64,000 nt of DNA, taken from positions 62,586-126,585 of the IMG/VR virus record IMGVR_UViG_3300033146_005596; one strand, 5' to 3'. The stretch is from a virus. A program made the position numbers and the translations under genes. Below the pieces are notes generated by a model. That model did not search any database. It was not told the origin of the DNA and worked only from the letters and a program-made list of their open reading frames with translations. Below, in pieces: positions 1 through 64,000 of this stretch. The number at the start of each line of letters is the position of its first letter. Position 1 is the first letter of the stretch.

Positions 1-1503
1 AATGATTTAATTTTTAAGGCTTATGGTACCCATAGTTCAAAAGAGTATGATGTTACAGACCAGCTAACGTTTAAAAATGGTAGTACTAAAAACTCTGTTT
101 TGATTTCAAGAAAAAATACTTATATTTCTATATTAGAGAATACTACCTCTATACAGCTAGATAATACTGATGCTATTGAAATTAAAGTATACCATGCTGA
201 AAATTATTATTTATATGATGGTAATGAATTAGCAAGAGCTATTATGGAGCCTGTTGAAACAGAAGCTGAGCTAAAGGCTATAGTAGGTATGACAGATGAT
301 ATTTTAGTTAATTGCCGGGATAAAGGTGTTTATAGCTATAGTAGTACTATTAACCCAGTCTTTACTAGTGAAGAACAAATAGGAAATATAAATAGTCTAG
401 GAAGTGTAACACAGTATATGAGCGCTTTTGTACTAGAGGGGAGCTTAGCAGATGAGACTGATTTTCATGGAGCTATATACAAGTATACAGCTTCAGATAA
501 TTATTATGTTAGACGGCTAAACTATGGAGCTCCTGATATTACTTCAGTTGCAAGCTTGAGTGGAAACGGGTTACTCTGGCCAAAGACTGACTTAGCAGGT
601 GGTGGAGTATACTTTTGGGATTCTAGTGATGGAACAGGAAGCATAAAAAAATGGACTGGTGGCTCAAACTTTACAACAATGCAATCTGCAGCTACTTTGA
701 GTGGATTTGGATTTACAGAAGAGTCTTTTAAGATTCTACAGATAGCAAATGGTTTTTATTATATGGCTTTGAATGATTTTACTGACCCAACAAAAATTAA
801 ATTTGCAAAATGGCCTCTTAATTTTACTTCTCCATCAGAGCTGGTATACTTAACAGGCTTATGCGAGCCAGGTAATAGCTTGGAGCCAGTTACCTTTGCA
901 GTATTGTCTAATGCTAAGATTGTTTATAAAACACAAGTTGCTACTTCTGGAACAACTCAATATAAGACTGTTTCAATTAGTAATGGAGGTACAGCAACTG
1001 ATGTGGATATACCTGGTTTATCTCACTATTTATCTAGTACTACACAACCAGAAATACTTGGTATAAGTAATAAGCAATTTATTTTTGCAGATGAAGATAG
1101 TATGTATGGCTATGATTTAGACACAGACTTGAAAACTGTAGTGGCTGAAAGAGCATTTATAGACAAGGGTATGATTTTAATGAACTATTCAGGGGAATAC
1201 TATACTACTTATACATTTAGTGGTGTAAATCAAGTTCAAAACCGTATTTTTGGTCCTAAGGTTCCATCAGACAGTGGTACTGGTGAGTGGGTTCAGGTGG
1301 CTAGCAAAGACTATCCTACAAGGCTAGATGCGTTGGAAACAATGGATTTATCTGGTCATATTGCAAAAAATGGTGGTGATGTCAATGGTACACAACATGT
1401 TTCTCAAGCAAACATAGATAAGTTAGTAGCATTACCTAAAACAACAGTAAGTACTACTTCTCCAGGAGGTCCCGCTTCAGGTGATATTTGGATAGAAATT
1501 TAG
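1..1503 (+). CDS. Tail fibre / virion structural protein, 5' truncated by the window edge
   Basis: Frame is open from position 1. G/S/T-rich beta-type composition. C-terminal VSTTSPGGPASGDIWIEI resembles tail-fibre motifs. Confidence 0.55.
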   Translation, partial: NDLIFKAYGTHSSKEYDVTDQLTFKNGSTKNSVLISRKNTYISILENTTSIQLDNTDAIEIKVYHAENYYLYDGNELARAIMEPVETEAELKAIVGMTDDILVNCRDKGVYSYSSTINPVFTSEEQIGNINSLGSVTQYMSAFVLEGSLADETDFHGAIYKYTASDNYYVRRLNYGAPDITSVASLSGNGLLWPKTDLAGGGVYFWDSSDGTGSIKKWTGGSNFTTMQSAATLSGFGFTEESFKILQIANGFYYMALNDFTDPTKIKFAKWPLNFTSPSELVYLTGLCEPGNSLEPVTFAVLSNAKIVYKTQVATSGTTQYKTVSISNGGTATDVDIPGLSHYLSSTTQPEILGISNKQFIFADEDSMYGYDLDTDLKTVVAERAFIDKGMILMNYSGEYYTTYTFSGVNQVQNRIFGPKVPSDSGTGEWVQVASKDYPTRLDALETMDLSGHIAKNGGDVNGTQHVSQANIDKLVALPKTTVSTTSPGGPASGDIWIEI

Positions 1504-1515
1504 TATTCTTATTTG

Positions 1516-1544
1516 TAAGAAACTCATAAAATCGCCTTATTATA
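1516..1544 (+). promoter_or_regulatory. Putative middle promoter YWARAAA-N12-CCTTATTATA (representative copy)
   Basis: The same bipartite motif with an exact 12-nt spacer occurs at 17984-18012(-), 20485-20513(-), 22721-22749(-), 33595-33623(+), 36011-36039(+), 48904-48932(-), 49903-49931(+) and 51175-51203(+), each upstream of a gene start. Confidence 0.75.
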
Positions 1545-1563
1545 TATATAAGGAGAAAAGCAA

Positions 1564-1890
1564 ATGAAAATTATTGCAAGTAAAAAAGATTACAAAGAGG
1601 TTAAAAAGGCCTTTGATAAGCGGCATAAAGAATTAAAACAAATGCCAATGGAGCTTATCAAAGGTAATGAAACTAAAATAATTGTACCACAGCCAGAAGA
1701 TGGTAAACCAGGTATTGATTGGATTAAAAATAAGGCTGATGTTATTAACTACTTAACAAATGCGTATTTCCAGATTAAAAAGTTTTGTCCTATCCTACAA
1801 AAGGATTGCATAACAACTGGGTGCCAGTGGTACATTATTGCAAATGGTACAGGAGATTGTAATCAAAACTGGTTGTTTCATAAACAATAA
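1564..1890 (+). CDS. Hypothetical protein with C-terminal Cys cluster
   Basis: AGGAG SD. CPILQKDCITTGCQW...GDC is a putative metal-binding motif. Confidence 0.6.
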   Translation: MKIIASKKDYKEVKKAFDKRHKELKQMPMELIKGNETKIIVPQPEDGKPGIDWIKNKADVINYLTNAYFQIKKFCPILQKDCITTGCQWYIIANGTGDCNQNWLFHKQ

Positions 1891-1913
1891 TAAACAATGA
1901 AGGTGGAAATTGA

Positions 1914-2510
1914 ATGATTAAAGGCACGAAATACTGGAATGATAGTGATAAGTATTACACACAGGAAAATAACCCATTGGATAATATGCTAAGAAAGGCC
2001 AAGGTGAAATTATGGCTTGAGACGTGTGGTCCAACCTCTGCGGTTAACATAGCTTCAAGCATGGGATTACTACCAGAAGTTCCAAAGTATGGTATATATA
2101 GAATGCAACCTGAGTCTGTAGTAATGGATTATTTTAACGACTCTAGGCAATACGGAAAATTTAACTTTGTTCGGGACTTGGACAACAAAAAATGGCTGAA
2201 TAATGAAATACCTCAGTACTATCCTATAATGGCTAATGAGTTATTTGGAATGAAGGCCATATTTGATTTTGGGCTGGTTTGGGACCTGATAACAAGTAAT
2301 CTTGTAGAGGGAAATGGTATACAGCTTTGTTTAAAGAAACCTGGACATTATATTGCAGCTGTTGCATATGATAGTGGTACTAATGAGATTATCTATAATG
2401 ATTCTCATCCATCTAGATTTAAAGACGGAAAAGGTGGGCATAATAGACGTATGACTAAAAAGGAATTTTTAAAAAATGTAAAGCCATATTACATAATTTA
2501 TTACAAATAG
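1914..2510 (+). CDS. C39-like (papain-fold) cysteine peptidase, candidate cell-wall hydrolase
   Basis: TCGPTSA, GHYIAAVAYD and IIYNDS motifs give a Cys/His/Asp triad. Confidence 0.7.
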   Translation: MIKGTKYWNDSDKYYTQENNPLDNMLRKAKVKLWLETCGPTSAVNIASSMGLLPEVPKYGIYRMQPESVVMDYFNDSRQYGKFNFVRDLDNKKWLNNEIPQYYPIMANELFGMKAIFDFGLVWDLITSNLVEGNGIQLCLKKPGHYIAAVAYDSGTNEIIYNDSHPSRFKDGKGGHNRRMTKKEFLKNVKPYYIIYYK

Positions 2511-2514
2511 ACCA

Positions 2515-2542
2515 AAGAGGCTGATTCTTATCAGCCTTTTTT
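2515..2542 (+). terminator. Rho-independent terminator
   Basis: AGGCTGAT/ATCAGCCT stem followed by a T-run. Confidence 0.75.
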
Positions 2543-2580
2543 ATTTGAACTTATTATAATAGTAAGGAGACTAAAACACT

Positions 2581-3348
2581 ATGAAACTAACTAAAAAAGA
2601 AATGGAATTCGCTGTTAAAACATACGAAGATGTTCGCTACGCTAAAAGAGGGCTTATGTTTAAGAAGTCTAAGAAGAAAAGAAAAGACCCTTCTAAAATA
2701 AAAGGTGTTGTAGATTTTTATGAGTTTGGTAATGCCCAAGCTGCCCATGTTAAAAAAGGTAAATTAAATATTATAATGACAATGGGGTCTAACGAACTAC
2801 TAGACTGGATTATGGATTTTAGTATTTCATTCAAAAAAGTACCATATAAAAAGCCGGACCAGAAGTCTAAAGTACGAGTTCATAACGGATTTTTAAAATC
2901 TTATATGAACATGCGAGGCTGGGTACACGAGATTGTTAAAGGGCTAGAAGACGGAGATAAGCTCTTAATCCAAGGGCATTCAATGGGTGCTGCTATGAGC
3001 ACTTTAATGGCCATTGATATAGATTATAATTTTCCAGGCAAACTAAAAACAGATGTAATTCTAACAGGTTCACCTCGTGTTGGAAATAAGCATTTTGTAG
3101 AATCCTATAATAAAAGAGTTGGTGCTATTACTACAAGATTTGTGTATAAGTCAGATTTGGTACCTCTAGTTCCTTTCAAGTTCTTAGGCTTTAAGCATGT
3201 TGTAACTGAAACTCATTTAGGGAAAAAAAGGATTATGTTCAGCATACTAAACCATATTATGAGAAAGGGTTATAATAATGTTCTAGTAGCTGGTTATGCA
3301 GAAGCCAAGACAAACAAAAAGAGGGACAGTAATGGCTCAAAAAGCTAA
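2581..3348 (+). CDS. Class 3 lipase (alpha/beta hydrolase)
   Basis: VHNGF, GHSMG nucleophile elbow, GSPRVGN and DLVP motifs. Confidence 0.88.
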   Translation: MKLTKKEMEFAVKTYEDVRYAKRGLMFKKSKKKRKDPSKIKGVVDFYEFGNAQAAHVKKGKLNIIMTMGSNELLDWIMDFSISFKKVPYKKPDQKSKVRVHNGFLKSYMNMRGWVHEIVKGLEDGDKLLIQGHSMGAAMSTLMAIDIDYNFPGKLKTDVILTGSPRVGNKHFVESYNKRVGAITTRFVYKSDLVPLVPFKFLGFKHVVTETHLGKKRIMFSILNHIMRKGYNNVLVAGYAEAKTNKKRDSNGSKS

Positions 3349-3793
3349 AGACCTTTTATGGAGGATTTTCACTAATGAAAAAACATACATTATTATCCTT
3401 GTTATTCTTGTTGTTGGTGCCATTGCTTTTGGTATCACAACAGGAGTCGGATATTTCAAACAAAAAAGATTTATTAACCAGCTCTCAGAGTACTCAATCC
3501 AATACCAAACAGAAATTGATGGACTTGCTAAATCAAATGCAAAACTTAAACAGTCAAATAGACAGTTCAGTTCAGCAAACACAAGACTTAGAAACTCAAA
3601 CTCAAAGTATGAGCAGCTTAATTCAAGATTACAATCAACTAATGAGCGACTACTCAGCACTACAGGAAGATTACAATCTGAGCTTAGAGGAGTCCAAGAA
3701 ACTTCAAGAAAGCTACGAGAGACTAACCTTGAGTTACAAGCAAATGGAAGAGAGTTACAAAAAGTCCTTGAGCAAATTATCTCAGACTACTAA
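3332..3793 (+). CDS. Membrane-anchored coiled-coil protein (i-spanin-like)
   Basis: ATG 3332 follows a GAGGG SD. One N-terminal TM helix, then a heptad-rich coiled coil. Confidence 0.6.
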   Translation: MAQKAKDLLWRIFTNEKTYIIILVILVVGAIAFGITTGVGYFKQKRFINQLSEYSIQYQTEIDGLAKSNAKLKQSNRQFSSANTRLRNSNSKYEQLNSRLQSTNERLLSTTGRLQSELRGVQETSRKLRETNLELQANGRELQKVLEQIISDY

Positions 3794-3977
3794 AGAGTTA
3801 ACACTAGAGATTGAAGCTAGAAAAAAAGAGCTTGAACATGAGTTAGCTACTAAAGAAAAGATAATAATAGCGGCATCAGTAGTGGGTGGCCTTCTTATAA
3901 TAGGAACTATAACATACATAGCTATTAAAGAAACATCCAATACAGATAACCCAAATATAATAATTATGAATGAATGA
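3375..3977 (+). CDS. Overlapping-frame coiled-coil protein with N-terminal signal peptide and C-terminal TM helix
   Basis: Own GGAGG SD at 3360-3364, MKK-hydrophobic leader, coiled coil, C-terminal IIIAASVVGGLLIIGTITYIAI. Confidence 0.65.
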   Translation: MKKHTLLSLLFLLLVPLLLVSQQESDISNKKDLLTSSQSTQSNTKQKLMDLLNQMQNLNSQIDSSVQQTQDLETQTQSMSSLIQDYNQLMSDYSALQEDYNLSLEESKKLQESYERLTLSYKQMEESYKKSLSKLSQTTKELTLEIEARKKELEHELATKEKIIIAASVVGGLLIIGTITYIAIKETSNTDNPNIIIMNE

Positions 3978-3989
3978 GGAGAGCATTAA

Positions 3990-4283
3990 ATGGCACAAAA
4001 ATACGGAAATAACCGGAAGTATAAATCAGCTAATATTGAGCTAAGGGCAGCGAATAGCTATATGTTTGAGTTTAACTCTTATCCAATATCAACTGAAAAC
4101 ATTATGCTAACAAATGATTCTGTATCAAATAGTATAGAGCTAAATTTTGATTCAAAGTACAACGATGAGTGGATAACAATAAAAGCAGGGGAAGTCCTAT
4201 CAATAGAAGGTCACTTTGAAGAGCTAACAGTTAAATCACAGTCAGTAGATGCAGAAGCTCGTCTACTAGTACTAGGAATTTGA
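3990..4283 (+). CDS. Small beta-rich protein, probably virion-associated
   Basis: GAGGAG SD. Directly upstream of the fibre gene. Confidence 0.5.
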   Translation: MAQKYGNNRKYKSANIELRAANSYMFEFNSYPISTENIMLTNDSVSNSIELNFDSKYNDEWITIKAGEVLSIEGHFEELTVKSQSVDAEARLLVLGI

Positions 4284-4284
4284 T

Positions 4285-6636
4285 ATGTCCAAAATAATAT
4301 TCACAAGAGCAAAGTACACTTCCCAAAATGCAGCTATAAACCTGGCTGTAGAAACGTATGCTGAACTTCCTAGTGGAGTTATAGCTGGTACAACAGGCTT
4401 AGTAAAAACGTCAACAGGCACAAAATGGCTACTAACATTCAAAGCTGCTGGATTATACATGTATGATGGTACTAACTGGTCGAAAATTAGTAAAAATATA
4501 AAATATTCTCAGATTGCAAGTCAACTTGAATCACTATGGCAGCCTGCCTCTGAAGTAGGCCCAAGCTTATACCCCGTTACAACAATTATAAACTATAATG
4601 GAAAACCATATACTAACTTCACAGGAGTCAATACTAACTTGAATCCTGAGCTTGACCAAGAAAACTGGCAAACAGTAATAGTATCCGTTTGGAATGAGTA
4701 CTACCATTATAAAAAAGGAATGCGAGCAATAGGCTCTGATAACAACACATATGTTGCATATAATGATAATGTTGGGAGTAATCCAACAAATGACTTGGAC
4801 AATGATTGGGGAATATTTTATATTATTGATGGACAGGTGGATACTTTCGCAGAGCTACCAGACTATTCCCAAGTGCAAGGGCAAAAATACTCAGTTAAAC
4901 AAACAGGTGGACTATACCTAGCTACTCCATTTAAATGGAGCTTTGTGGGAGAGGGTACAACTGGGACTTTTAGTATGCAATCAAGTGGAATTGTACCAAT
5001 TCCTTACGTTAAAAAGTTTTTAGAGCCTACCTTTTCTGGTAATACCATGCTAATGAGTGGTATTGGTACCGGGTCCATTACCTATAATGAGTTCTGGATT
5101 TTTAAAGCTAGCTTACTAAGTACTTTGCAGTCACCATTTATTAAGGTTAATGCTGGAGAATTTCCCATTCCACCTAGCATTTTTGCAGGTGTTGGAGCAA
5201 ATAATGTTATAGCTTATCTTGTATTTCTAAAGAATGACTTAACTTTGGGTTTATCTGAAGAAGATGTCAATCCAACGGATAGTACTATTATAAAGCTGGG
5301 TATTACTGTAGTATCTAATTCTTCAATAGCTTTATTGCAAACAGTACCTTGGGCAAGTACAACCACTAGTAGAGAAAGAATCGAAGGCCCAGAACTACTT
5401 AATATGGTAGTAGACGGACTAATTGGTCGGGAGTTGGCTCATCAGCAATACTCAGTAGTTCAAGAGGGTATAAATTATGAAATCAATTCATCTTTTGTTT
5501 GGAAAAAGGATATATTACAAGCGGAGCCACTAGAATGGAAGCCTTGGTGGTCTGGTGCAAACTTACTCGATGTATTCATGGAGCCAACGTTCACAGAAGT
5601 AGAAACTAAATATGATTTAAATGGTACTTTAACTGAGCTGTCTACTGATAAATGGGGTATATTTCGCTTAGTAGTAAGCCCAGCAACAGGTTTATTTGCA
5701 TTGGTCTATGGAAAACATCAATTTGATTCTAGGACAGAAGCAAAAGCTGCCTCAGTTCAATCTTTTGAGTTTGAAACTTTTCCGTTTACAAGTATGCTAG
5801 AGGTTGGACGATTCATAGTAAAAGAAGGTTGTGTTTCTTTTAGAGATTACAGTACTTTTGAATGGGTATCTGGAGTAGAGGGCTCAGCCACAGGTATACA
5901 AATAACAGCTCATAATAGCCTGAATGAAATACAAGGCGGTATTGCTGGTGAGAGATTTCACCTAGACCAAGCAGAATATATTAATAGAGATAGTAGACTA
6001 CGAAATAATTGGCAACCATTTGATGGAACTTCAGGTAGCACTTATGCTCTAAATTGTATGGTTAACTACTTGGGTAAGATTTATAAAAATATAACTGGTA
6101 CAAATACTCCAACCTCACCAGCAGCTGATACTACTAACTGGGTAGCTTTTGAGCATTTATCACCAAGCCAATTTGATGGGCTAGTTGCTATGCTAAAGGA
6201 TCTAGAGCCTGTCGGTACTATAGTCTCATCACTTCTAACAGAGTCTCAGTTCATTGCTGCAAAAAATAATAATGGTAAATGGGTAATGATGAAAGGGCAG
6301 AACATTGGGGGTTCAGACTTTTCAAACATTACAGGTATTACCTCACTTCCAAGCCAAGATGCTGAAAATGGAATGCACTTAAGAGGTGCAAACGGCCGTA
6401 CACTAGGAGCAACTGAGAACGGACAGACTAATAATATTGATAAGCTTTCTACTACTTGGGACTCAAACCAACCTGAAGGTGAAGTAGTTGTACCTGATAA
6501 TGGTGCTTGGATAGGTAGGAAGAGCCTAATCTCATACTGGGCAGCAGGTGATTCAACAACATGGCTTAAAAAGAAAGGTATCGAGACGAGAGTACCTAAC
6601 ATAGCTGTTAATTACTTTATTAAGATAAATAAATAG
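4285..6636 (+). CDS. Tail fibre / receptor-binding protein
   Basis: Short carbohydrate-binding-like repeats (W...Y..G.....G..Y) and a C-terminal tail-collar-like domain (PVGTIVSS...LRG...ETRVPNIAVNYFIK). Confidence 0.7.
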   Translation: MSKIIFTRAKYTSQNAAINLAVETYAELPSGVIAGTTGLVKTSTGTKWLLTFKAAGLYMYDGTNWSKISKNIKYSQIASQLESLWQPASEVGPSLYPVTTIINYNGKPYTNFTGVNTNLNPELDQENWQTVIVSVWNEYYHYKKGMRAIGSDNNTYVAYNDNVGSNPTNDLDNDWGIFYIIDGQVDTFAELPDYSQVQGQKYSVKQTGGLYLATPFKWSFVGEGTTGTFSMQSSGIVPIPYVKKFLEPTFSGNTMLMSGIGTGSITYNEFWIFKASLLSTLQSPFIKVNAGEFPIPPSIFAGVGANNVIAYLVFLKNDLTLGLSEEDVNPTDSTIIKLGITVVSNSSIALLQTVPWASTTTSRERIEGPELLNMVVDGLIGRELAHQQYSVVQEGINYEINSSFVWKKDILQAEPLEWKPWWSGANLLDVFMEPTFTEVETKYDLNGTLTELSTDKWGIFRLVVSPATGLFALVYGKHQFDSRTEAKAASVQSFEFETFPFTSMLEVGRFIVKEGCVSFRDYSTFEWVSGVEGSATGIQITAHNSLNEIQGGIAGERFHLDQAEYINRDSRLRNNWQPFDGTSGSTYALNCMVNYLGKIYKNITGTNTPTSPAADTTNWVAFEHLSPSQFDGLVAMLKDLEPVGTIVSSLLTESQFIAAKNNNGKWVMMKGQNIGGSDFSNITGITSLPSQDAENGMHLRGANGRTLGATENGQTNNIDKLSTTWDSNQPEGEVVVPDNGAWIGRKSLISYWAAGDSTTWLKKKGIETRVPNIAVNYFIKINK

Positions 6637-6691
6637 CTAATAACTTTTTTATGGAAGCAACTAAACTAGTTATAGTAAAAAGGAGATAATT

Positions 6692-7342
6692 GTGAAAGGT
6701 TTTATGATTTTTAGTTCAGTAGTTATATCATTATATATGATAGCTTATTTGAGTTTAGCTCTAGGTGGTATATTCTATCTAATAAACAAAAAGAAAAGCT
6801 CAAGGAGGCTAAGCTATGGTATTAGCTGGTTATTGAGAATATCTATGTTAATTCGTAGTTCCCCTATTTTAGTGATAACTATGCTAACCCATCTGTTTAT
6901 AGAGGAGTCATCTATGCAGAATCTATTTACAACAGAAAACTTCGGGGGAGTTAAAGTCTATTTTTTTAGATATGAAAAGCTAAATAAATTACAATCTCTT
7001 TTTAGTGGAGCTTCTATATTTCATATATTTTTACCTCACTACTTCCGAATAGAAGAGAATGAAAATACTAAAGAGGGTTTTAAAGCTATAACTATAAGAC
7101 ATGAATATGGTCATTTTTTACAGTTAGCTATTCTAGGTGGATGGTTGTATCTATTTTTAATTGCTATACCATCTATTACTAATAATCTAAGAGACCGAAA
7201 AAATAAGCTTAAAAAAGATTATTATGAATATTTCTGGGAAGCTTGGGCTGATAAGCTAGGTGGAATTATTCATGTTTATACAACTAATTCCCAAGGGGGA
7301 AGGAGAATCCTCCGGAAAATAAAGGTCAAAACTAAAAATTAG
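6692..7342 (+). CDS. Membrane protein with zincin-like HExxH motif
   Basis: RHEYGH plus downstream WEAWAD. Several hydrophobic segments. Confidence 0.55.
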   Translation: MKGFMIFSSVVISLYMIAYLSLALGGIFYLINKKKSSRRLSYGISWLLRISMLIRSSPILVITMLTHLFIEESSMQNLFTTENFGGVKVYFFRYEKLNKLQSLFSGASIFHIFLPHYFRIEENENTKEGFKAITIRHEYGHFLQLAILGGWLYLFLIAIPSITNNLRDRKNKLKKDYYEYFWEAWADKLGGIIHVYTTNSQGGRRILRKIKVKTKN

Positions 7343-7350
7343 TTTATAGT

Positions 7351-7391
7351 AAAAGCCATAACCCTTGTTTATTTCTAGGGTTATGGCTTTT
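7351..7391. terminator. Terminator hairpin
   Basis: AAAAGCCATAACCCT / AGGGTTATGGCTTTT perfect 15-bp inverted repeat. Confidence 0.8.
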
Positions 7392-7454
7392 CTAGCTAAA
7401 CTTATAAAAAGTACTTATTATATATCAAATAGAGAGTTAAGAGGGTGGTTAATT

Positions 7455-7712
7455 ATGATGCAAGGCGAGGAACAAGAGGTTATTTGTAAAGAAACTTTAA
7501 ATCCTTCAAAAAAATTAAAAAAAATAGGATTTCTTTCTGACCCTTTTAACAAGCGGAGTAGTGGCCGGTTAATTAAGCTAGGCAGCTGGTTTTTTGCAGT
7601 TGGTATAACTATATATGGTATAATAACTAGGCAGGATGTAATTCTGTATGTAACAGCTTTTTTAACATTGGCAGCAGCTAATGAAATAACTTCAAAGGTG
7701 ACAAACAAGTAA
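7455..7712 (+). CDS. Small two-TM protein, holin-like
   Basis: SSGRL followed by two hydrophobic helices. Start moved to the ATG after the GAGGGTGG SD. Confidence 0.5.
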   Translation: MMQGEEQEVICKETLNPSKKLKKIGFLSDPFNKRSSGRLIKLGSWFFAVGITIYGIITRQDVILYVTAFLTLAAANEITSKVTNK

Positions 7713-8644
7713 TGGATAGTTTTTTTTCTCTTAGCCCCGAGCAAAAAATATTAGTGTTTGCAATGACAGTAGTTTTAGGTGGTTTAATTATAGGCGGCAT
7801 ATCATTCCTAATAGTTTTAATAATAAAAACTTCTTCAAAGTATAAAACGAGGATAGGGCTAGGTAAATCAGGAATTTCTGTAGATGGTGGTATTCAAGGC
7901 TCTAGCTCTCCTTTAAGTAAAGACCCATATTTTTTGGAAGTTTTAACCAAAAAGGATAAGCAAATTTCTGGTCTTTACGTAGATATAGATATTATAAAAA
8001 ATAAAATGCTGGCTATGGAACTAGACGTTATCAAGCGGTCTTATGAAACAGATGAGTTAAAAGTTAAACGCCCTCTAAAAGAGCATCCACTTATAGCTAA
8101 TCTGCAAAATATTATAAATAATGGCCCAGAAATATCCGATTCTGATATTAGAAATAAAAGTAATCTTCAAATTAAGTTTGATATTTTTAAGGCGGTAATG
8201 ATTTTTAGAAATAAAGTTATGCTAGACTTAGTTTTAGAAGTTCTAAATGAGCTGGAAAAGCCCAACTTACAGGATATAGATAAAGATGAAATACTTTCTA
8301 AAATTCCTACGATATACCAAGACTGGAATGCTAAAACAATAGATGATATTTCTAGCTTACCAATTAAACTAACCAACGGAAGTATTTTAAATGGGGCTCC
8401 ACAATGCTTTATGAAAAAGTTTAATATCTGGGATGATACCCATTCAAAAGCTTTTTTCATTAAAATGAAAGATGTCATGACTTCTGAGTTTTATAAAACA
8501 TGGAAGATTAAATTTATTTTAATAATGGACGTTTTAGATGTCCTAAGTCAACACTCTTCTATGGAAGCAAAACATACATTAAGTGTGTTAAATGGTGAAT
8601 TAGATACGGAACTAAAAAAATCTTTAGGAGATAAATATAAATAA
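7712..8644 (+). CDS. Membrane-anchored hypothetical protein
   Basis: N-terminal TM helix. Start abuts the stop of the holin-like gene. Confidence 0.55.
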   Translation: MDSFFSLSPEQKILVFAMTVVLGGLIIGGISFLIVLIIKTSSKYKTRIGLGKSGISVDGGIQGSSSPLSKDPYFLEVLTKKDKQISGLYVDIDIIKNKMLAMELDVIKRSYETDELKVKRPLKEHPLIANLQNIINNGPEISDSDIRNKSNLQIKFDIFKAVMIFRNKVMLDLVLEVLNELEKPNLQDIDKDEILSKIPTIYQDWNAKTIDDISSLPIKLTNGSILNGAPQCFMKKFNIWDDTHSKAFFIKMKDVMTSEFYKTWKIKFILIMDVLDVLSQHSSMEAKHTLSVLNGELDTELKKSLGDKYK

Positions 8645-9123
8645 TGAAAAGACTAATGACAGAAGTAGAGCAAAAGGTATATAATAGATTCTTTGAAGAC
8701 GGAGAGAGTGGTGGTTCACCTATAGGTCAGACATCTGCTAATATGGCAAGTTTAACACCTGAAAACTTAATCAGTGTTGTAGATGTAAACAAGAATAAGA
8801 AAACGTTTAAAGACACCTCAAAATATCCTGGTACCACCTACCAAGAAGATGAAGATTTTGGTGCTAATCTAGCAAATAGTTTAAGTCCTATTATTAAAAA
8901 AGTAATGTATGGGCAAGAGCTATATGACCCAAGTGCAATAGAAGCAAAACTAAAAAGTGATTATGGAGTGTCCGGTGATTCTGTTTCAGCTTTAATACAA
9001 AATGAGGTTAATGCTTTTAATAATGCAACTTTACAAGACGGTGAAACAGCTCAAGTACAAAATGTTGCAACAGCAGACGTTCCAGAGTCTCAGCAACAGC
9101 AAACAGTCCTAGGAACAGGTTAA
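8644..9123 (+). CDS. Hypothetical protein, candidate head protein
   Basis: N-terminal MKRLMTE...FFE resembles prohead-protease processing motifs. Confidence 0.45.
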   Translation: MKRLMTEVEQKVYNRFFEDGESGGSPIGQTSANMASLTPENLISVVDVNKNKKTFKDTSKYPGTTYQEDEDFGANLANSLSPIIKKVMYGQELYDPSAIEAKLKSDYGVSGDSVSALIQNEVNAFNNATLQDGETAQVQNVATADVPESQQQQTVLGTG

Positions 9124-9130
9124 TATTCTT

Positions 9131-9658
9131 ATGAGGCATTTCCAAGCAAGGCTTATGGCAAAGCATGACAATATAAAACGCAAAATGTTTGATAATTCTA
9201 TGAAGTGGGTAGGTAATACAATTGACATGATTAGAGTTAAAACAGAGTTAACTCATCAGGGAGATATAGAATCCCGCGAAATTATAAAAGCAGACACCTT
9301 AGAAATTGTCATGCCGACCTTAAAAGACATACCCCTAAGAAGAGTAACAAAAGAAGGGTCTGGGTTTACAATGGACTCTATATCATCTCTAGACGACGAG
9401 ACTCAAGGCGTAGAAGTGCATGCGCCAATGTCTTCAGATGTAACTAGAGATGATTTGTTATTTTGGGTTATGTACGATGAAAATGTAGATTTACCTATTG
9501 TGCTTTGTTTAGAAGTTAAAGACATACTAGGAACTTTTGGAGGCCATGAACTTCTTTATCAGAAATTCAAGACCTCCTACTTTAACGAAACATTGCCAAC
9601 TAAAATAATACAACTTTTAATAGATGCTACAGAGCGAAGAAACAAAGTAAACTTTTAA
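9131..9658 (+). CDS. Hypothetical virion protein (head-closure-like)
   Basis: Beta-rich 175-aa protein at the end of a late operon. Fold assignment is an inference. Confidence 0.35.
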   Translation: MRHFQARLMAKHDNIKRKMFDNSMKWVGNTIDMIRVKTELTHQGDIESREIIKADTLEIVMPTLKDIPLRRVTKEGSGFTMDSISSLDDETQGVEVHAPMSSDVTRDDLLFWVMYDENVDLPIVLCLEVKDILGTFGGHELLYQKFKTSYFNETLPTKIIQLLIDATERRNKVNF

Positions 9659-9662
9659 GAGA

Positions 9663-9995
9663 CTACAAAAATAGTTTCATTTTAAGTTCAGTACTAAGCT
9701 TCAATGCTACTATTGGATAATTTCTAATTAGCTTTACATTATCTGAATAATTCCATAATGGCTCCTTATAATAAATATCACAGACTATTTGAGTTGCATC
9801 TGAAAAAATATCCTTTATCTCATGGATATTTTCGACTTTTTGAATTTTCAGGTTAGCTCTTCTGACCTTTAAATCAGGTAGTATAAATCCAGTATAGTCT
9901 TCAACAGAATTTTCATATAAAAGGCTGACACCCTCTGCCCTATTTGCCACAATTGATTTAAAAAAGGTTTGCTTATTTTTGTTTATATCACTCAT
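9663..9995 (-). CDS. Hypothetical early protein
   Basis: AAGGAG SD and early-type promoter motif. Confidence 0.6.
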   Translation of the reverse strand: MSDINKNKQTFFKSIVANRAEGVSLLYENSVEDYTGFILPDLKVRRANLKIQKVENIHEIKDIFSDATQIVCDIYYKEPLWNYSDNVKLIRNYPIVALKLSTELKMKLFL

Positions 9996-10013
9996 ATTTT
10001 GTCTCCTTACAAA

Positions 10014-10024
10014 TATAATATAAC
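10014..10024 (-). promoter_or_regulatory. Putative early promoter -10 element GTTATATTATA (representative copy)
   Basis: Recurs at 11060-11070, 12934-12944, 16259-16269, 22052-22062, 31610-31620, 37921-37931 and 42429-42439 (variant near 43571), usually followed closely by an AGGAG-type SD. Confidence 0.7.
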
Positions 10025-10031
10025 AGTCTTC

Positions 10032-11042
10032 CTACTTTCTGCGTAGAAAATTGCTGGTATCAGGTACCCCCTGATTAAAAACAAAATCTAATGGGTTCGT
10101 AGTTGTTTCTAGATATTTAAACCAATTCTCAGGGCTTACTAAATATTTAACTTTATTAGCTATATCTTTGATTATCAATTTGTCACCTACAGTATTATAA
10201 AAGACTTTAGAATTCATAAGTTTATGTAACCTGACTAGCTCCTTATCTGATATTTTTTTAGAAAGCTTACCATACTGAAAGTAAACTTGACCTTTTTCTA
10301 TTTTGGAAATTTTGAAAGTTTCTAGCTTATCAGCATAAGGCATATTCTCAAAGGCAAAACCAAAGATTCTATAGCAAGACTTACTTCTAGTCTTAGTCGT
10401 GGAATAAACCTTCATCCTCCGAACGGGTTTTGAGCTCCTTCCTTCACTGAAAAACGCTATAGCTGCTTCAACGTCTTTAATTGTAAATTTTCCGAGATTG
10501 ACCTGTGGAATTGTATGACTATAAACGCTGGTCTCACTAAAAATATAATTTTCTCCCCTTATTGAGATAGCTTCAACTAAAGCCTCTAGTTTTTCCTGAG
10601 TGTTAAATATTATTTTTAAGGCTTTGAGCTCATCATTCCAACATTTTATATTAGACAAAATGTCATCGCAGCTCTCAGAATTATAAGTTGCATCACCTAA
10701 TTCTAGCTGTATTTCATTAGCACTGTTTAGAGTAAGGCAGTATACGTTATCCTTATATAGGAATCCTGTCCTAAAAAACTTTGAATTAGATGGGTTTGGA
10801 CGTGAATAGCTATTAGGCCAGTAAGACCTAAGTTCTTCATCTTTTGGTCTAAAAATTCTGAATTCTCTACTACCTACTATTGCATTTATTTTTTTCTGAG
10901 GCTCAGAGTCCTCAGTACCTAAACCCGCATGCAGATATTTGCTCTTAGCTGCTTTATAATAATTTTTCTTGATTTCAGAGTTTATATACACCTTTTGGTC
11001 ATCTAAAATCATGTTTAATGTAGCTCTTGTTTCTACTGTCAT
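10032..11042 (-). CDS. Hypothetical early protein, paralogue of 11386-12393
   Basis: Shared segment W...LK..F.TQ.KL..L.EAI.IR and SD.ELV.L. Confidence 0.65.
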   Translation of the reverse strand: MTVETRATLNMILDDQKVYINSEIKKNYYKAAKSKYLHAGLGTEDSEPQKKINAIVGSREFRIFRPKDEELRSYWPNSYSRPNPSNSKFFRTGFLYKDNVYCLTLNSANEIQLELGDATYNSESCDDILSNIKCWNDELKALKIIFNTQEKLEALVEAISIRGENYIFSETSVYSHTIPQVNLGKFTIKDVEAAIAFFSEGRSSKPVRRMKVYSTTKTRSKSCYRIFGFAFENMPYADKLETFKISKIEKGQVYFQYGKLSKKISDKELVRLHKLMNSKVFYNTVGDKLIIKDIANKVKYLVSPENWFKYLETTTNPLDFVFNQGVPDTSNFLRRK

Positions 11043-11095
11043 ATTTAGCTCCTTACAGATATAATATAACGAACTTTTTGAAATCTGTGTGAACT

Positions 11096-11383
11096 TTATT
11101 TTAAATTTTTTAATTTATACTTAGTAGACAGTTTAATTAGCTCTTTTGGAAAAGCTTTAATACTACGAAAAAATTCATATAGATGCGGTACATTTTCAAG
11201 GTCGCAAAGCACCTGCTTCCTACCAGTATAAGGACAAGTAACAGTAAACTCTCTAAGAATAATTATCCTTATGGGCTCAGTATAATTATTTGGTGTTATA
11301 AACCCCAGATAGTCTATATCTTTGGGTACCACGGTACCGGCTTCAACTCTATACTCCAAAGTAATACCATCATAGTCTTGCAT
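11096..11383 (-). CDS. Hypothetical protein
   Basis: ORF with SD inside an early operon. Confidence 0.55.
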   Translation of the reverse strand: MQDYDGITLEYRVEAGTVVPKDIDYLGFITPNNYTEPIRIIILREFTVTCPYTGRKQVLCDLENVPHLYEFFRSIKAFPKELIKLSTKYKLKNLK

Positions 11384-11385
11384 AT

Positions 11386-12393
11386 CTAAACTCCTTGTCC
11401 ATGTTCTAAAGACTTACTATTTTGAATAAAAGAATATAAGTTATCTTCTTTATCTAGGTAATTGAGGTAGTCCTCCATCTTAACAGAATAGCTAAGTCCT
11501 GTCCTGCAATTATAAACAACAGGTTTTGTATAAATAACTCTGGAGCAAGTGAACCTATAATATAAGCATACTAGCTCGCTGTCAGAAACTTCAATACCCG
11601 GCTCATTTTTGTTTGTTTTGTAGTATAGTAACTTGTTCTCTGGAATATACTTTAATGTAGAAACATCTGATATATCTCCAGCTTTTAACTCTACTCCAAC
11701 AAACCTTCTAAAAGTGGACTTAAATATCCAAGGGTGATAGTTTCCTTGAAACATGTTAGACGTTACATCTAAGCCCTCTTTAAAGTATTCTTTTGCTAGG
11801 TCAAACTCTTCTTGAGTATATGTTTCTTCTATAATCCCTTGTACTTCCTGGCTAATATTTTCTGAATTATGGAGTAGGCTGTCTTGGCTTGGCCATAAGT
11901 TGGTACCTTCTCTTATGCAAATAGCCTCTGCTAAAATAGCTAATTTATCCTGAGTATCAAACTTTGATTTTAAATGCTCAAAAGCAAATGACCAGTCTTC
12001 AGCTCTTCTTCTGAGCTCCTCAAGAGATAAAGAAACAGATTCTAGTATTCTATCAGTTGATATTATAAAATCATTTTCTACTTTAGCAAGACTAAAAGGG
12101 TAGTCACTAAATAAAAAAACATTTTGCTTATAGTCTTCATCTTCGGTGCTTGGAGTGTCTGAATCTTGGTACCAGTATCTCGACCCATCTAAATCATCAT
12201 CTAGGTTAAAGACTAAAATAGAATTATTCAAGTCTCCCATTATATTGTCAATAGCATTCTGAGTAGTAGTCCATAAAACTTTGTTTTTTTCTATTGGCTC
12301 ATTAGCTTTTTTGTACCAGCTACAAGCTTCAACATCTTTAAGATAGCCTTTAGCTATCTTCCTATACTTTTTTATAGCAGCTTCTCTAAGCAT
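11386..12393 (-). CDS. Hypothetical early protein, paralogue of 10032-11042
   Basis: Same shared segments as 10032-11042. Confidence 0.65.
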   Translation of the reverse strand: MLREAAIKKYRKIAKGYLKDVEACSWYKKANEPIEKNKVLWTTTQNAIDNIMGDLNNSILVFNLDDDLDGSRYWYQDSDTPSTEDEDYKQNVFLFSDYPFSLAKVENDFIISTDRILESVSLSLEELRRRAEDWSFAFEHLKSKFDTQDKLAILAEAICIREGTNLWPSQDSLLHNSENISQEVQGIIEETYTQEEFDLAKEYFKEGLDVTSNMFQGNYHPWIFKSTFRRFVGVELKAGDISDVSTLKYIPENKLLYYKTNKNEPGIEVSDSELVCLYYRFTCSRVIYTKPVVYNCRTGLSYSVKMEDYLNYLDKEDNLYSFIQNSKSLEHGQGV

Positions 12394-12667
12394 CTACTTG
12401 GCTCCTTTTAACATCAAACCCCCAACCTTGGTACCGACGAAAGTCAGAACAAATCTTTGTTTTAAAGACAGGCTTTTTAGTTAGCGTACAAACCTTGCTC
12501 TTTTTACCATATTCACAATTACTGCAGTTTGCTTTAATATAGCTATTACAAGTAGTTGCTCGGTCTTGATTACTAAAATAGACATAGCAAAACTTTTCAT
12601 AAGCAGTACCAATTCCATCTTCTTCTTTTCTAAAAGCCCTATAAAAACAGCTATCACATTTACTCAT
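12386..12667 (-). CDS. Small Cys-rich protein
   Basis: Two CxxC...C...C repeats. Confidence 0.6.
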   Translation of the reverse strand: MSKCDSCFYRAFRKEEDGIGTAYEKFCYVYFSNQDRATTCNSYIKANCSNCEYGKKSKVCTLTKKPVFKTKICSDFRRYQGWGFDVKRSQVDA

Positions 12668-13058
12668 TGTCTTTTTCTCCTAATATCATACATATGCTCC
12701 AGTACTCATGCTGATTAACTGCTCAAATTCCCTCAGCTAAAGCCACTAAAACATGAAACATACCAATAAAAACTCCTACTATCAAAGTAGAGCTTGCTAG
12801 TAACCAAGCCATTTGTCTTGCATTAATAGCCTCATTCTGGTCGTCCTTATAAACTTCTTTAAAATAATCTCTAATTCTCATCATTTCCTTAGCTTCTCCT
12901 ATTAAGTGATTAACGAACTCAAGGTTCCTTACATATAATATAACGAAGCCGTGTGATTATGCGTATAAATAATATTATCTTTATTATAAAATAATAAAAC
13001 AACTTATTATATAGAAGAAAGTATGGTATTTGGTACCAACTTGGTGAGGTAAAATCTG

Positions 13059-13619
13059 ATGGAAAGAATTAAATTTTTAGAGGCTCTAAACGAGTCAGGT
13101 ATAGCAAAGCAAACTATTAAGCAAATCCTAAGGGAAATGGATGCTGTTGAGTTATCTGATAAGAACCCAGAAACAACAAATAAAATGGGGCCCCAACCTA
13201 ATGAGAAATGGCAAGCTCAGGGTAATGCTTCAGAAGATACTAAAAAGAAAGGTTTGGAAATACTTTATATATTAAGCCAAGCAGTTAGTAATCCTAAGTA
13301 CACCATTGCACCTCAGTTTAGAAATTATAATTTCGGGCCATCTGATACTTCTAATCTGGACTTTAAAGGACCATTCTCTATATATGATGATTCTTCTATG
13401 AGCCGAGACAATTCTATTGGTGGTTTATATTTACTGACCCCAGATGAAAGCCGTAGTGGTAACCTTATGCTAGTTTACAAAAGCACAAATACTAAGATGT
13501 GGAAATTTGCAGAAATAGAAAAGAGCTATATACAGCTATTCAATAAAACTCGAATAACAAATCATCAGCTCTTAGTCTATTTAAGAGACCCCGGTAAATG
13601 GAGCCCAATTATTAGTTAG
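13059..13619 (+). CDS. Hypothetical late protein, candidate internal head protein
   Basis: ACTTATTA motif upstream. N-terminal FLE/LNE/LRE motifs. Confidence 0.5.
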   Translation: MERIKFLEALNESGIAKQTIKQILREMDAVELSDKNPETTNKMGPQPNEKWQAQGNASEDTKKKGLEILYILSQAVSNPKYTIAPQFRNYNFGPSDTSNLDFKGPFSIYDDSSMSRDNSIGGLYLLTPDESRSGNLMLVYKSTNTKMWKFAEIEKSYIQLFNKTRITNHQLLVYLRDPGKWSPIIS

Positions 13620-13898
13620 ATTCTTTATGGTCTTCTACATTCTGGGCTGCTAGTAGAGCATATATGGTATCAATAATACTGGTACCATTTTCTCTGCATT
13701 CTTTTAAAATATCATCTGTAATCTCAGTCCCTTTTACTGGGTCTATATTCATTATATTCATTTCTTTTATCCTTATTTTATAGTATAACCATTGGTTATT
13801 ATATTGTTGATTCCAAAAGTAGCCAGATTAAACCACTACGCAACAATGAGTAATTTACTCATTGTTGCTACCTTTTCATTCCTATACCACTTTGTCAG

Positions 13899-14141
13899 TC
13901 AATTTTTTCTTAACCTATTCGCTCTTTTTTTAAATTGTCGAACAGTTAATACTTTGTCATATCTTTTGTTAATAGTAGGCTTTTCTGTATAAAACAAACT
14001 ATGTTCTAATTCTTTATCATATTTTGATATTAAAGTGTGATGTTTACTAAATGAGTTTCTTATTGGCATTTTGATAAAAGTAGAATATCCACAGCCTACA
14101 TTTTCCAAACAAACACTTCCTATATAGTTATATTTTCTCAT
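13899..14141 (-). CDS. Hypothetical protein
   Basis: Short basic ORF with SD in a minus-strand operon. Confidence 0.45.
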   Translation of the reverse strand: MRKYNYIGSVCLENVGCGYSTFIKMPIRNSFSKHHTLISKYDKELEHSLFYTEKPTINKRYDKVLTVRQFKKRANRLRKN

Positions 14142-14145
14142 AAAC

Positions 14146-14535
14146 TTATTTCTCCCCTTCAGTCTCTGTTAGACTTTTTATAAACTCTGCAATATCTTGA
14201 ATGCTATTATCTGTATTTTCTAAAATTGAGTTTGGTGAGAAATTACTATCTTCGTGAGTTAAATTATAATTATCTACTTCCTTAGCAATAATATAAGTAC
14301 CTACTATTTTTTGTGAAGGATATAAAGCTGTACAAACAGTAATAAAGCTTAAAATTATTAAAGCACTAACAAGTTTTATTTTAAATGATTTAGTCTTAAC
14401 TCCTTTTGTACTACTTTCTGCTATTATACTTAAATAAATAATCGAACTTCCAATAAAGATAAAAAGTGATGATACTAATATTAATCCAATACTATCAATA
14501 ACCCACAACCAAAATACCACATCTGAATAACCCAT
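14146..14535 (-). CDS. Two-TM membrane protein
   Basis: Two hydrophobic helices. AGGAG SD. Confidence 0.6.
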   Translation of the reverse strand: MGYSDVVFWLWVIDSIGLILVSSLFIFIGSSIIYLSIIAESSTKGVKTKSFKIKLVSALIILSFITVCTALYPSQKIVGTYIIAKEVDNYNLTHEDSNFSPNSILENTDNSIQDIAEFIKSLTETEGEK

Positions 14536-14607
14536 CTATAACTCCTTTATAATAAAAACACTACAACAGCCCAAATAACTATTGTGATTATCAAGCCTAA
14601 CATAAAA

Positions 14608-14994
14608 CTAAACATTAGCACCCTCTTCACTAACTTCTATCTCGAAGAATTGCTTATTGCCGTTTTCATCAAAGTAAAAACCTACTTCTTCCAACTCTTC
14701 TAGTGTGTATAAATTCTTTAAATTATTTCCACCATTAAAACAGTTATTAGTTATAATATGCACTACTTTTTCTGGTAGACTCATAGGCTTAGTTTTAATA
14801 TATTTCCTCATTTCAAATCGCACAGTTTGGAACGTGCCACCATTGAAAAAGTCTTCTAATGAAAATGGTGCAATAGTTACAACTGCACCATTTTTAGCTT
14901 CTCTAATAACTATTCGTCTTATCCATTGCGACCCCATATTATCTTTAACATACATCTCTTCGTACTTAATTCCATTAGCTATGCCTTTATGCAT
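14608..14994 (-). CDS. Hypothetical protein, paralogue of 15869-16240
   Basis: M.KG..NGI.YE.M.V.D...W..R...F.T.RFEM...IKT.PM is shared. Confidence 0.7.
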   Translation of the reverse strand: MHKGIANGIKYEEMYVKDNMGSQWIRRIVIREAKNGAVVTIAPFSLEDFFNGGTFQTVRFEMRKYIKTKPMSLPEKVVHIITNNCFNGGNNLKNLYTLEELEEVGFYFDENGNKQFFEIEVSEEGANV

Positions 14995-15505
14995 TAGTAT
15001 CCTCCATTAAAAAATAATCATCTCTATGAACCTCATACGTTATTTCATTTAAAAGTTTTCCTCTAAATAAATACTCATCTCTAAATACAAAACGAGTATA
15101 TTTAATATTTGACAATAATTTATCATACAATCTAACTGCTCTTTTATTATTAGCGATAACTGAAAAATCAAGTTTGTTAATTTCCTCTTCCTTAAATTGA
15201 TATTCAAACCAACTCTTCAAAGATTTTACAAAAATCAATTGTTCACTAAATGTTTTAGCAAATGATAGTAAATTGAGATTGCAAATTGCATTAAGGTTAT
15301 TGTTGTAATTATATGTAATCATTCCTACTATTCTATTTGTATCAGGCATATAAAGCTCTATAAGTGACATATAGCCTTTATCTAGACCTTTCTCAATAGC
15401 TTTTAAGTACTGAATTGGGGTTTTACCTAGTGTTAAATATTCACTAGCTTCTAGATAAGGAATCATTTGCTCTTGATTATTTAAGTGACACTGCTTTCTA
15501 AACAT
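14987..15505 (-). CDS. GNAT-fold acetyltransferase-like protein
   Basis: IVGMITY and VIANNKRAVRLYDK (RimJ/RimL-like motif B). Confidence 0.55.
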   Translation of the reverse strand: MFRKQCHLNNQEQMIPYLEASEYLTLGKTPIQYLKAIEKGLDKGYMSLIELYMPDTNRIVGMITYNYNNNLNAICNLNLLSFAKTFSEQLIFVKSLKSWFEYQFKEEEINKLDFSVIANNKRAVRLYDKLLSNIKYTRFVFRDEYLFRGKLLNEITYEVHRDDYFLMEDTNA

Positions 15506-15571
15506 GATTTATCACCAGCATACGAATCAACACAACAATCTCTTCATATTTAATATCATCAACTATACGCA

Positions 15572-15865
15572 TTAGCCTCTTCCCTTATTTTTAGTTTTAT
15601 TGCTAGGTAAAACTACTTCTACCCAATCTTCTGCAAATAACTCTTTGTTAGTAGGTGTATAAGCACTTACTTTCTCTGTTCTTTTGTCAATCAATTCTAA
15701 AATAGGTTCTGGTCTAGAAGTCCATGCTATGTCTTTATAAAATTGTACCCTAATATATTGTTTATTTTCCCAGGACTTTCTAGCTAGTTTAGTGCCTCCT
15801 AGCAATAATAAAATCCCTACACCAAAAGAAAATCCTATTTTGTTTCTAGCTTCACCCTTCTGCAT
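15572..15865 (-). CDS. DUF2829 / Tad2-like protein
   Basis: G.KLARKSW and YTPTNKELFAEDW match the family signature R..W...W.P...D..A.DW. Confidence 0.6.
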   Translation of the reverse strand: MQKGEARNKIGFSFGVGILLLLGGTKLARKSWENKQYIRVQFYKDIAWTSRPEPILELIDKRTEKVSAYTPTNKELFAEDWVEVVLPSNKTKNKGRG

Positions 15866-15868
15866 TAG

Positions 15869-16240
15869 TTAGTCCTCCTCTATTTCAAATTTATATTTAT
15901 TTCCCTGTTTGTCATAAACTGTATCTAAGTGTAACACTTCATTTAAAGTATGAAAATCGTTCACCAAATCCCCATTAACAGTGAAATAAAATCCGCTAAG
16001 CAAAAACTCAATCTTTTCTACTGTCGTCATTGGACGCGTTTTAATTGGTTTACTCATTTCAAATCGTGTAGTATCAAATACAAAACCGTTTAAAAAATCA
16101 TCTTCGTACTCTACTACGATTGCAACAGCCTTACCATTTTTTGACTTTAATATAACAAGTCTCTTTTGCCATGGATGAGTTATTTCGTCTCGAACCCACA
16201 TTTTTTCATAGTTAATTCCATTTACTTCACCTTTTTTCAT
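15869..16240 (-). CDS. Hypothetical protein, paralogue of 14608-14994
   Basis: Same shared pattern as 14608-14994. Early promoter motif upstream. Confidence 0.7.
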   Translation of the reverse strand: MKKGEVNGINYEKMWVRDEITHPWQKRLVILKSKNGKAVAIVVEYEDDFLNGFVFDTTRFEMSKPIKTRPMTTVEKIEFLLSGFYFTVNGDLVNDFHTLNEVLHLDTVYDKQGNKYKFEIEED

Positions 16241-16326
16241 TTTTTAGCTCCTTACATATATAATATAACGTAATTCTCAAAAATTGTGTAAAACAAATTT
16301 TATTATTGATGCAAATTGCTTTAGAG

Positions 16327-16565
16327 CTAGCCAAAAACATTGTTGGTACCAGCTTTCCACCTGGTAATGTCTTGATTAAATATTGAATTACAAAACATAT
16401 AACTCATATTTTTAACATTAGAGACATCCCAGTTTGAAAGGTCTTGATTAAATTGTGAATGAGCAAACATATAGCTCATATCAGTAATTCCAGATACATC
16501 AACATCAGATACATTTTCTCCGTTTTTATCATTTCTTTTAATTCTTTTCTTGTTATCTTAGTCAT
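16327..16565 (-). pseudogene. Frameshifted DUF285 (PARCEL/BspA-type) repeat protein
   Basis: [14 protein letters not shown], then a one-base shift in an A5 run, then [55 protein letters not shown]. Confidence 0.75.
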
Positions 16566-16592
16566 TGGGCGTACCTACTACTCCAGCTATTT

Positions 16593-17675
16593 TCATTTAT
16601 TATCTTTTTCTTTTTTATTAAACCAAATCTCATAGCTTCTACTTTTAATCTTAGCTGATATATCTGGAGAGCTATACCCCCTTATTACAATACCTTCTCG
16701 CTTTACTTTACTATTCAATAAAGAAGTACCTTCAGAATACTCCAGTAGCTCCTTGACTGAGTTTCCAAGCTTGGAAAGGCTAGTACACTCTTTTAATATT
16801 GGTACATAAGATAATCCTGTTTCTAAAAAAAAGCTGGTCATTTTCTCAAAGCCCAAATCCTTTTCTGTATCTAAGTTCCTAACATTATACACAAAAAAAG
16901 CTAATATATCAAGATTATAAATATTTTTCTGAATACCAGGCCCAACAATCTCACCTTGGACCGCAATATTAAAACCGTGCTTTTTTTTATATTTTTTTAA
17001 CACCTTGTTTAGTTGGTACTGTTCAGCTACTCGGTACCAGTTATTACTCTTGTCTAACCTCCGTGTATTATGGCTAAAAACTTTAAACTTCTTACCTTCT
17101 AAGGAGTAAGCGGCCGCTTGACCTTCCAACTTTTCAGTAACAGAAAAAAGTATATTTTCCTTTTTGAGTCTATCATAACAAACCTGAATATTAGTCTCGC
17201 CGCTTTTTTTAATATTAGCTGGATAGGCAAAATCAATAGGGCCTATGAGTTTTATTCTCAATTTCTGGAAAAAGTTTAATTTAGTAGTGTCCGTTTGTGC
17301 AGTCTTTTGCTCATATCTTTTAATTTCTAAAATATCAGCAACTTTTAAGCCTTCAACTCTATTCTTAGCAAGAAGAGTTTTAGGTAAAATGTCTAAGCTG
17401 AATACAATTCCTTGAGAAAATAATCCTCGCATTTTCATATTCCGAATCCTAAAACCTTTTACTCGACTGTTATAGCACCTCGACCTTAAGAACTCAAACT
17501 TAGGCTTTTCTGGTAATACTGTATCATATTCAATATAAACACACAGGTCCCCAGCTTTGAAATCATCTTTTTTTACAATGACATCCCAGCCAAGAACATG
17601 TGCTAATTCGATATTATCACAGCCTTTAATTGGCTCTATACTTTTAATCTTTTGAATGCTTGCTAAATCTCGCAT
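16593..17675 (-). CDS. ATP-dependent RNA ligase, DRB0094 family
   Basis: N-terminal LASIQKI...YIEYDTVLP...RGLFSQG domain, then TEKLEG, QGEIVGPGIQKN and REGIV ligase motifs. Confidence 0.9.
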   Translation of the reverse strand: MRDLASIQKIKSIEPIKGCDNIELAHVLGWDVIVKKDDFKAGDLCVYIEYDTVLPEKPKFEFLRSRCYNSRVKGFRIRNMKMRGLFSQGIVFSLDILPKTLLAKNRVEGLKVADILEIKRYEQKTAQTDTTKLNFFQKLRIKLIGPIDFAYPANIKKSGETNIQVCYDRLKKENILFSVTEKLEGQAAAYSLEGKKFKVFSHNTRRLDKSNNWYRVAEQYQLNKVLKKYKKKHGFNIAVQGEIVGPGIQKNIYNLDILAFFVYNVRNLDTEKDLGFEKMTSFFLETGLSYVPILKECTSLSKLGNSVKELLEYSEGTSLLNSKVKREGIVIRGYSSPDISAKIKSRSYEIWFNKKEKDNK

Positions 17676-17702
17676 GTTTACTTCTCCCCTTGTATATAAT
17701 AC

Positions 17703-17960
17703 TTATTCTTCATTAATAAGTATACTATCCCATCTTTCAGAAGTTCGATACCACTTAGCATATTTATCTAAGGCTTTTCCAGTTCTTGCATCAAACTTAG
17801 GCCCAAAATCAAATGCTCCAAAGATTAAGCAATCTTGCGGGCAATCATCAAACACTTCTTGGCTATCCACTGCAGAACCTTCTCCAGCATTTTGTCTATA
17901 CTCTTGTAGTAGTTCTTGGTCTGCTAAAAACGCTACAAACTCTTCTCTTGTCTTTTCCAT
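17703..17960 (-). CDS. Hypothetical protein
   Basis: Middle promoter motif and AAGGAG SD. Confidence 0.6.
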   Translation of the reverse strand: MEKTREEFVAFLADQELLQEYRQNAGEGSAVDSQEVFDDCPQDCLIFGAFDFGPKFDARTGKALDKYAKWYRTSERWDSILINEE

Positions 17961-18025
17961 ATTTTATTATCTCCTTATATTATTATAATAAGGTGAAAGT
18001 AGACCTTTCTTACAAAAATAAATAA

Positions 18026-18058
18026 AAAAAACAGTCTTTTTAATTAAAGACTGTTTTT
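18026..18058. terminator. Bidirectional terminator
   Basis: AAAAACAGTCTTT / AAAGACTGTTTTT inverted repeat. Confidence 0.7.
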
Positions 18059-18102
18059 GGTAATTGGTACCAACAATTTTAATCTTACTATGAAAAAGAG
18101 CT

Positions 18103-18240
18103 CTAGTCCTTGCCACAGTAGACATATTTACTTGTCAGCTTTATACAAAGCTCACAGTTGACACAATTTATTTTCTTTTCCAATGGGCACTCCTTCGGTG
18201 CTTGATTCTTAAAAACTCTTAAGTGCTTATCTGCCTTCAT
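18103..18240 (-). CDS. 45-aa Cys-rich peptide (not in the ORF track)
   Basis: MKADKHLRVFKNQAPKECPLEKKINCVNCELCIKLTSKYVYCGKD. ATGA overlap with the upstream gene and a GGAGG SD. Confidence 0.55.
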   Translation of the reverse strand: MKADKHLRVFKNQAPKECPLEKKINCVNCELCIKLTSKYVYCGKD

Positions 18241-18464
18241 TTACCTCCCCTTCCTCTTCTTATAATTGAAATAATCATTAAGGTAACTCCTATTATAAGC
18301 ATTAAACTAGAATAGATAGCAAAAACTAATAATGGGAAGATGCTTATAATCCACCAACTTACAAAAATTAAGCCAAATAGCTTAAGTCCTATAAGAGTAA
18401 ACCACGCTCCATAAAATACCAGGCCTTCTAAATTTGTGTTTAACCATTTAATAAACTTTTTCAT
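18237..18464 (-). CDS. Small membrane protein
   Basis: Two hydrophobic segments with LKLFGLI..SWW.I..P. Confidence 0.6.
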   Translation of the reverse strand: MKKFIKWLNTNLEGLVFYGAWFTLIGLKLFGLIFVSWWIISIFPLLVFAIYSSLMLIIGVTLMIISIIRRGRGGK

Positions 18465-18469
18465 AAACT

Positions 18470-19600
18470 CTACCCCTTTATATTATAAACAGATTTCCAG
18501 ATTTCAATATCTGATATATTACCAGATAGTTCTTTAATCACAATATCAGCGTCTTTGTAAGCCCTAGGACTTTCATCTAGCCTCTTCTCATCTATACAAG
18601 AGCTCCAAATGTCTTTAGTATCCTCCTTAAACTCTTCCATTGCTAGTGTCTTTTTAGCTTGTGTTCTTGAGAAATTACGGCCAAGCCCATGAGGAGCTGA
18701 ACTGTTCCAATCAGTTTTTCCTCTTCCATACCCAACCAAAACACCTAAACCCATATTTAAAGGTATAATAACCTTTTCTAGCTTATGAGCAGATATAGCC
18801 CCCTTCCTAAGTATATTATCCTCAAAATCAATATAATTATGAACTGATGAAAAAGTCTGCATTCCATTCCTATTAAAAAACTCAAATATAATAGTAGAAT
18901 AAATCAAGGACCGACTAGTCTCTGCATACTCTTGAGCTATTTTCATGTGGTCAAAATATTTCTTAGCAGCTTTTCCATCTAAGTACTCTAAGCCTTTTTC
19001 TGCGTCTTTACAAGTATCCTCTGCTATTTTCTGGTGATAATCACAAATGTCTTTTCCAAACTTTCTAGAGCCAGTATGAACCACTAGGTAATGCTCATTG
19101 TTTTTATCTTTAACAATTTCAATAAAGTGATTACCACCTCCCAGGGTACCAATAGAGTTCTTGTACCTTTTTATGGAGTCTTCTTGACCTATTTCTTTAG
19201 CTACTTTTTCTATTTTCTTTAACAGACCCACTAAATTATTTCTTTCAAGAACTTTATCCAGATTTTGATGTATGTTAAATCCAACTGGAGTCCTTTCTCT
19301 TATAAACTTGTCAAGCCTTTCAAAAGTTGTTGCATCCAAGTTGTTCAAACCATCAATAGACGTACAAGAAACGCCACAGCCAATGTCTACACCAATTAAA
19401 TTTGGTATTACTTTTGAGCCCAACTCCATTGTTAACCCAATAGGACCAGCAGCTCCAAAGTGGTTATCTGGCATTATTCTAACTTTCTTACCTTTTGAAA
19501 CAGGAGAAACCATAATAGATTTAACTTGTTCTGCTACGTTATCAGGTACTTCATTACAAAATATTTTAGCGGTACCGAATTTTCCTTTTATTTCTTCCAT
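18470..19600 (-). CDS. rtcB: RtcB RNA-splicing/repair ligase
   Basis: MPDNH, GVDIGCG, GTLGGGNHFIE, HTGSR, HNY, SAPHG.GR and DESP.AYK motifs. Confidence 0.95.
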   Translation of the reverse strand: MEEIKGKFGTAKIFCNEVPDNVAEQVKSIMVSPVSKGKKVRIMPDNHFGAAGPIGLTMELGSKVIPNLIGVDIGCGVSCTSIDGLNNLDATTFERLDKFIRERTPVGFNIHQNLDKVLERNNLVGLLKKIEKVAKEIGQEDSIKRYKNSIGTLGGGNHFIEIVKDKNNEHYLVVHTGSRKFGKDICDYHQKIAEDTCKDAEKGLEYLDGKAAKKYFDHMKIAQEYAETSRSLIYSTIIFEFFNRNGMQTFSSVHNYIDFEDNILRKGAISAHKLEKVIIPLNMGLGVLVGYGRGKTDWNSSAPHGLGRNFSRTQAKKTLAMEEFKEDTKDIWSSCIDEKRLDESPRAYKDADIVIKELSGNISDIEIWKSVYNIKG

Positions 19601-19644
19601 ACTTTAACTCCTATTTTTAGTATTCTTTTTATCTGGTCTAATTG

Positions 19645-19749
19645 TGGACCTGTCGGGATTTGCACCCGAGTCTTATAACAACTTGGCTTTTCTTTCTAGT
19701 GCAGTTATTTCACCTCAGGCATTGTTACAATCGATACTAGTTCAGGCCC
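19645..19749 (-). ncRNA. ssrA: Minimal tmRNA-like RNA (105 nt) with putative tag (A)ALERKAKLL
   Basis: Acceptor stem GGGCCUG/CAGGUCC with G3.U70 and A73. Stemless D-loop ending UCGA. 9-bp P2. GAC linker. T-arm UCGGG-UGCAAAU-CCCGA. AAAUAACU-GCA resume context. Confidence 0.8.
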
Positions 19750-19757
19750 TATTCTCT

Positions 19758-20477
19758 TTATTCTAAATCAAAGAACTCATTCCATAAACAAATGGACTTC
19801 TTATCCTTTGAAATATAATCTTCGTGAAAATGGCCAAAAAGCCATTTATCAAACTTAACTTTCCCAGCAATCATACCAAAATATTCTCTGATACAACGCT
19901 CATCAGAATCAGTTTTATAATTAAATAACCCTTCTCTGTTCATCTCCTCAAACAAACTACTAGAACAAGTATGTGTTACTATAACATCAACTTTGTTTCT
20001 TCGCTTTTTAAGAGCAGCTAAGCCTTTACTAAATTCTCGGACAGTTGGAATCTCTTCCTTCCACCAAGAAACATAAGGAATTCTATTACCTTTATCAAAT
20101 GAATTAGCACCACCAAATGTAAATATTTTCTTCCTTTCTATCGTATATGTCTCACCTCTTAACAGATGATAAACATTAGTATCAACAACGCCAACAGTCC
20201 CTTTATACTTCTTTTCTCTGGGTAATTTATTTAATAGCTCAAAGTTTTCATGATTTCCATCTACAAAACAAATAACTCCATAAAACTCGGCATACTGTCT
20301 GAACTCTCTTTCTATTTTTTCTTTAGCTGCTTCAATATCTGCATCCCAGACAAAGCCAAAATCTCCAGCTACTATAACAATATCTTCTTTTTTTAGACCT
20401 TTAAACTTATCCAAGTCTGATTTACTGATACAGCCATGGGTATCTCCAATAATTCTAATCATTTTCTGTACCTCCAT
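19758..20477 (-). CDS. Calcineurin-like metallophosphoesterase
   Basis: GDTHG, AGDFG, DGNHE, VTH and GHFH motifs. Confidence 0.92.
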   Translation of the reverse strand: MEVQKMIRIIGDTHGCISKSDLDKFKGLKKEDIVIVAGDFGFVWDADIEAAKEKIEREFRQYAEFYGVICFVDGNHENFELLNKLPREKKYKGTVGVVDTNVYHLLRGETYTIERKKIFTFGGANSFDKGNRIPYVSWWKEEIPTVREFSKGLAALKKRRNKVDVIVTHTCSSSLFEEMNREGLFNYKTDSDERCIREYFGMIAGKVKFDKWLFGHFHEDYISKDKKSICLWNEFFDLE

Positions 20478-20543
20478 ATACTATTATAATAAGCAACTTT
20501 ATGGTATTTCTTATAAAATATTTTAAAAAATTACCATAAAAAT

Positions 20544-20566
20544 AGTCGGTACTTAGGTACCGACTT
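20544..20566. terminator. Terminator hairpin downstream of the tRNA cluster
   Basis: AGTCGGTAC-TTAG-GTACCGACT. Confidence 0.65.
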
Positions 20567-20940
20567 TATTAAATACAAACTTTATTTAATAACTTATTTT
20601 TAAATGAGACCAGAATTAATTCTGGATTTGCACCGGAGAAATCTCCGGATTTGTCATTGCTAGAACTAATACATAGGCCAGGTTTGGAAATGAGCCTCTT
20701 TTGAGACTGCCTAAATAAAAGCAATAACTCCTGTTAAAAATTATTTTTAAAAAGTCTCTTTCTGCAATAGCAGGACTTGTAGAAAGTGTATTTGCTATCA
20801 CTTTCTTAACTCATTAAAAATCCAATGATTTTTGTCCGACGCATTTTTTTTGCTCTATTTCCTCTTTCACAGCCTTCATACTTTATCTCCTTTTTATTTT
20901 GTAAATCATCTATCTACTATATTGCAGACCTTTCTTTAGA

Positions 20941-21014
20941 TGCTACTTATCTAGAATTGCACTAGACTTTACTAGGTTTATTCCTAGCAGCTTTACTTCA
21001 TAAGCGAAAGTAGC
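20941..21014 (-). tRNA. tRNA-like gene with a non-canonical anticodon loop
   Basis: Acceptor GCUACUU/AAGUAGC, D-stem GCUU/AAGC and T-arm UCUAG-UGCAAUU-CUAGA are intact. Anticodon arm CUAGG-AAUAAA-CCUAG has a 6-nt loop. Confidence 0.6.
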
Positions 21015-21175
21015 TCAAAGGGGTTTTATTTAAGTGAGTACCTAACTCTCACTCTCCGGTACAACGCTTAGCTGGCAACTATAGCATAGGAGTCTTGGTA
21101 CCAACTAGGCAGCTCATACAGGAGTTTTCAAGAAGTTTTTGATAGCTTGTTCAACAATCAATTATACTTCATTTC

Positions 21176-21247
21176 TAGCAGTGGCTGGAATTGCACCAAC
21201 ATGCACTAGGTTATGAGCCTAGCCGCTTTCTAATCGCTCACACTGCG
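21176..21247 (-). tRNA. tRNA-Met(CAT), initiator-like
   Basis: Anticodon arm CUAGG-CUCAUAA-CCUAG. C1:U72 mismatch. Weak D-arm. CCA not encoded. Confidence 0.7.
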
Positions 21248-21248
21248 A

Positions 21249-21321
21249 CGGAAAATCTTGGGTTCGAACCAAGGACCTACGACTTTACAGACCGTTGCTC
21301 TACCAACTGAGCTAATTTTCC
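21249..21321 (-). tRNA. tRNA with GTA (Tyr) anticodon, short variable loop and G73
   Basis: GGAAAAU/AUUUUCC, GCUC/GAGC, ACGGU-CUGUAAA-GUCGU, CUUGG-UUCGAAC-CCAAG. Confidence 0.75.
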
Positions 21322-21325
21322 AGGA

Positions 21326-21396
21326 CGGAAAATCTTGGGTTCGAACCAAGGACCTACGAGGTAACAGCGTTGCTCTACCAACTGAGCTAATTTTCC
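21326..21396 (-). tRNA. Tandem copy of the previous tRNA with an aberrant (GTT/Asn-like) anticodon arm
   Basis: Identical body. Anticodon arm ACG-CUGUUACCU-CGU is 15 nt instead of 17. Confidence 0.65.
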
Positions 21397-21422
21397 AGTA
21401 ATTTGCATTCTAAATGCTAATT

Positions 21423-21495
21423 TAGTTCCTAAGAGATTCGAACTCTTGTTATCAGATTGAAGGCCTGATGTCCTAACCAATTAGACGAAGGAACC
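21423..21495 (-). tRNA. tRNA-Glu(TTC)
   Basis: Glu-type D-arm and short variable loop. Anticodon arm UCAGG-CCUUCAA-UCUGA has C33 instead of U33. Confidence 0.8.
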
Positions 21496-21579
21496 AAGTC
21501 ATGAGCCTTGTTACTAACTCATACTTATAATAGCTAACAAACTTGCTCGCTCTGAATACTTCAGCCAGCTAAAGTTAAG

Positions 21580-21650
21580 TAAGACGACTCAGATTCGAAC
21601 TGAGGAACTCCTGTTCCCAAATGGACCACTTGTGCAACCCAACCCGTCTT
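21580..21650 (-). pseudogene. Degenerate tRNA (Pro TGG-like)
   Basis: Acceptor AAGACGG/UCGUCUU and T-arm CUCAG-UUCGAAU-CUGAG are intact. UUUGGGA loop is present but the D and anticodon stems are unpaired. Confidence 0.55.
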
Positions 21651-21696
21651 ATGCTATTTAATTAGTGCTTTGAGGTTTTATACTCAAAACTAATTA

Positions 21697-21767
21697 TAGG
21701 GCCTAGAAAATTTGAATTCCTACTATCTCCGTCAAAGGGAGATGTGCTACCATTACACTAAAGCCCT
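21697..21767 (-). tRNA. tRNA-Gln(TTG)
   Basis: AGGGCUU/AGGCCCU, GUGU/GCAC, UCUCC-CUUUGAC-GGAGA. AU-rich T-stem. Confidence 0.8.
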
Positions 21768-21774
21768 GCATCAA

Positions 21775-22035
21775 CTATCTACAAGTTGCGTTGAAAATTA
21801 GACTAACAACTACAATAATTGTAAAAATAAAAACAATGGTATATACCCCAACAAAAGCTAGAGTACCAAAAGCTAGCGGACCGCACTCTACAAAGTCATT
21901 TACTCTTTCAAGTATAAGTCCTATGATTCCCCCAATAATCCCTAAGATTACTGGTAGGTAACAAACAACAAATACTCCAATAGCCTTTCCTACCTTTTTA
22001 TTATGCACACTATCATAACTCTTAGTTGCTACCAT
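21775..22035 (-). CDS. Two-TM membrane protein
   Basis: Hydrophobic helices. Early promoter motif and AGGAGG SD. Confidence 0.6.
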   Translation of the reverse strand: MVATKSYDSVHNKKVGKAIGVFVVCYLPVILGIIGGIIGLILERVNDFVECGPLAFGTLAFVGVYTIVFIFTIIVVVSLIFNATCR

Positions 22036-22069
22036 AATTCCTCCTTACACATATAATATAACGGACTTT

Positions 22070-22348
22070 TTATTTCCTGTGTAACTTTTTATTTTTTATT
22101 ATAAAATAAATTACTTGGCCTACAACACAAAATCCATATATCATAGTATAAGATATTAAAAATACTATAGCAAATAGTCCTATAGAAATACCTCCAAATA
22201 CCATGGTACCAAGAAAATAGTCTACAAAAAATATTACATTTATAAGTACTACTGATAACATAAAACCCAAAGTCATTGGTAAAGTACTAACCCAAAACAT
22301 TGGATATTTAGTTTTATACACTTCTAGCCTCCAGTCTTTTCTTATCAT
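22070..22348 (-). CDS. Membrane protein
   Basis: Hydrophobic ORF. Start position uncertain. Confidence 0.45.
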   Translation of the reverse strand: MIRKDWRLEVYKTKYPMFWVSTLPMTLGFMLSVVLINVIFFVDYFLGTMVFGGISIGLFAIVFLISYTMIYGFCVVGQVIYFIIKNKKLHRK

Positions 22349-22697
22349 CTAACAATTGTTTAGAAAGCTTCATAGCTTTGTCCATATCATAAGATAACAA
22401 CGCAAATAATATTGCTCTTCTTTCTGGGCTCAAGCTATCTTTGTTAAGCTCATAGAAATCTTCAGCAGAAACCTGTGTTTGATTTTCATCATAGTATTTT
22501 CTAAACTCACAGTAATGTACAATCTTTTCAAGGTCCAGCATATCTTGACCGGGCTTCTTTCTCAAAATATATTTGATAGCTGACGCAGTACAAAAGTCCA
22601 TGTTATGGATTAGCTCAATAGGCTGTACTCCTGCATTGTCCTGATGCTTTTTATAATGGTTTCCACCGGGCTGATAATCTAACGGATTTTTACTCAT
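22314..22697 (-). CDS. DUF3310 family protein
   Basis: GGNHYK, QPIELI, FC.ASAIKYILR and DLEK..HY motifs. Confidence 0.8.
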   Translation of the reverse strand: MSKNPLDYQPGGNHYKKHQDNAGVQPIELIHNMDFCTASAIKYILRKKPGQDMLDLEKIVHYCEFRKYYDENQTQVSAEDFYELNKDSLSPERRAILFALLSYDMDKAMKLSKQLLDDKKRLEARSV

Positions 22698-22816
22698 TTG
22701 TTTTATTCTCCTTATGTTATTATAATAAGGAGATTTTAATAGTTTTTAATTATTAAAATAAAAAAAAATCCACTCAATACTAAGACGAGTGGATTTGAGC
22801 AGTTAATAAACTGGGT

Positions 22817-23425
22817 TTAATCCTCCCAAAGTTTCTGGTAGGTATAACAAGTTGTTGCATTAAAGTTGATACTACCTGCTGAGGTAGAAAACTCCATGTC
22901 GTACTCTTCTCCATTAAGCTCAAAAGTGATATATAATTCAGCCGCACTAATATCTATGTAGTTTTCAGGAGTTAAATCTGAATGAATAAAGCCTTCTCCA
23001 TACATAGTGGGGTCTACTGAGTTGACATCAGCTAAGTATAATGTATTTCTAACTTCTTCTTCAAAGTCTTCAACCTTACCACTAGCCTCATCAATAAGCC
23101 AATACATAGCTGGGCTATTCATTGCATCTTTTAACAACTGGTCTTGGTCAAAAGTTAAAGTTCCTTTTACCTCCTCATCAGTTTGAACGTCACTGGTTGA
23201 CATTACAGCGTAGTAGGATTCAAATATAACTTCCCCTGTAATATTAAACTCAAAATCACTTTGCTGAGACTGGGTAAACTCTGCATTGTTCAGACTAATA
23301 CTTACACCAGAACCACTGCCTTCTTGGACTCTAGCTTTACTTTTAACAGAAATGAAATCTCCAGACTCCACTATAATATTAGTCCCCGGAATTCTAAATT
23401 CATTTCTTGCTTGTATTCTGTTCAT
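22817..23425 (-). CDS. Acidic late protein, candidate internal head protein
   Basis: ACTTATTA upstream. N-terminal IPGTNIIVESGD module followed by RVQE. Confidence 0.5.
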   Translation of the reverse strand: MNRIQARNEFRIPGTNIIVESGDFISVKSKARVQEGSGSGVSISLNNAEFTQSQQSDFEFNITGEVIFESYYAVMSTSDVQTDEEVKGTLTFDQDQLLKDAMNSPAMYWLIDEASGKVEDFEEEVRNTLYLADVNSVDPTMYGEGFIHSDLTPENYIDISAAELYITFELNGEEYDMEFSTSAGSINFNATTCYTYQKLWED

Positions 23426-23481
23426 AATTAAAATGTTTCTCCTTTGTTAATTATATAATAAGTACCATCAAAAAAAAACAG

Positions 23482-24849
23482 TTAAAAAGTTAAGCCCAAA
23501 TTTTTTAATGATTTATTCAAGTCTTCTTTTCTCTGTTTTTCAGAGACTACGATTCTATCTGGGTTCCAGACTTCAGTTGGGCCATAAGGAAAAACTTGAT
23601 TCAATAGCTCTAGTACTGCTGTTGTTGCATCTGAAACGTCCTTTGCATTTATGCCACATCTTTCTTTTTCCCAAGCGTTCTCTCCACCTCCATACGACAT
23701 AGTTGGGCCACTTGAGTGGTCAATTTTAGTAGTTCCTGTTCTTTTTCTTTTTGCATATTCCAGAGTCTTTAGCTCGTTTTTAAAATAGCAATTCCTTCCT
23801 GATTTAACACGGCCAGTTGTTATATAAGATAATAAATTGAGGTACGGTCCTACTTCTTTATCTACTGATAACTTTCTTGTATCTATCTCAATAGAGTTCA
23901 AATACTGTATCAGACTTTCTGACTGGAAATTATCAAAACTTACTGCTTCCAAGTGTATATTGCCCAAATGTACAAGGTCTTTTATAAAGAATTTAATAGC
24001 ATCTAGTGATATTCTACCACCAAGCGGGGATACAACAATTTGCATATCAACAACAAATATTGGCTCATTTTTTATACGGTCTAACTCTAAATGGCCCATT
24101 GCTAATCCAAGATTATCGCCAGTTAATGCTAAGTCAACTGCTAAGCACCTAGGAATATGAGGCTTGTAATAAAAGCTATATCGTGCTAGATTATACTCAA
24201 AGAATATATCTTTAATCTGGTCCCAAATACAATGAGTTGGGTCTTCTTTAACACTAGCAAATATATGTCCTTCTATACTCCTAAACTCCGTCATAAAAAT
24301 GTTATCAATTAGTCTATGGTCCATTATAAACCTTGATTTTTGTCCAGAGGGGATTCCAGATATATCTTTAAGTGACTTCAACAAGTCATCTATATAATAT
24401 TGCTTTTTCTCTTTTGGTACCCACTCCAAATCAGTTGGGCTGTACTGGTCAACTTCGTGCTCTGGTACAATCTGAGGCGGCCGCCCTTTTCCGCCTTTAA
24501 AAACAGGAAATCTATCATCTGGATTTTCATAGTCCTCTGGGCGCCAGTCATACTCAGCACCTTTAATAATTAAGTTCTTAGGATTTTTATGGGCTTCTTG
24601 CAGGATATATTTATCAATTGGACTTTCAATATCATTAGGTGAAGAATCCAAAATAGTACGGCCCCAGTAATTACCTCTAAGTCTTGACTCAATTCTTCCT
24701 TTAGCATCATTGTATAACCGCATAACAAACTCAGGGCTATTATGAGTTATTATGTTATCATTTACAATAAATAAGCCATCATCAGCCCCTACAGTTATAC
24801 ACCTTTGTGGTTTTTTTCCGACTTTTTTTATACTTACTATTTTAGGCAT
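23482..24849 (-). CDS. Terminase large subunit, C-terminal fragment fused to split-intein IntC
   Basis: Starts with a 37-aa IntC ending THN/S. Then the LDSS coupling region and an RNase H-like nuclease (AVDLA..GD, SFDNFQS, KIDH, KDVSDA). Confidence 0.9.
   Translation of the reverse strand: MPKIVSIKKVGKKPQRCITVGADDGLFIVNDNIITHNSPEFVMRLYNDAKGRIESRLRGNYWGRTILDSSPNDIESPIDKYILQEAHKNPKNLIIKGAEYDWRPEDYENPDDRFPVFKGGKGRPPQIVPEHEVDQYSPTDLEWVPKEKKQYYIDDLLKSLKDISGIPSGQKSRFIMDHRLIDNIFMTEFRSIEGHIFASVKEDPTHCIWDQIKDIFFEYNLARYSFYYKPHIPRCLAVDLALTGDNLGLAMGHLELDRIKNEPIFVVDMQIVVSPLGGRISLDAIKFFIKDLVHLGNIHLEAVSFDNFQSESLIQYLNSIEIDTRKLSVDKEVGPYLNLLSYITTGRVKSGRNCYFKNELKTLEYAKRKRTGTTKIDHSSGPTMSYGGGENAWEKERCGINAKDVSDATTAVLELLNQVFPYGPTEVWNPDRIVVSEKQRKEDLNKSLKNLGLTF
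24739..24849 (-). mobile_element. Split class 3 intein, C-fragment (37 aa)
   Basis: MPKIVSIKKVGKKPQRCITV...IITHN followed by Ser+1. Block F Cys and block G Thr are present. Confidence 0.88.
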
Positions 24850-26737
24850 CTTGTCTCTCCTTTACAAAAACTTTCATACCACAATCAAATATTCTGTTAT
24901 AATTATTTGCAATCATGTTTTCAACTTCTGTTTTTGACTCATCAAAATTAAATCCCTCTATATTTTTTAATTTATGCTTCTGAAATTGCTGCCTTGATTT
25001 TAGAATAAGAGAATCTTTAAAATAGTAATAATTTGGTGAGCTTATTCTTTCTAAGGAAAATCCTAGTTTTTCATAGCTGGTACCACCAAACCATCTATAA
25101 TCACAATAAGATATTATATTTCCTTTATACCTATTTTCAAAATGTTTTAATAACTTTGCTTTTCCACCTAAAACATGAACTCCCTGTTTTTCACAAAACC
25201 TAAGCAATTCATAGTTATACTTTTTATTAAACCTTGATTTTCCAAAGGACATTACACTAACAAGTTCAGTTCCTTGGTATAGCCCTAGTTTTATAGACGC
25301 AGCGATATATCCTTGTAAATGATTTTCTTCTAAAAATAGTTTATATTCTTTATTTCCTACTTCCCTAATATCAGTCTTCCTTCCTCCTATTTTTTTTGAT
25401 TTTCCAAGCAAGCTAGAAAGGGTTGCTAAAACTAATTTTTTATTATTTATATACTCATTTTCCCATATATGTATAATTCTAATTCCTTTTTTTTCTGCAA
25501 GTTTAGTCTTGTCTATATGATACTTTTTTCCTTTCATTAGCTCAGAATGCCAATAAATACCATCATACTCTATTCCTAAATTAAGTTCTGGAATAAAAAT
25601 GTCTATTTCCTTACCATCTAAATATTTACGGCTGTTTAATACAGTTTTATACCCTAGAGCTTTTATATAACTGTTTATTTCAATCTCTGCTCTCGAAGCA
25701 TGCTTTTGAATAGGAAAGCATTTTTGACATTGAGCTTTGTGTATATGACTAGGTGGGTAGATTAAAGGTGTTATCTCACCACACTTAGTACATTCAGTAA
25801 AAAAAGTATCATCTTTATAGATAAACTTTAAAGAGTATTTTGAAAAATCAAGATTTTTGAACTTCTCTAAATTTTCTAAATGATGCCTCTTTTGTCTCTT
25901 CATTTTTATTGTGTCTGTACTCCATAGGGCTTTATAGCCTCCATACTTTTTATCCACAGTTGCTTTAGCTTTATCTCCAGCTCCCTTTAACTGATGAGGG
26001 TTTATAACCCCGTACCTTTCTTTTAATGTTTCCTGATAATGCCTCAAGCCCTCTTCTGACTGCATAAAATGTTCTGTACCATACTTTTTAAGAAAAGTAT
26101 CTCTTGACTTCAAGTTACGTTTTTTATAAAAATCAGGTTTAGATTCTATTGTCTTTTTAGCTTTAGTTTTAACTACCTCTGATTGAGTTGCATACTCAGT
26201 CCCATACTTCTTTAAGTTTGTTTCTCTACTTTTTTTCTTAAACCTTTCAAGTTGAAGAGCACTCTCTACGCCATATTTTTCAAGCATAGTCTTTTTTTGA
26301 TTTATTAAAACATAGCTATAGTAATCTTCCATTGTTCCATATTTTTCTACTATAGTAGCTCGTCTTTTAGCTTCACGTTTTTCAAACCATAAAGGGTCTT
26401 TATTTATTGTTATTTTACTTTTTATATCTCTTTGATTTTTCCAGTTTTCCATAGTACCATAGTGTTCTAGAATAGTTTTTTTCCATATTTCTTTTCTATC
26501 TTTTCCCCAGTCTGGATTATTTTTAATAGTCTTATTCCTTTTCAGTTGCTTTTGCTTTTCAGCTTCTTCTAAAGACCCATATTTTTCGAGCCTTGCTTTC
26601 TTAGCTCTATCCATAACTATTTTAGAACAGGAAGTACACCTAGCATTAGACAACCTTTTGTAATCAGTATAGGACTCAAAAGGTTTTTTACACATACCAC
26701 AAATAACAGTTCTTGATTCTTTTAGTTTCTTACTCAT
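24842..26737 (-). mobile_element. Free-standing homing endonuclease gene between the intein halves
   Basis: CxxC zinc motifs, many KYG-type repeats, PD-(D/E)xK/Vsr-like EIDIFIPELNLGIEYDGIYWH, and a C-terminal FLEENHLQG...ELLRFC...SYCD domain typical of such phage endonucleases. Confidence 0.85.
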
Positions 26738-26740
26738 ATA

Positions 26741-26748
26741 TAATTAGT
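26741..26748 (-). promoter_or_regulatory. Putative late promoter ACTWATTA (representative copy)
   Basis: Precedes the portal, protease, terminase, neck-like and many head genes, often 3 nt before ATG. Confidence 0.75.
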
Positions 26749-26785
26749 TCACTTACATTTTTAGGTATAAACTTGACGACTAAGA

Positions 26786-28345
26786 CTATGAGAGCTCTGG
26801 AATACTGAAACTATACGTGTCCATGTTTTCTAAAATAAACCTAGTTGTTTTTACTTCTTGTAGACTTTTTCCATTTTTAGTATAATTAACAAGCCATAAA
26901 TGTTCTAAGTTACATTCAACTTTTTTTCCATTATCAAAAGTTATTTCATAGGCATCGTCAGTTCCCTCATAGGGTATACCTACTACAGGTGTAGTACCTA
27001 AAAAAGGATGAGTTATAGTATCCCCAAGTTTCAAGGCCCCTATTGGGACTTTGCCTTGTGGAGTTTCAACCAAAGTCTCAAGAACCAGAGCTTTTCCTGC
27101 ATCAAGGAAAAAGCTGATTTCACTGAGTACAATGCTGGCAAAGTTTATTCCTAATAATTTGCTAGGGTTAGTGACTATTTTTATATTAGCACCATTAGAG
27201 AAAGATAGCGCTGAGGAAGGAGCAGCTGTTGTCCAGTAAATTCTATTATCTCCTTTAGTGCCTTTATCATTTTTCCATTCAAAATCAAGTTTTCTCATTT
27301 TGTCCGCTGTCCGTACCCTTTCAAAATATGGTGACTGCGCTAAAATATTAAGGAACGGCTCTAGTAATAGCTCTGAGGTTTTTTCAATGGAGTATGAAAT
27401 AAAACCTTGTGCAATTATTGAAGCTGGTGATAAACCAAAATATTCTTTTGAATCTCGCATTAAAGATAAATGGGTAGTTATGTACAAAGTTATTAGGGTA
27501 GAAAGATATGAATTATGAGTTATTATATTATTTTCTAATACATATAGCCCCTCTTCTGAGTCAAGTGTGATACATTTTTGTTCTACAGGCGGAAGCTTTT
27601 TAATTCCTTTTAGTTTTACTTTACCCTTATAGTCTCCATTTTCTTGACCTATATCTGATGGAAATAAATAATGCAAATCTGGATTTTCAAGTATAAACTT
27701 AGTTTCTACATTTTCCCATGCTCTATAGCTATAAGACACTCTCCAGATGTGGTTAAGCCCACACTGTGCTGTTCTACTATCAGCAAACTCGAGTTCATAT
27801 ACATCTTTTTTACCTTGAGGGTGTTCAGCAATTACTTTAGCTGTACCTCCATTTGGGGTTACAACTGTATCTCCTACAGTTAATTCACCCATTGTTTTTA
27901 TTCCTGTTGGTATTTTAATTCTAGTATCTACTGGTTGTTCTTTACCAAAGCCTATGTGGGGATATAAAATTAAGTCCCTATACTCTGCACTATTGCTAAA
28001 AAATAGCTTAAATATATCTTTTATTCTTGGGTATGTACTCAAGATAGCTCTTCCTAAGTACTTCTCAGTTAAAAACTCCTCAGGTGTTGGTGGTTTACTT
28101 GTATATAGTATCTTCCAGCTATTCTGTACCAAATACGATTTCTGTACTTCATTCAATTCAGGGTTATTTAATAGGTAGTCTAGTGCTAATTGTACCTTCT
28201 CATTATTACCGTTTAATTTTTCTATAAAAGTAGGGTGCTCAGCAGCTTGTGCATCTCCCATTATTACATCAGTTAATAAGGAGGATAGCTCGTTCAATTC
28301 TTTCATTGAGTAAATTGTATTATTTTTTATATTTAAATCAACCAT
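26786..28345 (-). CDS. Terminase large subunit, N-terminal ATPase fragment with a mini-intein and IntN
   Basis: P..EEFL..KYLG, Walker A GFGK/S interrupted by an intein, Walker B-position IVLSE, and a C-terminal intein N-fragment. Confidence 0.9.
   Translation of the reverse strand: MVDLNIKNNTIYSMKELNELSSLLTDVIMGDAQAAEHPTFIEKLNGNNEKVQLALDYLLNNPELNEVQKSYLVQNSWKILYTSKPPTPEEFLTEKYLGRAILSTYPRIKDIFKLFFSNSAEYRDLILYPHIGFGKEQPVDTRIKIPTGIKTMGELTVGDTVVTPNGGTAKVIAEHPQGKKDVYELEFADSRTAQCGLNHIWRVSYSYRAWENVETKFILENPDLHYLFPSDIGQENGDYKGKVKLKGIKKLPPVEQKCITLDSEEGLYVLENNIITHNSYLSTLITLYITTHLSLMRDSKEYFGLSPASIIAQGFISYSIEKTSELLLEPFLNILAQSPYFERVRTADKMRKLDFEWKNDKGTKGDNRIYWTTAAPSSALSFSNGANIKIVTNPSKLLGINFASIVLSEISFFLDAGKALVLETLVETPQGKVPIGALKLGDTITHPFLGTTPVVGIPYEGTDDAYEITFDNGKKVECNLEHLWLVNYTKNGKSLQEVKTTRFILENMDTYSFSIPELS
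26789..27091 (-). mobile_element. Split class 3 intein, N-fragment (101 aa)
   Basis: Block A ALVLETLVETPQG...LKLGDTI (Ala1). Block B CNLEHLW. No C-terminal blocks before the stop. Confidence 0.88.
27512..27940 (-). mobile_element. Contiguous class 3 mini-intein (143 aa) in the Walker A motif
   Basis: EQPVDTRIKIPTG...CGLNHIW...QKCITL...IITHN/S. No endonuclease domain. Confidence 0.9.
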
Positions 28346-28399
28346 ATACTAATAAGTTCTTGTTGGTACCGGGCTTAAACTGGTACCAACTTATTAAAC

Positions 28400-28873
28400 A
28401 TGAAAGAAGCTGAAGTTAATAACATTATTAGAAAGAGTTTAGACTGGGGTTATAAAATTCCAGATGATGGAAGTTCAATGTCAATGGGTATAAAAAGACC
28501 TTTTGATGTATTTGGTATTATAGACGGGAGACCTATCTATATAGAATCCAAAGCTATGAATAAAATGCAGAGTTTTAATCTTGGTAAAATACGAGACCAC
28601 CAAATAAAAAGCCTAGTGGATATTAAGAAATTAAATCCAGATGCAATTTGTGGTATAGCTCTATCAGTTAATTGTGGACGTGCAAAGCATAGACTCTATC
28701 TTTGGACTGATGTTGAAGAAATTGCAAGACGTCGAGATAATAAAGAAAACTTTAAAAAAACTGAATTAGAAACTCTGGAAAACTATGTACTACGCAAAAA
28801 AACCACCTGCATAAATGGAGATGGTTACACAGTTAGCTGTCATAAATATGACATCAAAAGCTTAATTAGCTAA
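28400..28873 (+). CDS. PD-(D/E)xK nuclease, RecU-like Holliday junction resolvase
   Basis: KIPD, PFD.FG, YIESK and IRDHQI..L motifs. Confidence 0.75.
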   Translation: MKEAEVNNIIRKSLDWGYKIPDDGSSMSMGIKRPFDVFGIIDGRPIYIESKAMNKMQSFNLGKIRDHQIKSLVDIKKLNPDAICGIALSVNCGRAKHRLYLWTDVEEIARRRDNKENFKKTELETLENYVLRKKTTCINGDGYTVSCHKYDIKSLIS

Positions 28874-30406
28874 ATCATAATATTTCTGAAAAGCCAAGAG
28901 CTTAGCTTTGTGCTTATCAACTTCTTGCTCTATTTTATTCAAGCGTCTATCTAAGAAAGATTCTTGCTGAACAGACTTTTCTTCTTGGGCCTCTTCTGAG
29001 CTTACCTGTGGCTCTTTCGCTTTTTCAGGATTTTGCTCTACCTGCTCTGTATCGTCAGTTGGCTCCTCAGAAGCTTTTCCAGTTCTAAACTCTTCAATAA
29101 CCCTTTTATTTATAGGTAAGACCTCATTTATTGCTTCTTTAGAGAACTCTGAGCTTTTAGACCGGATTAAGACTTGTCCTGCTTCTAGCATTTTTCCATT
29201 GTACTCAAATGAAAATTGTACCAGTCTTGGGTCCAAGCCATATAACTCTTTTGAGCTATCAAACTTGGAATATAACTTTAAAATTTCGTTTCTGTTATCT
29301 ATCTTTTCATTACCAAACTTTGTACAAATAGCTACTGTAAAGAAAGTGCTTAGCTCATAGCCTTCTCCTTCTCTTAAAATAAGACTTCGTGAGTTCCCGT
29401 GTAAATCAAAGGTGATTGTTTCAGTATTAGTAGTATTGTTCAATAAGCGAACTAGTGCTGCTAAAAAAGATGAGTTTTTAGTTGATATGTCCTTCATATA
29501 CTCATCAATGAACTCTGGTATCAACTTAATAGGTGTGGCTGCTAATTCAGTTGTTTTATCCTTATCATTAAAATCATAGCCTCCATCACCTTCTTGCATA
29601 CCTAGAAAACTCAAGCCTGTTATATGAGATATTACTTTACTTAATGATTTCTGCATATAATAGTCTTTTAATAAAAAGCTATGAATTGATTTTCTTGCGG
29701 ACTCTTTTGCTTTATAGCTAATTGCTAATGCGTTAAACTGTTGCTCTCTTGAAGCTGCTGCTCTTGTAAATGAAAATATATACTGGAGGATTGATTCCTT
29801 AAAACCTTCCTCTTTTTGTTCATCATTAGCTTGTGGTAAGAAATACATCTCAACTAGAGGTCCATGCCCAAACTTAATTGCATCTGTCAATAGCAGGTCA
29901 TATATTTTAAATGATTTTTGGTTAGTGCTTTGAGTTTCTTTTTGTTCTGGCTGCTCATCAGCTTCTTGTACTTTGGTACCATTGTTTCTTTGTGCTTTTT
30001 CAGCATTGGCCTTTGCTTTTTTCCTATTTTCTGGGTCTGAAAGCAAAGGATTTATTTTAAATTTACCATTTTTATATTCTGTGTGTACTTTTTGAAAAGT
30101 CCCTATATTTAGCTGTTGAGTGTCTGTTTGAGACAAGGCTTTTTTATAAATCTCACTTAGGATATATAATCTTATTCCTACATCTGCATCGTTTTTTAAA
30201 TTCAGAGGGTCATCATTAGTGGATAGTTTTTTCCAGGCGTCCATTAACTCTTTATATAAAGTCAAAAAATCACCATCATAACCATGCAAAGCAGCAACGG
30301 CACCAATTATTTCCTTAAAGCTTACTATAGAGCCTTTGGGAATACTGATGCCATTAACTGTGGTTGTTCTTTCTAAATAAATACATCTTTCTACAAATCT
30401 TTTCAT
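28862..30406 (-). CDS. Hypothetical late protein, candidate internal head protein
   Basis: Leaderless late motif. MKRFVE start and KVQE/QQES motifs. Confidence 0.5.
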   Translation of the reverse strand: MKRFVERCIYLERTTTVNGISIPKGSIVSFKEIIGAVAALHGYDGDFLTLYKELMDAWKKLSTNDDPLNLKNDADVGIRLYILSEIYKKALSQTDTQQLNIGTFQKVHTEYKNGKFKINPLLSDPENRKKAKANAEKAQRNNGTKVQEADEQPEQKETQSTNQKSFKIYDLLLTDAIKFGHGPLVEMYFLPQANDEQKEEGFKESILQYIFSFTRAAASREQQFNALAISYKAKESARKSIHSFLLKDYYMQKSLSKVISHITGLSFLGMQEGDGGYDFNDKDKTTELAATPIKLIPEFIDEYMKDISTKNSSFLAALVRLLNNTTNTETITFDLHGNSRSLILREGEGYELSTFFTVAICTKFGNEKIDNRNEILKLYSKFDSSKELYGLDPRLVQFSFEYNGKMLEAGQVLIRSKSSEFSKEAINEVLPINKRVIEEFRTGKASEEPTDDTEQVEQNPEKAKEPQVSSEEAQEEKSVQQESFLDRRLNKIEQEVDKHKAKLLAFQKYYDLAN

Positions 30407-30421
30407 ATTTAATTAGTCGTT

Positions 30422-30976
30422 TTATTTGGGTGTATTATAAATCGTACTTATTTCAGCCTGAATATTCTTAGATAAAGTATTAAGGGTAAAGCTATGAGAC
30501 TCCCAGCTTGTTAGTAACCTCCTAAAAAAAGCAACTCTTAATTCTGCATCATTTAATGATTCTCTTTTCTTACCATACAAATCAGCTTTTCTAGCTATTA
30601 AAGAATACTCTATCTCTTTAGCTGAGTACCACTTAGTTGCAGTAACATTTCTAGGATTTAGCCTATCTCTCTCTTTTATAAACTCTTCAGCATACCAACG
30701 TTTATATGCTTCTTTCTCAATTACTAGCTCATTTTTAGCAAGGTTATACATTGAGATAAGACCTAGCTGTATTGAGCTATATTTCATCAAAGCATTGTTA
30801 ACTTGATTAAAATTTAAGTTTGAAGCATTACCCATCATAAGATGTTTTTTCATCATTACAATTTGTTGTTCAACAAACTCAGCAAAAGATTCTCTGTCCA
30901 GTTCTTTATGTGGATTGTCTGGGTCAAAGCTTTTGAACTCATCAACCTCTTCCTTTATCTCTCTTGTTGGTACCAT
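30422..30976 (-). CDS. Helical protein, possibly a UvsY-like recombination mediator
   Basis: All-helical pattern, co-transcribed with the sigma gene. Family assignment is an inference. Confidence 0.35.
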   Translation of the reverse strand: MVPTREIKEEVDEFKSFDPDNPHKELDRESFAEFVEQQIVMMKKHLMMGNASNLNFNQVNNALMKYSSIQLGLISMYNLAKNELVIEKEAYKRWYAEEFIKERDRLNPRNVTATKWYSAKEIEYSLIARKADLYGKKRESLNDAELRVAFFRRLLTSWESHSFTLNTLSKNIQAEISTIYNTPK

Positions 30977-30979
30977 TTT

Positions 30980-31591
30980 CTAGCTCTCCTTTAGCAAAAC
31001 TTTGATTTTATCACGAACCCTATACACTTGATGATAGGTTAATCCTGTGATGTCCATAATGTCTATAGTAGCATAACCATCTGCAATGTAGTTCGCAACT
31101 TGGTTTTCAACATCTGATAATTTTGTGCCTAAGGACCTAACTGCAGAAATCTTATCTAGCATTTCACTGCTGTGATAGACACGTTCATCAATTAGTACTA
31201 TTGTACCTTCTACATCAACTGCATCATTTCCTTTATCAAATAGGCCTTGGTATGATGTTTCATTTGAGGATTTTTCAATTAAGTCACTAGTAGTATAATT
31301 TCTGAGATTTCTAATATAATAGATAAACTTAGTGTAAAAACTCCAGTTATCATCATATATTATATCCAGATTTACATGGTCCACACAGTTTGCAAGGCTA
31401 ATATAAGCCTCTTGAAAAAACTCATCCCTGTCGTACTGAATGACCTTTATCATCTTATAGTAGTACTTATTTATTAAAGGTGTATACCTATTATAAAGTA
31501 CCTCTAAAGCTTGTGTCTGAGCAGATGGACTTCCTGAGAGCTTAATTATTGTGACTAGCTCCCTGTCACTTGAATCTTTTAGTTGTTGCAT
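30980..31591 (-). CDS. RNA polymerase sigma factor (sigma70/ECF-like)
   Basis: Region 2 LYNRY.PLI...DEFFQEAYISL...FYT and region 4 LSDVE.QV...GY...DI...TG....V. Confidence 0.82.
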   Translation of the reverse strand: MQQLKDSSDRELVTIIKLSGSPSAQTQALEVLYNRYTPLINKYYYKMIKVIQYDRDEFFQEAYISLANCVDHVNLDIIYDDNWSFYTKFIYYIRNLRNYTTSDLIEKSSNETSYQGLFDKGNDAVDVEGTIVLIDERVYHSSEMLDKISAVRSLGTKLSDVENQVANYIADGYATIDIMDITGLTYHQVYRVRDKIKVLLKES

Positions 31592-31644
31592 ATCATATGT
31601 GCCTCCTATTATAATATAACAGGAGATTATATAACTGCGTAGTT

Positions 31645-33576
31645 TTAATGTTGAAAGTTTCTATAAGAAAATGTTGGTCTATCCACTAGTTTGATTAGCT
31701 CACCATTATAGGCTAAAACAAACCCTTCTCCTGTTGTCCTCTTACCTTTGTACTTATGCACAAAATAATTAACTTCGGCAAGGGTATTCATATAATCTAT
31801 TATCATGGTTTTATTTTCAAAAATAGCTCTTAGAAATACATCGTATAAGGTTATAATTTCATCTTTATTTGTTTCCACAATTTTGACAATAGCTTTAGAA
31901 GGAAGTTTGTCCTCTATTCGTGATTCTATTGTATCCATTACGTTTATGTCATATTCATTATTATTGGTGAAAAATCCATTACGTACAAGTTTATTAGTAA
32001 TAAGCTCGAAAAAAGCTCCATAGCTCTTAGCTTTTGTTATGTCTTGTAGCAAGTATCTAATATTTCCGAATTCTTTTCTTATTGTATCAAGGTTCATTTT
32101 AAAGGCTGTATTATCTTCAGGGGTAAAGCCTAAGCCCCCAACCTGTAAAACTTTAGTCGGTGCAATATAAGTCTTATCTGGTGTTGTATACAAGCTCTCA
32201 TCTAATTCGGAACTAACATTGTTTCTGGCCTCTTCAATAGTACTTCCTGTCATTTTTGTATGAAGCACAAGCCCAAAATCAGCATTATCAATTTCTTTAT
32301 ATAACTTTGGGTTATTCTCTTTGTCTACAGAGTAGGTTAGAGTGTTTGGGGTAAACTCTATAGTAGTCTCACCATACTCTTTTGAGGTACTATCAAATAG
32401 GTAATCTCCTTTTAAAATAGTATCTGGTTTTATATGCATATTCTTACAAACATCAAGAGCTTTTGACATTATTCTTATCATTTCATCTAGGCCATTGTAC
32501 TTCTCTTCAATTTGCTCTTTAGTGGTAAAGTATAACGGTTCTTTTTTATGTAAGCCTTGCCTTGTACAAATAGCTGGACCTTGAGCGTTACCAATCTTGG
32601 ACCACATCAATAAAGCTGGACTTCCATCAATTTTCACAGTTGTGCTAATCTTTTCTCCAACCTGAGCATCATCTAAAAAATGCTCAAATAGTTCTAAAAT
32701 ATCCGCAATAGACCCAGATGAAAATAAGCCTTGTTCTGGATGGCTAATATGCCCAGCTATTGAAGCTTCTGATAATTTATTAAGCTCTTCTGGAATTTCC
32801 CAACCTTTTTTGTTATAAAAGAAAATTAGAAAGCTAGTTAGTTCCTGATATTGCTCTTTATTAAAATTATCTCTTGCAACTTCTAATGTTTGTTCTAGTG
32901 AGTGTAATATTGATTCCATTTTAAAGTTGGTACCAAGAAAATTAGGTGATGCACTTATTACTTTTTCTAAACCAGCCCAATTTGTATAACCACTAATATT
33001 CCAACGTTTTGATTTTTGAGTAGTAGACCTAGCCTTACGGACAGCTCCTTTATTGTTATCCACTATATAATACGATATTGTGTCTTCGTCTTCTACTCGA
33101 TATGTAGCTAGACGTATTATATAGAGTAATGCAAATTTATTGTATAGGCTTGGATACTTTGAGTTGACCGGGTCAGAGCTATAAAAGGCTGTTTTCATCC
33201 AGTTAAGAGTCTGGTTTATTGCTAACATTAAATCAATCTGTACCAGCTTGTCTGTTCTGAGGCCTTTATGATATTGGGGATAAGCTATGGATACCAGAGA
33301 TAAACCCTTCATACCTTTATAGGCATATCCAGATTCTTCTGCTATTTTCAAGACATCATCATAAGTTGTACCATCTTCTATATCTAGGCCTATATCTAAG
33401 TCACCTTTAGACTCTTTTGAATTATCTGGAGAGCTCGAACCTAAAAAAGCATATTCTTTATATGATATTTTAGATAAGATTTCTTTCTTAAAAATTTCAA
33501 ATGTTTCAATAATATCTTCTCTATTTATTCTGTCTACAGCACCAACTGCCTTTCCGCTTTCTTGTAATACTTTCAT
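31645..33576 (-). CDS. Fusion of a Pol-beta-type nucleotidyltransferase and a ligase-like (DUF6267-type) domain
   Basis: N-terminal LGSS...GDLDI...QIDLM. C-terminal HISHPE, VKIDGSPA, GDYLF, FTPNT, GEGFV and KLVDR. Confidence 0.75.
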   Translation of the reverse strand: MKVLQESGKAVGAVDRINREDIIETFEIFKKEILSKISYKEYAFLGSSSPDNSKESKGDLDIGLDIEDGTTYDDVLKIAEESGYAYKGMKGLSLVSIAYPQYHKGLRTDKLVQIDLMLAINQTLNWMKTAFYSSDPVNSKYPSLYNKFALLYIIRLATYRVEDEDTISYYIVDNNKGAVRKARSTTQKSKRWNISGYTNWAGLEKVISASPNFLGTNFKMESILHSLEQTLEVARDNFNKEQYQELTSFLIFFYNKKGWEIPEELNKLSEASIAGHISHPEQGLFSSGSIADILELFEHFLDDAQVGEKISTTVKIDGSPALLMWSKIGNAQGPAICTRQGLHKKEPLYFTTKEQIEEKYNGLDEMIRIMSKALDVCKNMHIKPDTILKGDYLFDSTSKEYGETTIEFTPNTLTYSVDKENNPKLYKEIDNADFGLVLHTKMTGSTIEEARNNVSSELDESLYTTPDKTYIAPTKVLQVGGLGFTPEDNTAFKMNLDTIRKEFGNIRYLLQDITKAKSYGAFFELITNKLVRNGFFTNNNEYDINVMDTIESRIEDKLPSKAIVKIVETNKDEIITLYDVFLRAIFENKTMIIDYMNTLAEVNYFVHKYKGKRTTGEGFVLAYNGELIKLVDRPTFSYRNFQH

Positions 33577-33647
33577 ACTTAATTAGTTATTTTATTAAAA
33601 ATACCCTTTGGAGCCTTATTATAATAGGATAGGAGATTGATAAAAAT

Positions 33648-35669
33648 ATGAATTTTGGTGTAAACACAGGTATTAGTAAAAAGCAGATTAACAATGTTAC
33701 AAGCAAAAGTAATGTTCTGTATGATAATTTAAGTGATAATGGGATTATTATATATTGTGATTATTTCTATAATAAACATGAGCTAAAAATAATCAGAAGT
33801 TTCATGACAGCTTCTGAAGTGGAAAATTATGCTGTAGTTGTAGCTAGTGTTTTGGATTTTAATCCAGATGATAATTTAACAGCAGGTAAAATAAAAACAT
33901 ATAGAAACTCAAGGTATAAGCTTGATGGCTATTTTAAAAAGTTCAGAGGCCTTAGGATTATAACAGTAGGAGCAGCACTATATACTATTTCACCAGACTT
34001 AATGATTAAAGGGTTCACAAATATTGGATTCACTAACTCATATTTTTATGCTTCTGAGTTTAAGTGCAATGTATACCCCTCATTTGGTTTTTATGATTTT
34101 ATAGGCTCAACAGTTTTAAAAAGCTCAAGAGCTCCTTATGCAAAAACTTGGAAATTAAACTTTTTTTATTACCAAGTAAAGATGGCAAAAGAACAGCAGT
34201 TGTATAGAAGGGAGTTAAAACCTATTATTCAGACAGTTAATAGCAAAGAGGATTATATAAAAATAATACAAAATGAGATTGATAGAGGTACTGAGTATGT
34301 TGCTTGGGATTTAGAGACTTCTGGGTTTGACTTCAGGACTGATAAGCTTGGTTGTATAACTCTTTCATTTGATGGTACTATTGGCTATTTTGTTGAGTCA
34401 AAGTATATAGACAAGGAAGTCACAAGTCTTATGTTTGACTGTATGAAACAAATTGGTGCTAACCTAAAGTTTGACTATAAGTTCATGAAAGAACAGATGG
34501 GAGTTGATTCAGTACGTGTTGATGATGATATTATTCAGTTGGGTCATGTGTTAAACGAGATTAGAAACAAAGGTTTGAAATCAGTTGCTTGGGAATATAC
34601 AAATTTTGGGGGCTATGATTCAGGTCTTGATGACTATGTTGAAAAAACTAAAACTAAAAATTACCTAAAGATTCCAACAGATATATTAAAAGAGTATGCA
34701 ACAATGGATGCTATTATAACATATCGAATTTTTATGGAAATGAAAAAGCAATGTGAAATGTTAGACCGAAAATATAGAAATAAATATGCAGAGTCTTGGA
34801 CTATGTGGAGATACTATCACGAGATTATGATGCCTGCTGTAAATACATTTGCTAGTGCTGAATATCATGGTATTGTTATTGATAAGGAAGAACTTGATAA
34901 GTCTGCTATAGCTATGAAAAACTTGTTGAATGAAAGTCTTGATGCTATATCTACAAAGATTGGAATACCAAAATCAGATATTGGCTCACCTACTAAGCTT
35001 GGAAAATTTTTAGAAAAAGCTGGCTGGGAAAATCTTGGTACCAATAAAAGGGGTATTTACCAAACAGGGGATGAGCAATTAGCTGCTTGGGCAACTATTT
35101 ATAAAAGAGATGGTGCTGCTGAGCTTAGAGAGTATCGCTCTAGAGAAACAGCTTATAATATGTTCATTGGTAGTGATGAAGATGGTAAAGGCTGGAGAAA
35201 GTTTCTAAAGTTTAATAAAAATGTTAATGAGTATACAGTACACCCAACTTATGCACTAATGCTAGCAAACTCTGGAAGAGGAAAATGCTCAAGACCAAAT
35301 TTCCAACAAGGAATGAGTGGTTCTCCTTATGCTAAATATCAAAAAAGAATAATCTCAGTACCTAAGAATATGAAGATGATGAGTATTGACTATTCTGGCT
35401 TGCAGCTAAGAATTGCAGGTATTTTAGGAAAAGAGAAAAGTGTTGTTGATTTGTTCTCAGACCCAAAAGTAAAAAGAACCGCGGATATACATTCTAGAAC
35501 TGGGTTTCAGGTATTTGCTTCTAATAAAACATTTAATGTTACTGAGTATCATGTAACTGATGAAAAGGGTTTACGCTATACTCTGTTATCTGAACAAACA
35601 GTAGAGACACAAAGAGGACGTGTTAAAGCTAAAGATTTAAAAGAAACAGATACAATTAAAAGTATTTAA
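33648..35669 (+). CDS. polA: Family A DNA polymerase, N-terminal fragment (lacks motifs B and C)
   Basis: Degenerate UDG-like N-domain, 3'-5' exonuclease (DLETSG, NLKFD, YATMDA), SGR...PNFQQ, motif A DYSGLQLR, DIH. Ends in a Hint-like tail. Confidence 0.9.
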   Translation: MNFGVNTGISKKQINNVTSKSNVLYDNLSDNGIIIYCDYFYNKHELKIIRSFMTASEVENYAVVVASVLDFNPDDNLTAGKIKTYRNSRYKLDGYFKKFRGLRIITVGAALYTISPDLMIKGFTNIGFTNSYFYASEFKCNVYPSFGFYDFIGSTVLKSSRAPYAKTWKLNFFYYQVKMAKEQQLYRRELKPIIQTVNSKEDYIKIIQNEIDRGTEYVAWDLETSGFDFRTDKLGCITLSFDGTIGYFVESKYIDKEVTSLMFDCMKQIGANLKFDYKFMKEQMGVDSVRVDDDIIQLGHVLNEIRNKGLKSVAWEYTNFGGYDSGLDDYVEKTKTKNYLKIPTDILKEYATMDAIITYRIFMEMKKQCEMLDRKYRNKYAESWTMWRYYHEIMMPAVNTFASAEYHGIVIDKEELDKSAIAMKNLLNESLDAISTKIGIPKSDIGSPTKLGKFLEKAGWENLGTNKRGIYQTGDEQLAAWATIYKRDGAAELREYRSRETAYNMFIGSDEDGKGWRKFLKFNKNVNEYTVHPTYALMLANSGRGKCSRPNFQQGMSGSPYAKYQKRIISVPKNMKMMSIDYSGLQLRIAGILGKEKSVVDLFSDPKVKRTADIHSRTGFQVFASNKTFNVTEYHVTDEKGLRYTLLSEQTVETQRGRVKAKDLKETDTIKSI

Positions 35670-35683
35670 AGGACTTATTAGAA

Positions 35684-35842
35684 ATGTTATTATATAAAAT
35701 TATAGAATTAAGTATTACAATAATTGGTATTGTTGTTTTAATTGGCACCGTTTCCGGTGCCATTTATTTAGTGTCTAAATCAACAAGGGACTTAGCACAA
35801 GATGAGTATGAGAGGGAAAACTCATACTGGTATGATGGGTAG
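35684..35842 (+). CDS. 52-aa single-TM protein (not in the ORF track)
   Basis: ACTTATTA-GAA-ATG start and a hydrophobic N-half. Confidence 0.5.
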   Translation: MLLYKIIELSITIIGIVVLIGTVSGAIYLVSKSTRDLAQDEYERENSYWYDG

Positions 35843-36073
35843 TATAGACCATATGTGAGAAAGATACTATCTTTAGCATACGTTCTATAAATATTTTTAA
35901 GAAAGTTTAATACAGCTTTTGTTCCCTTTTGAGGAGTCCACGTTTTACTACAGCTATGAATTTCTTATTATTTATACTCATCTAATTTTCATATTTAATA
36001 AATATATTTATTAAAAAAAGCAAGATTCACCTTATTATAATAATATAGACTAATTAAAAACAGGAGAAGAATA

Positions 36074-36646
36074 ATGAAAGGAATTCCTATAGAAAAAACA
36101 CATAATACAAGCTGGAATGATTATCCTAGCTCAGATGTTGATATGAGCATGGTGTTGTATTTCAAAGGCTGTAACTTTGCATGTGAAGGCTGCCACAATA
36201 AACATTTATGGCCGTTTGAAAACGCGGATTGGACTTTTGATGATTTATGTAAAAAGATCGATAAAACATTATCAAACATTAGAAGTAACAAAATTGTAGT
36301 AGTTGGTGGAGAGCCATTTGGTTCTGATACTAATATAGAGTACCTACAAAAGATTCTTGATTATGCTAACAAAAAAAGTTATGATATTTGTGTTTATACA
36401 GGACATGAGCTAGACCAAGTGAGAGACAAGGTAACTGGCTATAAGTTTATTAAGTGTGGGTTATATGAGCATAATAATCTTAATGATAACCCAGGGCATC
36501 ATACTAACGAGTTTGTCCTTGCATCTAAAAACCAAAAAATTTATAATGCAAAGCATGAGCTATTATCTAAAGATGGTATACTAAAGTTTTTGGCGGAATC
36601 AGTACCAGAAGCAATGAAATTAAATAAGGAGGATTATAAGCTATGA
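36074..36646 (+). CDS. nrdG: Anaerobic ribonucleotide reductase activase (radical SAM)
   Basis: GCNFACEGCHN, GGEP, YTG and IKCG.Y motifs. Confidence 0.9.
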   Translation: MKGIPIEKTHNTSWNDYPSSDVDMSMVLYFKGCNFACEGCHNKHLWPFENADWTFDDLCKKIDKTLSNIRSNKIVVVGGEPFGSDTNIEYLQKILDYANKKSYDICVYTGHELDQVRDKVTGYKFIKCGLYEHNNLNDNPGHHTNEFVLASKNQKIYNAKHELLSKDGILKFLAESVPEAMKLNKEDYKL

Positions 36647-36800
36647 TGGAAAAACATTATATAAATGATAGAGGTGTTTTATACACTTCTATTTATATGA
36701 AGGTTAGTAACAACAAGAAAGAAGTTGTTATGAAAAGAGCTCTTGATAAGAAAGTTTGTACTTTTGATTATAAACAGTTTAGAACATTTCAAAGGGCATA

Positions 36801-36833
36801 AAAAAGACCGTTTATTAAAACGGTCTTTTTTTT
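36801..36833. terminator. Bidirectional terminator between convergent genes
   Basis: AAAAAGACCGTTTT / AAAACGGTCTTTTT inverted repeat. Confidence 0.8.
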
Positions 36834-36868
36834 ATAAAGGTACTTAGCTTTATCTCTAAACTGTATTT

Positions 36869-37096
36869 TTATCTATCAGCATACATTTCAGTTCTAAGCT
36901 GCGTAAGTGCTTCAGCTTCTGATATGCCAGTATCAGTACCAGCTATTACCATAGCAATAGCCTCTAGTACATACTCCAGGTTTTGGCCTTGCATTGAATC
37001 TAAGTTAAATAGTTCATCTGCAAATGCTAGTACATCATAAACTGAATTATCATACCTTTCTCGATTACTTTCTTCTTTTAAAATTCTTATTCCCAA
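36869..37096 (-). CDS. Small acidic protein, candidate head protein
   Basis: MGIRILKEE N-terminus. Confidence 0.5.
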   Translation of the reverse strand: MGIRILKEESNRERYDNSVYDVLAFADELFNLDSMQGQNLEYVLEAIAMVIAGTDTGISEAEALTQLRTEMYADR

Positions 37097-37647
37097 TCTT
37101 CATCATTATCCGTATATTCTATTTGCCAGTCTAAATAGTCAATAGTTTGTCTATCTAGCTTACCATTAGTCTCAGGGCAAGCTGCTTTTGCATAAGGTAA
37201 AAGCTCCATATAAATGTCAGCTTGCATTGAAGCGTCAATTTCAGGAGAGTGAAAATCATTAGGGTCTGTTATTACTAAAAGTACATCAATGATATGTAAA
37301 CCCAACTCTTCTCCAATTTCAACAGCTTTTTCATAAAGAGCAATGACCTCTTTCTTGTTAACTTCCTCTCTCATAAAAGGAGTTCCTTTTTCTCTAACTC
37401 GTCTCACTATTTTTTCCTTATTATCAGTAAATAACTGATACCTATTATATTCATCAGTACCATACTGATATTTTCTTTGTGCTTTTATCTGTCCTAAAAC
37501 ACTTCTAAACATACTTAAAAAATTGGTACCATCACCAGAGTTATAAGCCTCATCTGTAACATCTAAAATCATCTGAGCCAGCTCTGCTTCATCAGTATGA
37601 AATTGTCTTGCATACCCTTTAACAAGTAGCTCTAGTGTATTTTGCAT
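37087..37647 (-). CDS. Hypothetical protein
   Basis: GGAGG SD. Internal VRE/MRE motifs. Confidence 0.6.
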   Translation of the reverse strand: MQNTLELLVKGYARQFHTDEAELAQMILDVTDEAYNSGDGTNFLSMFRSVLGQIKAQRKYQYGTDEYNRYQLFTDNKEKIVRRVREKGTPFMREEVNKKEVIALYEKAVEIGEELGLHIIDVLLVITDPNDFHSPEIDASMQADIYMELLPYAKAACPETNGKLDRQTIDYLDWQIEYTDNDEDWE

Positions 37648-37670
37648 ACTTGAACCTCCTATTTTACTAT

Positions 37671-37862
37671 CTAAAACTCTTCAACATCTTTGACAAATTG
37701 GTCGCTTACATTATAATACTCAGCATCAAGCATAGCTAGTGTCCTAGCTATTCCAGTGCCTTAAGCACAATTATGTAGAATATAAATGATGAATTGCATC
37801 AGAAATTAAATCTGTAATTCTGGACAATTCTAAATCTACTGTATTTTCTTGTACTCACACAT
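37671..37862 (-). pseudogene. Decayed late gene
   Basis: ACTAATTA, AAGGAG and ATG are intact, followed by frameshifted pieces VQENTVDLELSRITDLISDAIHHLYST and TGIARTLAMLDAEYYNVSDQFVKDVEEF. Confidence 0.45.
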
Positions 37863-38134
37863 GAAAATACTCTCCTTTAATATTTAATTAGTCCATAAAG
37901 TTTTTTGGGTTAAATACACATATAATATAACAAACTTAAAGTTTGTGCAAATTAAAGGGTCTACTATAAATTAAATTAAATTGGTACTTCCTGTTTGGTA
38001 TTTTGTAACCAAGCTTTCTGTTTACTAAACTTGTTATTCTGTATAGATAATGGAACTGCTCAAATAATATGAGCAGTTGGAAAAGTGACCTTACGCACAC
38101 ATATTAATGTACACGCAAGGCCTTAAACGTTTTC

Positions 38135-40282
38135 TTAGGACTTGTTTACATCTTCAAAATCCCAGCGTTCAAATAGCTCCCGACGAGCGTCATTCCAGCT
38201 GCTAATAGGCGTCATGAAACCTACAGTTCTGGACATTTGTTCTACAACCTTACTACTGCATATAGGACATATCTTATTATTACCTATTGTAGTATGGCCT
38301 GACATACATGTTGAGTAGACCGCGTTTAGTGCAAAGAACTCAGCCCCAGACTTTATAGAATAGTTAATAATCTTTTTATAAACCTCTGGCCTAGCAATCT
38401 CAGAAAGGTTAACTGAAGTTATCCCTCCACCTGTTAGTAATTTGTCATATTTTCCTGTAACATCCATTCTCTTCCAGATAGAGGATTCCACATCCTGTGG
38501 AACGAATTGATTAGCATATAAGCTCTGTGGTACTAGCTTATTTCCATATAAAAGTCTATCTACTTTTGCTAGTTTAGCCGCCATAGACTCAGCTGGGATT
38601 TGTTCTATATTAAAAGCATTGTTAAGTTCAATTGACTTTTCAGTAGCAATTTTATTTATAATTTTTAATGCCTCAAAAACATAATCTGTATCAGTGTTAA
38701 ACTTTTCTTGTAAGTTTTCATTCATCTCATAATAGCCAGATAGCCCAATAGTACTAAACATTTTGCTCATCGTAATCCAGCCAGCTTCAAAAAATACATC
38801 TGGGTTTTTCTTAAGAATATCCTTGATGAGCTCTCTATGAGAGATTAAAATCTTAGTAGCATCAACAGTTCTTTCTGCAAGTCTAGCATAAAAGTCTTCT
38901 TCAGACTCAGACTCTAGCGCAAGTCTATTAAGATTCAAAGTTGCTACTCTATGAGACCCTAAAGATATTGCGGTACCACCAAAACTATTTACCTGATTAC
39001 CAAGTTCTAGCATTTCTGGAATAGAACTTAAACGACAACAGCTAGATACCTTGGTACCTTCACTAGTCATTACATTATAGCGGAATACATCTCGGTTCTG
39101 AGTGAAGGACTCTAAAAAATCTTGGTCAGGAATAGAAATATTTTCAGTTGATTCTACTTTAGAAATATGTTTCTGACCAACTAAAGCTGATTTTTTTATA
39201 TCTTCATTTTCTAAGTCCTTAAGCTTGACTAAAGTTTCCTCATTTCCTACAGTTATAGAAATATGGTCTACCGAAAGGCCCTCTTTCTTAGAGCCGTCTT
39301 CCATTGTTAAAATTGTTTTCTTCTCAACTAACTTAGAAATATTAGCTGTTACTACTGGAAATCTATAAGGTGCTCCATCTTTCAGTGGGTCTCCCTTATC
39401 AAAGAAATCCATAAAATTTTCTTGGAGTTCTAAAATATAATCAATTACATAATCAATAGATATATCTTGCCCATTAACTTGTCCTTTAAAATACCACTCT
39501 AAGTTATCTGGTCCAAGTAGTGAGGCTAACTTCGGCCTATCAAATATAGATAAGTTTGTGAAGGGAGACTCATTCGAGCTTCTACTTAGGTGATTGACTG
39601 AGTGAACAAAATTTTGAAAATTGTTGGTAATATATTTCTTAAGCTTATCACTATTTGTATAGTCTTTTAAAGTAACTTCCTCTCGATAAATCAAAATATG
39701 AGCTATGTCCATAAAAAAGGTACCAACAGCAATAGCTCCAGCTAAAGAGTTTGACATTTGATGAACTGTCTCATTTAATGCAGAAATATAGCTTACTACT
39801 CGCTTGGGTGGTTTTGATTGTAACTGGCCAAATGGTCTACCTTCCAATACTATTTTGGAAGCGTCAAAACTCCAACAATATGGTTTTAGTATATTTGATG
39901 AATCTGAGAGAGCTATTGACAAGTCGTACATTTCAGCAGCTAATCTTTTTGCTTCTTTCTTGCCGTACATATCTCTTAGTTTTCTGTATAAAAATCTATA
40001 CCCAATGATTTTGTTTATTGGAATTGCAATCTCGTTTCCAAGTGAGGTGATTGTAGAATTAGCCTTGTTTGCATTTTGGTCAAAACTTGCATCTGCTAAG
40101 CCCTTCTCAATTAAGTTTTCGAAGTTAGCTACAAAGTCTAAGTTATGTTTTGCCAGTCCATGTATATCTAATATTTTTGTTGCTATGGTACTATCTTTTA
40201 TACCATACTTTTTGTCTAGAGAGTATTCTAAACCTGATTTGATTCGTTTCTGAGACGCTAAAACGCCCGAATTTTCAAACAT
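38135..40282 (-). CDS. nrdD: Class III anaerobic ribonucleoside-triphosphate reductase
   Basis: PYC, SPFTN, FPVVT, SCCRL, EQIPAES, GG, C..GH/CPIC Zn site and glycyl-radical loop RTVGF. Confidence 0.93.
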   Translation of the reverse strand: MFENSGVLASQKRIKSGLEYSLDKKYGIKDSTIATKILDIHGLAKHNLDFVANFENLIEKGLADASFDQNANKANSTITSLGNEIAIPINKIIGYRFLYRKLRDMYGKKEAKRLAAEMYDLSIALSDSSNILKPYCWSFDASKIVLEGRPFGQLQSKPPKRVVSYISALNETVHQMSNSLAGAIAVGTFFMDIAHILIYREEVTLKDYTNSDKLKKYITNNFQNFVHSVNHLSRSSNESPFTNLSIFDRPKLASLLGPDNLEWYFKGQVNGQDISIDYVIDYILELQENFMDFFDKGDPLKDGAPYRFPVVTANISKLVEKKTILTMEDGSKKEGLSVDHISITVGNEETLVKLKDLENEDIKKSALVGQKHISKVESTENISIPDQDFLESFTQNRDVFRYNVMTSEGTKVSSCCRLSSIPEMLELGNQVNSFGGTAISLGSHRVATLNLNRLALESESEEDFYARLAERTVDATKILISHRELIKDILKKNPDVFFEAGWITMSKMFSTIGLSGYYEMNENLQEKFNTDTDYVFEALKIINKIATEKSIELNNAFNIEQIPAESMAAKLAKVDRLLYGNKLVPQSLYANQFVPQDVESSIWKRMDVTGKYDKLLTGGGITSVNLSEIARPEVYKKIINYSIKSGAEFFALNAVYSTCMSGHTTIGNNKICPICSSKVVEQMSRTVGFMTPISSWNDARRELFERWDFEDVNKS

Positions 40283-40387
40283 CTATTGTTGCTCCTTAAT
40301 AATTTGTTTATTGTATTTAATTAGTCCTTTGAACTTTTTTCACCTATTGGTACTTTTTTATTAAATCCCCACTTTTTTGACAAATTG

Positions 40388-41137
40388 TTATTTTAATAAT
40401 TCTAGCTTCCTTTTGAGAGTTTCTTTTTCTAATAGTTCCAAAGGGCTGTTATATCCAAACTTATATCTGATATACCGCCATGGGCTAACTGGACTATAAT
40501 GTAAACCATTATCCTTGATTAGTCCAAGCTCTTTAGCTCTTTTGAGTGAAGCAAGTACAAAATCTAATTTTTGAGTTCTTAAATATTTAATTACTAGAGG
40601 ATTTCCATATAGTGCCTTATATACTATCTCATCAGTCCTTTCATTGTTTCTAACATATCTTAAAGCACTAGGGTCCTTAGAAATAGCTAAGTCTATAAGT
40701 TCTTTAGTTCTATTTGGCTTGTTAATCATACCCAGTCTACAAGGACTTTGATTAATAACAAAAAAGCACTGCTCATAAGTCTGATTTTTAATATAACCAA
40801 TAGCAGCAGGATTTCTTGTAACTATTGCTTCTTGGCATATTAAGGCGGTTTGGTCTTTTGCTGGTATAAACTCCAGATAATTCCAATCAGCTCTAATAAG
40901 GGCTACATCTATTGATTCCATTTTGGTACCAGGTGCTACAAACTTTCTAGCTTCTTTATTTTCAAAGACAATCTCTTTTATTATATCTAATGGTATCTCA
41001 ATATTTCTTTCAGCGCAAAACTGAAATAGTTTTGCTGCATTAGCTCTAGCTAACACTAAAAACATGCTTTCAGGGATTGGCCCATCTTTATAAATTGTTC
41101 CTTTCTTTGCAGAAATGCTCGGTACTAAGTATTTCAT
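40388..41137 (-). CDS. DUF4116-like helical repeat protein
   Basis: Repeats of about 24 aa of the form T.EL...A....P.AL.YI. Confidence 0.7.
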   Translation of the reverse strand: MKYLVPSISAKKGTIYKDGPIPESMFLVLARANAAKLFQFCAERNIEIPLDIIKEIVFENKEARKFVAPGTKMESIDVALIRADWNYLEFIPAKDQTALICQEAIVTRNPAAIGYIKNQTYEQCFFVINQSPCRLGMINKPNRTKELIDLAISKDPSALRYVRNNERTDEIVYKALYGNPLVIKYLRTQKLDFVLASLKRAKELGLIKDNGLHYSPVSPWRYIRYKFGYNSPLELLEKETLKRKLELLK

Positions 41138-41871
41138 TTTAACTCCTCCAATTTGGTCTTAACCATATTCATTTTTAGCCAATAAATATAGTCTCCAATA
41201 CTCTGGCTTGATGTTTTCCAGTTCCAGCTAAATAAATCAGGTTGAGTTCCTTGGTCTAAAATAGCTAGGGCTGCAGTCAGTTCTACTTTTTTAGATGGAT
41301 TTTCAATAAAAGCATAGGAACTAGCTTTACTTTTTATAGCCATGATTTTTAATTCATCTGTTATTTGACTCTGAGGTATATAGCATATTCCTCTAGCATG
41401 GGTTTTAACAATCCTTTCTATCATAGCCTGAGGAGCTAACCCATCAAAATATTTGTTGTAGTCTTTAAAAACATTACAGCTAGTATTGACTGCTAATTGA
41501 AATAGTTTCTTATCAACTAGCTTTTTGTCTATCAAATAGATATTCCTGCCATTTTGTTTTACGGCTATAACTGCTAGGTCATAAGTTTGTTTGTTTGATG
41601 GAATTTCAGAAATCGTACTGCCTTGAAGTAAAATAGCAATTTTACAAAGTTGGTCAGACGGATTTTTGATTAAACTAATAACATCAGGATTTTTTCTAAC
41701 TGCATATTCTAGAATGTACTCAGGCGGTTTTAGCATATCTTTAATTGAGTATGGATTGTTTTCAATTGCAGCTTTTGCCTCAGCGTCTATTAGCTCTCGG
41801 CCTATGTTTTTTATCATTCCTGCCCCATAAATATTTATAGATTTTTCTAGGCTTGTTACTTTCTGAGGCAT
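41134..41871 (-). CDS. DUF4116-like helical repeat protein
   Basis: AVRKNPDVISLIKNPS-type repeats. Confidence 0.7.
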   Translation of the reverse strand: MPQKVTSLEKSINIYGAGMIKNIGRELIDAEAKAAIENNPYSIKDMLKPPEYILEYAVRKNPDVISLIKNPSDQLCKIAILLQGSTISEIPSNKQTYDLAVIAVKQNGRNIYLIDKKLVDKKLFQLAVNTSCNVFKDYNKYFDGLAPQAMIERIVKTHARGICYIPQSQITDELKIMAIKSKASSYAFIENPSKKVELTAALAILDQGTQPDLFSWNWKTSSQSIGDYIYWLKMNMVKTKLEELK

Positions 41872-42059
41872 AGCTCCTCCAAAAAGCTTTTTGTTCTCTT
41901 AAAATCAGGATATAAACCAAAATACTCTTCCATACCGTTCCACTCAAGCGCAAACTCGTACTTACCCTGCCTTTTATAGATAACTGTACATTCATTGTAT
42001 AGAAAATATTTTTCTAAAATTTTGTTCAGCTCTAATAGCTCCATCTTCAATTTTTCCAT
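41856..42059 (-). CDS. Hypothetical protein
   Basis: GAGGAG SD, overlapping its neighbours. Confidence 0.5.
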   Translation of the reverse strand: MEKLKMELLELNKILEKYFLYNECTVIYKRQGKYEFALEWNGMEEYFGLYPDFKRTKSFLEELCLRK

Positions 42060-42409
42060 ATTGACTCCTCTAGCTTTTCTAAAGCTTCTAACTTTGCTAG
42101 TGTTTTTAACCGCTTCCTCAAGTCCTCATACGTATCAGACTTTTTATTAAAATTTTCAAAGTTTTTAATATAAGGAACAGTCAAAAGACTAGTCCCTACT
42201 GCAAGGTATGAAATGTTATAATCCAAAATATTTTTAGGTACTGCCCTAATATTTATGTGAGCATTAAACTTAACTTGAACCGCAATCTTGCATATTGCAT
42301 AATTTCGGTCTTCTTTAGGAATTTTGTCAAGGTTTATTATTCCCTTACTTAATTGAATTACTTGCAATGCAAGTAATTCTTTTTTAGACAGTTCCATTTT
42401 TGGATTCAC
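42047..42409 (-). CDS. Short DUF4116-like repeat protein
   Basis: IP...RNY.IC..AV repeats. Early promoter motif. Confidence 0.55.
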   Translation of the reverse strand: MNPKMELSKKELLALQVIQLSKGIINLDKIPKEDRNYAICKIAVQVKFNAHINIRAVPKNILDYNISYLAVGTSLLTVPYIKNFENFNKKSDTYEDLRKRLKTLAKLEALEKLEESIWKN

Positions 42410-42496
42410 TAGTATTTCTCCTTACTCATATAATATAACGAAGTTATTTAATTCCGCACAATTTATATTACTTTTTTATTTTAGAACTAATTAAAT

Positions 42497-42904
42497 ATGA
42501 ATAATATAGAAAACAAGGCAAATAATGGATTTTTACAAGGTAGTTTGAATTTCTGGAATGAGTTCTCAAAGAATGCACCCCAGCTTATGCAATCAGTTTA
42601 TAGTAGTGTTATTCCAAGTTGTGATGCAGCTCTTATAAACTTTCTAGGCTCATCTAGTGAGTTTTCAAAGGTCAAGGCAGATTTTGCTGTAAAACCTGGT
42701 GAAAATGGTACCGTTGAGTATAAGCTGAGACTTATATATTTTACCCCATCTTTTAAAGATGTTGATAACGATATTGAGCCAGAAACAAAACAAACAGATA
42801 TGGAGTTGTTAAAAAATAGCTTGAGCTCTACTGGATTTTTTAAAGCATTAAATGTCTCATTTGATTTGAAACAGGGACTAGTAGTAATTACTGGGGCAAT
42901 ATAA
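42497..42904 (+). CDS. Hypothetical late protein
   Basis: ACTAATTA-AAT-ATG start. Terminator hairpin downstream at about 42908-42941. Confidence 0.6.
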   Translation: MNNIENKANNGFLQGSLNFWNEFSKNAPQLMQSVYSSVIPSCDAALINFLGSSSEFSKVKADFAVKPGENGTVEYKLRLIYFTPSFKDVDNDIEPETKQTDMELLKNSLSSTGFFKALNVSFDLKQGLVVITGAI

Positions 42905-42944
42905 ATAAAAATCGGTACCAAATATAAATGGCACCGATTTTATT

Positions 42945-43550
42945 TTACTTCTTTTTAAGTTCAACTAAAATCTGTTTAAGAGTAGACAAGGTCTGTTCTT
43001 CAATGGATTTACTTTCTTGGGCTCTTGATAACCGTTCTTTTCTAATCTGAACAGCTTCATCAAATTGCTCAGAATAACTTTCTGTTGGTAAAAATCCAAA
43101 CTCTGCTTCAAATGCAACATCTGTCAAAGCTAAAACAGTTAGGTCTTTGTTTAAGTCCTGTTGTTCTAAATTAAATAAATCTGAAAAACTAAAGCCCGCT
43201 AAATCTGCCTCTTCTAAAAAATCAACATTATTATCTAACTCTGTAATAGTACCATAATAAACATCATTTTTATCTATTCCATAATAAATAGGATTAGGAA
43301 TATAAAACCCAATTACCCACTTAGTTTCATCTTCTGTGTCATCTTCTGTGTCATATGCCTTGGTAGTCATCTCCTGGTAAGGAATAAAGGAAGAAGGGTA
43401 AGGGTCTTTAAACAATTCTTCTGGTGATGGCCCACCAAGTTCTGATGAGGCTTTACCAGCCCTTCGCTCTGTAATTTTCTTGGCCATCATGTTAGCCATT
43501 GATGCTGATTGGTCTGGACTGTCAAAAAGTTCTGAAATTCCGTCTGTCAT
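42945..43550 (-). CDS. Acidic hypothetical early protein
   Basis: Early-type promoter variant and AGGAG SD. Confidence 0.6.
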   Translation of the reverse strand: MTDGISELFDSPDQSASMANMMAKKITERRAGKASSELGGPSPEELFKDPYPSSFIPYQEMTTKAYDTEDDTEDETKWVIGFYIPNPIYYGIDKNDVYYGTITELDNNVDFLEEADLAGFSFSDLFNLEQQDLNKDLTVLALTDVAFEAEFGFLPTESYSEQFDEAVQIRKERLSRAQESKSIEEQTLSTLKQILVELKKK

Positions 43551-43850
43551 TGTGTAATCTCCTATATAAATAATATAACGGAAGTTTATATATCCGTGTA
43601 ACTATTATAATTAGTTATATTTTATTTAATAGTATTTATATAAGCTAGTTATACAAAGAGGTGATTTATGACAAAAAAAGTTAAGATTTGGGATTCCGGG
43701 TACCAACATTATAGTAGAATCTGTGATGTTATTAGGGTTTGAAGGTACAAAAGTTCCTATTTCACAAAGAAAAGCTTTGGTCCAGCAAAGTAATTAAAAA
43801 TTGGCACTCTCTTCTGATTATTAACTTATTAGAAGAGAGGCTAAAAAATT

Positions 43851-44975
43851 ATGACAAAATATAAATTACTAAAATCATATCCTGCAAATAGGAAGCGAGA
43901 TTCTTGGAATAATCTAGGTGCTTTGGAAATAGTACTAAGTACCAAGGTTTTAAATGCTGATTCTATTTATTTAATCAACGATGCTACTTCATCTTTTGAT
44001 GGTTATCTAATTTATAGTAATGAGTTTTATGATAAAGAGCTAGATTGGACAAATTGTGTTGTTGAAGATTTAGACAAGGGATATTTCTCTTTTGAAAATC
44101 AAATAATAACTCCTTATTTTAGGATTGTTGCAAGCAAAGATGAAATAGATAATATTGTTGAGCCATTGGACCCTGACTTTTTACCGTATCAAGAATTAAA
44201 AACATCAAAAATAAAAATACCCGATGATATTTATGAGCAGATACTCAATGAAATTGGAGTGCCGTTTATAACAGAAGATGAGCTAGAATATACAAGACAA
44301 GAAATCCTAGATTTAATGATTGCACCGGCTTTTGATATTTATTTTAAGTGGTTTCCTATCATAGAGACAGAGGGTATTTTTAATGGTTATTCTAAAAAGT
44401 ACCTCAAAAAATTGCCACCTGATGCTTATGGAGTTCATAGAATTACAGTTAATCTAGGCTATCAACATAACAATGAAATCACTAATCCACTATTGAGGTT
44501 TCAAGATGAGTATATGTTTGCTGGAACTGGATATGGAGGATTGAATTCTCATAGGTCTGGGAGGGGGAAATCCTTTGCTAATTTACAAGGCTATGCTTCT
44601 ATGGAGCTTGATACTCTAGCAAGACAAAGCATTATCAATAAGTACTCAAGGGTACATTTTAAATTAAAAACTATAGATGGTGAAAGATATGCAGAGTTCT
44701 GGACCAATAAGAAAGGTATGGTAGAGATATACTATGCAAAGAAGTCTGATGATTTTATGGATATTGATTTTGCTAGAGTTGATGAAGTTATTAAATTAGC
44801 TAAGGCAAAAGTTTTATTAGCTTTTGGAAAATTAAGAGCCCAAGCTAAGTCTGAAATACCCGGAACCTTGGACTCTAGTGAAATGATTTCTTCTGGTAAA
44901 GAACTAGAAAAAGAAGTTATAGAAAAATGGGAAAACTTTACTAAAGCTACCGCAGTAGTTTCTAGCTTTAAGTAA
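43851..44975 (+). CDS. Neck / head-completion protein (T4 gp13-like)
   Basis: I..EIG.P....EL and C-terminal FGKLR...G.LD...MI..G...E pattern. Late motif upstream. Confidence 0.5.
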   Translation: MTKYKLLKSYPANRKRDSWNNLGALEIVLSTKVLNADSIYLINDATSSFDGYLIYSNEFYDKELDWTNCVVEDLDKGYFSFENQIITPYFRIVASKDEIDNIVEPLDPDFLPYQELKTSKIKIPDDIYEQILNEIGVPFITEDELEYTRQEILDLMIAPAFDIYFKWFPIIETEGIFNGYSKKYLKKLPPDAYGVHRITVNLGYQHNNEITNPLLRFQDEYMFAGTGYGGLNSHRSGRGKSFANLQGYASMELDTLARQSIINKYSRVHFKLKTIDGERYAEFWTNKKGMVEIYYAKKSDDFMDIDFARVDEVIKLAKAKVLLAFGKLRAQAKSEIPGTLDSSEMISSGKELEKEVIEKWENFTKATAVVSSFK

Positions 44976-45678
44976 GAATTTGAGATGCTTTGATTCTTTC
45001 ATAAATTTCGCTAATCGTAAATTGATAAGCTTTTTTCTGAGCTGGAGTCAAAGTAGCCTCAAAGTTTTCCGTGAAGTTTTTTAGTTTAGGCTTTCTAAAA
45101 AATAGTAATACTCCCTCATTTACCTTTAAATAAGTAATAGGGCTTACTGAAGATTTGAGCTCAACAAATATCTGGTGAATTTCCTCCTCTAAAACATTTA
45201 CTTTTTCTAGAAAAGTTTCCTCTGGACTAGCTTGAACATTTTCATCATAATAATTTTTAATATGAAGATTTTCCTGAGTGTCTAATAACTCCCCATCATT
45301 ATCATTGATTTTTATATTTAACGAAATAGTCCTATCATTTTTCTTCACTTTAGGCCCATATAGATATGCAAGAATTGGGAAGTTAACCCAGCCACCAAAT
45401 GATGAGTTGCATTTGTAGTTAGGGTCTTTTAAGTAGCCACTCATAATCTTAAGGGTTGCGTCAACAGCAACGCCTTCCACTCGCTCAGCTGACAAAAATA
45501 CTTTTCCTGTCACCTTCTTAAGAACTATGGACCGAGCGTAATCCTTCAAAATAACAAACATTTCATCGTAATATTTTCGGTCTCTTGTTGCAAGGTACTT
45601 ATCCTGCAAAGACCGGAGCGAAAGCTCCGTATCTTGGTACTTTGGTTTTTTTCTTTGTTTCTTTATAATTGTTGCCAT
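44968..45678 (-). CDS. Second sigma-factor-like protein
   Basis: L...Y....D....EMF..L..YA.SI, VDA, SF..W and ISLN. Lacks an obvious region 4. Start moved to ATG 45678. Confidence 0.55.
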   Translation of the reverse strand: MATIIKKQRKKPKYQDTELSLRSLQDKYLATRDRKYYDEMFVILKDYARSIVLKKVTGKVFLSAERVEGVAVDATLKIMSGYLKDPNYKCNSSFGGWVNFPILAYLYGPKVKKNDRTISLNIKINDNDGELLDTQENLHIKNYYDENVQASPEETFLEKVNVLEEEIHQIFVELKSSVSPITYLKVNEGVLLFFRKPKLKNFTENFEATLTPAQKKAYQFTISEIYERIKASQILT

Positions 45679-45682
45679 AGCT

Positions 45683-46870
45683 TTATTGTTGTACTCCTGC
45701 AAATATAATTTCAGTATTTCCAACGGTACCATCATCTAGCTTAATACCAACAACTCCATCTTGCCAGTATAAGCAAACATCATCTTTTTTTGTCTCAAAA
45801 CTTGACAAAATTACATTAAAACAATCTAGTAAAAGGTTGAAACTAACAGACTTTTCTTCCAAAATATTACTAGCTTTTAGTGTTTCTTTAGCGTCAAATA
45901 CTGCATCTTTCTTTATATTTATTACTAATTCATCTGCTTTTTCAGCAGCAAAATTCATAACTTTCCAATCACTTCCTGAGCAAAAACCTGATAAAAACTT
46001 AAGAGATTTTAGCATTATTTCCTTATTAAACTCTAAAGTTGAAGGGTTTTCATCAGCTTTGCAAGGGTTTATTCCTGTTATATCTACCTCTTCTGGATTC
46101 TCAATTGTTAGTTTTGAGTTCAAGAACTGAACAAACATTGAGCCAGCTGTTAGGCCAACATAATTAAAATTATCAGAAAAATCAACTAGAATTGGAGAAT
46201 CATCTTGTGCTATTGTCTTTGAGCTAATTGCTGTTAAAAGTTTTAAAACATCGGAGTTTAGATAAGCGACCTCATCTTTTGCTAATGTTGGTAAGCTAAC
46301 ATCTTTTGTTGTATAGACAATAGTTGGGTCATTATAAATTAATTTATCCTTTGCAAAATATACACCAGAATTAGAATAGCTAGTGTTTAGCAGTGGACCA
46401 AGGGCTTCTAAGTGCTTTTTAAATCCAGCGCCATTTAGGTCTAGAGATACTTTACTCAGATTGTCCTTGAACTTTTTAATAGTTTTATCTTCAGTCATTG
46501 ACAAATCATCAAATTCTGTGTCATAGCTGATTAAAGAAAACTGCAGGTTTAAACTATTTACCTCAACTTTTATAGAGTTGGGTAGGATTTTTAGGTCTAG
46601 AGTTTCACTAGTATTGTTGTTAATAGCATACAAAAACTCATCAATATTTATAAAAGAAAAGTACTTTTCCTCTCCTTCTTTGAAGCCTTTGTTTGATAGT
46701 CCTTTAATTTGATAAGAGCAAAACACATTGTTTTGTTGGTTAAAAAGTCCTAATTTCTTCTCTGTTAGCTTAAAAATAATCTTGTCTTCTGCTTTATTTC
46801 CTGCAATAACATGAATTGCAAGGGCCTTTTTTAGCTCAATTAACTTGTCTTTTGTTAGATTTAATTCCAT
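45683..46870 (-). CDS. Probable DNA sliding clamp (beta-clamp-like)
   Basis: 395 aa with three alpha/beta repeats of clamp-like pattern, inside a replication operon. Inference. Confidence 0.45.
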   Translation of the reverse strand: MELNLTKDKLIELKKALAIHVIAGNKAEDKIIFKLTEKKLGLFNQQNNVFCSYQIKGLSNKGFKEGEEKYFSFINIDEFLYAINNNTSETLDLKILPNSIKVEVNSLNLQFSLISYDTEFDDLSMTEDKTIKKFKDNLSKVSLDLNGAGFKKHLEALGPLLNTSYSNSGVYFAKDKLIYNDPTIVYTTKDVSLPTLAKDEVAYLNSDVLKLLTAISSKTIAQDDSPILVDFSDNFNYVGLTAGSMFVQFLNSKLTIENPEEVDITGINPCKADENPSTLEFNKEIMLKSLKFLSGFCSGSDWKVMNFAAEKADELVINIKKDAVFDAKETLKASNILEEKSVSFNLLLDCFNVILSSFETKKDDVCLYWQDGVVGIKLDDGTVGNTEIIFAGVQQ

Positions 46871-46880
46871 TTTTTCTCCT

Positions 46881-47576
46881 TTATTTCTTGAATCTTAGCT
46901 CTGAAATATTAGTATTTATGATGTTTTTTACATCAATAAAGCCTATTTTTTTAGTAGATACTTCCCATAAATACTCTAGATACGGACAAGTTTTTAGAAA
47001 GTTATCAATGAAAAATAGCCATTCTCCACTAAGTTTTTCTGTATATCTTGCCTCACAAATAGCAATTAATGTCTCATAATTCAGGTCAATCATACGCTCT
47101 TGTTGGTAAGCCATTGGTAATAAATCAATCACTTTTTTCCAGGCCTCTTTTGCTTTCTTAGGATCTTTTTTGAGGTTATCTTGATAAATCCTGATATTTT
47201 TATTAAGCACATCTAAAACATAGTCAAAAGACTCGTCCCAGTTATCAACATGAAAATCCTCTTTTACTAGCTCACGAACTCCCATTTTGTGCATACGACT
47301 TCTTGAGTTTGCAACTGTTGCAACTTTATAGGTATCATATTGAATCCACCAAGAAATTGGCATATCAACAGAAGCCTGAACATGTATCATTCTTAAAACT
47401 TTTCTATGGTCTCGACCAGCTTTTGTAAGTCTAAATAATAGGCTAGCGTCTTTCTTTCCAAGTTTAAACTTTAAACCAGTACCTTTACTGTCATAAAGAT
47501 GTTCTGAGTTTTTTGGGTACCGCATACCAATTACAGCATTTTTCCAGCCAGACACAACAACATTTTCTATTCTCAT
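46881..47576 (-). CDS. ThyX-like flavin-dependent thymidylate synthase relative
   Basis: H.K.LR.I.V...V..P..WW.QYDTYK...NS.S.MHK and LP..Y.Q.R...NY. Adjacent to a dNMP kinase. Confidence 0.6.
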   Translation of the reverse strand: MRIENVVVSGWKNAVIGMRYPKNSEHLYDSKGTGLKFKLGKKDASLLFRLTKAGRDHRKVLRMIHVQASVDMPISWWIQYDTYKVATVANSRSRMHKMGVRELVKEDFHVDNWDESFDYVLDVLNKNIRIYQDNLKKDPKKAKEAWKKVIDLLPMAYQQERMIDLNYETLIAICEARYTEKLSGEWLFFIDNFLKTCPYLEYLWEVSTKKIGFIDVKNIINTNISELRFKK

Positions 47577-48058
47577 AAATTTCCTCCGCGAATTTCTTTG
47601 AATAACCTTTTGACTTGCTTATCATCAAAAGGGTCTATAATAATTTTGGGGCAGCTAACTTTTTTATATTCTTTTAAAAACTCATCTTTAATCTTAATAA
47701 TTTTATCAAGACCATAGGCCTCATCTCTATCAAGAATATCATTGTCTGTAAACTTATTCCTATTACATAATAAGAGGATATAGTTATTTTCTTGCAAAGT
47801 ACTTTCAATTTTTTCTTGGATGATTGTATCAATAGATGATTTGCCTCGAAATAAATTACCATAAACAATTTCAGATAAATACCCACGGTCTATAATTCTA
47901 TTAGTCCCATCAATAAAAGATGTATATTCTTTTATTGGGTCAAACCCCTCTACAGGTACACCAAAATGTTTGTAGCTATAACCAAATTCTTTTACTAGCT
48001 TTTGTGCTAGAGTTGTTTTTCCTTGCTGCTCAGTACCCTCAATAATAAAACTTACCAT
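47573..48058 (-). CDS. Thymidylate/dNMP kinase
   Basis: IIEG...QGKTT P-loop and IIDR.YLSE.VYG. Confidence 0.85.
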   Translation of the reverse strand: MVSFIIEGTEQQGKTTLAQKLVKEFGYSYKHFGVPVEGFDPIKEYTSFIDGTNRIIDRGYLSEIVYGNLFRGKSSIDTIIQEKIESTLQENNYILLLCNRNKFTDNDILDRDEAYGLDKIIKIKDEFLKEYKKVSCPKIIIDPFDDKQVKRLFKEIRGGNL

Positions 48059-48891
48059 TGTACAACTCCTATATTAGCCCCTGCTTTTGGGCGTTTACCC
48101 ATGATAGCAGATACAGGACAATATTCATGAATTCCTTCAAAGTCACAATATTTGCACATAAAGCTAGTTTTTGGATAAAACTTTTCTTTATTAGAAGTTT
48201 TTGTTTTAATCTCATCAAGTATACTGGTCATTTCAGTTTGGAACTCATAAAACTCTGCTGGGCCTTTGAATTTCATAAAGTCCAGGTTACCTTTGGCCTC
48301 ATCAACATAAGGATAAAAAATCCCAACATGTATCTTGTCCAGGTCTTTCTCCAAATCATAACCATAATTTTGGAATAGATAATAAGTATAAATCTTAAGC
48401 TGGAAATCATGCCTCTTCATATCTTTAGACTTGCTAGACTTATAATCAATAATGTATATTTCTTTGGTTTTTTTGTCAATCAATAGTAAATCTATGATTC
48501 CAACAAAGTCTTCATTACCAATAGTCCAATTTTCCCATTTTTCTGGAATAACCTCAAAGCGTTCTAAAGTTATTCCGCCTTTGAATGTTTTAAAGAAGAC
48601 TAAAACTGCATTGACTGCATTAAAATATGCAGTTTTATCAATAATAGATAAATCATACTTGTCAGCTACTTTTTTCTGAATTACATCTTTAACAATTCTT
48701 TCACCTTTCACAATAGCTTTTGCTACAAGCTCAGCAAATAGATGAATTGCTAATCCTTTTTCAATGTCTGGTTGTGGGACATCATTAGTATTTCGTAAAT
48801 GTTTGTTGTACTTCAAGTTGTAAGCTAATTCACATGACTTGTACATTTTAACCTTTGATGCAGACCATCTTTTTTTCTTTTTTTTCATCAT
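48052..48891 (-). CDS. PD-(D/E)xK exonuclease (RecB/Cas4-like)
   Basis: S.S....Y..C, G..IH, GIIDL, IIDYKS, QL..Y and C..CDF...C. Confidence 0.88.
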   Translation of the reverse strand: MMKKKKKRWSASKVKMYKSCELAYNLKYNKHLRNTNDVPQPDIEKGLAIHLFAELVAKAIVKGERIVKDVIQKKVADKYDLSIIDKTAYFNAVNAVLVFFKTFKGGITLERFEVIPEKWENWTIGNEDFVGIIDLLLIDKKTKEIYIIDYKSSKSKDMKRHDFQLKIYTYYLFQNYGYDLEKDLDKIHVGIFYPYVDEAKGNLDFMKFKGPAEFYEFQTEMTSILDEIKTKTSNKEKFYPKTSFMCKYCDFEGIHEYCPVSAIMGKRPKAGANIGVVQW

Positions 48892-48942
48892 TTCTCCTAT
48901 ATTTATAATAAGGGAGAAAATGGAATTTCTTGCGAAATATAT

Positions 48943-49116
48943 TTAATTTTTTATAAAAAGTTTTGTCCCAGCTTTTACTATCATATTACCAATCAGAGTG
49001 TCCTCTTGAAGAACTACTTCAGTTGAATCTAAAAGGTCTGTCTCATTATCATTGTAATAGTCTGTATCATAATAAGCATCAATACTATCTATTAATATTT
49101 CATCTGTAAATTTCAT
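48943..49116 (-). CDS. 57-aa acidic late protein (not in the ORF track)
   Basis: ACTAATTA-ACT-AGGAG...ATG. Sequence MKFTDEILID...LQEDTLIGNMIVKAGTKLFIKN. Confidence 0.55.
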   Translation of the reverse strand: MKFTDEILIDSIDAYYDTDYYNDNETDLLDSTEVVLQEDTLIGNMIVKAGTKLFIKN

Positions 49117-49165
49117 GTGTTTTTCTCCTAGTTAATTAGTCTCTTTAATAACCCTCCCTGCTTTT

Positions 49166-49390
49166 GAAAAACCTCAAAGCAGCTGCTATTGAAAAACCTC
49201 AAAGCTATATACTATTATTAAAATATATTATATATATAATATTTATTATTATAATATTAAAATTTATATATTAAGGAATTTAGGAAATTTAGGAAATTTT
49301 AAAAATTATATTTTTAGGAATTTTAGAAATTTTAAAAATTATATTTTTAGGAATTTAGGAAAATTTAGAAATTATATTTTTAGGAGTTTT
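49166..49390. repeat. AT-rich non-coding repeat region, candidate replication origin
   Basis: GAAAAACCTCAAAGC twice, an almost pure A/T tract, and AAATTATATTTTTAGGA three times at a 33-bp period. Confidence 0.7.
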
Positions 49391-49480
49391 GGTAGATGGT
49401 ACCACTTAAGAATTAGCTAAATATTAACGTTCGCGTTTTTTTTTAAGAGTGAGGGAGAAACTTAAATGGACTAATTAACC

Positions 49481-49888
49481 ATGCTAAACTCAGAAATATT
49501 TAACAGTGTAAAGTTTATTATATTTAACAAAGTTCTCAACCTACAAACTCAAAGAAACTTCTTTAAAGTTTATTTTGATGGTTCCCCAAATTATATACTT
49601 GTTAAGGAAGAAGACTTTATAAGTATAATGATTAAGCTTGCTGGTTTAAACTACTTTTATAATATATATAAAAAAGATACATCAAGTTATTTTTTTGATA
49701 TAACAGCTAAAAGTTTAAAGCAACTAAAAATTAAAGACTTAAAAAAAGAATCTGTTATCGAAAAGCGAAGCATTACTAAAGATGAGTATCTAACAAAAGA
49801 GAGAATAAATAATTCTAGGAAAGCTAATAGCTTACTAAATAATGGCCTGGCGGATAAGTTTTTTGATAATACAAAGTTTGGGTTTTAG
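49481..49888 (+). CDS. Hypothetical late protein
   Basis: ACTAATTA-ACC-ATG start. Confidence 0.55.
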   Translation: MLNSEIFNSVKFIIFNKVLNLQTQRNFFKVYFDGSPNYILVKEEDFISIMIKLAGLNYFYNIYKKDTSSYFFDITAKSLKQLKIKDLKKESVIEKRSITKDEYLTKERINNSRKANSLLNNGLADKFFDNTKFGF

Positions 49889-49960
49889 CTATGACACAAC
49901 CGCAAGAAATCCAGGATTTTCCCTTATTATATAAAGATAAGGTAAAGGAGAATATTTTAT

Positions 49961-51178
49961 ATGTTTAAAAACTATTTTAAAGACTTAGGAAAAAGAAAAG
50001 CAAAAAGAAATAAAGAGTTTGCTGGAAAAATAATTATCACACCAAGATGGTTGGACTGGCTCAAGTCTTTTTCTTTTATATTTTTGTCTGGAGTTTCAGC
50101 ATTATTAGTAACTAACATAATGGTTCAGTTAGTTGCATCACCATTTGAAAAGATAACAATGGGTATAGTTGCATTGGTTTATGAAATCCTAAAAATAGTA
50201 TCTCTACTTACTGCTATGATAGCTATTACAACACATAAATATTTTAAAGCTACTTTATTTATAGGGCTATACATCTCTTTTGCTTCAATTGCTATTCTAG
50301 CAAATTATGGATATATTTTAGAATCCGTAAACAAAGCTGAAACAGACCCAGTAGTATTACTTCAGATTGAAACTGAAAAAGTAATGCAAGAAGATATTAA
50401 TAATTTAAACATTGAGTTTGTTAGGCTGACTACTGACGAAAAGCTAGAACTTAATGAGTTAGACGCTTGGAGACTGGAGCATAAAAATGATAAAGATTTC
50501 TCTTTAGACTATTTTTCTAGAAAGAGGTCAAAAATTAGAACCTACTATAGTACTATGAAAAATAGAAAGCAATCTGAAATTAAAGGCCTACGGGCAGAGT
50601 TTTCAAAATTAAAGAAAAAATCTTTTGAAGATGATGCGTTAAAAGCTGGTAAAAATAGAATGTTTCTACTGCTAGGAAATGCTTTTGGTATGACTGAAAA
50701 CAGTATTAAATTTAAGTTTTTAATAGTAATTGCTTTTATGATTGAGTTTGGTATTTTAATTTCAAGTCCTAAGAAAAAGCTAATAAAAATTAAAGATAAA
50801 GAAAAAAAGATACCTATCAGAAAGATGGTACCAAAGGCTAAGGCTATAAAACTTGTAGAAACAGTTAAACCACAGCAAAGCTTGGTAACAGAAAAAACAA
50901 TTGAAAGTAAAGAAATCAAAAAAAGGACTATTAAGAAACATCTAACTCATGAAATAGTAGACTTAATTTATAGTAATCGCTTGAGATTAAAAGAAGGTGA
51001 GTTTTTATTTACTCAAGCAGACCAAGAAAACTATGATATTAACGAAGTAAAAGCACTCATAGACAAATGTACAAAATTAACTGGAAAATCAGGTTTGCCA
51101 TTCTTAAGCATTGATAAGAAAGCTAACAAGCTGAAGAAAAATTACACAAAAGAATATCTATTAGAAAATTTAAATTAA
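49961..51178 (+). CDS. Multi-TM coiled-coil membrane protein
   Basis: Three N-terminal TM helices, a coiled coil, a fourth TM helix and a basic tail. Confidence 0.65.
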   Translation: MFKNYFKDLGKRKAKRNKEFAGKIIITPRWLDWLKSFSFIFLSGVSALLVTNIMVQLVASPFEKITMGIVALVYEILKIVSLLTAMIAITTHKYFKATLFIGLYISFASIAILANYGYILESVNKAETDPVVLLQIETEKVMQEDINNLNIEFVRLTTDEKLELNELDAWRLEHKNDKDFSLDYFSRKRSKIRTYYSTMKNRKQSEIKGLRAEFSKLKKKSFEDDALKAGKNRMFLLLGNAFGMTENSIKFKFLIVIAFMIEFGILISSPKKKLIKIKDKEKKIPIRKMVPKAKAIKLVETVKPQQSLVTEKTIESKEIKKRTIKKHLTHEIVDLIYSNRLRLKEGEFLFTQADQENYDINEVKALIDKCTKLTGKSGLPFLSIDKKANKLKKNYTKEYLLENLN

Positions 51179-51224
51179 AAATCCGATAAATCTCCTTATT
51201 ATAATAATATAAGGAGATTAAAAC

Positions 51225-51674
51225 ATGAATGAAACATTAGATCGATGTAAAATGGACTTTAATGAATTAATACCTACTATGATTTCAAGTAGGTTTGAAA
51301 AAGACAAATATTTTGTTACTGGCTCTCGTAGGTTTGGGGTTGAGACACAAGAGAGTGATTTAGATATTGTACTTGAAACAGGGTCTGCTTCAATATTAAA
51401 ACAAGCATTAGACGCAGTGGATATTAAAACCACTAAAAGTAGCTATTTTGATGGTTGGTATTACATTTACCAAGAATTAAAAATAAATATTATTCCATTA
51501 TCTGGAGTACAGTTTGAGGCTTGGAAAATGGCTGCCGAAATAAATGATAAGTTTAAGCTATTTGGAAAAAATAAATCTGAAAGATTAGTGATGCACGGTA
51601 TATTACATACACTAGCACAACAAAAAATTATGAGACATGAGATAAATAATAAAATTTTAGGTGGTAATTTATGA
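51225..51674 (+). CDS. Minimal nucleotidyltransferase domain protein
   Basis: TGSR.FG....SDLDIV motif. Confidence 0.75.
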   Translation: MNETLDRCKMDFNELIPTMISSRFEKDKYFVTGSRRFGVETQESDLDIVLETGSASILKQALDAVDIKTTKSSYFDGWYYIYQELKINIIPLSGVQFEAWKMAAEINDKFKLFGKNKSERLVMHGILHTLAQQKIMRHEINNKILGGNL

Positions 51675-51943
51675 GCAACACAAAGAAAATTAAGCTGGAC
51701 AAAAAAGATTCAGCATTAGAGGCTAGCATTAAGAGAGCACAGGACTCTTTTATAGAAGTTGATAAGGTTTTAGCAGATTTACAGTCCCGAATAGATGCAG
51801 ATTCTGATAATCCTAGTATTTACGATTTAGGCTTGTACAATGGTGCAGCCCTAGTAAACGCAATCTTGCGAGATGTACCTGTAAAGTTTTATGAAATTCA
51901 CGAAAAAGGCGCAGACCTAAAAGAGGTAAAAGATGGAGAATAA
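51671..51943 (+). CDS. Hypothetical protein
   Basis: Coupled ORF with Y..GLYNG motif. Confidence 0.55.
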   Translation: MSNTKKIKLDKKDSALEASIKRAQDSFIEVDKVLADLQSRIDADSDNPSIYDLGLYNGAALVNAILRDVPVKFYEIHEKGADLKEVKDGE

Positions 51944-52304
51944 TTTACAAGACCAAAATCTACTCAATGAAATCTCAGCAATTTCTGGTTATTCAAAAGT
52001 TCAAATAGCAGAAGTTTGGGAGTATACTGCCCTTAGAGTTTTGGAGAGTTATTTAGAAGCTATAAATGATGGCACTATTTCTGGTACTATTGAGAGCTAC
52101 ATTCCTAAAATTGGAAAGATTACTACTTATAAAGTTAATGATATAGACAAAGGTAGTTATACTGAGACCCAATTCAAATCAACTATTGAGCTATCCTCTT
52201 TCTTAAGAACTTTAATTACTGAGGGTATGACTAATGAAACAATTTCCCTTGACAAGATATTTGAAAGAAAACTAAATAATTCCATAGTGGCTATTACCAG
52301 CTAA
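51933..52304 (+). CDS. HU/IHF-like DNA-binding protein (divergent)
   Basis: LLNEIS..SG.SK..I..V, IP.IG.I and F.....S..LR pattern. Confidence 0.45.
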   Translation: MENNLQDQNLLNEISAISGYSKVQIAEVWEYTALRVLESYLEAINDGTISGTIESYIPKIGKITTYKVNDIDKGSYTETQFKSTIELSSFLRTLITEGMTNETISLDKIFERKLNNSIVAITS

Positions 52305-52340
52305 TATCTAAAACGTAACTAATTATTATAGGAGATAACA

Positions 52341-52628
52341 ATGACTATTAAGCTAAGTGATACTTTTGAAATTGATGTAGATGATTATCCGGGTTTGGAT
52401 TCTAAGAAGTTTAAGGCTTGGTTATCTCAACTTAGTTTAGTTTTGAACGATGAGTATAGTATTTCAACTATTACTGAGTTATTTGAAACTTTGCAAAATT
52501 TAGATGGAAATGATTTGATTGACATCTTTGTAAATGACTTTGAAATAGATGAAGCTATTGAGGAGCTAATGCTTAGTAAAAAGTATAGTTCTAGGCTTGA
52601 TAGCCAAAAATGGAATAATATACTTTAA
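52341..52628 (+). CDS. Acidic hypothetical protein
   Basis: Late motif and AGGAG SD. Confidence 0.55.
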   Translation: MTIKLSDTFEIDVDDYPGLDSKKFKAWLSQLSLVLNDEYSISTITELFETLQNLDGNDLIDIFVNDFEIDEAIEELMLSKKYSSRLDSQKWNNIL

Positions 52629-52644
52629 ATAAAAAGGGGATATA

Positions 52645-53061
52645 ATGAGAGTTCTAAAAGAAGTAAATAAAAAGGTTGGGGATATAAACCCACTTTTTGA
52701 CAAGATTGAAAAGGCAATTGAAAAATTGTCTGCAATTAGTGAAGACCTAGGAACAATTCTAGAAAGTGCTTCAGCAATTGGTGGTACTGTGGAACAAACA
52801 GTAAACAACCAAGTACAAGCTGCACAACAAGTATTAAAAGGTATTTATGGAGAAAATGGACAAAGTGCTGGTAATTTATATGCACTTAAAAACTTTATTT
52901 TGACGGTACCTGTATCTGACTTAATTGCAGGTAATATTAGACAAGTAGTACCATCTCAAAGTGAGCTGGTTACACCACAACAACCATTGTCTGCAGGTCG
53001 TTCATTTGATGGACAAGTATATGGACAAAACTCTGATGTTTCTTATGAGGATATGATATAA
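52645..53061 (+). CDS. Candidate head protein
   Basis: MRVLKE N-terminus. Helical. Confidence 0.5.
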   Translation: MRVLKEVNKKVGDINPLFDKIEKAIEKLSAISEDLGTILESASAIGGTVEQTVNNQVQAAQQVLKGIYGENGQSAGNLYALKNFILTVPVSDLIAGNIRQVVPSQSELVTPQQPLSAGRSFDGQVYGQNSDVSYEDMI

Positions 53062-53648
53062 TGTTTAAAGTAAATACAAAAATTAAAGAAGACGGGACAG
53101 TTCTAACAAAAATTACAAAAGAAGATGGTTCATATAAAATTATTGAAGATGTATCAGCACGAAGAGAAAACGGTTTATCTACAATGACCGAAGCCTTGTA
53201 TGGTACCCAGAAGTTAAACGAAGATAGCTTTGAAGATGAAATGTTTGGAGATGAGACTGAGTTAAATCAGTATGGTTATGAAGATGAGTTTTATTTCAAT
53301 TCTCAGACAATCTTTATTTCCAACAAGACTTCAATACCTGCTGCAGTAGGCTCTAGATGTTCACCTGTAAAACTAGACCTAACTAAAGATGAGATTCTTA
53401 ACTTGATTCGAGAAAAGATTGAGCCACTAGCTGGAAAAGCATTAAATGTTGCTGAAAAGATTGAAGTCTTGGACTTTTTAATGAAGTATAAAGCTAGGAT
53501 TTCTAAGGTTGATTTTAGACTATTTGAAACAGCTTGCGCAACTTATGATGCTCGCCGTTCAATTCCACTTGGGGACCGAGAAGATTGGCAGCACAAAGTT
53601 TACATGTTAATTAGAGCTATGCCACAAGGACAAAAAGGAGTTCTATAG
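53061..53648 (+). CDS. C-terminal half of an AAA+ ATPase with an N-terminal extension
   Basis: EFYFNSQTIFISN (sensor 1), AVGSRC (Arg finger) and a helical lid with DFR (sensor 2). No Walker motifs. Confidence 0.75.
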   Translation: MFKVNTKIKEDGTVLTKITKEDGSYKIIEDVSARRENGLSTMTEALYGTQKLNEDSFEDEMFGDETELNQYGYEDEFYFNSQTIFISNKTSIPAAVGSRCSPVKLDLTKDEILNLIREKIEPLAGKALNVAEKIEVLDFLMKYKARISKVDFRLFETACATYDARRSIPLGDREDWQHKVYMLIRAMPQGQKGVL

Positions 53649-53650
53649 TC

Positions 53651-55555
53651 ATGGTGAGAATTAAACTTAATGAGTCTATAACTGAAAAAGAAAAAGTTAT
53701 AGACTATATTTATGATGAAGTTTTAAAGGGTCTTGGCTTTAGCCGAGACCAATTCTCAATAAAAAGTAAAACAACCCCTAGTGGTAGTTTTATTTATTTA
53801 GATTGTGATGTAACTAAAGACGAAAGAAATACTTTAAAAGAAGCTTTTACTGACTGGCGTGTGCACTATGTATTAGAACAGACTATCAAAAATCCTGAAG
53901 AGGCCTATCAAGAGTATCTTGAAAATAAAAAAGAGTATCTTGATAATAATTATGATGAGCTAAAAGGCTATTATAGCTATTTTGAGAATATAGTTAGTAG
54001 TAATAAAGTTAAGTTTAAGTATAATGGTAAGCCCTACTCAGTAAGATTTCATCTCAAGAGTAATTTAAAAAGTAAAGGTCATAAGTATGAAGACGAGTTA
54101 TTAGAAAATTTTGAAAAAAACTTATATCCTGATTTTTATAATTTTATGGAAAGTACTTTGGGTATACAAGGTGCTGCAGATGAGATAACAGAAGTTAAAG
54201 CTTTGGGCTCACTAAATGTAAGAAGGCCAATTGATTGGGCTGCTTTAGGCTCTAAAGAAAAACTTCAGTTCTTGAATCCAACAAGGCCATTATCAGAGGT
54301 TGGAGATGACCTTGCTGATTTAAGAGTTTACCTTAAAAGTAAATTTGGAAAACTAAAAAAGGACTATATAAACATAAGTGCTAAGTATGGTGGAACTGTT
54401 AGCTTTATAAACTTAGGCTTAAGAAGTAAAATTATAAAAGATAGTAATCCAAAAAAGTATAATGATGTACCAGCTTGGGAAGTTAACTTGTCTGCTATTC
54501 TGAAAGCAATTGGAGTTACAAAAGACCAAATTACTGAAATAATGAAAAACTATTATTTATATAGTGATTTCAGGACAAGAGTTACCTCTAAAAATCCAGG
54601 TAAAGACATGAGTTCTAAGCGGTTAAAAGTTAAAATAAACATAGAAGACTATAATTTGAACCTTGATGTTTTAAAAGACTTTTTTTCAAGAGCTATTGGT
54701 GAGAATTACATTTTGTCACACAAAAGAAAAAATGGAAAAGAAGACTACTTGTGGGTCAATAGTGAGACAAATAAAAAATTAGTTAATAACTTGGAGCTAG
54801 TTGAGGTCAATACTCCTTATGTAGCTGGAGAACGTGGAAGAGGAACATTAAACTTTAAGTTCATTTCTGATGGTGCTAAGTTTAATTTCAATTTCCGTTC
54901 CAGTGATGGTAAAACAACAACACCTACTGGTATTTATTTAGGCTATGCAATTGACCACTCACTATTTGAGTCCCGTACAAGAACAGCAAAAACTCGTTTA
55001 AGCGAGAGTACTAAGAAAACATTAGTTGTGTCTACAGGTAGGTTTAATCCTCCAACACTAGGTCACAAGAGGCTATTGGACTGGGTTAAGAAAACAGCAG
55101 ATAATAAAAATGCGGATTTATTAGTTCTTCCTACAAAAAAAGTTGATGTTAATAATCCATTAGATTTCAGCTATAAACTTGATTTGTTAAATGAATTGTT
55201 TCCTAATATCATATTTGAAGATGACCCAAATGTAAGAAATATTTTTGATTTGTTCAAAAAGTACGGAACTGTAGATAGCAAGTACAATAAAGTTATTTTA
55301 ATACTGGGGTCAGATAGGGCTTCATCATTAACAGCACGACTAGAAAAATATAACTATAGGGACTATTTCTTTGAATATATTTCTAGTATTAAGCTAGATA
55401 GGAACGCTGAAGGAGATGATGTCTCAAACTGGAGTGCTACTAAAATGAGACAAGCTGTTAAAGACAGAGATTTTGATACTTTTTATTCTGGATTTCCAGG
55501 TAATAAGCAATTAGCAATGGAAGTATTTAGTTATATAGGGGATAAGTACTTATGA
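53651..55555 (+). CDS. Multidomain protein: PD-(D/E)xK-like domain plus HIGH-type cytidylyltransferase-like domain
   Basis: ADL...ISAK...FINLG, then C-terminal GRFNPPTLGH, NPL, GSDR and SATKMR. Confidence 0.75.
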   Translation: MVRIKLNESITEKEKVIDYIYDEVLKGLGFSRDQFSIKSKTTPSGSFIYLDCDVTKDERNTLKEAFTDWRVHYVLEQTIKNPEEAYQEYLENKKEYLDNNYDELKGYYSYFENIVSSNKVKFKYNGKPYSVRFHLKSNLKSKGHKYEDELLENFEKNLYPDFYNFMESTLGIQGAADEITEVKALGSLNVRRPIDWAALGSKEKLQFLNPTRPLSEVGDDLADLRVYLKSKFGKLKKDYINISAKYGGTVSFINLGLRSKIIKDSNPKKYNDVPAWEVNLSAILKAIGVTKDQITEIMKNYYLYSDFRTRVTSKNPGKDMSSKRLKVKINIEDYNLNLDVLKDFFSRAIGENYILSHKRKNGKEDYLWVNSETNKKLVNNLELVEVNTPYVAGERGRGTLNFKFISDGAKFNFNFRSSDGKTTTPTGIYLGYAIDHSLFESRTRTAKTRLSESTKKTLVVSTGRFNPPTLGHKRLLDWVKKTADNKNADLLVLPTKKVDVNNPLDFSYKLDLLNELFPNIIFEDDPNVRNIFDLFKKYGTVDSKYNKVILILGSDRASSLTARLEKYNYRDYFFEYISSIKLDRNAEGDDVSNWSATKMRQAVKDRDFDTFYSGFPGNKQLAMEVFSYIGDKYL

Positions 55556-55914
55556 GCAAAGAAGTAACAGCACAGCTTTATGATGAGATTGATAAGCTAA
55601 ACATGGTAGCTGCTGATATACAAAACACATCAGATGCTTTAGCTGAGCTCATTGCTAGTTATAGTGATGAGGATTTACAGGATTTTGAGCTTGATTATAC
55701 TGAGTTAACCCGTTCAAATGGTGGTTTAAACAGAGATTATATAAATCAGCTTCAAAATAAAAAACAGGACTTATTAAATAAAGCTAGGACAAATAGTGAA
55801 GTGATTGAAGGTATTTCTAGTGCTTCTGTAGCATTACAAAACCTACAAATAACTTTTAAAAATATTAGTTTGAATATTGAAATATTAGTTGAACAGATAC
55901 AAAGAGGAGTTTAA
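55552..55914 (+). CDS. Helical hypothetical protein
   Basis: Coupled ORF in the late operon. Confidence 0.55.
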   Translation: MSKEVTAQLYDEIDKLNMVAADIQNTSDALAELIASYSDEDLQDFELDYTELTRSNGGLNRDYINQLQNKKQDLLNKARTNSEVIEGISSASVALQNLQITFKNISLNIEILVEQIQRGV

Positions 55915-55916
55915 TA

Positions 55917-56879
55917 ATGAGAAAAGGTTATAGAGAAGACAAGGGCTTAAAAAGTAAACTTGAAAGAGCAGGTTTTATGTTTTCCAGAGTGGAAATGAAA
56001 AAGAAAGTTGATGGGGTTGAATACTCAGCTTACCTAGTTATAAATCAAGGTACCAATAAAGCATACCAAACTTTTGAAAAAGATGGTGAAATTAAATTGA
56101 TTGGTGTATATGCTAATGAGTATGATGAGATGATGGACCAAGCCGAAGCATTGTTTGATGTTGAAGACTTTAGTGCTGATGAGGTTATTGAGTTTATAAC
56201 TGATGATGTTTTACATGAAGCAACAAGAGGCCGGAGAGGCTTTTTACTAAGAGAATCTGCAGGCCTTATTCAGCAATGGCTTGGGGAAGAGCAGCCTGAT
56301 TTAGACAATGGGCCAATGACTAAGCATTATGCAGCTCACCAAGCTTGGGCTGAAGCACAAGGTCTAAAGCCTTATGGCTATAAAACATTTGCAAATATCA
56401 TTAAAAACTATAAGAGTGGTGGTGGGATACCCGGACTCGTACAAGGTGGTGGAAACGTTGAATTAATACAACCTGTAGAATATGATGAGTTTGAGCAGGA
56501 AATATTAGATAATGAAGTTTATTATAAGTTTTCTAGTTTTGAGTTTATCATTGAACAGATTGCAAAGAAATTTCCTGGATTTAATAATGCCTTTGTTTTT
56601 GGTACATCTGGAGTTGGAAAAACTTTTACAGTTAAAGAGATACTGGATAAGTATAGACCTGACTATTATTTACAAACTGGAGGTATTTCTGGTTATACTG
56701 GACTTATGAAGCTATTATACGACCATAGAAAAGATGAGATGGTAGTTCTTGATGATTGTGACAACTTGTTAGAACCAGGAAAACAAACCGCTCATAATAT
56801 TTTAAAAGCTGCACTAGGTGATAGTAATGATGATGGTGAGGGTGGGAGAAGAATGTCTGTTGCAAGAGCAGGTAAATAG
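55917..56879 (+). CDS. N-terminal half of an AAA+ ATPase with an N-terminal extension
   Basis: Walker A GTSGVGKT, Walker B VVLDDCD and NILKAAL, then a stop before sensor 1. Confidence 0.82.
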   Translation: MRKGYREDKGLKSKLERAGFMFSRVEMKKKVDGVEYSAYLVINQGTNKAYQTFEKDGEIKLIGVYANEYDEMMDQAEALFDVEDFSADEVIEFITDDVLHEATRGRRGFLLRESAGLIQQWLGEEQPDLDNGPMTKHYAAHQAWAEAQGLKPYGYKTFANIIKNYKSGGGIPGLVQGGGNVELIQPVEYDEFEQEILDNEVYYKFSSFEFIIEQIAKKFPGFNNAFVFGTSGVGKTFTVKEILDKYRPDYYLQTGGISGYTGLMKLLYDHRKDEMVVLDDCDNLLEPGKQTAHNILKAALGDSNDDGEGGRRMSVARAGK

Positions 56880-56989
56880 TAATACTACCCATCTATCTAT
56901 AAGGAAAAAGGGGCTGGATACTAGTATCCGGTACCCTATTTTTTTTGGTCTTTTCTAAAATGTACTAATTATTATAGGAGAGTTTACTA

Positions 56990-57286
56990 ATGCCTATCTA
57001 TGATTATAAATGCACAAACTGTGGTGAAATCACAACTGAAGTTCGTAATTCGAACAATCTTAAAGAAGATGCTAAATGTGAAAAATGTGGTTCTACTGCC
57101 AGATATAAGTTTTCGTTTGGTGGTACTATTAAAATTAAAGAGCATATGAAAGCAGTACCTTCATCTAGTAGCTATTCAATATCAGATAAAGATATAGCTA
57201 AGCTTGATGAAGCTGAAGACAAGAGAGTTATAGATTATGCAACAGCTAAGCTTTCAGGTAACAAAATACACAAGAAATATTATTAA
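56990..57286 (+). CDS. FmdB-family zinc-ribbon protein
   Basis: MPIYDYKC..CG...C..CG. Confidence 0.85.
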   Translation: MPIYDYKCTNCGEITTEVRNSNNLKEDAKCEKCGSTARYKFSFGGTIKIKEHMKAVPSSSSYSISDKDIAKLDEAEDKRVIDYATAKLSGNKIHKKYY

Positions 57287-57316
57287 TAACTAATTATAGT
57301 AGGAGATACTAAAGAT

Positions 57317-59458
57317 ATGGCCAAAAACGTATATATATCAGGAATGGATGCCCAGTCTGAGATAAAAAAGATTTCATTGATAAATAGACTTGCTTCTAGA
57401 TTTGGGTTTAAATTTTCAAGGCCTGATGAAAATAGAACTAGCTCAAGTCAAGAGCTATCCAATATTAAGTTTGTACAGAAAGAAATAAATAACCTTAAAA
57501 AGGACAATTCTGCTTTTGGGCCAGATGCATCTAAATTTTCTCAAAAGATGGAAGATTTATTTGACTCGTGGTTGTCTGAAACAACTAATTCACAAACAGA
57601 TTTGAACATGCGAACTCGCCGTATAAGTGAGTTATCTTTTGCTTACTACAACGACCCTTATATTTCTAGGGGAGTTAACCTCGCGGCTAATGAGGCAACT
57701 CAAACAGATGTACAAGATATTTTAATAGACGTAAAAAGTCCTAATCCAAAGTTAAAAGCTAGGATTTATGAACTATTTGACCAGTGGGGTATTACTCAGT
57801 CAAGAGTCAGAGGTGCAATCCGAGACATAGAACTTTTTGGAGATGCTTTCTGGACTAACAAAATTTCAGAAAGAGGTGTCGAGAAAATTATGCCTTTAAA
57901 GCAAACTCAAATAAAAGAGAGGCTGGAATACAATCCCATTGAAATTGCAGAGAGGGAAGCTCTAAAAAAAGGTAATTTGACCCAGTCAATAAATAAAAAA
58001 GCAGCTCTTGAAGAGTTGTTTAACTACTTAAAAAAAGAGTATTCTTTTAATGAGAGCTACGTTGATGTTTTTGAGTCGAGGCTTTTTGGATATATACTTC
58101 AAGATGATATAGTACTACCTCCTTGGAGTGTTACACATTTTAGAAACGATGCAGATGCCTCAGAATTTTTTCCGTTTGGCCGTTCTAATGTTATTAGTGC
58201 TCTGGCACCATTTAAACAAGCAGCTAGTACTATGACGTTGCAATCGATGGCTAGGTCCCTTAGCTTTCCTTTGACAATAAATGAAGTTGAGGTAGTTCCA
58301 TCAATGGACTTAGCCGCTAAGTTTGAAGCTGTTAATATGGTACGAGAAGCTTATGAAAATGTTGGTGCTGTTGCTGGTGTTGGACAGTCAGAGACTTATG
58401 GAATAAACCATAAAATATGGATTCCCAAAGGGTTAGTTAGTACGTCTATTCACAAATCAGAAATAAATGCAGACTTTATTGAGGATTTAAAAATATATCA
58501 AGAAAGAGTTGCTATAGCAATGGGTATTCCATCATCAATATTTGACCCTGACTTTGCACTAGGTAATGTATCAGCTATATCTTTAATAGAACAACACAAG
58601 CCTTTTGCTCGTAAAGTCTTTGGTTTACAATCATCATTTTTAAATGGAATTGATGAGCTACTAAAAATACATTTTTCTATATCTGGTGAGTTTGATTTAG
58701 ATGAAGAAGTATTTATGCTAAGTATGAACTTCCCAGGTGCGGAGTCTGGTTCAGACCGAGTTGATGCTAAAAAGAGGTCGATGGAACTTGCGAGCTCAGT
58801 TCTTGAGATTTTTAAAGATACTATTGGAACAGATGATTCTGAATTTCCACGAGAAATTGCTAAAGATATACTGTTAAAATATAGTTTTTTAGACCCAAAA
58901 GATGTTGAGAAATGGACATCAACTTTTAGAACTTTTTCCAAGAATAAGCCAGAGTCTAAAGAAGACTCAGGAGATAAATCAGAAAACGAGGACGATTTTG
59001 GTGGCTTTAGTGGTGGAGATGATTTTGATGGAGGCGATTTTGATGGAGAAAGCTACTCAGATGATGATTTTGATGATAGTGCTTTAGAAGACGAGCCCAC
59101 TGAAATGCAGGATAGTTATAGAAAAAGACAAAAAAGAATACGAGAAGCCAGAAGATATAAAGAGCTAAAAACTAGGTATAATCTTATAAAAGAAGATACT
59201 TATTTCAAAACATTAGACGAATGTCAATTTAGAGACTTTAAAAATAATAATAGGCACTATGTTTTAAGCAAAGCAAAACCTAGCTATTTAGAGGCAATAC
59301 AGCTTGGGTGGGTTGAAAACAACTTTGACACAAAACCAAAGGCAAAAACTCTAAAAACTTTAAAGGAAGCTACTAATGATATTATGGCTGATATGGCAGA
59401 TATGAAGGCAGATGCACAAACTTCTATAGAGTTAAACTTCGAAAATTTGGAGATTTAA
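57317..59458 (+). CDS. Portal protein (T4 gp20-like)
   Basis: P.I...V...ANEA, FGD.F, W.VTHFR...FFPFGRS and A.GIP. Acidic tail. Upstream of the protease. Confidence 0.88.
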   Translation: MAKNVYISGMDAQSEIKKISLINRLASRFGFKFSRPDENRTSSSQELSNIKFVQKEINNLKKDNSAFGPDASKFSQKMEDLFDSWLSETTNSQTDLNMRTRRISELSFAYYNDPYISRGVNLAANEATQTDVQDILIDVKSPNPKLKARIYELFDQWGITQSRVRGAIRDIELFGDAFWTNKISERGVEKIMPLKQTQIKERLEYNPIEIAEREALKKGNLTQSINKKAALEELFNYLKKEYSFNESYVDVFESRLFGYILQDDIVLPPWSVTHFRNDADASEFFPFGRSNVISALAPFKQAASTMTLQSMARSLSFPLTINEVEVVPSMDLAAKFEAVNMVREAYENVGAVAGVGQSETYGINHKIWIPKGLVSTSIHKSEINADFIEDLKIYQERVAIAMGIPSSIFDPDFALGNVSAISLIEQHKPFARKVFGLQSSFLNGIDELLKIHFSISGEFDLDEEVFMLSMNFPGAESGSDRVDAKKRSMELASSVLEIFKDTIGTDDSEFPREIAKDILLKYSFLDPKDVEKWTSTFRTFSKNKPESKEDSGDKSENEDDFGGFSGGDDFDGGDFDGESYSDDDFDDSALEDEPTEMQDSYRKRQKRIREARRYKELKTRYNLIKEDTYFKTLDECQFRDFKNNNRHYVLSKAKPSYLEAIQLGWVENNFDTKPKAKTLKTLKEATNDIMADMADMKADAQTSIELNFENLEI

Positions 59459-59503
59459 CCTAAATTTTACAAGTAACTTATTATATAATAAAAGGACGGG
59501 TTT

Positions 59504-61162
59504 ATGAAGCAACGATTTACTGAAACGTTTATATATGACAAAAATACTTTTAGCAAGATTAAAAAGGTAAGAGGTTCAGCTTTAGCTGAGTCTCATATTA
59601 AAAAAGTTTTGAAAGAGAAAAAGATTATAGATGAGGGGAAATCAAAGAATTTCTATGAATTTCCAATTTCTAAATATGATTTTGTCAATGCAAATAATAG
59701 GGATTATCCTAAAAAGCTTTGGGAGAATGTAATAAAAAATCAAAAAGCTATTTGGAAAGGCGGTGTTGGACTAGCTGACCATCCAGAAAATGAAGGCTTT
59801 TTTAAAGATTCAGTAATTGTATGGACTGACATGAGAATATCAGAATCTGATAATCTTGTATATGCTACTGGCGCCTTTGTTGGACCTTATGGAAAAATGT
59901 GCGAAGAGATTATAGACACTGGTGGACGTGTTGGCTTTAGTTCATCTGGTTTTGGAGAGTTGATGGATGAGTCAACTGTAGACCCTGACACTTACGAAAT
60001 AGAGAGAGTCGCAGACGTTGTACTAAATCCTTCTCAGGGAGTATTTGGTGATGCAACACATAAACAAAACGAATCTAAGAGCTTTAACGGTATTAAAGAA
60101 AGCTCTATTAAAAAGGAGAGTGCATCAATGCCGGGAACAAAAATCTCAAAAATTGAGGAAAAAAAGTTTAAAAAAGACGTGCAGGTTTTTATAGAAGATG
60201 CAAAAAAGCATAATGACCCACGACAAAAAATTGGAGAGCTAAATGATATTAAAGTTTATCTTGAAGATAATAAAAGTTTTGATAGCTCAAGTACTTTTAT
60301 GGAAGAAATCAACAAGCTTGTTGAAAGTACTGAGTCTGAGCTAAAAGAGTTTATTGAAAGTTCAATTGATTTAAAGGTAAATCTTGGAGTGGATAATTCT
60401 GAGGATTTAAAGCAAAAACTAGAGATGATTCATGAAGATTCTAAAACTCTTAAAGCTAATGTTAAAGACTGGGAAAAGATTTCAGAAACATTGGCACAAA
60501 GAAACAAAAAGCTAAAGGATAAACTTACTGCATCTCCAACTATGAGAGAACAAAAAAGTTTATTAGCAACTATCAAGAAACTTGAGTCTGAGAAAAGAAA
60601 CACAGTTAAAAAGTTTAGAGCTTTTGAAAAAGAAGCAATAAAAGCAAATTCAAAGTTAATGAAAGCTTATAAAGAGCAAGGTGCAAAACTTGTTGTACTA
60701 GATGAAAATCTTGAAATAGAAAAAAGAAAAAATAAGCATTTAATCAAAGAGAATTATAAACTAGTTAATGCTGAAAAATCAAGAGTTAATAATCTAAGAG
60801 AAGCTAAGAAACAGGAAATTAGAGAGGCAATTGATAAAAAGAAAGCTGCTCAAGACCCTATTAAAAAGTTTTATGAGAGTGAGTTTTCCGAAGAAGCACA
60901 AGTTGAGTCTTACTATGCAGACCTAGTGCTAAAGCACGGTTCTGCTATAGCACCTTTTAGAAGAAAGATTTTGTCTGAAAACACAGTTAAAGGTGCAATG
61001 AGTGTATATTTTAAGATTAGAGACGGACTAACAAATGTTGATAGAATTCCAGAGTCTTCTTTAATTGGAAACAAGAGCAGAACAAAAATGCTAGAAAGTA
61101 AAGGTATTAAGCTAGTAGACAGGGATTCCAAGCTAGCAAATATGCCTGAAGGATGGAACTAA
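59504..61162 (+). CDS. Prohead protease (gp21-like) fused to a coiled-coil scaffold region
   Basis: NANNR.YP, DHP, G.SSSG.G and DVV.NPS, followed by a long coiled coil. Confidence 0.88.
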   Translation: MKQRFTETFIYDKNTFSKIKKVRGSALAESHIKKVLKEKKIIDEGKSKNFYEFPISKYDFVNANNRDYPKKLWENVIKNQKAIWKGGVGLADHPENEGFFKDSVIVWTDMRISESDNLVYATGAFVGPYGKMCEEIIDTGGRVGFSSSGFGELMDESTVDPDTYEIERVADVVLNPSQGVFGDATHKQNESKSFNGIKESSIKKESASMPGTKISKIEEKKFKKDVQVFIEDAKKHNDPRQKIGELNDIKVYLEDNKSFDSSSTFMEEINKLVESTESELKEFIESSIDLKVNLGVDNSEDLKQKLEMIHEDSKTLKANVKDWEKISETLAQRNKKLKDKLTASPTMREQKSLLATIKKLESEKRNTVKKFRAFEKEAIKANSKLMKAYKEQGAKLVVLDENLEIEKRKNKHLIKENYKLVNAEKSRVNNLREAKKQEIREAIDKKKAAQDPIKKFYESEFSEEAQVESYYADLVLKHGSAIAPFRRKILSENTVKGAMSVYFKIRDGLTNVDRIPESSLIGNKSRTKMLESKGIKLVDRDSKLANMPEGWN

Positions 61163-62316
61163 TGAGATTTCTTTATAAAGAAGATGAGCAGGGCATAAGC
61201 CCTAATGAACAATTTAATGATGATGAGCTTGACTTGTCACAAGACTTGGACTTTGAACAAGGTGAAGACCCTCAGACTGAACCAGCCCCTGAACCAGCTC
61301 CTGAAGCGGCAGCTCCAGTACCACAAGCCCCAATAGCAGGTGCTGATGGTGTTCAGTACATGCTGGTACCCGTGGCTAATTTACAAGCTGGCCAAACTGT
61401 AACAGTACCAACAAACACTGGTATTACTGGAGGCGGTCAAGTTGGTGATGAAGTTTTGCAAGGAAATGAAAATTTAGCACAACCTCAGCAAGAGTCTCGT
61501 AGGGCTAAGTTTAAAAAAAGGCAATTAGCTTTTAGAGAAGAGGAGTTTATGGATATTGATACTGATGACTTTGGAGCAATTGAAGACTATGACTTTGATG
61601 ATAACCAAGTACAAGATTTTGATAATGAACATACTCCTGAGTCAACTTCTATTGAAATAGAACTACCAGCTGGTGTTGAAATTCCACCGGGTACAGAGCT
61701 AACAGCTAGGTTTACAGCAGACGATGATGAGGATTTAGATAATGATGGCATGTTAGATACAGAAGAGGAGCATGGAGAGTTAGAAGATTATAATTTAGAA
61801 GGAGATTACGAACAACCTATGAGAGTATTAGAAGACAGAAGAAAAAGAACGGGTGAATTAGCAAGACGAAGTGAAGCAGCTAGGCAAAAAAGCAAGGTGC
61901 TTAGAAGAAGAGAAGCAATTGCGAGACATAAAGAGGCAGCTGATGTATCAAAGTATCAGACAGCAGGTAAAGTTATAACTCAAGATTTTATTAAGTATGG
62001 TGATAGAACTGACTTAGTTTCTAGAGGAGTTGGTAAGACTGCAGGACGAAAGAAAGAGTATACACCTAGAATTGGAAAATCTTGGATTGTTAGTGATAAA
62101 CAACCAAAAAGAGAAGCTCCTAAGGGATTACCTGGAAATGATTTTTCAAGTAAAAAGAGAACTCCTTCTAAATACAATCCTAAAAGAACTGGAGCGCCTA
62201 AAAACTTTAGAGATTCCATTCAAAGAAAACGAGCTGTAGCTCCTGTGGAAAGAGTTGAAGAAAAATCAGGTAAACTGGACTATAAGAAATTACTATCTGA
62301 GGGAATTCTTGGATAA
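61162..62316 (+). CDS. Acidic/basic low-complexity prohead core protein
   Basis: Start placed at the TAATG overlap. D/E-rich then K/R-rich, with YKE/FRE/VLE motifs. Confidence 0.55.
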   Translation: MRFLYKEDEQGISPNEQFNDDELDLSQDLDFEQGEDPQTEPAPEPAPEAAAPVPQAPIAGADGVQYMLVPVANLQAGQTVTVPTNTGITGGGQVGDEVLQGNENLAQPQQESRRAKFKKRQLAFREEEFMDIDTDDFGAIEDYDFDDNQVQDFDNEHTPESTSIEIELPAGVEIPPGTELTARFTADDDEDLDNDGMLDTEEEHGELEDYNLEGDYEQPMRVLEDRRKRTGELARRSEAARQKSKVLRRREAIARHKEAADVSKYQTAGKVITQDFIKYGDRTDLVSRGVGKTAGRKKEYTPRIGKSWIVSDKQPKREAPKGLPGNDFSSKKRTPSKYNPKRTGAPKNFRDSIQRKRAVAPVERVEEKSGKLDYKKLLSEGILG

Positions 62317-62345
62317 CTAAAAATTATTTAATAATTGTATAACTA

Positions 62346-62378
62346 AGCCTGTTTAATTTAATATTAAGCAGGCTTTTT
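62346..62378 (+). terminator. Rho-independent terminator
   Basis: AAGCCTGTTTAAT / ATTAAGCAGGCTT followed by a T-run. Confidence 0.75.
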
Positions 62379-62395
62379 ATTTGGACTAATTATAT

Positions 62396-63556
62396 ATGCT
62401 ATTATCAGAAACAGGAAGCAAAGTCTTCTATAAAAAATTTTATGAATGGATTCAGCTACAAGACCTCAGGCCAGAAATGGGTATATCTGATTTTACTAAA
62501 AAGTTTAAAGATGAAAGGACTTTAGAGTTTGGCCCAGAGAAAAACTTAGCTCGGCTTGAAGATATGGAACAAAATGGTAATGATATTACTTTTATATGGA
62601 CAACTCCAGTAGGAAGCCGTGACCCAAAAAAAGTTAATGATAACCACGAGATTGTTGATAATCCCGAACGTGAGTATATCCTAAAAATAAAGTTTATAGA
62701 CTTTGTACAAAAAACGAATAACTTAAGAATTGAGGATTTGGAAGACTTTCATAGTATAGCTATGTCCTGTAATATTCAGATAGATGATAATGACCCGAGC
62801 TTTCAATTTCAAGGTATGAATTATAACATAAGCCAGTTAGATGGCTCATTGAATCCCACAAATATACCACCTAAAGATTGGAGAAGATTCCATAATAATG
62901 ACAACTTCTTATCTAAGTTTATGCAGGGCTTAATAGATAGTATTGAATTTTTCTACAAGCCTATGATGCTGATGTTCAATGATTATAACTCTTATGCTTC
63001 AAGTATAGCTGCAGGAGAAGAGATAAACATAAATGATGATGTTTATGATAACCCTTACAATATTGATGGATTTCCAGGTGAGGTTGAGTTTACCCCTGAA
63101 TATAATACTGATGCAGAAGAAAAAGATATAAATGAAGACCCAGAAGATGATAGGTTTAATATTGACTGGGACAGCTTAGATATAGATGATTCAGATTTTG
63201 AGGTTACTATAGAAGATGATGACAGAGGTTGGGTACTTGATATTAACAACCCAGAATCGGAAGAGATTGAATATTCAGATTTTTCAAGTGATACTGAAGA
63301 TTTGGAGCCAGTAATTGAGCCATTGTTAAAGGATGATGAAAGTTCTGATGATGTAGAAGATAAAGCAGAAAAAGAAGACATGGAATTTGATTTTGATGAT
63401 TTTTATGATGAGTTTGATACAGGCCTTTATGCTAAGGACGAAGAAGTAGACTATGTGGACAAGACGGATGACATTGAAAATATTACTGATGATAGTATTG
63501 TTTTGGATGATGATGCCGAATTTGATATTGATGATATATTCAACGCGTTTAGCTAG
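62396..63556 (+). CDS. Late protein with a very acidic C-terminal half
   Basis: ACTAATTA-TAT-ATG start. D.NDPSFQFQG..Y...Q.D globular N-domain. Confidence 0.6.
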   Translation: MLLSETGSKVFYKKFYEWIQLQDLRPEMGISDFTKKFKDERTLEFGPEKNLARLEDMEQNGNDITFIWTTPVGSRDPKKVNDNHEIVDNPEREYILKIKFIDFVQKTNNLRIEDLEDFHSIAMSCNIQIDDNDPSFQFQGMNYNISQLDGSLNPTNIPPKDWRRFHNNDNFLSKFMQGLIDSIEFFYKPMMLMFNDYNSYASSIAAGEEININDDVYDNPYNIDGFPGEVEFTPEYNTDAEEKDINEDPEDDRFNIDWDSLDIDDSDFEVTIEDDDRGWVLDINNPESEEIEYSDFSSDTEDLEPVIEPLLKDDESSDDVEDKAEKEDMEFDFDDFYDEFDTGLYAKDEEVDYVDKTDDIENITDDSIVLDDDAEFDIDDIFNAFS

Positions 63557-63851
63557 GCTTATATTTTCTAAATCGAGCATAAAAAGCAAAAGGACTAATT
63601 AAATATTAGTATAGCATAGTAGCTTAGGTTAAAAAAGCTAGATGCACTAATTATAATAGAGTGGTTATATGAAGTTATCTTATTAACTTTTATATGTTCA
63701 AATTTTGAGAAGCTAGTATATATAAGCTTCTCATGTTTTAGGTTATTATTTATAAACCTAAACAAAGGCAAATAATATAAATAATAGGCCTTGTACAAAT
63801 TAAGAACAACTTGTATAATAACTTAAATAAGAATTAAAGGAAATTACTATA

Positions 63852-64000
63852 ATGGTTAGAAAAAGAATGGCTGGTAAATCAGCCCCTAATACTAAGAAGA
63901 TTGTTGAAGCAACTAACGAGAAAACAGCTCGTGGTAGACTATTAGTAGAGAACTGGAAAAAAGTTCCTGAAATTGGTCCATCTTTAGCAAAACTTTCAGA
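63852..64000 (+). CDS. Probable major capsid protein, N-terminus (runs off the window)
   Basis: MVRKRM...KIVE...LLVENWKKVPEIG resembles the gp23-like L.EKW start. Lies downstream of portal and protease. Confidence 0.5.
   Translation, partial: MVRKRMAGKSAPNTKKIVEATNEKTARGRLLVENWKKVPEIGPSLAKLS

Follow-up and report, generated by a model that had tools for sequence, protein, structure and literature searches.

Bacteria rescue stalled ribosomes mainly by means of tmRNA. Miniature tmRNAs are already known from phages and probably interfere with the ribosome rescue of the host. This closest precedent is the 'TLD only' tmRNA of mycobacteriophage DS6A (Hudson, Lau and Williams 2014, PMC4131195; PMC11915505). 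According to the passages of these two papers that deal with it, a molecule similar to the DS6A TLD-only RNA strongly inhibits tmRNA, whether chargeable or not and perhaps by titrating SmpB, for which both cite Mao et al. 2009. Moreover, tmRNAs without a CDS are known in jakobid mitochondria and Mallomonadaceae plastids, as stated in a passage of PMC11915505 that cites Jacob et al. 2004.

The element described here is a 105-nt gene from an uncultured large phage (virus record IMGVR_UViG_3300033146_005596, 126.6 kb); the window analysed is the whole stretch of 64,000 nt covering positions 62,586 to 126,585 of that record. The element amounts to a tRNA-like domain descended from tmRNA, with the identity marks for alanine but no pseudoknots. 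Its parts and its neighbours, in window coordinates, are as follows.

19645..19749, minus strand: whole mini-tmRNA gene, 105 nt, with G1 at 19749 and the A73 discriminator at 19645
19743..19749, minus strand: 5′ strand of the acceptor stem, GGGCCUG (pair probability ~1.0; G3 pairs with U70)
19731..19742, minus strand: stemless D-loop AACUAGUAUCGA, ending UCGA and fitting the family motif NNCUAGNNUCGA
19722..19730, minus strand: 5′ strand of P2, UUGUAACAA (pair probabilities 0.54-0.73)
19682..19721, minus strand: 40-nt loop, from the sequence (mean unpaired probability 0.60)
19700..19710, minus strand: core restart (resume) motif, AAAUAACU plus GCA, with the GCA at 19702-19700 (weight-matrix score)
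19673..19702, minus strand: short open frame ALERKAKLL-stop, read from the sequence; tag role not demonstrated
19673..19681, minus strand: 3′ strand of P2, UUGUUAUAA (minimum-free-energy fold, pair probabilities, mini-tmRNA alignment)
19670..19672, minus strand: GAC linker from P2 to the T arm, from the sequence
19653..19669, minus strand: T arm UCGGG-UGCAAAU-CCCGA (T stem pair probability 0.63-0.75; T-stem covariation)
19646..19652, minus strand: 3′ strand of the acceptor stem, CAGGUCC (minimum-free-energy fold, pair probabilities, mini-tmRNA alignment)
19758..20477, minus strand: calcineurin-like metallophosphoesterase gene, upstream of the element (Pfam PF00149, E = 5.2e-12; ORF list)
18470..19600, minus strand: RtcB RNA ligase gene, downstream of the element (Pfam PF01139, E = 5.6e-56)
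16593..17675, minus strand: second RNA ligase, with a PHA02142 OB fold and an RNA_ligase domain (PF21189, E = 3.3e-33; PF09414, E = 1.1e-19)
21176..21767, minus strand: cluster of tRNA genes, none encoding CCA (ARAGORN, Rfam, 3′ trailers)

In the sequence, the acceptor stem is of 7 bp with G3:U70 and A73, and P2 (UUGUAACAA/UUGUUAUAA) is of 9 bp with one G-U, forming a continuous helix that closes the deletion. The 40-nt loop stands in place of pseudoknot 1, the tag region, helix 5 and the remaining pseudoknots; with just 40 nt separating the P2 strands, both pseudoknot 1 and pseudoknots 2-4 are absent. The short frame reads GCA CUA GAA AGA AAA GCC AAG UUG UUA UAA, its last nine bases being the 3′ strand of P2, and the acceptor stem is followed by ACAA, not ACCA, so that CCA is not encoded. 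The minimum-free-energy fold recovered the acceptor stem, P2 and the T stem; every base pair in these helices is preserved (21/21), and the restart-motif region is mostly unpaired (mean probability 0.64). By itself the folding energy says little (z = -1.8, with 10 of 200 shuffles folding as well or better), and it is homology that speaks against chance. The features listed in the first-pass annotation (acceptor stem, G3:U70, A73, D-loop, P2, loop, GAC, T arm, GCA and frame) were all found in place in the sequence and the fold, including the 40-nt loop in the position of the pseudoknot region and the 3′ end lacking CCA.

Searching the 126.6-kb record with RF00023 gave a single match, at 19642-19749 (36.7 bits, model positions 1-374), which is below the curated cut-off of 47 bits and should be read beside the sub-threshold RF00023 matches that tmRNA-free archaeal control genomes also give. 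For the element, cmscan listed no RF00023 match at the gathering threshold or at E up to 10, Rfam gave no mitochondrial tmRNA match at E up to 10, and ARAGORN made no tmRNA call at default or relaxed thresholds. Of the two programs named for a check in the first-pass annotation, Infernal thus placed a match exactly at the element, yet under the cut-off, and ARAGORN gave none. The gene order is standard, not permuted, with both acceptor strands present, and no second full-length tmRNA, standard or permuted, was found in the 126.6-kb record. A tRNA-Ala or other decoding tRNA was considered and rejected: neither ARAGORN nor Rfam RF00005 called one, with or without introns, and 12 nt, not 19, separate the acceptor stem from the next helix. 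An intron-bearing or degenerate tRNA was likewise rejected, as ARAGORN gave no same-strand call with introns of 10-80 nt or with lowered thresholds; its sole low-threshold call is implausible and on the opposite strand.

The DS6A TLD-only tmRNA was located at JN698994.1 28478-28560, and 18 more phage TLD-only genes, of 67-80 nt, were found. The DS6A RNA has the layout of the element, and the 18 are further phage examples; the initial impression that this architecture had not been described is thus not supported. An alignment of 15 mini-tmRNAs was built from the element, DS6A and 13 distinct 67-80-nt IMG/VR phage sequences, in which the element matches the others column by column and all of its scored pairs form (19/19). 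Furthermore, every column invariant across the 15 is kept in the element; G3:U70 is invariant (15/15), as are the UCGA of the D-loop and the middle A of the linker, and the flanking G of the linker is nearly so. In total, 96.1% of the cells pair, and both-sided changes were found at 7/7 P2 pairs and 4/5 T-stem pairs, with none of 500 shuffles reaching the observed covariation values. The first seven P2 pairs of the element share alignment columns with the covarying P2 of the other mini-tmRNAs. The P2 covariation among the 13 distinct 67-80-nt sequences demonstrably points to phages maintaining mini-tmRNAs under selection.

The two ends of the element are shared with a family of phage-borne tmRNAs. 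Its 5′ 19 nt fit the motif GGGCCTGNNCTAGNNTCGA, present in at least 119 IMG/VR stretches, while its 3′ 28 nt fit a pattern with the same T-loop in 38 IMG/VR contigs that hold two-piece tmRNA genes; the T-loop is identical to that of one subgroup of the phage tmRNA family. Among the 127 places of the 5′ motif in the fetched loci, 109 are in permuted tmRNAs, 3 are in standard full-length ones and 15 are without partner. Representative family loci were above the Rfam tmRNA cut-offs in 7 of 7 cases, and L021 and L027, two contigs with the 3′ pattern, score as permuted and beta-type tmRNA. The Rfam class of these relatives suggests SmpB of the betaproteobacterial type as the candidate partner of the element. 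An attP-type 3′ fragment of a host tmRNA was also considered, since the 38 viral contigs showed no 5′ strand upstream; it was rejected because the 5′ strand was located 57-200 nt downstream in those contigs, whose genes are therefore permuted tmRNAs. A host tmRNA with the 3′ end of the element had no match (0) in the GTDB representative genomes. The family end motifs, the location of the RF00023 match and the fit to all 19 pairs of the covarying structure together bear out the first-pass reading of a tmRNA tRNA-like domain with alanine marks.

We put the probability at about 0.6 that the element is a tag-less miniature tmRNA, derived from a phage tmRNA and acting by DS6A-like interference with host ribosome rescue. 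Most likely, its phage-borne ancestor would have been a full-length tmRNA of the aquatic-phage family with the same ends, shortened by internal deletions that spared the tRNA-like domain and P2 and removed all pseudoknots and the ancestral tag. The RNA would be co-transcribed with the flanking phosphoesterase and RtcB genes and excised by RNase P and 3′ processing enzymes; the host CCA-adding enzyme, needed in any case for the phage's own tRNAs, would then complete its 3′ end, and AlaRS could charge it via G3:U70 and A73. By analogy with DS6A-type TLD-only RNAs, it would most likely bind the SmpB of the host and possibly also EF-Tu and stalled ribosomes, with the outcome that tag-and-degrade ribosome rescue of the host may be blocked or diverted during infection. 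An SmpB/AlaRS decoy had been named from the start as one of two alternatives, and such a role would agree with the account of the closest precedent in the relevant passages of PMC4131195 and PMC11915505. The core restart motif would then be an ancestral vestige or, less likely, a live signal that places the loop in the decoding site; a pure decoy role leaves the intact U(-5), A(-4), A(-3) and GCA unaccounted for.

The restart motif was scored, in the element and across the genome, with an 11-nt weight matrix derived from phage family contexts (n=38). The element reached 13.9 bits (family median 11.5, maximum 14.1), a score found for 3 of 253150 genome 11-mers (~3.6e-4 when corrected for loop positions); the 11-nt window was picked after the match had been seen, and significance is confined to it, the corrected values being 0.009 at 13 nt, 0.08 at 15 nt and 0.04 to 0.66 when the second codon is included. 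U(-5), A(-4) and A(-3), found in 34/38, 38/38 and 34/38 of the family contexts, respectively, are all present, but the second codon is CUA, and in 37 of the 38 family contexts this codon begins with AA. The resume context that the first-pass annotation had reported is only partly supported, in its core but not in its wider flanks or second codon. The open frame, which had been taken as a sign of a tag, is not supported at all: 1747 of the 2527 GCA sites in the genome (69%) are open for at least nine codons and thus as open as this one, so that the 9-codon frame carries no signal, and the LAA/MAA/IAA-type ending on nearly all ARAGORN-called family tags is absent from ALERKAKLL.

These scores bear on the proposal that the element is a working minimal trans-translation RNA, which would transfer alanine, restart on the GCA in the 40-nt loop, read ALERKAKLL through P2 and stop at UAA, leaving stalled proteins with a basic degron-less tag and ribosomes rescued without proteolysis. 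The core motif at the top of the family range, the retention of U(-5), A(-4) and A(-3), the mostly unpaired motif region and an in-frame UAA directly ahead of the GAC linker are in line with such an activity. E. coli tmRNA, moreover, tolerates single strands in place of pseudoknots 2-4 and a hairpin in place of pseudoknot 1. The proposal is nevertheless unlikely, given the post hoc window, the uninformative frame, the divergent second codon and a peptide without the hydrophobic ending. The restart codon lies at nt 48, as against nt 82-120 in 90 family genes, and pseudoknot 1 therefore has no room. With 3 nt between the stop codon and the T arm, the tRNA-like domain of the RNA itself would presumably have to be drawn into the mRNA channel. 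Between the loop and the coding pieces of the family, gapped collinearity is not significant (62 of 200 shuffles reach the score), and an alternative local alignment, of the 3′ half of the loop plus AAUAACUGCACUA with the start of the family acceptor piece (~65% identity, gapped), competes with homology to the restart context, neither being preferred. The searches below yielded no relatives in which conservation of the frame could show.

Pattern searches for the 105-nt form identified it as a singleton in IMG/VR, JGI metagenome contigs and GTDB representative genomes. IMG/VR contained no copy with the exact ends and no match with a total length of ~82-112 nt or of ~113-143 nt; genome_contigs (GTDB representative genomes) gave none; and a search for forms of intermediate size that have the canonical acceptor GGGGCUG and a gap of 51-81 also came back empty. 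The one match in JGI metagenome contigs was rejected as chance, being in GC-rich coding sequence without a T arm. The covariation that the first-pass annotation proposed to look for in phage sequences was thus obtained for P2 of the 67-80-nt minis, but no relative of the 105-nt form emerged. No close relative of the phage itself turned up in the databases searched: among 5.8 billion proteins the nearest RtcB homologues are at 45-49% identity, 49% being the best non-self match, RtcB relatives in IMG/VR are at 28-41% identity, and blastn of 18400-21800 matched tRNA or RtcB parts only, each at most 5% of the query.

Such isolation would also be expected of a decaying remnant, that is, a one-off deletion product of a full-length phage tmRNA gene without a function of its own, and the lost tag, the diverged flanks of the restart motif and the RF00023 score under the Rfam cut-off fit this explanation too. 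We regard it as improbable in view of the 21 intact helix pairs, the retention of every mini-tmRNA invariant column, the continuous 9-bp P2 that closes the deletion, the tight operon-like gene spacing and the P2 covariation of the 13 distinct phage mini-tmRNAs, which indicates selection on RNAs of this kind. Helices free of mismatches after a loss of ~270 nt, together with gene spacings of 8 and 44 nt, suggest selection rather than decay.

As for its neighbourhood, the element begins 8 nt after the stop codon of the metallophosphoesterase gene and ends 44 nt ahead of the rtcB start codon. Promoter-like sites are at chance level (14 vs 13.3 expected), and the one terminator-like site is upstream of the phosphoesterase gene, with none between the element and rtcB. 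Neither SmpB (PF01668) nor a CCA-adding enzyme (PF01743) was found in the 126.6-kb record, which is 43% complete. In E. coli, RtcB ligation sites were mapped in ssrA and tmRNA was named as an RtcB target, according to the pertinent passage of PMC9650030; a gene for an enzyme reported to reseal broken tmRNA thus directly adjoins the element. This raises the idea of a role tied to the RNA-repair neighbours, with the element standing in for a tRNA as a substrate, sensor or decoy of host anticodon or tRNA nucleases, after which RtcB would reseal it, or simply as a tRNA-like signal at which processing splits the phosphoesterase message from that of RtcB. Both close flanking genes, the second RNA ligase and tRNA cluster on the same strand, the E. 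coli target and the RtcB-like ligase that DS6A also encodes lend it some colour. Yet the DS6A mini-tmRNA and its rtcB are 21 kb apart, and tblastn found homologues of RtcB, the phosphoesterase or the ligase in the fetched flanks of 0/18 mini-tmRNA loci and 0/142 family loci. Conversely, a TLD-like gene was seen at 0/19 loci of RtcB relatives by ARAGORN and a custom scan, and at none of the 15 of them searched with Rfam, a set that omits L005, L013, L018 and L020 as apparent duplicates of L004, L003, L007 and L019. An anticodon nuclease would also find no anticodon loop in the element, and we hold this role to be very unlikely.

A bolder combination would have the element as a pseudoknot-free 105-nt tmRNA that restarts on its own loop and adds the degron-less AALERKAKLL, in one anti-defence island with RtcB, the second RNA ligase and the phosphoesterase. 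Although unlikely, it would have consequences: AALERKAKLL tagging would be a phage-run ribosome rescue that shields its products from host tag-directed proteolysis, and the RtcB-ligase-phosphoesterase island would be a kit against host RNA-cleaving defences.

With the element read as a tag-less miniature, mini-tmRNAs would have arisen more than once, this one from an aquatic-phage lineage of mostly two-piece genes. It stands out by a larger loop in which the parent family's core restart motif survives. The element may therefore be an intermediate stage still carrying the restart motif of its ancestor, offering a concrete picture of how miniatures form. Should the motif still be in use, the least that a ribosome is known to need for template switching would be lowered; otherwise, the element would be one more, slightly atypical, example of a widespread and mostly unannotated class of phage RNAs with a probable role in disturbing host ribosome rescue.

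Among known systems, the two-piece tmRNAs of aquatic phages (Methylophilales phage Melnitz and pelagimyophages; PMC9004378; RF04321, RF01849, RF01850) share the 5′ end of the element (GGGCCUG plus NNCUAGNNUCGA); one of their subgroups also shares the GAC linker, the T-loop UGCAAAU and the 3′ strand CAGGUCCA, and some share the core restart context ..AUAACU GCA. Their genes are circularly permuted and yield two RNAs, whereas the order in the element is standard; pseudoknot 1 and canonical tags (ANDSQFALAA, for example) are present in them and missing from the element; and they encode CCA and score 93-132 bits with RF04321, as against no CCA and 14.9 bits, from the 3′ part only, for the element. 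The standard one-piece tmRNA (SsrA, RF00023; phage copies L072, L074 and L140) shares with it the tRNA-like domain, P2, gene order and the core of the restart motif, and L072 has the same UGCAAAU T-loop and likewise no encoded CCA. However, these three copies are of 379-408 nt, with pseudoknots, long canonical tags and 58-67 bits, the element being ~270 nt shorter. The jakobid mitochondrial and Mallomonadaceae plastid tmRNAs resemble it in having little beyond the tRNA-like domain and no recognised tag, as a passage of PMC11915505 describes them, but they are organellar and, in plastids, ~65 nt long, while the element is phage-borne and of 105 nt.

The DS6A TLD-only tmRNA is the closest of all. 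Like the element, it is phage-borne and in standard order, with a 7-bp acceptor stem bearing G3:U70 and A73, a stemless D-loop ending UCGA(C), a P2 that directly closes a short loop and is followed by a GAC/GGAC linker and the T arm, and no encoded CCA; RF00023 spans its whole model on both, under the cut-off (DS6A 43.2 bits, element 36.7 bits). The two differ in size, DS6A having an 83-nt match (80 nt to the discriminator), a 5-bp P2 and a 20-nt loop, against 105 nt, 9 bp and 40 nt in the element, whose acceptor and T-loop stem from a different tmRNA lineage. DS6A-type loops carry a conserved UAAAGCC-hairpin-GGAAC motif (AAA(A/G)CC-hairpin) that is absent from the element, and the element, which carries its parent family's core restart motif, exceeds the DS6A-type limits (65-85 nt, loop of ~4-20 nt, no restart signal). 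Because its loop is twice the DS6A-type length and is without the conserved loop motif, the element may work differently from its closest counterpart.

The element at window positions 19645-19749 contains each of the parts that the first-pass annotation had listed for it:

Window 19645-19749, minus strand: whole element, 105 nt
Minus strand: acceptor stem GGGCCUG/CAGGUCC, with G3:U70 and discriminator A73
Minus strand: stemless D-loop, 12 nt, 3′ end UCGA
Minus strand: helix P2, 9 bp, UUGUAACAA/UUGUUAUAA
Minus strand: 40-nt loop, then a GAC linker, then T arm UCGGG-UGCAAAU-CCCGA

CCA is absent from its encoded 3′ end. The acceptor stem, P2 and T stem all appear in the minimum-free-energy structure (ViennaRNA), with pair probabilities of ~1.0, 0.54-0.73 and 0.63-0.75, respectively, and the folding energy is unremarkable (z = −1.8; 10 of 200 shuffles equal or better). 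At gathering thresholds, Rfam reported tRNAs alone in the window and not the element; with E up to 10, the permuted-tmRNA model matched its T arm and 3′ strand at 14.9 bits. ARAGORN, which called four tRNAs in the window, made no call on the element, including with relaxed thresholds or introns allowed. The Rfam tmRNA model RF00023 gave a single match over the whole record, exactly on the element (model positions 1-374), but at 36.7 bits it falls short of the 47-bit cut-off. This match is weak on its own, as sub-threshold matches also arise in archaeal controls.

A pattern derived from the 3′ 28 nt of the element, with two T-stem pairs left free, matched 38 IMG/VR contigs. Their reading as 3′ fragments was dropped, as the matching 5′ strand (GGGCCUG, then D-loop NNCUAGNNUCGA) was found 57-200 nt downstream of the 3′ part; these genes are therefore circularly permuted two-piece tmRNAs. 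The 5′ motif alone matched at least 119 IMG/VR stretches, and the 127 motif places in loci fetched from the matches listed comprise 109 permuted genes, 3 full-length genes in standard order (379-408 nt) and 15 partnerless motifs, several of which fall within GC-rich coding sequence. ARAGORN called a tmRNA in 102 of 142 fetched family loci, with nearly all tags canonical (for example, ANDSQFALAA and ANDSKFALAA). All seven representatives submitted to Rfam exceed cut-offs: four (L021, L027, L066 and L149) reach 93-132 bits with tmRNA_permuted, with alpha- or beta-type models matching too, and three (L072, L074 and L140) reach 58-67 bits with RF00023. Two-piece tmRNAs encoded by aquatic phages have been described (PMC9004378), so both ends of the element are those of a known kind of phage gene. 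Judged from sequence, this kinship of the ends, which is stronger evidence than the RF00023 score, indicates that the element derives from a tmRNA.

In the two-piece genes (L021-L162), the segment from CCA to the 5′ strand measures 29 to 219 nt (one possible segment in L110 is 389 nt) and is flanked by an inverted repeat in several; a few of these contigs are 286-364 kb long.

Restart contexts, defined as the 12 nt preceding the first tag codon in 90 family genes, are A-rich, with UAA(A/C)(U/C) directly before GCA, and the codon after GCA is mostly AAC (first two bases AA in 37 of 38 contexts). The element reads GGUGAAAUAACU GCA CUA. Its core (positions −8 to +3) scores 13.9 bits on a weight matrix built from the family, whose own contexts have a median of 11.5 and a maximum of 14.1. 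Only 3 of the record's 253150 11-mers do as well, or ~3.6e-4 allowing for 30 loop positions; this 11-nt span was picked after the match was seen, and 13 or 15 nt give 0.009 or 0.08. Including the second codon gives 0.04 to 0.66. Gapped collinearity between the element's loop and the family is not significant (62 of 200 shuffles reach the score), and a competing local alignment matches the same loop bases to the place where the family's acceptor piece begins. The core motif probably does descend from the ancestral restart site. Pseudoknot 1 has been lost, since the restart codon lies at nt 48, compared with nt 82-120 in the family. The nine-codon frame opening at this GCA, put forward in the first-pass annotation as a tag, adds nothing: at least nine open codons follow 1747 of 2527 GCA triplets in the phage genome, and its peptide ALERKAKLL is unlike every family tag. 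That proteins are truly tagged with ALERKAKLL is improbable.

The architecture, taken at first to be undescribed, has a published precedent. The table of Hudson, Lau and Williams (PMC4131195) holds the entry 'Mycobacterium phage DS6A (TLD only)', a sequence scarcely extending beyond the tRNA-like domain (TLD), and according to that paper a DS6A-like molecule, alanine-chargeable or not, strongly inhibits tmRNA, perhaps through SmpB titration. The DS6A statement is repeated in a 2025 tmRNA database paper from the same database group (PMC11915505), which, in addition to CDS-less tmRNAs of jakobid mitochondria, also lists such forms of ~65 bp from plastids of Mallomonadaceae. The DS6A gene (JN698994.1 28478-28560; 43.2 bits on RF00023, below cut-off, with the whole model spanned) has G3:U70 within an acceptor stem of 7 bp, a D-loop whose 3′ end is UCGAC, and a P2 of 5 bp closing a loop of 20 nt, followed by a T arm and A73, and CCA is not encoded; this mini-tmRNA is unannotated in DS6A's own record. 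A GGGGCUG-acceptor pattern of the same layout identified 18 IMG/VR contigs (L167-L184) carrying 13 distinct genes of 67-80 nt, for example:

L168:13093-13170, minus strand: TLD-only mini-tmRNA
L173:800-876, minus strand: TLD-only mini-tmRNA
L182:9371-9450, minus strand: TLD-only mini-tmRNA

Several of these sit within phage tRNA clusters, five are followed by an encoded CCA, none was called by ARAGORN, and the four tested all score 57-75 bits on RF00023. A loop motif, UAAAGCC-hairpin-GGAAC, is common to them. In an alignment of the 13 distinct minis, DS6A and the element, 96.1% of cells pair, both sides change in all seven P2 pairs and in four of the five T-stem pairs, and G3:U70 is invariant (15 of 15 sequences); the pairing and covariation values were reached by none of 500 shuffles and by no slid register. 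As the pattern used to find the minis constrained the acceptor, the T-loop and some T-stem positions but not P2, the P2 covariation is independent evidence of selection on such phage RNAs. In the alignment, P2 of the element lines up with theirs, column for column. A decaying remnant of a tmRNA gene is unlikely given this selection on the class as a whole, the 21 of 21 base pairs intact in the element and its tight spacing to adjoining genes.

Structure, kinship and class-level covariation are shown; the favoured reading of the element is a DS6A-like decoy acting on host ribosome rescue (probability about 0.6). Once expressed, the RNA would be processed, CCA-completed and probably alanylated; it would then engage host SmpB, and perhaps stalled ribosomes too. 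Trans-translation in the host would thereby be blocked or diverted, in keeping with what is reported for the DS6A-like molecule. The observation of the first-pass annotation stands, and its interpretation in part only.

The element lies in a 126.6-kb IMG/VR virus record (43% complete by CheckV) among the following genes:

Metallophosphoesterase gene: stop codon 8 nt before the element
RtcB RNA ligase gene: start 44 nt after the element
Second RNA ligase, PHA02142 OB fold plus RNA_ligase domain: same strand as the element
tRNA cluster: same strand as the element

An RNA-repair island (window 16593-20477, minus strand) comprises the Rnl-type ligase with the PHA02142 OB fold, RtcB and the metallophosphoesterase, with the mini-tmRNA placed between the last two genes. 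The scan found no terminator-like site between element and rtcB, and promoter-like sites occur at chance frequency. None of the phage's own tRNA genes encodes CCA, so a CCA-less element is normal for this genome. Genes for SmpB or a CCA-adding enzyme, or a second tmRNA, standard or permuted, were not found in the 126.6-kb, 43%-complete record.

Three other minus-strand sequences lie nearby. Window 21323-21397, a near-duplicate of the adjoining tRNA-Tyr gene in which the anticodon arm is shortened and altered, is a tRNA-Stop (anticodon tta) by ARAGORN and absent from the Rfam list at gathering; this may be a suppressor tRNA, or else a degenerate copy. Window 21580-21650 is a 71-nt tRNA-like sequence from an acceptor-plus-T-arm scan, called by neither ARAGORN nor Rfam. 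Window 21176-21247 is a tRNA by Rfam alone (42 bits), with anticodon loop CUCAUAA and T-loop UGCAAUU.

In E. coli, RtcB ligation sites have been mapped in ssrA, and the same authors propose that RtcB acts on tmRNA (PMC9650030). For the element, a function linked to the RNA-repair genes, or simply that of a processing signal, is highly improbable. The linkage of element and rtcB does not recur in the loci examined: 21 kb separate mini-tmRNA and rtcB in DS6A, no RtcB, phosphoesterase or ligase homologue was found in the fetched flanks of other mini or family loci, and no TLD-like gene near RtcB relatives at any locus examined. The DS6A RtcB-like ligase is gp76 (JN698994.1 49300-50502; L164/L165). 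Among the RtcB-relative loci, L019:6800-6872 and L020:5016-5088 (both plus strand) carry a 73-nt tRNA-like gene, uncalled by ARAGORN, with the unusual T-loop UGCAAAU of the element, adjoining a tRNA-Lys whose acceptor stem is identical. L008:519-715 (plus strand) holds a pair of tRNA genes that are unusually long (91 and 96 nt; Ile aat and Arg acg by ARAGORN; Rfam 33.5 and 38.8 bits), ~2.3 kb upstream of a phage rtcB homologue, with extra sequence after the anticodon region; these may be insert-bearing tRNAs.

Pattern searches for the element's ends returned nothing at total lengths of ~82-143 nt in IMG/VR and nothing in GTDB representative genomes. One metagenome-contig match to the element pattern was a chance match. 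Identity of the phage RtcB does not exceed 41% with its IMG/VR relatives or 49% with any other of 5.8 billion proteins, and by this measure the phage appears to be without close kin in the databases searched.

Compared with the phage two-piece tmRNAs, the element has both ends in common but is in standard order and ~270 nt shorter. Compared with the 67-83-nt mini class, it is larger (105 nt with a 40-nt loop) and without the UAAAGCC-hairpin-GGAAC motif; its lineage is that of the GGGCCUG aquatic phage tmRNAs, whereas DS6A and the canonical minis belong to others. Its core restart motif is still visible, and rtcB lies directly downstream. The element may represent an evolutionary stage between the full-length tmRNAs of phages and TLD-only miniatures.

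Follow-up and report, generated by a model that had tools for sequence, protein, structure and literature searches.

A terminase large-subunit gene fractured around a homing endonuclease gene and predicted to be rejoined by a split class 3 intein

The terminase large subunit (TerL) of the virus considered here is encoded in two pieces with another gene between them, which raises the question of whether, and by what route, the two products could become one protein. The sequence analysed (the window) is a 64,000-nucleotide stretch of the IMG/VR record IMGVR_UViG_3300033146_005596. The reading that we favour, to which we give a probability of about 80% on the evidence of the sequence, is that this is a fractured terminase large-subunit gene, whose two intein halves (IntN and IntC) would splice in trans by the class 3 route, with a homing endonuclease gene, putatively of the Hef/EDxHD type, placed between the halves.

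Structure of the fractured gene and its predicted product

The list of open reading frames (ORFs) reveals three co-oriented genes, all on the minus strand. The TerL-N gene (26786-28345; 519 aa) encodes the first part of the N-extein, a cis intein (intein 1), the second part of the N-extein and IntN, followed by a stop codon. Direct reading of the letters places a 48-nt spacer (26738-26785) between this stop and the ATG of the free-standing endonuclease gene (24842-26737; 631 aa), which was recognised from the ORF list and from profile matches. The ATG of the TerL-C gene (23482-24849; 455 aa) lies within the stop region of the endonuclease gene (8-nt overlap) and is preceded by an SD-like AAGGAG sequence. 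TerL-C consists of IntC and a C-extein of 418 aa (23482-24738, including the stop) whose first residue is Ser+1. The three genes probably form a single transcript. Promoter- and terminator-like sites were not commoner than in shuffled sequence. As in the fractured genes defined by Dassa et al. (2009; PMC2677866), the intein halves end and start two separate co-oriented genes encoding one host protein. In the alignment, the break falls in the loop of intein 1 that corresponds to the usual site of endonuclease insertion.

The host protein was recognised as a TerL from both of its parts. Among the 115 phage records matched by TerL-C in a tblastn search, 49 covered at least 80% of the query, and the best match (28% identity, E 3e-19) is annotated as a terminase large subunit. 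The N-terminus and exteins of TerL-N can be aligned, with both Walker motifs (A and B), to TerLs annotated in three phages; in the full-length alignment the Walker A motif (GxGK[ST]) is restored across intein 1, and Walker B stands just ahead of the split site. The protein has a Walker A/B ATPase, and its C-terminal part is a nuclease region with homology to proteins annotated as TerL. The Pfam scan named no terminase family for TerL-N or TerL-C, PHROG terminase matches overlap intein parts and were left out of the count, and single-protein scans of viral contigs with TerL-C and with the homologue P0002 gave no match.

P0002, an intein-free metagenomic TerL of 693 aa and the nearest relative of the window TerL, was used to set the boundaries of both inteins, neither of which it carries. 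Removal of the split intein and intein 1 in a script yielded a product of 693 aa with the predicted junction ...FFLDAGK-SPEFV..., which reproduces the length and junction predicted in the first-pass annotation and equals P0002 in length. The two sequences align over 693/693 residues without a gap, at 82.1% identity. Comparison with an intein-free homologue, which the same annotation had proposed as a check, revealed that both junctions are codon-exact; since they coincide exactly with the uninterrupted protein, the match is far beyond chance.

The presence of a second intein in TerL-N, implied by the earlier prediction, was also borne out. Intein 1 is a mini-intein of 143 aa (27940-27512, minus strand; TerL-N aa 136-278), bounded by comparison with P0002. 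It belongs to class 3 and is located inside Walker A (GFGK/E...ITHN/SYLS, with slashes at the junctions); it has Glu as its first residue, the H-I-W motif, the block F Cys and a terminal THN followed by Ser. Its best PDB match, over the full length, is the class 3 intein of Mycobacterium smegmatis DnaB (6bs8; E 3.7e-9).

The locus comes from one metagenomic record with an estimated completeness of 43%, and might therefore represent a dead or mis-assembled terminase, the phage being defective or the metagenome contig a chimera. We regard this as very unlikely, given the three intact ORFs and the codon-exact junctions; moreover, the gene order, the start/stop overlap at the start of IntC and the split point recur in independently assembled contigs.

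The intein halves and the predicted route of splicing

IntN (27091-26789, minus strand; TerL-N aa 419-519; 101 aa) begins with Ala1 immediately after ...FFLDAGK, contains H64-L65-W66 in block B and ends with ...FSIPELS, which is followed by TAG. IntC (24849-24739, minus strand; TerL-C aa 1-37) has a basic N-terminal half, Cys17 (block F:4) and T35-H36-N37 (block G), after which comes Ser38, the +1 residue. Both halves thus agree with their initial description as a 101-aa IntN starting with Ala and carrying HLW in block B, and a basic 37-aa IntC with the block F Cys, THN and Ser+1. The net charge is -6 for IntN and +3 for IntC, the first 16 aa of which carry +6.

All of the sequence features of class 3 are present: absence of a nucleophile at position 1, Trp B:12, Cys F:4, Thr G:5, a terminal Asn and Ser+1. 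Position 1 is occupied by Ala, and not by Cys, Ser or Thr, in 16/16 rows of the IntN alignment (A3). The block B His and Trp (H-x-W; Trp being B:12) are invariant in the same 16/16 rows and in all 11 rows of alignment A2, while C17, T35, H36, N37 and S38 are invariant in 17/17 rows of the IntC alignment (A1). The Trp-Cys-Thr (WCT) triplet, which had been proposed to be supplied jointly by the two halves, is therefore complete, and invariant in A1 and A3. The best PDB sequence matches of IntN are the gp41-1 inteins 6riz (E 2.4e-7) and 6qaz (E 4.9e-6); IntC alone gave only chance-level matches to PDB sequences. The block F Cys of IntC aligns with that of the paralogous intein 1, which is itself aligned to the Cys of “VRC” in 6bs8. 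The latter appears to be Cys118, reported to be required for trans-splicing when the M. smegmatis DnaB intein is artificially split (PMC10559147). These data support the interpretation of the locus as a putative split class 3 intein in a fractured terminase.

Since the mechanism is read from motifs, and great plasticity has been described among intein classes (PMC7891396), the halves might trans-splice by some other route, for example one in which Ser+1 directly attacks the N-terminal junction (class 2-like). The WCT triplet is full and invariant, however, and Cys17 aligns with its block F counterpart in a class 3 intein of solved structure, which makes this improbable to a high degree. Two observations count against the favoured reading. 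The signature alone is no guarantee of activity, as WCT grafted onto the related gp41-1 scaffold was reported to give no splicing (PMC7664689). In the window IntC, moreover, the block F His, the usual helper of Asn cyclisation, is replaced by Gly (DDGLF). Gly25 occupies this position in 17/17 rows of A1, and Gly is also found in the mini-intein of a related locus, L025.

For the class 3 route we infer the following steps. The acidic IntN and the basic IntC would associate to form a single HINT fold, and Cys17 of IntC would attack the Lys-Ala1 bond at the N-terminal junction, generating a branched thioester. The N-extein would then pass to Ser+1 of TerL-C, cyclisation of Asn37 would free the intein, and an O-N shift would leave a peptide bond between the exteins. 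With Cys17 and Ser+1 as the attacking residues, both nucleophiles would be located on the TerL-C product. Such trans-splicing, combined with cis-splicing of the Walker A mini-intein, would yield the TerL of 693 aa.

The intervening endonuclease gene

The gene between the TerL halves had been annotated as encoding an endonuclease, and its 631-aa product indeed matches phrog_3339 (“homing endonuclease”) with E 5e-119. The protein consists of a KYG-repeat region (DUF7487; Pfam E 5.5e-21), a putative nuclease core of the Vsr/PD-(D/E)XK-like kind at aa ~353-442, and a C-terminal domain that is likewise conserved; a further Pfam match, to MTES_1575 (E 1.2e-6), scored 29 bits, below the cut-off of 38.2. 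Relatives were found in 420 phage records, some of them annotated as Hef or homing endonuclease. The G+C content of the gene is lower than that of its flanks.

The pattern D...IEYxGxxWH in the putative core resembles that of I-Bth0305I and the EDxHD enzymes (Taylor et al. 2011; PMC3239194), a family within which the Hef-type enzymes are counted, and D379, E390, W396 and H397 are conserved in 3/3 endonuclease homologues. A profile built from three homologues gave 3r3p as its first PDB match, though a weak one (E 0.0031); the single sequence gave no match of the 3r3p type among PDB sequences, and only a weak GNAT-like match in the C-terminal domain. In comparison with I-Bth0305I, the window endonuclease is much longer (631 aa), has the additional conserved C-terminal domain and contains DUF7487 KYG repeats instead of recognised NUMOD motifs. 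We infer that the enzyme most likely cuts intein-less TerL alleles; the whole IntN-endonuclease-IntC cassette could then be copied in by repair.

A contiguous intein might also be produced if the endonuclease region were spliced out of the RNA as an intron, or skipped through recoding. The endonuclease ORF is in frame with TerL-N, and this family of TerL genes does include some with a group I intron. Four in-frame stops nevertheless part the two ORFs (the TAG of TerL-N, plus TAG, TAA and TAA in the spacer), so that we rejected translation past the end of TerL-N into the endonuclease, and TerL-C lies in a different frame. The Rfam scan of positions 22500-29000, at E up to 1, matched no intron model, whereas the same scan detected a group I intron (82.5 bits) in the related locus L071. 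Furthermore, the end of IntN and the start of IntC match the ends of independently encoded halves in relatives. RNA splicing, named in the first-pass annotation as an outcome that would overturn it, is thus disfavoured, and we consider RNA-level or recoding explanations extremely improbable. The fold of the spacer upstream of the endonuclease gene is not more stable than that of shuffles (z 0.16), and so no counterpart of the upstream hairpins reported by Dassa et al. (PMC2677866) was found.

Related loci, known systems and implications

A word-based search with the IntN region matched only the window's own protein, and IntN relatives were instead taken from a HMMER scan. Among the homologues listed, a full IntN ends 25 of 150 IntN relatives, with HxW in 24 of these 25. 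No IntN in its clade diverges more than that of the window (end branch 0.98, identity at most 47%), a point against the favoured reading. An IntC of this type heads 38 of the 120 TerL-C homologues listed, at five or more sites; at the window's own site it is found in 24 of the 120 (window included), in each case with Cys and THNS. The exact split site of the window recurs in 7 of the 70 related loci that could be assessed. These represent three lineages (the L010 group, L071 and L074), and a DUF7487 endonuclease gene lies between the halves in every one of them.

Contiguous inteins occupy the same positions in other relatives. L025 carries a cis mini-intein of the same clade at the window's split site, and in L006 and L008 the two TerL sites that hold inteins in the window are occupied by class 3 inteins that are contiguous and of the LAGLIDADG kind. 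Besides cis and split inteins, the selfish elements in relatives include homing endonuclease genes, a TnpB-like gene and a group I intron. The gap in L024 where the TnpB-like gene lies had no match in an Rfam scan.

Comparison of L010 with L019 (5.7% nucleotide divergence) gave dN/dS values of 0.20 (IntN), 0.03 (IntC), 0.09 (endonuclease) and 0.006-0.04 (exteins), which shows that IntN, endonuclease and IntC are under purifying selection in this related pair. The window copy itself has no close relative with the same split, which counts against the favoured reading. The dN/dS values bear on the alternative that the TerL pieces are held together non-covalently, the intein halves acting as dimerisation modules only and forming no peptide bond. 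A fragmented phage nrdA is reportedly assembled by interaction domains derived from a mobile element (PMC3045599), and the absence of the block F His in the window would suit such a role. However, HxW, Cys, THN and Ser+1 do not vary among relatives that share only 37-47% identity in their exteins, which would be unexpected if binding alone mattered, and the low dN/dS of IntC points in the same direction. Non-covalent assembly thus seems quite unlikely, and trans-splicing remains the preferred reading.

The one naturally split class 3 intein that we found in the literature is AceL NrdHF, which is described as splicing in vitro (Hoffmann et al. 2021; PMC7891396). It resembles the window intein in Ala1, the block F Cys and Ser+1, in the canonical position of the split (98 + 48 aa, compared with 101 + 37 aa here) and in its location in a gene, probably of a phage, that is fractured around a free-standing homing endonuclease gene. 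It is atypical and differs in its triplet (MCT, lacking the F:13 and G:6 His, versus the canonical W-C-T with THN retained), in its host gene (nrdHF versus TerL) and in its endonuclease (GIY-YIG versus putative Hef/EDxHD-type). AceL NrdHF was absent from the PDB sequence matches of the window inteins, and the likeness is known from its published description. When its authors examined 1701 class 3 inteins in nr, they found none that was split (PMC7891396). The earlier statement that fractured genes are known mainly for class 1 is roughly right, although it overlooks this case; the rarity of split class 3 inteins holds for the literature, but not for the metagenomes of this TerL family, in view of the 38 IntC-bearing homologues among the 120 listed.

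The arrangement of IntN, endonuclease gene and IntC, often with overlapping frames, is that reported by Dassa et al. (PMC2677866), and the lengths of the window halves fall within the reported ranges (88-105 and 33-54 aa). Half of those loci contained Vsr-like endonucleases. The single terminase locus of that study had an atypical split with a C part of 122 aa, whereas that of the window is canonical. The gp41-1 intein, the best solved relative of IntN, likewise ends in THN, but it belongs to class 1, with Cys1 and Asp at the block F position (PMC12245125, PMC7664689), in contrast to the Ala1, Trp and Cys of class 3 in the window. The WCT signature is shared with the cis class 3 inteins of phage terminases and mycobacterial DnaB, and TerL has been described as a favoured host protein of such inteins, with insertion at nucleotide-binding motifs, as in the window (Tori et al. 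2010, PMC2807308; bioRxiv 10.1101/2025.01.02.630785). Those inteins are contiguous and mostly contain an in-frame LAGLIDADG domain, unlike the window intein, which is split, with its endonuclease encoded by a separate gene of another family.

What is new here, in comparison with AceL NrdHF, is the canonical WCT triplet in a split class 3 intein, its presence in a terminase together with an endonuclease putatively of the Hef/EDxHD type, and its membership in a sizeable metagenomic family.

Split inteins are standard protein-ligation tools. In a class 3 split intein both nucleophiles are carried by the short IntC, and hence the fusion partner of IntN needs no catalytic Cys. The window locus and its relatives provide examples with a canonical WCT, an IntC of 37 aa and an IntN whose nearest solved matches are gp41-1 inteins, and offer dozens of natural variants for testing.

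We are slightly inclined to regard the window as one member of a large undescribed radiation of natural split class 3 inteins, with a canonical WCT and a gp41-1-related scaffold, occupying at least five sites in one TerL family. Their partners would be free-standing nuclease genes of several kinds, among them DUF7487/EDxHD-type genes, a 280-aa ORF of no assigned class and even one that is TnpB-like. If this is true, split class 3 inteins are not “very rare”, and the family would constitute a natural series revealing the residues that let a gp41-1-like fold run class 3 chemistry, where a graft of WCT alone failed. The TerL family also supports the model of mini-inteins being invaded by endonuclease genes that stand free, and indicates that an essential packaging gene tolerates repeated fracturing.

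Organization of the fractured terminase gene

The locus comprises three ORFs in the same orientation on the minus strand: TerL-N (26786-28345, 519 aa), an endonuclease ORF (24842-26737, 631 aa) and TerL-C (23482-24849, 455 aa). The 418-aa C-extein matched 115 phage records in a tblastn search (at least 80% of the query was covered in 49), and its best matches (28% identity, E 3e-19) are annotated as the terminase large subunit. When TerL-N and TerL-C were aligned with three annotated TerLs (637-670 aa), two insertions were seen: the first breaks Walker A (between GFGK and SYLS), and the second is located six residues past the Walker B strand (...VLSEISFFLDAGK).

Among metagenomic homologues, the best is P0002, a TerL of 693 aa with no interruption. 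In-script removal of TerL-N residues 136-278 (the cis intein 1, 143 aa) and 419-519 (IntN, 101 aa), and of TerL-C residues 1-37 (IntC), gave a predicted product of 693 aa, which aligned with P0002 over 693/693 residues with 82.1% identity and zero gaps. A terminase of this length, once both inteins are removed, had been predicted in the first-pass annotation, which also proposed comparison with intein-free TerL homologues; because the product matches P0002 gaplessly over its full length, all figures of that annotation are reproduced.

The alternative, that RNA splicing removes the endonuclease region and joins the frames, is disfavoured by the structure of the locus. TerL-N terminates with TAG, and the following 48 nt, up to the endonuclease ATG, contain three further in-frame stops. 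TerL-C lies in a different frame, with AAGGAG ahead of its ATG and an 8-nt overlap between this ATG and the endonuclease stop. An Rfam E-value scan of 22500-29000 revealed no intron, and scans of this kind are able to detect introns in the TerL family, since one was found (group I, 82.5 bits) in TerL-C of a relative, L071. No terminator-like sites were found between the three genes on the coding strand. The opposite strand carries a Holliday-junction-resolvase-like ORF (+, 28400-28873; phrog_843, E 2.5e-11) immediately upstream of the point where TerL-N starts.

Two class 3 inteins in one terminase

The split intein carries the class 3 signature described in the first-pass annotation. With the P0002-guided boundaries, the 101-aa IntN has Ala at position 1 and H64-L65-W66, and the 37-aa IntC has Cys17 in block F and T35-H36-N37, followed by Ser+1, so the Trp-Cys-Thr (WCT) triplet is divided between W66 of IntN and Cys17 and T35 of IntC. 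The residues C17, T35, H36, N37 and S38 are unchanging across 17 TerL-C homologues beginning with IntC, as are Ala1, His and Trp across 16 TerL-N homologues ending in IntN. IntN is acidic (net charge -6) and IntC basic (+3, with +6 within the first 16 residues). One deviation is the replacement of the block F His of IntC by Gly (DDGLF), which is invariant in 17/17 aligned homologues and is shared by the contiguous mini-intein of a related locus, L025. The closest solved structures to IntN alone are the gp41-1 inteins 6riz (E 2.4e-7) and 6qaz (E 4.9e-6).

The second intein, the cis-splicing class 3 mini-intein 1 within Walker A (27512-27940, minus strand; 143 aa, boundaries set by P0002), starts with Glu and carries H-I-W, Cys and THN+Ser; like the split intein, it has no block F His. 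On sequence grounds, it is a paralogue of the latter. Along its entire length it matches 6bs8, the class 3 intein of Mycobacterium smegmatis DnaB (E 3.7e-9), with Cys over Cys; the aligned Cys appears to be Cys118, which is reported to be needed for trans-splicing in the artificially split DnaB intein (PMC10559147).

The endonuclease gene and related loci

The 631-aa ORF has its PHROG match in phrog_3339, annotated "homing endonuclease" (E 5e-119), and its Pfam match in DUF7487 (E 5.5e-21); a match to the restriction-endonuclease-like model MTES_1575 was under the cut-off of that model. Relatives were present in 420 phage records, some annotated as Hef or homing endonuclease. A profile of three sequences (this endonuclease and two homologues) had as its top match the I-Bth0305I nuclease domain (3r3p), weakly (E 0.0031); the EDxHD family includes Hef-type enzymes, according to Taylor et al. 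(PMC3239194). The gene is present in one copy in the 126.6-kb record, and its G+C content is lower than that of TerL. Its conserved C-terminal domain (24842-25300, minus strand; aa ~479-562) weakly matches a GNAT-type acetyltransferase (2bsw, E 0.0045).

We fetched 74 related loci (18 from viral contigs and 56 from metagenomes), of which 70 were compared, two lacking TerL and two being unassessable at the junction. The site was empty in 52/70 and held a contiguous intein in eight: LAGLIDADG-type in L006 (duplicates L007 and L028), L008, L027, L031 and L043, and the 139-aa mini-intein, whose C-terminal half is strongly like our IntC, in L025. TerL was interrupted in 10/70; seven are split exactly at this site (the L010 group, comprising L010, identical to L038, L019, identical to L037, and also L039; L071; L074), L060 being among the remaining three. 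In each of the seven, IntN is separated from IntC by a gene for a DUF7487 endonuclease; in L010, L019, L071 and L074, the ATG of IntC follows a Shine-Dalgarno-like run of purines.

Several relatives are more elaborate. The TerL-C of L071 is interrupted eight codons past the split-intein junction by an intron of group I (2866-3090, +; RF00028, 82.5 bits, E 2e-21), so that this one TerL holds a split intein, an endonuclease gene and an intron in a stretch of ~2 kb. The split in L024 and L032 lies 18 residues farther upstream; in L024, the gene that separates the halves (4447-5631, +) is TnpB-like (OrfB_IS605, E 1e-12; Cas12f1-like TNB, E 1e-10), not a classical homing endonuclease, and is followed by ~370 nt up to the IntC ATG, the gap giving no Rfam match. 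In L029 (1370-4722, +) the Walker A site is split too, around an ORF of 280 aa that matches nothing in Pfam and looks HNH-like by eye. Some relatives have a TerL broken into three or more pieces. In L074, the middle piece (49-873, +) has at its start an IntC belonging to the Walker A site and at its end an IntN belonging to this site, and the 150-aa protein P0182 consists of an IntC end (...VITHN), ~19 extein residues and a full IntN. The L039 endonuclease gene (4143-6008) is 67 codons shorter than that of L010 (4942-7008; 621 vs 688 aa), the loci being 97-99.8% identical elsewhere, which suggests indels in the gene's repeat region.

L010 and L019 differ at 268 positions over 4690 nt, with dN/dS of 0.006 for the N-extein, 0.20 for IntN, 0.09 for the endonuclease, 0.03 for IntC and 0.04 for the C-extein. 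IntN, endonuclease and IntC are therefore under purifying selection in this lineage, to which the values apply, our copy having no comparably close partner.

At the protein level, 120 TerL-C homologues were listed, of which 38 have an IntC at their start and 82 do not; the 38 lie at this site (24, ours included), the upstream site (8), Walker A (3), ILDSSP (2) and elsewhere (1). A HMMER scan with IntN matched 3080 proteins (E <=0.001); 150 of these were listed, and a full IntN forms the end of 25, with HxW in 24. A quickly built tree from 46 IntN sequences places the split IntNs of every site together with the mini-intein of L025 on one side (SH-aLRT 79, weak) and LAGLIDADG inteins on the opposite side, the split forms of this site clustering with L025 (SH-aLRT 90). 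This hints at a single split lineage that spread between sites, and is taken as a hint only because the alignment is short (93 columns).

Place among known split inteins

Dassa et al. (2009) reported fractured genes in which split inteins are accompanied by genes for GIY-YIG or Vsr-like endonucleases; one of their loci is a terminase with an atypical split (PMC2677866). Hoffmann et al. (2021) surveyed 1701 class 3 inteins in nr, saw none that was split and presented AceL NrdHF as the first (PMC7891396); a 2025 review lists it as the sole class 3 split intein (PMC11766414). AceL NrdHF has an MCT triplet, lacks both His and has a GIY-YIG gene between its halves (PMC7891396), whereas our intein has the canonical WCT. 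According to Beyer et al. (2020), grafting WCT failed to convert gp41-1 to class 3 (PMC7664689), and in a 2025 paper gp41-1 is regarded as a transition between classes 1 and 3 (PMC12245125). The literature searched, most subscription journals and supplements being outside its scope, describes neither this family nor a terminase with a split class 3 intein.

The observation is real, and its interpretation is valid as far as sequence can show; for this locus, a class 3 intermediate, trans-splicing and homing are predictions. As AceL NrdHF is already known, the locus adds a member and not a kind. Its value lies in the canonical WCT signature, in the kinship of IntN with gp41-1 and in the size of the metagenomic family that it reveals.
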